Part shown: piece by piece, positions 1-64,000 of the stretch
Numbering within the stretch: position 1 is the stretch's first letter
Layout: every line of letters starts with the position of its first letter
NCBI GenBank assembly: GCA_002269645.1
Contig: NIVC01000665.1
Location: 186,001 to 250,000, forward strand
Reading direction: 5' to 3'
DNA from: Macrostomum lignano
Lineage: Eukaryota
Length of the DNA stretch: 64,000 nucleotides
Program-made: the position numbers and the translations under genes
Notes under the pieces: generated by a model
Told to the model about the DNA's origin: nothing
The model's database searches: none
The model's input: the letters and a program-made list of their open reading frames with translations, nothing else

Positions 1-296
1 CTCCCCTTTTCTCCTCTCCTCTCCTCTCCTCTCCTCTCCTCTCCTCTCCTCTCCTCTCCTCTCCTCTCCTCTCCTCTCCTCTCCTCTCCTCTCCTCTCCT
101 TTCCTCTCCTCTCCTCTCCTCTCCTCTCCCCTTCTCTCCTCTCCTCTCCTCTCCTCTCCTCTTCTCTCCTCTCCTCTCCTCTCCTCTCCTCTCCTCTCCT
201 CTCCTCTCCTCTCCTCTCCTCTCTTCTCTCCTCTTCTCTCCTCTCCTCTCCTCTCCTCTCCTCTCCTCTCTCCTCTCCTCTCCTCTCCTCTCCTCT
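1..296. repeat. (CTCCT)n pentanucleotide microsatellite, running off the window start
   Basis: Direct reading of near-perfect CTCCT units. Confidence 0.97.
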
Positions 297-1418
297 TGTC
301 TTCTCATTCATTCTCTCGCCTCTCCATTCTCTTATCTCTCTTCTCTATTCCCTCTCTACTCTCCCCTCCTCTTACCCGCGGTCATGCGCTAGGATCTGTC
401 TGACCCTTGGGGTAAAAAGTTTACAGACCCACCCGTAGTGTAATAGACACTACGAGCGTGTGCAACAATAAGGAAGACATTTTGCTTTCAATGCTACTGT
501 TCGTGAGTAGAGTTACTGTTTGCATTTCCATTATTTCTTTCCCAGGTGGTGATTTACTGTCCAATGACGGGCATAGAGCAGACTTTTGTCTGCAAGGAGT
601 GGCTCAACACGGAGAACGCCTTCGAGAGAACCCTGATTGAAGACAAATCGCTTAGGAAGCAGAGAGATCAGCGTAAGCAGATAATCGATTTTGTAATTAG
701 TTAAAAGTATATTCAACTGACCAAAGTACGAAATCGAAAGAATCATTATCTGACGCATTCGCTTTAAAATTTCATTGCAGAAGGTAAGACTCAAATAACG
801 ACACCAGCTTTATTTAGATGTTTCCCCATAAACCTGTAAAAATCTTGTGGACAACCGTTTGGCATCATCATTTCGCCAATTAAGATTCACTTTTTTGTTG
901 TCTATCCCATTCTAGTCTTTAACTTTTATTTCAAGAATTATTTTTTGTTCATGTTGTCTCTGAATTGCCGAATGTCTTTTTTATTAATTTTTAACTGAGA
1001 AATATTTTAGTTTTCATTCTGTAGAGTTACATTCGAGCGTACTGACTATAGAGTGATCTACAGAACTCTATCAATAAAATGTTCTGAATGAGTTTCTACA
1101 GTTGGGCAGCAGTTTACATTAATTAAATAATGTAAAGAGAATCAGCAGAATGGATAAAACCCTCTAAGTTTATATTTTTAGATTTAGTATATGGACTAGC
1201 AATCCAGTGCCCCCCTTCAGGGCGCCCAATAAGCAAGGGACAAAACATTATTTATGTGAATCCTATTTTTCTTGACACCTAAGCAATTCCCTCAGTAAGC
1301 CTCGACATCTCAGCAATTCCCCCCGTAAGCTGTCATCCAGTAAGTTATACAGATAAGTGATGAGTATTTCCGATCTCTCATGGCTGCAATCCCATTGAAA
1401 ACCGTCCCTGCCGAGCAG

Positions 1419-4400
1419 AGGAGGAGTGGGCGGTGGAGGTGCACACTGGCGACAAGCAGAGCGCCGGCACCGACGCCCGAGTCTTCCTGGCGCTCTATGG
1501 CGACAAAGGCAAATCAGACGAAATCTTCCTCGACTCTGTCCGAGACAGCTTCGAGCGCGGCAAGGTGGACAGCTTCCAGATTCACACGCCGTTGGTGGGG
1601 ACGCCGTTCAAAGTGCGGATCGGACACGACAACTCCGGGGCCGCGGCTGGCTGGTTCCTGGAGCGTCTGCTGATGAGGCGCACAGGTGACGGCAGCGACG
1701 ATGCGGGCTTCGAGTTCCAGTGCGGACGGTGGCTGGCCGAGAGCGAGGACGACAAGTGCATCGTGCGGGAGCTGCCGGCAGAGGGAAAAGGCATCAGGAG
1801 CGTCCTGCCAGGTGAGAGGGGGGCGTGGTTAAGTAGATAGTCATAAGTCTTCGTATTCGACACATTGCATGTGTATTTTGAAGGTGGCCTTCATAAACAA
1901 GTTTTTCTAGTCGTCCTTCATATTCTGACAGATTTCTGGATTTACCAGCCTTCATAAATCCAATCTTCCTAAATCGGCCTTCATAAATCGGCCTTGATAA
2001 ACCGGTTTCCATAAACCGGCCTTCATAAATCAGCCTTCATAAATCGGCCTTCAAAAATCGGTCTTCATAAACCGTCCTTTAAATCGACCTTTATAAATCG
2101 GCCTTCATAAAGCGACCTTCATAAATCGGCTTTAAAAATTGGCCTTCGAAGATCGGCTTTAAAACTCGATTCCTAAGAAGCCCCACTATCCATCTCGCGC
2201 TCTCATCCCGCAGTGCACAAGTACCATGTGCTGGTGAAGACAGGCAAGGTTCGCTACGCAGGCACGGACGCGAACGTCTACTGCAATCTGTTTGGCAGCA
2301 AATCCGACACTGGCAACCGGGCATTGAAATACTCAAGTTCTCACAAGAATCCGTTTGAGAAGGGCAATGTGAGTAAATCTTACTTTATTATTATTATTAT
2401 ATTGATTACAGCGCCGACACCTTAGCTACAGTTGGCGCCGACTCCTTAACTACAGTTGGTGCCGATTCCATTAGATTCATTTGGCGCCAATTCCTTAAAC
2501 TACAATTGACGCCCATTTCATTAGCTACAGTTGGCGCCGATTTCCTTAGCTACAGTTGGCGCCAATTTCATTAGCTACAATTTGGCCGATTCCACTAATT
2601 ACAGTTGGCGCCGATTTTATTAGCTACAGTTGGCGCCGATTTCATTAGCTACAGTTGGCGCCTATTTCATTAGCTACAGTTGGCGCCGATTTCATTAGCT
2701 ACAGTTGGCGCCGATTTCATTAGCTACAGTTGGCGCCGATTTCATTAGCTACAGTTGGCGCCGATTTCATTAGCTACAGTTGGCGCCGATTTCATTAGCT
2801 ACAGTTGGCGCCGTTTCCACTAATTACAGTTGGCGCCGATTTCATTAGCTACAGTTGGCGCCAATTTCATTAGCTACAGTTGGCGCCGATTTCATTAGAT
2901 TCATTTGGCGCCAATTCCTTAAACAACAATTGACGCCAATTTCATTAGCTACAGTTGGCGCCAATTTCATTAGCTACAATTTGGCCGATTCCACTAATTA
3001 CAATTGGCTCTGATTCCATTAGCTACAGTTGGCGCCGATTCCATTAGCTACATTTGGCGCCGATTCCATTAGCTACATTTGGCGCCGATTCCATTAGCTA
3101 CAGTTGGCGCCGATTCCACTAATTACAGTTGGCGCCGATTTCATTAGCTACAGTTGGCGCCAATTTCATTAGCTACAATTTGGCCGATTCCACTAATTAC
3201 AGTTGGCGCCAATTTCATTAGCTACAGTTGGCGCCGATTTCATTAGCTACAATTTGGCCGATTCCACTAATTACAATTGGCTCTGATTCCATTAGCTACA
3301 GTTGGCGCCGATTCCATTAGCTACAGTTGGCGCCGATTCCATTAGCTACATTTGGCGCCGATTCCATTAGCTACAGTTGGCGCCGATTCCACTAATTACA
3401 GTTGGCGCCGATTTCATTAGCTACAGTTGGCGCCAATTTCATTAGCTACAATTTGGCCGATTCCACTAATTACAATTGGCTCTGATTCCATTAGCTACAG
3501 TTGGCGCCGATTCCATTAGCTACAGTTGGCGCCGATTCCATTAGCTACATTTGGCGCCGATTCCATTAGCTACAGTTGGCGCCGATTCCACTAATTACAG
3601 TTGGCGCCGATTTCATTAGCTACAGTTGGCGCCAATTTCATTAGCTACAATTTGGCCGATTCCACTAATTACAATTGGCTCTGATTCCATTAGCTACAGT
3701 TGGCGCCGATTCCATTAGCTACAGTTGGCGCCGATTCCATTAGCTACATTTGGCGCCGATTCCACTAATTACAGTTGGCGCCGATTTCATTAGCTACAGT
3801 TGGCGCCAATTTCATTAGCTACAATTTGGCCGATTCCACTAATTACAATTGGCTCTAATTCCATTAGCTACAGTTGGCGCCGATTCCATTAGCTACATTT
3901 GGCGCCGATTCCATTAGCTACATTTGGCGCCGATTCCATTAGCTACAGTTGGCGCCGATTCCATTAGCTACATTTGGCGCCGATTCCTTAAACTACAGTT
4001 CGCGCCAATTCCAAATCAATTCGCGACAATATCAAGCATTTCCTGTCTACAGCGGCGTCACTCTCCGCCCAATCATCTTAGCTGGCCCGGGTTTCCAGTA
4101 CATTTCTTTGAGACAATCATATCAGTGACATCTGCGGCCTCAAAACAAGCTACATTGCAGCCTTTGATTGGCTATTTTTTACCCTAAAATTGTAGCAACT
4201 CAAACTAACCGGTTCCTGGGAAGCAACAGAGAACGAGATTATCACTATTAGATGTCATGCAACCGGTTTTGCTAGCAAGATATGGGAAGTCTGGTTTGGT
4301 TAAAGCAAGCCGCGTCATTTACCAGCTTAGTAGCGAATTCGACATTGAATCTGAGTCAAGAGAACTTTTATAGAGGGAACCTGAGAATCTCCTATTCTCC

Positions 4401-7400
4401 ACCTGAGAATCGCCCATTCCCCATTTGAGAATCGCCCATTCCACACCTGAGAATCGCCCATTCACCACCTGAGAATCGCCCATTCCCCACTTAAGAATCG
4501 CCCATTCCCCACTTGAGAATCGCCCATTCCCCACCTAAGAATCGCCCATTCTCCACTTGAGAATCGCCCATTCCCCACCTGAGAATCGCCCATTCCCCAC
4601 CTGAGAATCGCCCATTCCCCACCTGAGAATCGCCCATTCCCCACTTGAGAATCGCCCATTCCCCACCTGAGAATCGCCCATTCCCCACTTGAGAATCGCC
4701 CATTCCCCACCTGAAAATCGCCCATCCCCGACACCTGAGAATCGCTCCTCCAGACACCTGAGAATCGCCATCCCTGACACCTAAGAATCGCCCTTACCTG
4801 ACACCTGACAATCGCCCTTCCCTGACACCTGAGAATCGCTCTCCCTGACACCTGACAATCGCCCTGCCTGACACCTGAGAATCGCCCTCCCTGACACCTG
4901 ATAATCGCGCTCCCTGACACCTGAGAATCGCCCTCCCTGACACCTGATAATCGCCCTGCCTGACACCTGAGAATCGCCCTCCCTGACACCTGATAATCGC
5001 GCTCCCTGACACCTGAGAATCGCCCTCCCTGACACCTGACAATCGTCCTTCCCTGACACCTGAGAATCGCCCTCCCTGACACCTGACAATCGTCCTTCCC
5101 TGACACCTGAGAATCGCCCTCCCTGACACCTGACAATCGCGCTCCCTGAAACCTGAGAATCACCCTCCCTGACACCTGACAATCGTCCTTCCCTGACACC
5201 TGAGAATCACCCTCCCTGACACCTGACAATCGTCCTTCCCTGACACCTGAGAATCGCCCTCCCTGACACCTGACAATCGCGCTCCCTGAAACCTGAGAAT
5301 CACCCTCCCTGACACCTGAGAATCGCCCTCCCTGACACTTGAGAGTCGCTCTTTCACCGTCTTCCGTCACCTGAGATCCCATTGAAGAACGGAAGCTCTG
5401 CTCCCCGGTCCCGCAGGAGGACGAGTTCGTGCTCGAAGCGGTCGGACTCGGCAAGCGAATCGACAAAGTTCGCATCGGACACGACGGGAAGAACGCCGGC
5501 AGCGGTTGGTACCTGGACAAGGTGACCGTCTGGCGGGAGGACCAGCCCGATAATAAATTTGAGTTCATCTGCGACAGGTCAGTTTAATCTGCTTAGTTTT
5601 CTTTTTTCCTTGCATTCTTTGGAAACTAATCAGTTCACAATCACGTTGTATAATCCCCATCAATAACCTGTGCTGAGTTTTACTCAGTTTAATAAACCGC
5701 ATTGGTTCGCTACCTTTATTACAGGTGGCTGGATTCCAAAGAAGATGACGGCTGCATTGAACGGGACCTCACAGCTTCTGGAACCCTGCTGGACAGTGAG
5801 TTGCTGGAGACAAAAACTGCTTTCAAACTGATATCAAGAATCAGATCGCAATGTTAGAAACTGAGCACAACTCCAGAATCTCTGAGCACAACCCCAGAAT
5901 CTCTGAGCACAACCCTAGAATCTCTGAGCACAACCCTAGAATCTCTGAGCACAACCCTAGAATCTCTAAGCACAACCCTAGAATCTCTGAGCACAACCCT
6001 AGAATCTCTAAGCACAACCCTAGAATCTCTAAGCACAACCCTAGAATCTCTAAGCACAACCCTAGAATCTCTAAGCACAACCCCAGAATCTCTGAGCACA
6101 ACCCTAGAATCTCTGAGCACAACCCTAGAATCTCTGAGCACAACCCTAGAATCTCTGAGCGCAACCCCAGAATCTCTGAGCACAACCCTAGAATCTCTGA
6201 GCACAACCCTAGAATCTCTGAGCACAACCCTAGAATCTCTGAGCACAACCCTAGAATCTCTGAGCACAACCCCAGAATCTCTGAGCACAACCCTAGAATC
6301 TCTGAGCACAACCCTAGAATCTCTGAGCACAACCCTAAAATCTCTGAGCAGAACCCTAGAATCTTTGAGCGCAACAATAGAATCTCTGAGCACAACCCCA
6401 GAATCTTTGAGCGCAACAATAGAATCTCTGAGCACAACCCTAGAATCTCTGAGCACAACCCTAGAATCTCTAAGCACAACCCTAGAATCTCTGAGCACAA
6501 CCCTAGAATCTCTGAGCACAACCCTAGAATCTCTAAGCACAACCCTAGAATCTCTGAGCACAACCCTAGAATCTCTGAGCACAACCCTAGAATCTCTGAG
6601 CACAACCCTAGAATCTCTGAGCACAACCCTAAAATCTCTGAGCGCAACAATAGAATCTCTGAGCACAACCCTAGAATCTCTGAGCACAACCCTAGAATCT
6701 CTGAGCACAACCCTAGAATCTCTGAGCACAACTTTATAGAATCTCTGTGCTTATTCCAAGAATTTCCAATCTCAATCTCCAGAACCTGTGATAGAAATCC
6801 ACACAGTCAGCTCTAACTCTCACTCTCACTCCGCAGAGCTCACCTACAACGTGTCGGTGAAAACAGGCGACGTGTCAGGCGCCGGCACGGACGCGAACGT
6901 CTTTCTCAACATCTTCGGCGACAAAGGCGAAACTGGCGAACGCCAGCTGAAAGCCTCCGAGGCAGCTTTCAATAAATTCGAGCGGAACCGCACCGACCTG
7001 TTTCGGATTGAGAGTCCCGATATTGGAAAGGTGGGCGGCTGTTTTGGCTGGCATTAAACACTTCGCTGGAAGCTTTATTGTTTAATAGTCTATTTGTACA
7101 CCTGAGAACACTCTACTAGCGTGTACAAAACGACACCACCAAAGTCATACCACCACTCAGCACCAAAGGCACGCCACCACTCAGCATCAAAGCCACGCCA
7201 CCACTCAGCACCAAAGCCACGCCAACACTCAGCACCAAAGCTACACCAACACTCAGTACCAAAGCTACACCAACACTCAGCACCAAAGCCACACCACCAC
7301 TCAGCACCAAAGCCACACCACCACTCAGCACCAAAGCCACGCCAACACTCAGCACCAAAGCTACACCAACACTCAGCACCAAAGCTACACCAACACTCAG

Positions 7401-10400
7401 CACCAAAGCCACGCCAACACTCAGCACCAAAGCCACACCAACACTCAGCACCAAAGCCACACCACCACTCAGCACCAAAGCCACGCCAACACTCAGCACC
7501 AAAGCTACACCAACACTCAGCACCAAAGCTACACCAACACTCAGCACCAAAGCTACACCAACACTCAGCACCAAAGCCACACCAACACTCACCATCTAAG
7601 CTACACCTCCACTTGGCGCCGAAGACGCACCACAACCAACCTAATAAAACATCATCCCAACGTGACTCCGATCCCCAAATTCACCGCCAATCTCAGCTGG
7701 AGCGAATCCGAATTCGACACGACGGCTCGAACCCCAACGCCGGCTGGTTCCTGGACTGGGTGCGCATCGCAGTGCCATCGCAGGGCAAGCAGTACAACTT
7801 TGCGGCGCACCGCTGGCTCGACACCAACGAAGCGGACAGGAAGCTCGAGGTGGATATTGACCTTAGCGAAGTCACGGACATTGAGCACAGTGAGTTGAAC
7901 AGATAACGGATCGTTGCAGTGGACTGCTAGAACGATACCCAGACAGATTAGGGACCGAGTAGTGGTGAGGGTTCGATTCCGAATGCACATAAATTTGGGG
8001 TGTTCGTAACGGAAATTGACGACCATAGGGTTTGTCTCGTGATTTCCACCCATGAGAGCCAACCATCAAGCATGACTACTTGCCTCCTGGCCTTAGTTCC
8101 GAGGCTGTCCCTTTTCAAATGGACATTATAAGCATTCACTGCAACCATACGCCGCTCCGCTCCCTCGTCCAGCGATTCCCTACGAGATCATCGTCCAGAC
8201 TGGCAACTGCCAGGGCGCCGGTACGGACGCCAACGTGTTCGTGCAGATCTACGGCGAAGATGGCCTTAAAACTGAGCAGACTCCGCTGCGCTCGCGGTCC
8301 GACAACTTCGAGAAGGGCAAGCTGGAAAAGTTCAAGCTCGACCTGCTCGACGTCGGGCCAATTCAGAAACTTCGCATTGGCCACGACGGCACCGGCTTCG
8401 GCGATGGCTGGTTCCTTGATCACGTGATCATCCGGCGCCACGTCATGAAGGGCTCGAAGCGGCTCCGGGCGAGCCTCGCCAATGCTGGCCGACGCCGCAA
8501 GTCGAAAAAGGCGCCGGGCCACGACAGACGCGCAGAGGATGACGGCGATGAAGACGCTGATTACGGCGACTTCCAGTCGCGTCGGGCCTCGTCCGCCTCT
8601 GGACTGTCCTCCCGTCAGCGGCCGCGCTCCGCCGCCGGTCGAGGCAGCCTCAGAGCTGGCGGTCGCGGTGGCAAGAGGGACAAGAGAGCCGACGACTATG
8701 ACGATGAAGACGACTTTAATGACGGCTATGATGACGACAGGTGGTCCGACGATCGCAGTCGCAAAGGTCGTCGAGGCACCACGGCGTCCTCATCGCGGTC
8801 TCCCAGCGCTGCAGGCAGCACGCGCCATCGCCAGTCGGTTCGCTCTGCAGCTGGCGGCTCAAGCCGTCGCGGCAGTCGCTACACTAGCGACGACGACGAT
8901 GAAAACTACGACGAAGAATTCGACGACAGCGCGGACAACTTTGACGATCGTCGATCCGTGCAGTCGCGTCGAGCTAGCTCGGCAGCCGCCTCGCGTCGAC
9001 GATCCTCCGTGAGGTCCCCGTCAGTTTCTGGCCCCCGTCGCGGCGGTGGCAAAAACAACTACGACATCGACGAGGATGACCAAGACGATGCGGATAACTT
9101 CGACGCCAGGACGCGAGTAGGCGGCGGCGAGGACGATGGCGAGGAGGAGGTGGTGGAGGAGTACTGGTTCTACTGCAACCGCTGGCTCGCTCGGGACGAA
9201 GACGACAAGCTCATCGTGCGCGAACTGCTGCCGACCACCAAGGACGGCAAGCCTCTGTCGCGGCTCAGCGAGCTGGTCTACGAAGTCCGCGTGCAGACAG
9301 GCGACAAGCTGGGCGCCGGCACAGACGCAAACGTCTTCCTGACTCTCTTTGGCTCGGAGGCAGACTCAGGCGAGCGCGAGCTCAGCTCCAGCGAGACCCA
9401 TAGGAACAAATTCGAGCGCAAAAACGAGGACATCTTCAAGCTGAAAGCTGTCGATCTTGGCGAACTGCGCAAAGTGAAGATTCGTCACGACGATAAGGGT
9501 GGCGGCGCGGACTGGTATCTGGACCACGTGATCGTATTAGACCCCAAGGCCAAGCGTGAGGTGTACTTCCCCTGCCACCAGTGGCTGTCCACATCGAGGG
9601 ATGGAGGTCACATCTCGCGCGACCTGCTGGCGGTGGACAAGTCGCACATGGGCAAAGATGTGCACGAGAAGCTGAAACTGGAGAAGAAAGGTGAGCAACT
9701 GCTTATGACCTCGAACTGTACTTTGGTTTCATCTTCACTAAATATTAGTTGACTATTGAAAACCTACATGATTATTCACGTCACAGGTTTCGATCTGCTT
9801 TCTCTGCCTTTGAAACTCTTTAATAAATATTTTCCTAATCCCTTTCAGTTAATTGCAAAAAGGATTATTGAACATTAAATTTGTAACGCTTCTATATTTT
9901 CAGACACGACTGAAGCAGGTGAATTGTTTTTGAGTGCTTGATGACTAAAAAGGATTGATAAATAGATCGAAGCCCACCTAGATAAAGCAAGAGAATCTTC
10001 GCACTTTAATAGTCCTGAACATCATTAATTTTTGTTAAATCGCTCCCCAGCGGAGAGCCAACCGGGTCGATAAGTCAGTCAGAATATTCGCACACTGTTC
10101 GCACTGTTGATTTACTTATCGGCATGAAAGTCATTGGAAATTCCTGCATGTAAAACTCCCACGTTTGTACGGAACGACCTTCTAATACGCCCTTGAGTTT
10201 GCTTGTCATTGATATCGGAGTACTTTAATTTAGCTACTTGTATTTAACTAAATTTTGTAGACTAAGCAAAAACCAAAGGTGAGGTCAAAGGCAAAGTCTT
10301 CAGGTTCCAGTATTAACCGGATAATTTCATTTTTACTTTTGACACTTGGCATCTGTTTGGCAGACTTTCCTAGCTGTAGTTCTGGGGGTCTAGGGGCAGT

Positions 10401-13400
10401 TGATTGCGACAAATTGACTGCCAAGGCCATTGGGGCACCAAATAAGACCATGTAACGGGATTCGATTTCGTGCATGGCCACATCGATTCGTGCTCGCGCA
10501 CCAAGAGACAGAGTGTACGAGAGCCCCCTGCGAGCTAACCGAAGAAAGCCAGTGGCATTTAACTGGGATTAGTTTGACAATCTACTGCGACATTCTGTAT
10601 CTATGGATTCTTTACTCTCACCATGCCGCCGCTCAAAAATATCTTTATGATTTATCACCCTATCACCACCGCAGCCGCGTCCGAAACCTACCACGTGAAA
10701 ATTTACACTGGCGATGTTTATGGAGCCGGCACCGATGCCAACTGCCACATCGTCCTGTTCGGCGACTCGGGCGACTCAGGCGTAGTGCCGCTGCAGCGGA
10801 GTAAGACCTATTCGGACAAATTCGAGCGAGGCCACTGCGACGAGTTTGAAATCGAACTGGTGGACATCGGCGAACTGAAGAAAATCAAGCTGGGGCATGA
10901 CAACTCCAATCCCAGACCGGACTGGTACGTAGAAAAGGTTGAAATCGACTGTCCGAAGTTGGGCACCTCCTGGCTGTTCAATGTCGGCGAGTGGATTGGC
11001 AAGAGCAAAGGCGACGGCCAGTTGGAGAAGACGCTGTACCCGCAGCAGGGCGCAACCAGGATTTACGCCAACCGTGAGTCCAAGAGTGCATAGAAGCGGA
11101 CTGGCCTCAGTGCCTCAGTGTAGCGCAATCTGAAATGGCCTTGGTCTCAGCTCTCACGGTTCGCAACTGTGTTTCTACCGTAATTCAGAGCTGCTGCTAC
11201 CGTGTCATAGCGGTTACGGGGGTTGGACAAGGATCCCCTCTATGGTGTGATTCCGCGTCCGTCCGCCTCAACGTTCATTTCATAGAAGTTAGGGCCACTG
11301 TACACACTGTGTGAGCGCGTTTCGAACTCTCAATGGAGTCAAACCAATCCAGCCTATATATAAGTTGTGCTCAACTATGCTTTGGTAAAGACTAAAGGCT
11401 TTGATAAGTCACTGGCGACAGGGACGTACGAGGTCAGAGAGTCAATAAAATAACCTTACCCGTCAATCAACAACAGGTGTGCCATACGAGATCACGACCT
11501 ACACGTCGGACAAGAGCGGCGCAGGCACCAGCGCCAATGTGTTCATCCAGATCTACGGCAGGGAGACTCAGACGGAGCAGAAGCTGCTCTGTTCCAAGAC
11601 CGATCGGTCAGGAAAATTCAAACGAGGCAGCGTAGACAAATTTGTGCTGGAGGTGAGCGCCGGGGATTGACCGCTCTGGCTGGACTTTTTAAGGGATTTT
11701 TTATTGTATTTAATTTTCCATAGAAAAGGGATCAGGCTCAATCAGATTTGTAGCTTCAGTTTGTAGCTGCAACTGGTAAAATCCTGTCTATCGGCTAGGA
11801 AACATGACTTAATAGATGGTGTGTATAACAGGTAACAACCTGTCTAAAATGTAGTACTTTGTCCAGCAAGTAACACCTAACATGTATCTAGCAGTCTCTT
11901 TTCTTATCTATCAGGTGACGCACCTCTAGCACCGAAGATCCTGTCTAAGAAGCAGTCATCTGTCTAACACCTTTCTATTTGGGCTCAAAAGGTTTATTTA
12001 TGGCAGTTATATTCATATCATAGTTCACGCACCGCCCGATTGTGCCCAATTTTTCCTATCCAGCTTGAAGACGTGGACGACCCGATTGAAAAGATTCGCA
12101 TCGGCCACGACGACGAGGGCCTTCGATCTGGCTGGCACCTGGACAAGGTGGAGATCAGAAAGTTCATCGAGGGCAAGGTAGGTACAAGTAGTTTTTTAAG
12201 CAAAGCTACAGTATGTATCTCTATAGAAATGTATTTTTAGCACTGTAGGGGGTCGAATTTCCAACCCTGCATTTTTGACCCTATCACAACGGATTTAAAT
12301 TGAGCTCTAGCTTGAGAGGGATGACGATGACTTTGGTTGACTTGCAGACACTGAGCTAACAACTGGCGCTATTGTACCTCATCTGGTACTTCTGGTACAA
12401 CGCAATAGAACAGCTAACAAAAAGCAGTTACACAATCGCATCAACTACGCCTCCCCAATATCCCTGGCAGACCTCGGTCACCTACGTGTTCCCATGCGGC
12501 CACTGGCTGGCCCGGGACGAAGAGGACCACGAGATCGTGCGCGAACTCGTGCCCAGCAAAGTGATTGAGGAAGACGACCGAATCGGCGGCAAAGGCAAGC
12601 GCCGCGAAAAAGATATGAAAGGCTCGCTGAAGAAGAAGACCTACAAGGTTCACGTGTTCACCGGGGACAAGAGTGGCGCCGGGACCAACGCCGACGTTTT
12701 CCTGACGGTCTTTGGCGAGAAAGGCGATACTGGCGAGCGCGAGCTCATCAACTCGGAGACGTACACGGACAAGTTTGAGAAGGGCCACGAGGACATCTTC
12801 ACCTGGGAAGCTGTTGACCTGGGCAAGCTTTACAAGATCAAAATCAGGCACAATGACAAGGGCTTCTTCTCCGACTGGTTCCTCGACCATGTCGAAGTGC
12901 ACGACACCGCGACGGGCGAGAAAACGTCGTTCTTTGCCGAGCGCTGGCTGTCCAAGAAGAAGGAGGACAAGAAGCTGCAGGTGACGGTCTATGCCCAGGG
13001 CTATGAGGGTGACATGGCCTCGTCCGCTTCCAGCATGCGCAGCCTGGGCTCGAGTCTCAGCGGTGTTGAGCGGGACAAGAGTCCTCGTGGCAGTTTGAGA
13101 AGAGCCTCGTCAACGTTGGAAAAAATTGCTGAGGGGCCGAGTGAGTTCTGAGCTTTTAAAACTTGGCGTTGAGTTACACATTAGTTGTTTGAATTACACA
13201 GAGAACAATCTCTATGACAGACAGAGTAATTCGCATGACAGGTGACTATTAATCTCCTTGAGATCTAATCGGACCTTCCCATTGTAACCCCGCCCCTCAG
13301 CCGGTGACTACAACATCACGTTCACCACTGGCCGAGCGAAGGGCGGCACCGCCACGGAGGGTCCAATCTGGGTGCGACTGTACGGCTACCAGCCGCCGAC

Positions 13401-41600: not shown

Positions 41601-42631
41601 GGAAACCGTCACCTCTGCCAACATCATCAAGACGCTTCGGAAGCTATTCGGCCGGTGGGGAGTCCCGAAGATGCTGATCAGCGACAACGGACCCCAGTTC
41701 GTCAGCGACGAGTTCGAAGAGTTCCTGCGAGCCGAGGGCACCAAGCACAGCCGAGTGAGCCGGTACTACCCGCAAGGCAACGGCGGAGTCGAGCGATTCA
41801 ACCGGAGTCTGAAGGAGGGCCTGGCAGCGAACCTGAGGGCGGGAGCGAAGTTCGAGGACGCTATCGACCTGGTGCTCAAGACCTACAGGACCAGCCAGCA
41901 CGCTCTCACCGGGCTGACTCCAGCCGAGCTGATGATCGGGCGCAAGCTGCGGTCCGGACTGCAGCTGCTCAGGCCAACTCCAGTGCAACAGCGGGACGAC
42001 AGCGACCTGCGAGACAGTATCGCACAGAGGCAAGCCAAGAATGCCGACTACACCAACAAGCGAAGGCGAGCTCGTGACTCTATGCTCCAGGCCGGAGACT
42101 GGGTCTGGCGACAGACGCCGCACCGAGCGCACAAGCTGGCGACCCGACTGAAGGAACCGCTAAAGATCGCCTCCAAAGCAGGGCGCAACACCTTCGTGCT
42201 GTCCGACGGTACAAAGTGGCAAGCGAGTCGGCTGGTTAAGTGCAACAGCCCACCGGCTGACAACGGCGCGGCCGACCAAGAGGACGACTGGTTCGATTTG
42301 CCGCTGCCGCCGGCTCCGCCCCCACGGACGGGCGAGCCGCCACCTCCACCTGAACTTCGAAGGTCAACTCGAGCTCGACGGCAACCGGCGCGTTATCCTC
42401 TTCCGGAAGGGGGGAGAATGTAGTGACTGTGCATCAGGCCTAGGTGTTGTAACTAACTAACTTTGAGGCTAGAATTGTTCAATTACCTTATATGCATCGT
42501 GCGTTCAATCATGGTATCGTTGTTTCGATTGCGTAACACTGTTTTCAACGTGCACATGAGTATAAATATATTGAGCGAGACTCAAGTGTCTCCAACTGAA
42601 TTGAATTTAATCAATCAACTAGAACACAACA
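38649..42631 (+). mobile_element. Ty3/Gypsy LTR retrotransposon (Mag-like), 3983 bp
   Basis: LTRs 38649-38861 and 42419-42631 (213 bp, TG...CA, identical by eye). 5 bp TSD TTCCG. PBS TGGCGACGAG at 38864-38873. PPT GGAAGGGGGGAGAA at 42405-42418. Confidence 0.97.
38863..42423 (+). CDS. Single-ORF Gag-Pol polyprotein (1186 aa): Gag, CCHC knuckle, aspartic protease, RT, RNase H, integrase
   Basis: CRRCGKTNHFAKMC knuckle; QIDCGAAVS protease; KLDLRQGYQQ...VPFGL...NIVDDIL RT; CDAS...TDHKAL...ADMLSR RNase H; IDIFG...SDNGPQF...NGGVERFNR integrase core. PR-RT-RH-IN order is the Ty3/Gypsy order. Confidence 0.96.
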   Translation: MATSGLPYPAEFQPVPGEPPVPWARWIKSFENFLVAGALEEASESRKKAILLHLLGEEGRRRAANVDASKSLQETKKALKAIFSSSRSVIAERFAFRQRAQHDGESIGDYVMALRELATNCKFDTFHDEMIRDQLVEKTCVPRIRERLLMEEDDLTLDDAIKKAERIEAAIKDAKQVSGPELHVKALSKKPKPAARHEKTAAAGPKCTRCGGNHGHKGECKAMGQKCRRCGKTNHFAKMCRMKAVSAIDTKEPAESSLTVLAVNNKSTDSLFCECRLGGQLIRLQIDCGAAVSLLNMETFKKSFARHPLLPTSTKLEAYGGSAIKTIGKVELPVTFNGIRTEATFYVADKGANILGRDLFQALGFKIFQGDNRVMSISETTIERDFPGIFDGLGRSKSFIHRTKIDASVKPVSQPMRKLPIGLKDEVTSEISRMEQQGIIEKVDASEWVSNVVVTRKKESNKVRLCVDLRQVNKAVIADRYPVPSIEDLSASINGSKCFSKLDLRQGYQQIPLHPDSRGLTCFITDAGLYQFTVVPFGLSSSGAAFQRALQTVLRGAPGAINIVDDILVHGKDETEHDKNLREVLGRIHREGFTLNREKCKFRQASVDFFGLVISADGIKPTKCNVDAILRIPEPSTVAQIQSFLGAVNFLHKFIPHYSAIAEPLRQLLKKDADWHWGERERTAFRTLKSAVTSSPVLAHFDCQAETYVTCDASLDGLGAVLSQVQNEKEVPIAFASRALSPAEKRYSAGEREALACVWSIERWHYYLYGRRVTLRTDHKALTTLLDSKGMGHRPLRIHRWVERLRGYDVRFEHIPGADNKCADMLSRWATTERVPAEETDVEDYVKNCTACTLAEKSGKPQQTIVTPIEWPDGPWDKVEIDIFGEVAAAPRHQRFLLVIHDLYSKWPEIAAMETVTSANIIKTLRKLFGRWGVPKMLISDNGPQFVSDEFEEFLRAEGTKHSRVSRYYPQGNGGVERFNRSLKEGLAANLRAGAKFEDAIDLVLKTYRTSQHALTGLTPAELMIGRKLRSGLQLLRPTPVQQRDDSDLRDSIAQRQAKNADYTNKRRRARDSMLQAGDWVWRQTPHRAHKLATRLKEPLKIASKAGRNTFVLSDGTKWQASRLVKCNSPPADNGAADQEDDWFDLPLPPAPPPRTGEPPPPPELRRSTRARRQPARYPLPEGGRM

Positions 42632-42714
42632 TTCCGGATTTCGCAATAATCAGCTGTTTTGCATAGAGCTAAATTGGATTTTTTATTAGAGGCAGGGCCG
42701 GGGCTGTGTACATC

Positions 42715-42997
42715 CTGGCGCACTTTAAGCGACATTGCCACACAACCACAACCACGTACGCAGTCATACGCACAGGCACACACTCACACAGGAGTGTACA
42801 GCGGCCCTAACTTTATTTATCGTTAGGCATGTACACTTCACTGCGCCTTGGGGGGTTGGCTCTCAAGGGCATTAATTGCACGAGCAGAGCCAAGCCGAGA
42901 TTCCAATTTAGTCACAAATTAATGTGACTGCACTTGGAATCGAGCCTGGACCGCTGGCACATCAGAGCGCCGCGCTGGACCACTAAGGTTACGGCCC
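42715..42997 (-). mobile_element. tRNA-derived SINE, copy A
   Basis: Minus-strand head GGGCCGTAACCTTAGTGGTCCAGCGCGG...GGCTCGATTCC (A- and B-box-like); homologous over its length to 44107-44416. Confidence 0.72.
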
Positions 42998-44106
42998 TTG
43001 TTAAACGGAGTTTTGCCATGGACAAATAGAAAAGTTTGTAAAGAAAAAGTACACTAAAGTCGCGGATAGAGGATAGAAAAAACTGAAATTTTACCGGTAG
43101 TATTTCATGAAAAATAGCTTGTAAAAATAAAAATAAAAATAGTTGGTAAAAATTAAACAGAAAGCATCAATGTTGATGATGAATGGAAGCTGAAACAAAA
43201 TTTCCGAAATGAGCACAAATTGGAGTTCTCAGCCAATAATGACCCGATCGACTAAAACAAATAATTACACAGCTGCAGTTTGAACCGACTCGGTGTTGCC
43301 TTCCTCCTATAAATGAATTACTTTTTAGTTCGCGAAAAATTATCCTCTTTTAAATCAGACAGAGCCGAACGGTTCCGCCAATCGGAAGCGGGGAAATCGC
43401 ATGCCGGCTTCCCCATGCGTGAGCCGTTCGACTGTGGAAATTGCGGGACCCAGGCAAGATGGGCTTGAAAACAGCGCACTAAAGCAGCGGCTTAGTTTAG
43501 CTTTCTTTGGTTAAAATTTTTCAGCAATATTCAATACTAGTTTACGTCAGATAATATAATGCGAGTTCTGGAGTTTGAGCTAGAAACTGAGTGAGAATCG
43601 GATGAAAAAATTAAAATTAACTAGCATATTGTTGTCGAATTTAGTATCACACACTGCTTAAAAAACGGTAAACTTATTGTTTAATCATTCATCAACAGTA
43701 TTGTAAAATAAAATTTGTTGACCAGTTTTATATAAGCCGTTATTGTAAGTAACAGTTACTTTCATTAACTACTACTTACCACCGCGATTGCTGGCTGACA
43801 GTAGTATGAAGGGCGCGGCGGACAGTTAAACAAAAACTTATTGAAAGAAAAAAATATTTTTCTAAGCAATTGTAGCTTCAAATTTACGTCATTTCTAAAA
43901 ACAACAAAATGAATTAGAAATTGGTCAGAAAACTCCATATGCACTAGCCATCATATGCCACTGATCTTCACAAAACAGCACGATTCGATGCTCACCAATT
44001 ACGAGTAAACAGAAAGAGACAGATGGGGAACCAGGAGCATCACAGACAGGAGAAAGGGGCTCCTGGATTTGTTTTACTTTTATCAGAGGTAAGAGGCTGT
44101 GAGCAC

Positions 44107-44416
44107 CCTGGCGCACTCTAAGCGACATTGTCACACAACCGGCGAGAGGCATTGCTGCCCATTCCGCCGACTCCCCTGAGCAGGCATACAAGCGCGCGGA
44201 TACGTACGCAGTCATACGCACAGGCACACACTTTATTGAACGATAGGCATGTACACTTCACTGTGCCTTGGGGTTTGGCTTTCAAGGGCGTTAACTGCAC
44301 GAGCAGAGCCAAGCCGAGATTCCAATTTAGTCCCAAATTAATGACTGCACTTGGAATCGAGCCTGGGCCGCTGGAATATCAGAGCACTGCGCAGGACCAC
44401 TGGGATACGCGCCCCC
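44107..44416 (-). mobile_element. tRNA-derived SINE, copy B (lacks the core block, has a ~45 bp extra segment)
   Basis: Head GGGGGCGCGTATCCCAGTGGTCC...GGCTCGATTCC; body homologous to copy A. Confidence 0.72.
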
Positions 44417-45102
44417 AGGCTACTGCATAATCAGTTCAGGAATTTCGTGTTAGTAAATAACCCCAAATTAATGAGCTCCCTGCTCACTAATGTTTTTCCA
44501 AGACGCAATCTCTTTTCTGAGCTCAAGTTCCAGCATCCACTCGCTAGCATAAACAGATACTGGTATTTTTTAGGGAAAAGTCGGGAAGGACTCCCACTGG
44601 AATCGCACCAGAGTCGGCTTTTGTCCAGCTTCTGGAAGGGTGCAGAGATATGCCATTGATCAAGCAGTCACCAACAGCCGGACTGGACACCCCCAAACCG
44701 CCGGTGCTTTGGCTGCAAGGCGCATTTTATCCAAACAGTTTTTCAAACGAGCTCAACTTTCGCCGGAAATGCCGGATTAGCAGAGTGCAGCAGGAAACAT
44801 TTTCTAGCAACAACTTTTCAACCCAGCGTCCGATTAAAACCCAGCCCTGCATCATCGCTTCAGCTAGAATTGATGAGGTCCCGGCAATTTTCGCTGTTCC
44901 GAAACCGGTCCGCCCCGGCAACCAGACTTTTTAATTGCCGCTGCAGGCAGCGGAGCGGATGAAGCGAATTTCGCTATAAATTCGAGACGGACTGCTCGCG
45001 AAGCCGGGATCGAACTCGAATTGTCTCAGCGACTCCTCCAGGTTCCGCAGCTGTCCCTCCACCCGGTTCTGCTTGCCAAACAAATCGAGACAGACAAAAA
45101 GC

Positions 45103-46757
45103 ATGCGTCTTCTGTTGGTTGCCATGGGCATCGCGCTCTGCATCTCGCAGATGCACCGTGAGGTGAGACAAATTTATCAAAATGCCTCAAATTCGATTTT
45201 TTGAGTTAAAGTGGACTTCCGTAGCCTTAAAATCGCACCCCCCCCCTACAGTCTGATGCGCGAGCTCTCAAGCGTCAAGCCTACGACGTAGGCTACTCCG
45301 ATAGCGTCATGTCGTCGAGCTTCGACGATATGAAGAGGGAAGACTCAATTTTCGATGAGTACGATGATCAGGACGACGAAGGGGGCCTGTTTGGCAGACG
45401 GAAGAAGGAGGACGATGAGGAAGATGAAGAGAGCGAGGATAGGAGGAAGCGACAGGACGATGAGGAAGATGAAGAAGAGGAGTATGAGGAGGAGGAGGAA
45501 GAGGAAGAGGAGACCGAGGACAGGAGGAAGCGACAGGATAATCGAGTAGAACAGGAGGAGGTCGAAGAGATTATAGAGGAGATTGAAGAAGAGGTGGAGG
45601 AGATCCGAGAAGAGGAGTATGAGGAGGAAGAGGAGGAGGAGGAGAACTACGACAAGAGGAAGAAGCGACAGGACGATGAGGAAGATGAGGAAGAGGAGTA
45701 TGAGGAGGAAGAGGAGGAGGAGGAGAGCTACGACAGGAGGAAGAAGCGACAGGACGATGAGGAAGATGAGGAAGAGGAGTATGAGGAGGAAGAGGAGGAG
45801 GAGGAGAACTACGACAAGAGGAAGAAGCGACAGGACGATGAGGAAGATGAGGAAGAGGAGTATGAGGAGGAAGAGGAGGAGGAGGAGAGCTACGACAGGA
45901 GGAAGAAGCGACAGGACGACGAGGAAGATGAGGAAGAGGAGTATGAGGAGGAAGAGGAGGAGGAGGAGAACTACGACAAGAGGAAGAAGCGACAGGACGA
46001 TGAGGAAGATGAGGAAGAGGAGTATGAGGAGGAAGAGGAGGAGGAGGAGAGCTACGACAGGAGGAAGAAGCGACAGGACGATGAGGAAGATGAGGAAGAG
46101 GAGTATGAGGAGGAAGAGGAGGAGGAGGAGAACTACGACAAGAGGAAGAAGCGACAGGACGATGAGGAAGATGAGGAAGAGGAGTATGAGGAGGAAGAGG
46201 AGGAGGAGGAGAGCTACGACAGGAGGAAGAAGCGACAGGACGACGAGGAAGATGAGGAAGAGGAGTATGAGGAGGAAGAGGAGGAGGAGGAGAACTACGA
46301 CAAGAGGAAGAAGCGACAGGACGATGAGGAAGATGAGGAAGAGGAGTATGAGGAGGAAGAGGAGGAGGAGGAGAGCTACGACAGGAGGAAGAAGCGACAG
46401 GACGACGAGGAAGATCAGGAAGAGGAGTATGAGGAGGAAGAGGAGGAGGAGGAGAACTACGACAGGAGGAAGAAGCGACAGGACAACGAGGAAGATGAGG
46501 AAGAGGAGTATGAGGAGGATGAGGAGGAGGAGGAGGAGGAGAGCGAGGACAGGAGGAAGAAGCGACAGGAGGACGAGGAAGATGAAGAATACGAGGAGGA
46601 CTACGACAGGAAGAAGAAGTATAGTGACATGGACTTCTATGACGAGGACATCGAGTCCAACCTGGACCAAGAATTTTTCGGCCGGAGGAAGAAGGAGGAT
46701 GACCAGGACGAGGATGAGGACTATAAGAGGAGGAAGCGGGCCAGGCGTTCGGTCTAG
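45103..46757 (+). CDS. Secreted polyacidic tandem-peptide precursor (prohormone-like, 521 aa)
   Basis: Exon 1 45103-45162 (MRLLLVAMGIALCISQMHRE, GTGAG donor). Exon 2 45252-46757 (CCCCTACAG acceptor, phase 0, in frame with the 482 aa ORF). Ten 81 bp/27 aa units plus variants, each ending in (K/R)RKKR. Two G-RRKK amidation-type sites. Confidence 0.85.
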
Positions 46758-47459
46758 GGGAATCAGCGGAGATCCGCGCGAGTCAGTACGTTAAAGGAAC
46801 TGACCGACAAGAGCTGCAGGCTTCACACTGGACTGAAACCGTCTTGCCCCGATCTTATTAACTTAAAGCATGCACCAATGCTTCAAGACTATGTTTGGCG
46901 CCTAGAGCCTATTAAAAACATTTTTGACAGTAAAACTAAAATATATAATTGTAACATCCCGAAAAATGCGACAAAACGAACGATTTTAGTGATAAACTAG
47001 CTAAAGTTTTGCCCCCCTTCGGGGAGCAGAAATAATTAATATTCGTCTAATATAATATACCTTTTAGCAGGAGTACTTTAAGTGTTTTTCTTAAGCTTAA
47101 GCTTAAAATAGGAATTTTTGGAGATCGTTAATAACGCATTTTAGGTAAAACAAAACTATCAACTTTTTACAGTTTTTAGTTTAGAGCCCTGTATATGTCA
47201 ACGTGTTTGATAAAAATTATTTTTATCATTTTTGATAAAAAATGGCCTTCGGGGTGGCCAATAAGCAAGGGACGAATCCTTTTAAATGAAAAAAAATTCT
47301 TAGGGAGGGGGGCTAGGAATCGAATTCTCATTTTAATTCCAGGCTTATGTACCAATAAAACATGTTTGTGCAGAATTTTATAACAGACATTGAAATTCAA
47401 CCATACTTGCCTTCTTTCAGAGCTACTTCTACCAGTATGCTTCAGTACGCTACCAGTAC

Positions 47460-48400
47460 CCTTGTAAGCCTTGACATGTCAGCAATCCCCCCCACAAGCC
47501 TTAACATATCAACTCCCCCCTTGACATCTCAGCAATGCTCCCACAAGCCTTGAAATCTTAAAAAATCTGTCTATTTTCTAACCCTAACCCTAACCCTAAC
47601 CCTAACCCTAAAGCATTGAAATTTCAGTAATTCTCTCTAAGAGTCTATAGCACTACTACAGCATTATAGCGATTCCCTGCAAGCCTCGACATCGTAGGGA
47701 TTCCCAAATGAATCTCTTAACTTTGACATGAAGCTTCTTTTTTTTTTACATTACGCTTTTTCTATCAGCGATCCCTCCCGTGAGGAGCCAACAAATAATG
47801 TAATAACTTTTTTCCAATAAACTACATGTAGCTTCTGACATTAGCCTTGACATCTCATTTATTCCCCCGTGAGCCTTGACATCTCAGCTATAGATAGATA
47901 GATAGATTCCCCTCGTAAGCCTTGACATGTCAGCGATGCCCCCCATAAACCTTGAAATCTAAAAAATCCCCTGTTAACCTTGAAACGCGCTAAAATCTAA
48001 CCCTCAACCCAAACCTGACGTAAACCTAACTTTCACCCAACCTAAAGCCTTGAAATCACAGCAATTCTTCTTCCCTAAGCCTTGGCATTTAAGTGATTCC
48101 TTCTTTAAGAATCACAGCACTATAACGATTCCCTCCAAGCTTTGACATCGTAGCAATTCCCAAATGAATCTTTTAACTTTGACATGACTTTTATTTTATG
48201 TATACATAGTGCTCCTTTTATTTTTACATGACTCTTCTTCTATCAGCGCCCCCCCCACCGTGGCAAGCCAACAAAGAATGCAATAAAAAACTTAAGTAAA
48301 GTACATGTACTTTGAAGTAGCTTCTGACTTTTGCTTTAACATCTCAGAAACCCCCTGTAATCTCAGTTATTCTCTGTGAGCCTTGACGTCTCAGTAATTC
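47460..48400. repeat. Degenerate ~450 bp tandem duplication built on AAGCCTTGACATCTCAGCAATTCCCC-type units, including a (TAACCC)5 tract at 47579-47608
   Basis: Shared landmarks such as TTCCCAAATGAATCT..TAACTTTGACATGA at about 47700 and 48158; the same unit family occurs at 1283-1330. Confidence 0.65.
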
Positions 48401-48559
48401 TCCCCAGCACAGCACTGTACTATAGCTTCATTTAATTTTTATATGACATTTCTTTCATGTCTGACATGACGCTTCTTTTGATTTTTACGTTACGCTTCTT
48501 TTATTCTTCCATGATGCTTCTTAATTTTTTAAATGACACACTTTCATTAGTTTTTATAT

Positions 48560-49450
48560 GAGGCTTCTATAATTTTTTCATGACGCTTCTATGCTTGTTT
48601 ACATGACGCTTGTATGATTTTTACATGACGCTTCTATGATTGTTTACATGACGCTTGTATGATTGTTTACATGACGCTTCTATGATTTTTTACATGACGC
48701 TTTTATGATTTTTACATGACGCTTCTATGATTTTTTACATGACGCTTCTATGATTTTTACATGACGCTTCTATGATTTTTACATGACGCTTCTATGATTT
48801 TTACATGACGCTTCTATGATTTTTACATGACGCTTCTATGATTGTTTACATGACGCTTCTATGATTTTAACATGACGCTTCTATGATTGTATACATGACG
48901 CTTCTATGATTGTTTACATGACGCTTTTATGATTGTTTACATGACGCTTCTATGATTTTTACATGACGCTTCTATGATTTTTACATGACGCTTCTATGAT
49001 TGTTTACATGACGCTTCTATGATTGTTTACATGACGCTTCTATGATTTTAACATGACGCTTCTATGATTTTTTTACATGACGCTTCTATGATTGTTTACA
49101 TGACGCTTGTATGATTGTTTACATGACGCTTGTATGATTTTAACATGACGCTTCTATGATTGTTTACATTACGCTTCTATGATTGCTTGCATGACGCTTC
49201 TATGATTTTTTATGACGCTTTTATGATTTTAACATGACGCTTCTATGATTTTTTTACATGACGCTTCTATGATTGTTTACATGACGCTTGTATGATTGTT
49301 TACATGACGCTTTTATGATTTTAACATGACGCTTCTATGATTGTTTACATTACGCTTCTATGATTTTTACATGACGCTTCTATGATTTTTACATGACGCT
49401 TCTATGATTTTTACATGACGCTTGTATGATTGTTTACATGACGCTTCCAT
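48560..49450. repeat. ~21-22 bp minisatellite (CATGACGCTTCTATGATTTTTA)
   Basis: Direct reading. Confidence 0.94.
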
Positions 49451-49506
49451 AATTTTTTTTGTCTTGGCGTTAAAAGGCTTTAATTAAAAAAACTCTACTC
49501 TCTAAA

Positions 49507-49567
49507 AATTCGAACCATCGTCCCTGCATTTAGCAGTTTAGTCTGTTTACCTCTAGGCTAGCTCTCA
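49507..49567 (-). mobile_element. tRNA-like SINE head, copy 1
   Basis: Minus strand GAGAGCTAGCCTAGAGGTAAACAGACTAAACTGCTAAATGCAGGGACGATGGTTCGAATT; homologous to 51708-51767. Confidence 0.55.
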
Positions 49568-49604
49568 TGAATTTTAGTCATTACCCCTAAATAGAAAATA
49601 TTCC

Positions 49605-49815
49605 CAAGACAGCAAGCATCCCCCCAGTAGCAAGCATCCCCTAATACTCCTAGCAAGCATCCACCCAGATAGCAAGCATCTGCAGATAGCAAGCATCTTG
49701 CAGATAGCAAGCATCTTGCAGATAGCAAGCATACCCCAAATAATGTAGAAGCATCCTTCCAGATAGCAAGCATCCTGCACATAGCAAGAATCCCTAAATA
49801 GCAAGCATCCCTGGA
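49605..49815. repeat. Degenerate ~19 bp TAGCAAGCATC-containing minisatellite
   Basis: Direct reading. Confidence 0.8.
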
Positions 49816-49856
49816 TAGAAATAATCCTATACATGTAGCCAAGCTTATCAAGCGCA

Positions 49857-51635
49857 GTAATCCTTGGCTATCGAGTGCAGTAATCCTTGGTTTATTAATA
49901 GCAATAATCCATGGCTTATCGAGTGCAGTAATCCTTGGTTTATTAATAGCAATAATCCTTGGCTTATCGAGTGCAGTAATTCATGGTTTATTTATAGCAA
50001 TAATCCTTGGCTTATCGAGTGCAGTAATCCTTGGTTTATTAATAGCAATAATCCATGCCTTATCGAGTGCAGTAATCCTTGGTTTATTAATAGCAATAAT
50101 CCTTGGCTTATCGAGTGCAGTAATCCTTGGTTTATTAATAGCAATAATCCTTGGCTTATCGAGTGCAGTAATCCTTGGTTTATTAATAGCAATAATCCAT
50201 GGCTTATCGAGTGCAGTAATCCTTGGTTTGCCAAGAGCAATAGTCCATGGCTTATCGAGTGCAGTAATCCTTGGTTTGCCAAGAGCAATAGTCCTTGGTT
50301 TATTGAGTGCAGTAATCCTTGGTTTATTAATAGCAATAGTCCTTGGTTTATTGAGTGCAGTAATCCTTGGTTTATTAATAGCAATAATCCTTGGCTTATC
50401 GAGTGCAGTAATCCTTGGTTTGCCAAGTGCATAATCCTTGGTTTATCGAGTGCAGTAATCCTTGGTTTATTAATAGCAATAATCCTTGGCTTATCGAGTG
50501 CAGTAATCCTTGGTTTATTAATAGCAATAATCCATGGCTTATCGAGTGCAGTAATCCTTGGTTTGCCAAGAGCAATAGTCCTTGGCTTATCGAGTGCAGT
50601 AATCCTTGGTTTGCCAAGAGCAATAGTCCTTGGTTTATTGAGTGCAGTAATCCTTGGTTTATTAATAGCAATAGTCCTTGGTTTATTGAGTGCAGTAATC
50701 CTTGGTTTATTAATAGCAATAATCCTTGGCTTATCGAGTGCAGTAATCCTTGGTTTATTAATAGCAATAATCCTTGGCTTATCGAGTGCAGTAATCCTTG
50801 GTTTGCCAAGAGCAATAGTCCTTGGTTTTTTGAGTGCAGTAATCCTTGGTTTATTAATAGCAATAGTCCTTGGTTTATTGAGTGCAGTAATGCTTGGTTT
50901 ATTAATAGCAATAATCCTTGGCTTATCGATTGCAGTAATCCTTGGTTTGCCAAGTGCATAATCCTTGGTTTATTAATAGCAATAATCCTTGGTTTATCGA
51001 GTGCAGTAATCCTTAGTTTATTAATAGCAATAATCCTTGGCTTATCGAGTGCAGTAATCCTTGGTTTATTAATAGCAATAATCCATGGCTTATCGAGTGC
51101 AGTAATCCTTGGTTTGCCAAGAGCAATAGTCCTTGGCTTATCGAGTGCAGTAATCCTTGGTTTGCCAAGAGCAATAGTCCTTGGTTTATTGAGTGCAGTA
51201 ATCCTTGGTTTATTAATAGCAATAGTCCTTGGCTTATCGAGTGCAGTAATCCTTGGTTTATTAATAGCAATAATCCTTGGTTTATCGAGTGCAGTAATCC
51301 TTGGTTTATTAATAGCAATAATCCTTGGCTTATCGAGTGCAGTAATCCTTGGTTTATTAATAGCAATAATCCATGGCTTATGAGTGCAGTAATCCTTGGT
51401 TTATTAATAGCAATAATCCTTGGCTTATCGAGTGCAGTAATTCATGGTTTATTAATAGCAATAATCCTTGGCTTATCGAGTGCAGTAATCCTTGGTTTAT
51501 TAATAGCAATAATCCATGGCTTATCGAGTGCAGTAATCCTTGGTTTGCCAAGAGCAATAATCCTTGGCTTATCGAGTGCAGTATTCCTTGGTTTGCCAAG
51601 AGCAATAATCCTTAGCTTATCGAGTGCAGTAATCT
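49857..51635. repeat. 48 bp satellite made of two diverged 24 bp monomers (GAGTGCAGTAATCCTTGGTTTATT / AATAGCAATAATCCTTGGCTTATC)
   Basis: Direct reading; landmark CCAAGTGCATAATCC recurs 528 bp apart (50422 and 50950). Confidence 0.95.
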
Positions 51636-51707
51636 AAGTGTTTTTATTTAGTCCTTTAATAAAAGCTTTTAATAAAAAATTTTACACTACTACTTTTAAA
51701 CTACTTA

Positions 51708-51767
51708 GATTCGAACCCAGGTCGCTGCATTAGCAGTCTGGTCTGCTCAGCTCTAGGCTAGCTCTCA
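51708..51767 (-). mobile_element. tRNA-like SINE head, copy 2
   Basis: Minus strand GAGAGCTAGCCTAGAGCTGAGCAGACCAGACTGCTAATGCAGCGACCTGGGTTCGAATC. Confidence 0.55.
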
Positions 51768-52199
51768 TCGAAGTTATCAGTGAATTTGTACCACTTATAT
51801 AATTAATTCAACACTCACACCAAGTCAGGTAGAGTAAAAAGTCACGCGAAGCAGTTATGACATAATCAATTTCTTAGGCAAGTCAGTACCAGTGTCTATG
51901 AAAGTTAACAATATGGTTACGTAATATAAATTCAGTACTGCACTATACTTTCACCCTCAAAGCTGTGACGCAATTCAATTGAGTGTCAAATTCAGCCAGT
52001 ACACAGACGATAAATAAAGTGTATTGTGATGCAATCTATTTCAGAATCAGAATTCAACCAGTCAGATTTTTCTCTAGCATTTTTACAATGCATTTCAGGT
52101 CGAAAGAGCTGCTTGACCTTTGCAAAAAATCATGTTTTTCGAATATTTAATCCCTTTAACATTGAGCAATTTCTTAGCCAATATGCATGTACCGTCCCG

Positions 52200-52310
52200 G
52201 GAAAATTTCTGATCGAATGGTGCAAGTTTGAAGAAAATCGGTTGAGCCGTTCGGGAGAAAATCAATTACAAGCAAGCAACCAAGCATTTCATTTTTAGTA
52301 TATTAGATTT
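52200..52310 (+). mobile_element. Possible 3' end of a non-autonomous Helitron/Helentron-type (Lep1/HINE-like) element
   Basis: Layout AAAATCGGTTGAGCCGTT ... (CAAG)3 ... CATTTCATTTTTAGTATATTAGAT resembles, from memory, Lep1-type ends. Confidence 0.35.
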
Positions 52311-52449
52311 TAAACTCGGTGGGTTTCAAATTTTAAGCTAAATGACAGGCATGAGCACTTTAACTGACTCCTGTTCGGCACCTCTTGTGCTCTGACCTTC
52401 AGCTGCGCTGCATTCTGACAGAAAACATCTGGAAATTTTGTCTGTCAAA

Positions 52450-52666
52450 AATAGATAGATAGATAGATAGATGGATAGATAGATAGTAGATAGCGAGAAA
52501 GAGCGAGCGAAGCGAGCTCTTTCGAGCTTGCTTGCCGCAGCCAATCAAGCTGAAAGCACGCACACAAGATCACCGGAAACGATTAAGGCAGCTGGAAAGC
52601 CAATGGGCGCGGTAAGCGCTTTTATCCAGAGGAACTACCTGCTGGTCTAGATAGATAGATAGATGG

Positions 52667-52697
<31 letters not shown>

Positions 52698-52732
52698 GAT
52701 AAATAGATAGATAGATAGATAAATAGATAGAT
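52450..52732. repeat. Two short (GATA)n tracts flanking a GAGCGAGCGAAGCGAGC-containing segment
   Basis: Direct reading. Confidence 0.8.
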
Positions 52733-53339
52733 GTTATTCCATAAACTTGATTCCAGATTCAAGTCCCGGAGATGGAATTAAGTAGGATATTCTTGCTGGG
52801 GAGTTTGGGATCTGATTGGCAGGCAAGAAGGTTTCGCTGATTCCGGATGAAGCATCGGGTCGCAGCTGCAGTGCTCAAATCGCTCAGAAGAGAATTGCTT
52901 TAGCCAGGCCGGGTCCCCATGCCACAGCGTGTTCTGTATGGGGATAACTTGGCCGCTCACAGCAGAAAAGTGGGGGGGGAACAGGCGCAAGTGGCAGAGG
53001 CGGAGCTCGCAGTTGGATTATAAAGTTTTCCTACGGCACGCGATAGCCCTGCCTGATGCGGCCAGACTTGGCTGGGGCAGGAGTGTAAAAGTTACAGAAT
53101 GGCTCCCCCCTACCCGCCACGGTCCCTCCAGCTCAGTGATCGATGGGGCCGCTGCGAGCCTCAGCAATAATCGACATGTTGAATCTTGATACCCCATTCA
53201 CCGCTCCTCTCCGCCTCACACCCGCAATTCGTTTTCCCATGATCCCAGTGGCCCTGTTGGATTGCAGTGAAAGTGCATCACTTCTGCGTCATTCTCCTGC
53301 TGGATCCAATGTGCGCAGCATACTGAGGCCTGCACCCTC

Positions 53340-53500
53340 GCCTTTGTCTCGCCCTCTAATCTCTGCCATCTGTCTGCCATCTGTCTGCCTACTCTGCCAT
53401 CTGTCTGCCATCTGTCTGCCATCTGTCTGCCTACTCTGCCATCTGTCTGCCATCTGTCTGCCATCTGTCTGCCTACTCTGCCATCTGTCTGCCATCTGTC
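53340..53500. repeat. Short 39 bp compound repeat (TCTGCCATCTG units)
   Basis: Direct reading. Confidence 0.85.
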
Positions 53501-54054
53501 CCTACCCGTCTTGTTCTCTTTTTCCCTTTTCCTGCCTCCCACCAATCGTTCCCAAACATGTCTGCTTGACACAACTGCTTGACACAACAAAGCACTTCTG
53601 CTTCAGCATCTCCATCCCAGTTCCTTCACCATTCCCAGCTTCCCCCTAACAGGTGTCTGAAGGACTGATTCTCAGTTTGAGCTGAGCAGACTAAAAATAG
53701 CGGCGAGAGCGACGACCGGCAGCTTCAGCAGAGTTGAGTTCCTTCAATGTTTGCGCCCACCTACAGACCGGAGCTGCCCAAATACTATGGGGGAGGGGCG
53801 AGAGACTTCTCCATGAACTCTCATTGGCTGAGACAGTGATGGGGCTGTTGCCAAGGCCGCAGTTGCTGACTGGCTGGGCAAAACTGCTCCGTAGTGTTAA
53901 CACATAATTTTCCTTCCCTCATATTTAACGACCAGAACCTTTGTGAGCTGCATCCCGGCCAGAAGGAAGCGTCCGTCTGATGGTGTTCTCCAGTTCTCAA
54001 GGTAAGGTTGACAGCTCAATTTTATAAAGGCGTTGAAGTGAAGCAAAGTTGCTA

Positions 54055-54290
54055 TGGGAATCTTAGATATGAGAATCTTAGCTATGAGAATCTTGGCTAT
54101 GAGAATCTTGGCTATGAGAATCTTAGATATGAGAATCGTAGCTATGAGAATCCTAGCTATGAGAATCTTAGCTATGAGAATCTTAGCTATGAGAATCTTA
54201 GCTATGAGAATCTTAGCTATAAGAATCTTAGCTATGAGAATCTTAGCTATGAGAATCTTAGCTATAAGAATCTTAGCTATGAGAATCTTA
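54055..54290. repeat. 15 bp minisatellite (GCTATGAGAATCTTA)
   Basis: Direct reading. Confidence 0.93.
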
Positions 54291-54549
54291 GTACCCAGCG
54301 AACAGCATTACTGAGCACTTTCTGAGCAGTTTCTGTCCTCTCTGTCTGTTTCCCTCTCCCAATAAACATGAAACAAAGATTAATCTGCTGGCCAAAGTCC
54401 TCAGGCGGTTCATTTCGATCAGACAGCCGTCTTCGATCTGTCTCACCCACCCGTCGGATCCCACTGCTCCCAGCTCAACTTCTCCTCAGCCATCCACACT
54501 GTGTTTCATTTTTTTCAATTTTCTGTGGGACAGATTTTCAGCGCTAATT

Positions 54550-56140
54550 ATAGGCGCCATAGCCGAGATTTTAGCGCCAAGTAAGCGCCACAGCTGATAT
54601 TCTAGCGCCGAAGTAAGCGCCACAGCAGAGACTTTAGCGCCAAGTAAGCGCCACAGCAGAGACTTTAGCGCCAAGTAAGCGCCACAGCTGATATTCTAGC
54701 GCCAAGTAAGCGCCACAGCTGATATTCTAGCGCCAAGTAAGCGCCACAGCAGAGACTTTAGCGCCAAGTAAGCGCCACAGCTGATATTCTAGCGCCAAGT
54801 AAGCGCCACAGCTGATATTCTAGCGCCAAGTAAGCGCCACAGCTGATATTCTAGCGCCAAGTAAGCGCCACAGCAGAGACTTTAGCGCCAAGTAAGCGCC
54901 ATAGCTGAGATTTTAGCGCCAAGTAAGCGCCACAGCAGAGACTTTAGCGCCAAGTAAGCGCCACAGCTGAGATTCTAGCGCCAAGTAAGCGCCACTGCTG
55001 ATATTCTAGCGCCAAGTAAGCGCCACAGCAGAGACTTTAGCGCTAAGTAAGCGCCACAGCTGAGATTCTAGCGCCAAGTAAGCGCCACAGCTGATATTCT
55101 AGCGCCAAGTAAGCGCCATAGCGGAGATTTTAGCGCCACGTAAGCGCCACAGCAGAGACTTTAGCGCCAAGTAAGCGCCACAGCTGAGATTTTAGCGCCA
55201 AGTAAGCGCCACAGCTGATATTCTAGCGCCAAGTAAGCGCCATAGCTGAGATTTTAGCGCCAAGTAAGCGCCATAGCTGAGATTTTAGCGCCAAGTAAGC
55301 GCCACAGCAGAGACTTTAGCGCCAAGTAAGCGCCACAGCTGAGATTCTAGCGCCAAGTAAGCGCCACTGCTGATATTCTAGCGCCAAGTAAGCGCCACAG
55401 CAGAGACTTTAGCGCCAAGTAAGCGCCACAGCTGAGATTCTAGCGCCAAGTAAGCGCCACAGCTGATATTCTAGCGCCAAGTAAGCGCCATAGCGGAGAT
55501 TTTAGCGCCAAGTAAGCGCCACAGCTGAGATTTTAGCGCCAAGTAAGCGCCACAGCTGATATTCTAGCGCCAAGTAAGCGCCATAGCTGAGATTTAAGCG
55601 CCAAGTAAGCGCCACAGCTGATATTCTAGCGCCAAGTAAGCGCCATAGCTGAGATTTTAGCGCCAAGTAAGCGCCATAGCTGAGATTTTAGCGCCAAGTA
55701 AGCGCCACAGCAGAGACTTTAGCGCCAAGTAAGCGCCACAGCAGAGACTTTAGCGCCAAGTAAGCGCCACAGCTGAGATTTTAGCGCCAAGTAAGCGCCA
55801 CAGCTGATATTCTAGCGCCAAGTAAGCGCCATAGCTGAGATTTAAGCGCCAAGTAAGCGCCACAGCTGATATTCTAGCGCCAAGTAAGCGCCATAGCTGA
55901 GATTTTAGCGCCAAGTAAGCGCCATAGCTGAGATTTTAGCGCCAAGTAAGCGCCATAGCTGAGATTTTAGCGCCAAGTAAGCGCCACAGCAGAGACTTTA
56001 GCGCCAAGTAAGCGCCACAGCAGAGACTTTAGCGCCAAGTAAGCGCCACAGCTGATATTCTAGCGCCAAGTAAGCGCCACAGCAGAGACTTTAGCGCCAA
56101 GTAAGCGCCACAGCTGAGATTTTAGCGCCAAGTAAGCGCC
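54550..56140. repeat. 31 bp minisatellite (TAGCGCCAAGTAAGCGCCACAGCTGATATTC), about 51 units
   Basis: Direct reading. Confidence 0.95.
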
Positions 56141-56694
56141 GCACCTGATGCGCAGCCCTCACCGATTGCTTCATGCATCAGTTGACAGAGAGTTCCTACA
56201 GGAAAAAATCTGCGACCTTCCTATGCTGACTTCGCGTCAATTTCTCTCCCATTAACAACTCTTTCTCTCCGCTTTGCCTGCACAAAAGCGCAGGGCCGAG
56301 AGGCCTCGGTTCTCTCGTCAGTTCCAGATTCTATTGGAACAGCAGGGGAATGACAGAAAGCTGCTGAATGCCAGCTCTCTGCCTGCGAGTGTTTATCAGC
56401 CACCGCAAATATTCCCTGCCGTGTTTATCTACTGGGAAAGGAGGGAGACCAGCAGCCCCGCCTGCCTGCCAGTCTGTCTGTCTGTAATCCCAAATCCCCA
56501 GGCCTCTTATTGCCCACGCACTCATCCCGTTTTCCATTTTCTGTCCACCTTGGAAAATCTCCTCTGCATCGGCAGGCAGCTGGAATTTATTCGATGGGAG
56601 AGGAGCGGGTTGGGAGTTCGAAGACGGAAGTGACAGCAGCTGATTTCATCTGGGAGTCTCGATGCAACTGAGAGCTCCTGCTTTGTTGACTCCT

Positions 56695-57945
56695 AAATAT
56701 GAGATTCTCATTGAGATGACTCTTAGATACGAGATTCTCATTAAGATGACTCTTAGATACGAGATTCTCATTGAGATGACTCTTAGATACGAGATTCTCA
56801 TTGAGATGACTCTTAGATACGAGATTCTCATTGAGATGACTCTTAGATATGAGATTTTCATTGAGATTACTCTTAGATACGAGATTCTCATTGAGATGAC
56901 TCTTGGATACGAGATTCTCATTGAGATTACTCTTAGATACGAGATTCTCATTGAGATTACTCTTAGATACGAGATTCTCATTGAGATGACTCTTAGATAC
57001 GAGATTCTCATTGAGATGACTCTTAGATACGAGATTCTCATTGAGATTGCTTTTAGATACGAGATTCTCATTGAGATGATTTTTAGATACGAGATTCTCA
57101 TTGAGATTACTCTTATATGAGATTCTCATTGAGATTACTCTTGGATATGAGATTCTCATTGAGATGACTCTTAGATACGAGATTCTCATTGAGATGACTC
57201 TTGGATACGAGATTCTCATTGAGATGACTTAGATATGAGATTCTCATTGAGATTACTCTTGGATATGAGATTCTCATTGAGATGACTCTTAGATACGAGA
57301 TTCTCATTGAGATGACTCTTGGATACGAGATTCTCATTGAGATGACTTAGATATGAGATTCTCATTGAGATTACTCTTAGATATGAGATTCTCAATGAGA
57401 TTGCTTTTAGATACGAGATTCTCATTGAGATGACTCTTAGATACGAGATTCTCATTGAGATTACTCTTGGATATGAGATTCTCATTGAGATTACTCTTGG
57501 ATACGAGATTCTCATTGAGATGACTCTTAGATACGAGATTCTCATTGAGATTACTCTTAGATATGAGATTCTCAATGAGATTGCTTTTAGATACGAGATT
57601 CTCATTGAGATGACTCTTAGATACGAGATTCTCATTGAGATTACTCTTGGATATGAGATTCTCATTGAGATTACTCTTGGATATGAGATTCTCATTGAGA
57701 TGACTCTTAGATGAGATTCTCATTGAGATGACTCTTAGATACGAGATTCTCATTGAGATTACTCTTGGATATGAGATTCTCATTGAGATGACTCTTAGAT
57801 GAGATTCTCATTGAGATGACTCTTAGATACGAGATTCTCATTGAGATGCCTCTTGGATACGAGATTCTCATTGAGATTACTCTTAGATATGAGATTCTCA
57901 ATGAGATTGCTTTTAGATATGAGATTCTCATTGAGATGACTCTTC
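56695..57945. repeat. 30 bp minisatellite (GAGATTCTCATTGAGATGACTCTTAGATAC)
   Basis: Direct reading. Confidence 0.95.
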
Positions 57946-58884
57946 GATCACTGAGATGATTCTCACAGATTCTGCAAAAATATCTTGCTCATCATGCCAC
58001 TCAATTATTCCTCAGTCGACTTCACCGGACTCGGCAAACTGCTTTAAACTGTTGCTGTGCTCAGAGCAGAGACTCTTGGGAGCTGCAGGGAGCGGCAGAA
58101 CGGGAGTGCATCGATTCGACAACGAAAGGAGGTGAGGAAGGGGGCAGTGGGGGAATTCAGGGAGAGCTGGTCAGTGATGAAGCGGCTTCGAGGCTGGAAA
58201 ATTTGATAAAAGGTTAAAGCGGCGAGGCCGGCGCCGCCTGAGTCTCTGGTTGGCAGCCATGGGGGGATTTGGGAGAAATAGGGGGAGATGGGGAGAGGCG
58301 GCTCCCACGGGAGCGGGTGGATTCGGAGGCTTGCCATTCTCCGCTCATCAACATCCCGCTGGTCGCACGGGGCGCACATACACGCTTTGCTTGTCAAGAG
58401 AAGAGAGGAGAGGAGAAGCAACGACTCGGTTGAGGAAGAGATGAAGAAGGGAGGCTGCAGCCGGTCCGCCCTGCCACTCCCCTACACCGCCCGTCGGTCA
58501 AGCTTTTGCCAGATTCAGGGCCAAATTTCTCTTGCAAAATTCACTTACGTAGTCGCTATAGATGACGGGGAGGCCTGAGCAGAGTGCGGTGAGTCTGACG
58601 GCTTCTTCATTAGAGGCTCTCGTCTGAGATGGGGGGGGGTGGGGCAGCACAGGCTGAGTTAGTTCGGAGTTCCCAGCTGGGCACCGGCTAAGCACATAAC
58701 ATGCGGGAGGAGCGAGGTTAGCCAAGCAGCGAATTAGAACTTTTGCCAACTATGGCCCTGCGTGCGTCATTGCGGAGGAGTTCTTTTTAATCAGGCTTAG
58801 TTACTGTAGAAATTCGACTACGTCCAGTGCAATGCTGCTCTGGTGATTATTCTGATATTATTATCCGATAATGAACAATGAGAC

Positions 58885-60395
58885 GAGAAGAGGGAAGGGA
58901 GAGGAGAGGAGAGCAGAGGACAGGAGAGGAGAGGAGAGGAGAGGAGAGGAGAGGACAGGAGAGGAGAGGAGAGGACAGGAGAGGAGAGGAGAGGAGAGGA
59001 GAGGATGGGAGAGGAGAGGAGAGGACAGGAGAGGAGAGGAGAGGAGAGGAGAGGAGAGGAGAGGAGAGGAGAGGACAGGAGAGGAGAGGAGAGGAGAGGA
59101 GAGGAGAGGAGAGGAGTGGAAAGGAGAGGAGAGGATGGGAGAGGAGAGGAGAGGACAGGAGAGGAGAGGATGGGAGAGGAGAGGAGAGGACAGGAGAGGA
59201 GAGGAGAGGAGAGGAGAGGAGAGGAGAGGAGAGGAGAGGAGAGGAGAGGAGTGGATAGGAGAGGAGAGGATGGGAGAGGAGAGGAGAGGACAGGAGAGGA
59301 GAGGATGGGAGAGGAGAGGAGAGGACAGGAGAGGAGAGGAGAGGAGAGGAGAGGAGAGGAGAGGAGAGGAGAGGAGTGGAAAGGAGAGGAGAGGATGGGA
59401 GAGGAGAGGAGAGGACAGGAGAGGAGAGGAGAGGAGAGGAGAGGAGAGGAGAGGAGAGGAGAGGAGAGGAGAGGAGAGGAGAGGAGAGGAGAAGAGAGGA
59501 GAGGAGAGGAGATGAGAGGAGAGGAGAGGAGAGGAGAGGAGTGGAAAGGAGAGGAGAGGATGGGAGAGGAGAGGAGAGGACAGGAGAGGAGAGGATGGGA
59601 GAGGAGAGGAGAGGACAGGAGAGGAGAGGAGAGGAGAGGAGAGGAGAGGAGAGGAGAGGAGAGGAGAGGAGAGGAGAGGAGTGGAAAGGAGAGGAGAGGA
59701 TGGGAGAGGAGAGGAGAGGAGAAGACAGGACAGGAGAGGGCAGGAGAGGAGAGGAGAGGAGAGGAGAGGAGAGGAGAGGAGAGGAGAGGAGAGGAGAGGA
59801 GAGGAGAGGAGAGGAGAGGAGAGAGAGGAGAGGAGAGGAGAGGAGAGGAGAGGAGAGGAGAGGAGAGGAGAGGAGAGGAGAGGAGAGGAGAGGACAGGAG
59901 AGGAGAGGAGAGGACAGGACAGGACAGGAGAGGAGAGGAGAGGACAGGAGAGGAGAGGAGAGGAGAGGAGAGGAGAGGAGAGGAGAGGAGAGGAGAGGAC
60001 AGGAGAGGAGAGGAGAGGACAGGAGAGGAGAGGAGAGGACAGGAGAGGACAGGAGAGGAGAGGAGAGGAGAGGAGAGGAGAGGAGAGGACAGGAGAGGAC
60101 AGGAGAGGAGAGGAGAGGAGAGGAGAGGAGAGTAGAGGAGAGGAGAGGACAGGAGAGGACAGGAGAGGAGAGGAGAGGAGAGGAGAGGAGAGGAGAGGAG
60201 AGGAGAGGACAGGAGAGGAGAGGAGAGGACAGGAGAGGAGAGGAGAGGACAGGAGAGGACAGGAGAGGAGAGGAGAGGAGAGGAGAGGAGAGGAGAGGAG
60301 AGGAGAGGAGAGGACAGGAGAGGAGAGGAGAGGAGAGGATGGGAGAGGAGAGGAGAGGAGAGGAGAAGACAGGACAGGAGAGGACAGGAGAGGAG
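58885..60395. repeat. (GGAGA)n pentanucleotide microsatellite, about 1.5 kb
   Basis: Direct reading; the same motif as 1-296 on the opposite strand. Confidence 0.97.
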
Positions 60396-61114
60396 GGAAG
60401 ACAGTTGGCCGAGTGCCCAAGTCCAACTGCCTTTCACTCACCAGTGAAAAGCACCAGCCATTCTACATGCAGCGCTGAAGTTAATACGGTAGAAAATATT
60501 TATGGAAGGCCAACCGCGCAGGGGAACAAGGGAGAATTCGGAAATGGCCCACCGTTTGGCGTGTAGAAGCATAGAAAAGCCTCCGAAAGAGAAAAATATA
60601 AGTAGAGAAAAGCCATTAACACAGTCTCGAAGATCTGCCAGATTAGGCTGATCCCAGCTTCAGGGGGAGATGGGAAATCTCCCAGCTCAGGCGAATGGCC
60701 TCAGCTCTCGAGAGCCCCTAAGGACTGGAATTGAAGACTTTCTTTCTGAAATTGTTTTCTTTGCTGATAAAAGACAACGGATTTAGCATGGCGGCTTTTT
60801 GCATGCCCGTGAGGATTTGTTGCCCAGTGAGATTAAAAATCCCGGTCAGATGAAGCAAAGCCCAAAGTCTCTCGGTCCAGAGCATTCGCTGAGAAACATG
60901 CTCAAACTACTTGATTCGGAATTTCTCGGGTTGGGACTGGCCAAGTGGCGGAGGGTAACGCGGTGTCCGACCCTCGCGTCCGGAGCTCGAATCCCGGCAC
61001 TCATACACACCCTCTCACGAGGTGCACAGCGCCATGACTTTCTGATCGGCAGAAGGCATGTATGTACACTCTCTCTGAGCCCTAGGGGGTTGGCCCTCAT
61101 GCTCGTAGGAGGAA

Positions 61115-61914
61115 CCAGGGACCGTGGCGAAAGAGTCAAGCGTGTTTACCGCTGAGCCAGGGACCGTGGCGAAAGAGTCAAGCGTGTTTACCGCTGAGCC
61201 AGGGACCGTGGCGAAAGAGTCAAGCGTGTTTACCGCTGAGCCAGGGACCGTGGCGAAAGAGTCAAGCGTGTTTACCGCTGAGCCAGGGACCGTGGCGAAA
61301 GAGTCAAGCGTGTTTACCGCTGAGCCAGGGACCGTGGCGAAAGAGTCAAGCGTGTTTACCGCTGAGCCAGGGACCGTGGCGAAAGAGTCAAGAGAGTTTA
61401 CCGCTGAGCCAGGGACCGTGGCGAAAGAGTCAAGCGTGTTTACCGCTGAGCCAGGGACCGTGGCGAAAGAGTCAAGCGTGTTTACCGCTGAGCCAGGGAC
61501 CGTGGCGAAAGAGTCAAGCGTGTTTACCGCTGAGCCAGGGACCGTGGCGAAAGAGTCAAGCGTGTTTACCGCTGAGCCAGGGACCGTGGCGAAAGAGTCA
61601 AGCGTGTTTACCGCTGAGCCAGGGACCGTGGCGAAAGAGTCAAGCGTGTTTACCGCTGAGCCAGGGACCGTGGCGAAAGAGTCAAGCGTGTTTACCGCTG
61701 AGCCAGGGACCGTGGCGAAAGAGTCAAGCGTGTTTACCGCTGAGCCAGGGACCGTGGCGAAAGAGTCAAGCGTGTTTACCGCTGAGCCAGGGACCGTGGC
61801 GAAAGAGTCAAGCGTGTTTACCGCTGAGCCAGGGACCGTGGCGAAAGAGTCAAGCGTGTTTACCGCTGAGCCAGGGACCGTGGCGAAAGAGTCAAGCGTG
61901 TTTACCGCTGAGCC
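61115..61914. repeat. Near-perfect 42 bp x 19 tandem array just upstream of the LRR-Ig gene
   Basis: Unit CCAGGGACCGTGGCGAAAGAGTCAAGCGTGTTTACCGCTGAG; only one visibly variant copy (about 61390). Confidence 0.96.
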
Positions 61915-62014
61915 GCTCTGACCAACCAGCCATCCTCGTTTGCAGGTGATTCACTTCCGGTTAGCAACAGACATTCAGCTGTAATCTACCACCGATAGCT
62001 ACCCGACACCAAGC

Positions 62015-63656
62015 ATGCTGGCATTTCTGGCGGCAGCAGCGGCAGTGCTGCTAAGCCTGCCGCAGGCGGCACTGCAGTGCCAGTACCGCAACGGCTACAT
62101 TTTCGAATGCGGTCACAACCAGCTGAGCAGGATGTCCCAGCTGCGCGGACCCCTGCCCGATGGTGTCACAGTGCTGGACATTTCCTACAACAGATTTGAC
62201 CAGCTGGACCCAGCCTACTTGGTGGAGCAGTTCCCCGGAGTGCAGCAGGTGCTGGCAGTGGACAACAGAATTACCAGACTGCTGCTGAATACCGATGCTC
62301 AAACTACTTGGCCGCAGTTGAGACTGCTCAGGCTGAGCAGGAACCGGCTGGAATCGATCAGCCGAGACGAGTTCTCATTCGGCACAGGCCTGGAGACGCT
62401 GCATTTCGACAACAATCGGTTGCAGAGTCTCAACAGGGGCTGCTTCAGCCGGTGTCACAATTTGAGTTTGCTCAATCTGGCGCACAATAATCTGGACTTT
62501 CTGCACTCGGATTACTTCTGGGGTGAGCATTGCGGCTTACTGAACCGGTTAAGGGGGGGGGCTGTAGCCTAGTGGTCAGAGCGTCGGACTCACAACTTGA
62601 AAGGTCGGGGGTTCGATTCCAGATCCACTAGAACAATTTGTGTCTAATATCTAAATATTGCACACAATAAAGTGCATCAGAATCTTCTACATCCGCACAG
62701 GCCTGTGGAGCCTTCAACGACTCCAGCTCAGCCACAACCAGCTCACCGGACTGTCCAGCGACGCCCTCGGCCACCTGCACAGCCTGAAAGCGCTGGACCT
62801 CAGCCACAACCGCATCAAGTCCCTGTCAGCCTCCGCTCTCCAGGGCCTGCCAAGCCTGTCCAGACTCAGCCTCGCAGGAAACCAGCTGACGGAGTTCCCG
62901 ATGGACGCGCTGAAACCGTCGCAGTCCCTGCTGCACCTGGACCTGTCGGGCAACCTCCTGACTGACCTGTACCCCGGCACCGTCACTCAGCTGGCCGCGC
63001 TCGAGAGACTGCTGCTGAACAACTCCGAGGAGTTGCAGCTCATCGATGCCGGAGCTTTCCAACGCCTGCCGCGACTGCGCCTGCTGGACGTCACCGACAG
63101 TCGCCGGCTGGTGTACATCAGCGCCAATGCATTTGTCAACTGTCCTCGTCTGGCGAAACTGCGACTGACCGGCTGCCCGCTGGCTGTCGCTCCGCTGGCG
63201 GACTGGCGACGAAACTCGCCGAAGATCAGCTCGATCGATATCGCCGAGGCGACACCCACCGGGGCTCCTGGCTCTGGCGGTGGCGGCGGCGACGTCATGG
63301 TGATGGACCTGTTCCCGGCCGAGATCGTGCTGTCCGAGGGCCACCGGCTCAGGCTGCCTTGCCGCTCTTATCCGGAAGGTCGGGCCAGCTGGCGGCTGCC
63401 CGCCGGTCTGGCGGCTGGCCGCTTCGCTGGAGGCGGCGAGCAGAGGCGACATCTACGGCATCACGTGACCGTCACTCCGCAGCAGGACCTGCTGCTGCAC
63501 GACGCCTTTGACAAGCTGAGCGGCACATATGCCTGCGTTGCCGACGAAGAAGTCAACGCGACCGCCGAGCATCCAGCGGAGAGCTTAGGGCGGCCGCTGA
63601 GACGAGAGGTTGCCATCAGCGTCAAACGGCTGGAGAGCCGGCTGCTGCTGTTGAAG
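62015..63656 (+). CDS. LRR-Ig cell-surface protein, LRRN/NLRR-like; 3'-partial
   Basis: Exon 62015-62522 (signal peptide MLAFLAAAAAVLLSLPQAALQ, LRRNT-like cap, LRRs) and exon 62701-63656 (LRRs, then an Ig domain LPCRS...W...LLL...GTYAC). Phase 1 intron; GTGA donor at 63657. LLLNNSEELQLIDAGAFQRLPRL...DSRRLVYISANAF resembles LRRN C-terminal LRRs. Confidence 0.85.
62553..62626 (+). mobile_element. tRNA-derived SINE head or tRNA pseudogene in the LRR-gene intron
   Basis: A-box-like TAGCCTAGTGG, B-box GGTTCGATTCC and a CT-CAC-AA loop, but weak anticodon-stem and acceptor-stem pairing. Confidence 0.6.
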
Positions 63657-63779
63657 GTGAAGAACAGACAGAGAGACACTAAGACACGATGACGCATATC
63701 GATAGACAGAAGAAACGGTAGGAACATACAGATGGAAAGTCGGAAAGACACTAAAATGGTTTCTAGATTAGAATTAAGA

Positions 63780-63859
63780 CAGTAAAACAGATAGGAAGAC
63801 ATACAGACTGACAGAGACAGACAGACGGACACTAAGACACTCCGATGCTAAGACACTAC

Positions 63860-63911
<52 letters not shown>

Positions 63912-63914
63912 GGC

Positions 63915-63981
<67 letters not shown>

Positions 63982-63990
63982 TAGACAGAC
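63780..63990. repeat. (GACA)n microsatellite, intronic
   Basis: Direct reading. Confidence 0.93.
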
Positions 63991-64000
63991 CGTCCCACCT

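What the first reader, a model, noticed from the sequence alone, without database searches (positions are those of the whole stretch)
45103..46757. Secreted precursor that would release about 12 extremely polyanionic peptides
Seen: a spliced signal-peptide exon, then ten tandem 27 aa units QDDEEDEEEEYEEEEEEEE(N/S)YD-(K/R)RKKR plus flanking variants. Established: R-x-K-R and dibasic sites are furin/prohormone-convertase targets; N-terminal Gln cyclises to pyroglutamate; Tyr in acidic context is the tyrosine-sulfation consensus. Predicted product: a 22-mer with 18 acidic residues and two sulfatable Tyr, made in many copies per precursor. In typical neuropeptide precursors acidic stretches are spacers; here they are the amplified, protected product. 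Inference: a heparin-like polyanion secretion system. If the host is Macrostomum, it is a candidate for the unidentified negatively charged releasing factor proposed to counter its Lys/Arg-rich adhesive. Alternatives are Ca2+ chelation or mineralisation, granule packaging, or a seminal or mucus component.
Basis: partly seen in the sequence, partly recalled or inferred. Interest (0 to 1): 0.85.

Follow-up and report, generated by a model that had tools for sequence, protein, structure and literature searches.

The report
Flatworm secreted precursor of polyacidic peptides
A real, spliced gene of the flatworm Macrostomum encodes a secreted precursor built to be cut into about 14 extremely acidic peptides plus two amidated ones; nothing like it was found in any other organism, and where it is expressed and what it does are still unknown.

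Summary
A two-exon gene (45103-45162 and 45252-46757) encodes a 521-aa protein. It has a signal peptide and ten near-identical 27-aa units, QDDEEDEEEEYEEEEEEEE(N/S)YD-(K/R)RKKR, with older variant units on both sides. A public Macrostomum lignano entry (UniRef100_A0A1I8IM69) carries exactly the predicted exon junction. That supports the splice and places the window in M. lignano or a very close relative.

Two related flanking peptides end in F-G-RRKK, the classical amidation signal. The array is almost mutation-free (0-3 differences per 162 bp) in a window that is 37% tandem repeat, so the amplification is recent and cannot be read as selected.

No homologue was found among 1.84 billion representative proteins. 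There is no Pfam domain, and the UniProt name "ANP32-like" only reflects the acidic composition.

The best reading is a convertase-processed secretory polyprotein that yields polyanionic peptides. The role as adhesive releasing factor is untested. Published evidence leans against it: releasing vesicles hold PAS-positive polysaccharide and little protein or nitrogen. The main rival reading is a prohormone whose acidic spacers have expanded.

The parts
44975..44981 (+). TATAAAT box, candidate core promoter
   Evidence: Read from the sequence. The public model P0010 begins at 45004 although its frame is open from 44980. This puts the transcript 5' end at about 45002-45004, 27-29 nt after the first T of the TATA box. 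The promoter role is inferred.
45004..45102 (+). 5' UTR
   Evidence: Residues 1-33 of P0010 are the in-frame translation of this stretch. Across residues 1-53 (45004-45162), 52 of 53 are identical.
45103..45162 (+). Exon 1 coding part: signal peptide MRLLLVAMGIALCISQMHRE
   Evidence: Basic n-region (MR) followed by a 12-residue hydrophobic core; the Kyte-Doolittle 11-residue mean peaks at 2.9. The likely cleavage site CIS|Q is inferred from the -3/-1 rule. The exon is present in P0010.
45163..45251 (+). Intron, 89 nt, GT..AG, phase 0
   Evidence: GTGAGA donor, C-rich tract and CAG acceptor. The intron is removed in P0010.
45252..45338 (+). Pro-region: SDARAL-KR-QAYDVGYSDSVMSSSFDDM-KR
   Evidence: Translation. 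Two KR sites; the first is followed by Gln.
45339..45407 (+). Predicted amidated peptide 1, EDSIFDEYDDQDDEGGLF-G, plus RRKK
   Evidence: Gly followed by a basic cluster is the amidation signal (established knowledge of the amidating enzyme PAM). Paralogous to peptide 2.
45408..45668 (+). Older, divergent acidic units (EDDEEDEESED-RRKR; QDDEEDEEEEYEEEEEEEEETED-RRKR; QDNRVEQEEVEEIIEEIEEEVEEIREEEYEEEEEEEENYD-KRKKR)
   Evidence: P0010 lacks 15 aa here (SEDRRKRQDDEEDEE), an in-frame indel variant.
45669..46478 (+). Ten tandem 81-bp (27-aa) units: 22-mer polyacidic peptide plus (K/R)RKKR
   Evidence: TRF; unit-by-unit comparison shows 0-3 differences per 162 bp.
46479..46619 (+). Divergent acidic units QDNEEDEEEEYEEDEEEEEEESED-RRKKR and QEDEEDEEYEEDYD-RKKK
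46620..46694 (+). Predicted amidated peptide 2, YSDMDFYDEDIESNLDQEFF-G, plus RRKK
   Evidence: This region together with the tail that follows it aligns to 45357-45452 at 50% identity over 36 aa, E 9e-8.
46695..46757 (+). C-terminal tail EDDQDEDEDY-KRRKR-A-RR-SV and TAG stop
46911..46916 (+). ATTAAA, candidate polyadenylation signal 154 nt after the stop codon
   Evidence: Pattern search. The role is inferred only.

Best explanation
This is a gene so far found only in Macrostomum. It has a TATA box and two exons, and it encodes a polyprotein of the secretory pathway.

Proposed sequence of events:
1. The signal peptide takes the protein into the ER.
2. In the trans-Golgi and secretory granules, furin or prohormone convertases cut after each R-x-K-R or dibasic cluster (21 clusters).
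3. Carboxypeptidase E/D-type enzymes trim the basic residues.
4. The N-terminal Gln found after 14 of the clusters cyclises to pyroglutamate.
5. Tyr in the EEEEYEEEE context is sulfated.
6. The two F-G-RRKK sites are converted to Phe-amide.

The output would be ten 22-mers with 18 acidic residues each, four or five related polyacidic peptides, and two acidic amidated peptides of 18 and 20 residues.

The proposed action is physicochemical. The peptides would form a dense, soluble, exopeptidase-resistant polyanion that binds Ca2+/Mg2+ and polycationic partners, either inside the granule as a counter-ion or outside after release from a gland cell.

Shown here: the gene structure, the splice, the motifs and the species. 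Inferred: every processing step, the cell type and the target.
For: - Gene structure and splice are matched by the public M. lignano model P0010 / A0A1I8IM69.
- The signal-peptide exon is unlikely to arise by chance (14 of 20000 shuffles).
- All 12 repeat-unit clusters read (K/R)RKKR, so R sits at P4, K at P2 and R at P1. This is the furin consensus R-x-K/R-R (plus established convertase specificity).
- Gln follows 14 of the 21 basic clusters. One of these is the non-repeat site ARALKR|QAYD. The divergent old units also keep the Gln.
- Two Gly-plus-basic amidation signals make sense only in the secretory pathway.
- The central Tyr in an acidic context is kept in all divergent units.
- M. lignano has a PC2 homologue with an RNAi phenotype (PMC4490696).
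- The TATA box lies 27-29 nt before the 5' end of the public model, which is typical of tissue-specific secretory genes.
Against: - There is no peptide, protein or expression evidence of any kind.
- The repeat units are too young to show purifying selection.
- No orthologue is available, so conservation of the sites cannot be tested.
- Acidic P1'/P2' residues (Q-D-D) are not ideal for furin (from my own knowledge).
- The second Tyr (N/S-Y-D-K/R) sits next to basic residues and is a weaker sulfation site.
- The acidic blocks could be mere spacers for the two amidated peptides.
Confidence: 0.5

Rival explanations
1. It is an ordinary neuro- or endocrine prohormone. The bioactive products are the two amidated peptides (…GGLF-NH2 and …QEFF-NH2). 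The polyacidic units are spacers that expanded recently by unequal crossing-over in a genome prone to minisatellites. At most they would help granule sorting and Ca2+-dependent condensation, as granins do.
For: - Two paralogous F-G-RRKK-EDD… modules flank the array. The short acidic segments after them (EDDEEDEESED, EDDQDEDEDY) look like the seed of the repeat unit.
- Array units differ by 0-3 nt per 162 bp, and higher-order 162/324-bp periods indicate recent unequal exchange.
- 37% of the window is tandem repeat.
- An in-frame 15-aa indel separates the window from the public model.
- Acidic spacers are the norm in neuropeptide precursors (established knowledge).
Against: - About 75% of the precursor would be spacer.
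- Every unit keeps a full furin site, an N-terminal Gln and a central Tyr, including the older diverged units. Pure spacers would not need these.
- The amidated peptides are themselves very acidic (8-9 acidic residues in 18-20) and match no known neuropeptide motif. There was no Pfam hit and no homologue.
Confidence: 0.28
2. One reading: the peptides are the unidentified small, negatively charged releasing factor of the duo-gland adhesive organ. They would be discharged from releasing-gland vesicles and compete with the anchor-cell surface for the Lys/Arg-rich repeats of Mlig-ap1.
For: - The source is M. lignano or a very close relative.
- The releasing factor was still unidentified in 2019-2022 papers, and none of the literature searches here found a later identification.
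- Heparin and Fondaparinux block attachment, while Lys, Arg, a KR peptide and MgCl2 block release (PMC6410801). A secreted polyanion would account for all of this.
- The 22-mer (2.8 kDa, 18 acidic residues) is of the same order of size and charge as Fondaparinux (from my own knowledge).
- Releasing vesicles measure about 100 nm, similar to peptide-containing dense-core vesicles.
Against: - The same papers report PAS-positive polysaccharide and low protein density in M. lignano releasing vesicles, and low nitrogen in those of Minona. This points to a carbohydrate. A caveat, which is my inference: poly-Glu carries 2-3 times less nitrogen per unit mass than the KR-rich adhesive used as the comparison.
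- There are no expression data, and the worm has many other gland and nerve cell types.
- No orthologue was detected outside Macrostomum, although duo-gland release is found across flatworms. The databases appear to contain few flatworm proteins.
Confidence: 0.08
3. It is an intracellular acidic nuclear protein, as the automatic UniProt name suggests ([quoted passage not shown]). Translation would start at Met 45309 without the signal peptide, and the KRKKR clusters would act as nuclear localisation signals.
For: - An ORF starts at the ATG at 45309.
- KRKKR fits the classical monopartite NLS pattern (established knowledge).
- Acidic tracts occur in histone chaperones.
- The UniRef name.
Against: - No LRR or any other Pfam domain.
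- The public model contains the signal-peptide exon spliced in frame.
- The Gly-plus-basic amidation motifs and the Gln after each cluster have no meaning in the nucleus.
- The name is explained by compositional similarity alone.
Confidence: 0.04
4. It is a young orphan gene whose repeat expansion is selectively neutral. It would be transcribed and perhaps secreted, but without a specific selected function for the polyacidic peptides.
For: - No homologue in 1.84 billion representatives or 5.8 billion clusters.
- The array is nearly free of mutations.
- The genomic context is rich in tandem repeats.
- An indel variant exists.
Against: - A coherent set of secretory-processing motifs is kept in both old and new units.
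- There are a TATA promoter and an intact 1.5-kb reading frame.
- The two flanking modules have diverged (50% identity) yet both keep F-G-RRKK. This suggests constraint over a longer time.
Confidence: 0.1

Closest known systems
Multi-copy neuropeptide or peptide-hormone precursors processed by prohormone convertases (e.g. FMRFamide, enkephalin and TRH precursors)
   Same: A signal peptide, tandem peptide copies separated by basic cleavage sites, Gly-basic amidation signals, and N-terminal Gln that can form pyroglutamate.
   Different: In those precursors the repeated unit is a short receptor ligand and the acidic stretches are spacers. Here the repeated unit is the acidic stretch (82% D/E), and the only amidated peptides are single-copy flanks. 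No sequence homology was found.
Granins (chromogranin A/B, secretogranins)
   Same: Acidic secretory proteins with poly-Glu tracts, many dibasic sites and sulfated Tyr. They bind Ca2+ with low affinity and high capacity and condense granule cargo. This is a plausible functional analogue.
   Different: No match to the Pfam Granin family or to any other family. Granins are not built from tandem units with a furin site at each unit.
Fungal Kex2-processed repeat proteins (yeast alpha-factor precursor, Ustilago Rep1 and other KEPs)
   Same: The same architecture: a signal peptide followed by many tandem repeats, each ending in a Kex2/furin-type site, released as many small peptides.
   Different: The kingdom and the cargo differ (pheromones or hydrophobic wall peptides, not polyanions). 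There is no homology.
Gastrin / CCK / sulfakinin peptides
   Same: pGlu, a poly-Glu run, a sulfated Tyr in acidic context and a C-terminal Phe-amide, as in gastrin-17 (from my own knowledge). This resembles the two flanking peptides.
   Different: The defining C-terminal motif (Y-G-[WH]-M-[DR]-F-NH2) is absent. The peptides here end in GGLF and QEFF.
ANP32 acidic nuclear phosphoproteins (the name on the UniRef entry)
   Same: A long Glu/Asp-rich low-complexity region.
   Different: No LRR domain, and a spliced signal peptide and secretory processing motifs are present. It is not a member.
Heparin and Fondaparinux as experimental inhibitors of Macrostomum attachment
   Same: Small soluble polyanions. 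The predicted 22-mer has a comparable size and charge.
   Different: Those are sulfated carbohydrates added from outside. The natural factor is unknown, and histochemistry suggests polysaccharide.

Membership tests
Convertase-processed secretory peptide precursor (generic class) | N-terminal signal peptide | tested here: met
   MR followed by a 12-residue hydrophobic core and a small -3/-1 pair (CIS|Q). The 11-residue hydropathy mean peaks at 2.9; a chance equivalent appeared in 14 of 20000 shuffles. No dedicated signal-peptide predictor was available.
Convertase-processed secretory peptide precursor (generic class) | Repeated dibasic or R-x-K/R-R cleavage sites bounding the peptides | tested here: met
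   21 basic clusters; 12 read (K/R)RKKR.
Convertase-processed secretory peptide precursor (generic class) | Gly-basic amidation signal | tested here: met
   …GGLF-G-RRKK and …QEFF-G-RRKK.
Convertase-processed secretory peptide precursor (generic class) | Processed peptides detected, and expression in secretory or neuronal cells | not testable with these tools
   No peptidomic or expression data were reachable. Supplement searches of PMC5977470 and PMC4490696 found nothing.
ANP32 (acidic leucine-rich nuclear phosphoprotein 32) | N-terminal leucine-rich-repeat domain | tested here: not met
   Pfam scan of the collapsed precursor returned 0 families at E <= 0.01.
Granin family | Homology to the Pfam Granin family, which represents chromogranin A/B | tested here: not met
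   No Pfam hit. No homologues by phmmer except the same gene.
Gastrin/CCK/sulfakinin | C-terminal Y-G-[WH]-M-[DR]-F-amide motif | tested here: not met
   The peptides end in DEGGLF-G and LDQEFF-G.
Macrostomum releasing factor (functional category, not a sequence family) | Small, negatively charged, secreted molecule | tested here: met
   By prediction only: 2.8-kDa peptides with 18 acidic residues from a signal-peptide precursor.
Macrostomum releasing factor (functional category, not a sequence family) | Produced in releasing gland cells and required for detachment | not testable with these tools
   No expression or RNAi data. Published vesicle chemistry (PAS-positive polysaccharide, low protein or nitrogen) leans against a peptide.

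The most novel reading that the evidence does not exclude
The polyacidic pGlu/sulfo-Tyr 22-mers are the long-sought small negatively charged releasing factor of the flatworm duo-gland adhesive organ. Alternatively, they are the granule counter-ion that keeps the polycationic adhesive Mlig-ap1 condensed. Either way, this would be a genetically encoded, peptide-based heparin mimic produced by convertase cleavage of a tandem-repeat polyprotein.
Probability: 0.1. Interest if true: 0.9.

Novelty: new variant of a known kind. Interest (0 to 1): 0.55.

Why it matters
If the predicted processing occurs, this would be an unusual use of the prohormone-convertase system. It would mass-produce a polyanion rather than a receptor ligand, giving a peptide counterpart of heparin encoded directly by a gene. 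I found no described precedent, but the literature search for one was limited.

In Macrostomum it also gives a concrete candidate, testable by RNAi, for an open question: what makes the temporary adhesive let go. That question interests people designing reversible glues. Published histochemistry makes this particular role unlikely, though not excluded.

If it is not the releasing factor, the gene is still a clean case of a lineage-restricted secreted protein created by recent coding-minisatellite expansion. It also shows that the database name "ANP32-like" is wrong.

Tried and rejected
- **Full-precursor search:** The search for homologous proteins with a repeat-collapsed precursor hit 8000 candidates and none scored. 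The poly-Glu words had probably saturated the candidate list. A re-run with only the non-repeat ends found just P0010.
- **Exact look-ups:** the 482-aa ORF, the retrotransposon ORF and P0010 were not on record in the contig collection. No RNA-seq contigs or sample accessions could therefore be obtained.
- **Species identification via the PLAT gene:** only 33-40% identity hits came back (Rotaria, an unnamed EukProt entry), and cluster look-up added no names. The species came from P0010 instead.
- **The four other phmmer hits** (E 6e-7 to 5e-4) are unrelated repeat proteins and were rejected on inspection.
- **Rfam scan of the window:** nothing.
- **Bacterial promoter/terminator scan:** irrelevant for a eukaryote.
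- **Paralogues:** none in the window.
- **Literature:** searches for a later identification of the releasing factor, for releasing-gland transcripts, for M. lignano neuropeptide lists and for known polyanionic multi-copy precursors found nothing relevant. The Lengerer 2018 tail in situ screen is not held in the library. Supplements of Weber 2018 and Arbore 2015 contain no matching annotation or sequence.
- **Other reading frames:** the Arg-rich +2 frame (45583-46794) and the Leu-rich minus-strand ORF (45345-46670) are by-products of the GAG/GAA-rich repeat. Neither has gene features, and P0010 supports the acidic frame.

Full report
**1. What is in the sequence**

The region was read directly and the proposed coding sequence was assembled.
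- An ATG at 45103 opens a 60-nt exon encoding MRLLLVAMGIALCISQMHRE.
- The exon ends at a GAG|GTGAGA donor (45162/45163).
- After an 89-nt intron with a C-rich tract, a CAG| acceptor (45251/45252) joins in phase 0 to an open frame that runs to the TAG at 46755-46757.
- The product is 521 aa with 296 Asp+Glu and 96 Lys+Arg.

Tandem Repeats Finder reports an 81-bp unit with 12.0 copies, 95% matches and score 1761. Cut in register, ten 27-aa units occupy 45669-46478. Nine are exactly QDDEEDEEEEYEEEEEEEE(N/S)YD(K/R)RKKR. The tenth has one E>Q change. Older, diverged versions lie on both sides, at 45408-45668 and 46479-46619. Each 22-mer has 18 acidic residues, two Tyr and no basic residue, and weighs about 2.83 kDa.

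**2. Is the gene real, and whose is it?**

An exhaustive phmmer search of the exon-2 translation against 1.84 billion representative proteins gave one true hit, P0010 (159 aa, E 1e-37). The other four hits were unrelated repeat proteins.

P0010 is UniRef100_A0A1I8IM69 from Macrostomum lignano. Its sequence is the in-frame translation of the 5' UTR from 45004 (52 of 53 residues identical over 45004-45162). It then reads MRLLLVAMGIALCISQMHRE joined directly to SDARALKRQAYD…. That is the predicted 45162/45252 junction in an independent public model.

P0010 differs from the window by one residue in the UTR translation and by an in-frame 15-aa deletion in the first acidic units, and it breaks off inside the repeats. 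It therefore looks like a fragment from another allele, homeologue or strain. The window is thus M. lignano or a very close relative.

The P0010 frame is open from 44980, yet the model starts at 45004. This places the transcript 5' end 27-29 nt after a TATAAAT box at 44975-44981. An ATTAAA lies 154 nt after the stop codon.

A signal-peptide-like ORF with an in-phase GT donor arose in only 14 of 20000 shuffles of the upstream 320 nt.

**3.

(a) Two flanking peptides end in Phe-Gly followed by RRKK: EDSIFDEYDDQDDEGGLF-G and YSDMDFYDEDIESNLDQEFF-G. Gly followed by basic residues is the classical signal for C-terminal amidation. The two modules, together with the short acidic segment after each, are paralogous (50% identity over 36 aa, E 9e-8). 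The precursor therefore has the hallmarks of a conventional prohormone as well.

(b) The array is almost free of mutations. Successive 162-bp double units differ by 0-3 nt, and there is a partial 324-bp periodicity.

(c) The window is extraordinarily rich in tandem arrays: 38 merged arrays cover 37% of the 64 kb.

The tenfold amplification is therefore recent and is the kind of event this genome produces readily. It cannot by itself be read as selection for many copies.

**4. What supports the acidic units being more than spacers**

The diverged, older units keep three features:
- a full R-x-K/R-R or tetrabasic site;
- a Gln immediately after the site;
- a central Tyr embedded in Glu.

Gln follows 14 of the 21 basic clusters, including the non-repeat site ARALKR|QAYD. 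Because the units share ancestry, this is modest evidence. Orthologues would be needed to settle the question.

**5. Most likely mechanism (inferred from motifs and established pathway knowledge)**

1. The signal peptide directs ER entry.
2. Furin or prohormone convertases cleave after the basic clusters.
3. Carboxypeptidases trim the basic residues.
4. N-terminal Gln cyclises to pyroglutamate.
5. Tyr is sulfated in the EEEEYEEEE context.
6. The two Gly-extended peptides are amidated.

A PC2 homologue with a strong RNAi phenotype is known in M. lignano (PMC4490696). The products would be about 14 polyacidic peptides plus two acidic amidated peptides. I take their action to be physicochemical: binding of divalent cations and polycations, either as a counter-ion inside the granule or after release. 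My confidence in this overall picture is about 0.5. None of the processing steps has been observed.

**6. The adhesion hypothesis**

The literature confirms the premise. Wunderer et al. 2019 showed that heparin and Fondaparinux block attachment. They also showed that Lys, Arg, the SRKPRRKNRKSRKP peptide and MgCl2 hinder release, and they proposed a small negatively charged releasing factor acting on the KR-rich Mlig-ap1 (PMC6410801). The factor was still unidentified in 2021-2022 papers (PMC8621496, PMC9229212). The searches here found no later identification.

The same paper, however, reports PAS-positive polysaccharide and a low density of protein in releasing vesicles. In Minona the nitrogen content of releasing vesicles is low (PMC6745481). 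This leans towards a carbohydrate.

One caveat, which is my own inference: poly-Glu carries two to three times less nitrogen per unit mass than the Lys/Arg-rich adhesive used as the comparison.

I could obtain no expression data. Exact look-ups for contigs failed. The supplements of two M. lignano expression screens held no match. The key tail in situ screen is not in the library. I put this specific hypothesis at roughly 0.08-0.1.

**7. Rival readings**

- **Prohormone with expanded spacers (0.28).** The two amidated peptides would be the active products.
- **Neutral young orphan gene (0.1).**
- **Nuclear acidic protein, as the UniRef name "ANP32-related" implies (0.04).** This last is contradicted by the absence of any LRR or other Pfam domain and by the spliced signal peptide in the same UniRef entry.

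**8. Comparison with known systems**

In architecture this is a multi-copy convertase-processed precursor, like FMRFamide or TRH precursors or the fungal Kex2-processed repeat proteins. Its cargo is inverted: the repeated element is the polyacidic stretch.

In function the nearest analogues are the granins (acidic, sulfated, Ca2+-binding, rich in dibasic sites), but no homology was detected. The flanking peptides recall gastrin or sulfakinin in general style but lack the defining C-terminal motif.

No homologue exists in the two protein collections searched. I therefore class it as a new variant of a known kind. The gene fragment was already in UniProt, uncharacterised and misnamed.

**9. Verdict**

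- Interest is 0.55. The gene is real and unusual, it lies in the right organism for an open question, and ordinary experiments can test it. Its function is unknown, and the most exciting reading is disfavoured by published vesicle chemistry.

Noticed in passing
window 1-64000: 37% of the window (38 merged arrays, 23.7 kb) is tandem repeat, with periods from 4 to 199 bp. Several arrays have periods divisible by 3 and create long spurious ORFs in all frames.
   Followed up: partly
window 38649-42631: An apparently intact, very young Ty3/gypsy-type LTR retrotransposon lies about 2.4 kb upstream of the gene. Identical 213-nt LTRs (38649-38861 and 42419-42631) flank a 1186-aa gag-pol ORF with zf-CCHC, RVT_1, RNase H and integrase domains.
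   Followed up: partly
window 1433-15343 (+): A large multi-exon gene is made of repeated PLAT/LH2 domains, with minisatellite arrays in its introns. One exon (8235-9752) carries a long acidic/Ser-Arg low-complexity insert. The best database relatives are only 33-40% identical.
   Followed up: partly
window 21980-22800 (-): Exons of an EF-hand (calmodulin-like) gene lie directly next to long (GACA)n/(TGTC)n arrays.
   Followed up: no
window 42760-42984 and 44180-44401: Two copies of a dispersed repeat of about 225 nt (71-93% identity) lie between the retrotransposon and the gene's promoter. It may be a short interspersed element.
   Followed up: no
window 47578-47611: An interstitial telomere-like repeat, (CTAACC)5.7, which is the complement of TTAGGG, lies about 0.8 kb downstream of the gene.
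   Followed up: no
window 62015-63692 (+): Two exons of a leucine-rich-repeat protein. The first begins with a signal-peptide-like N-terminus (MLAFLAAAAAVLLSLPQA).
   Followed up: no
window 45408-45452 compared with P0010: The public M. lignano model lacks 15 aa (SEDRRKRQDDEEDEE). This fuses the first two acidic units and removes one cleavage site. It is an in-frame length variant between alleles or homeologues, or a collapse in short-read assembly.
   Followed up: partly
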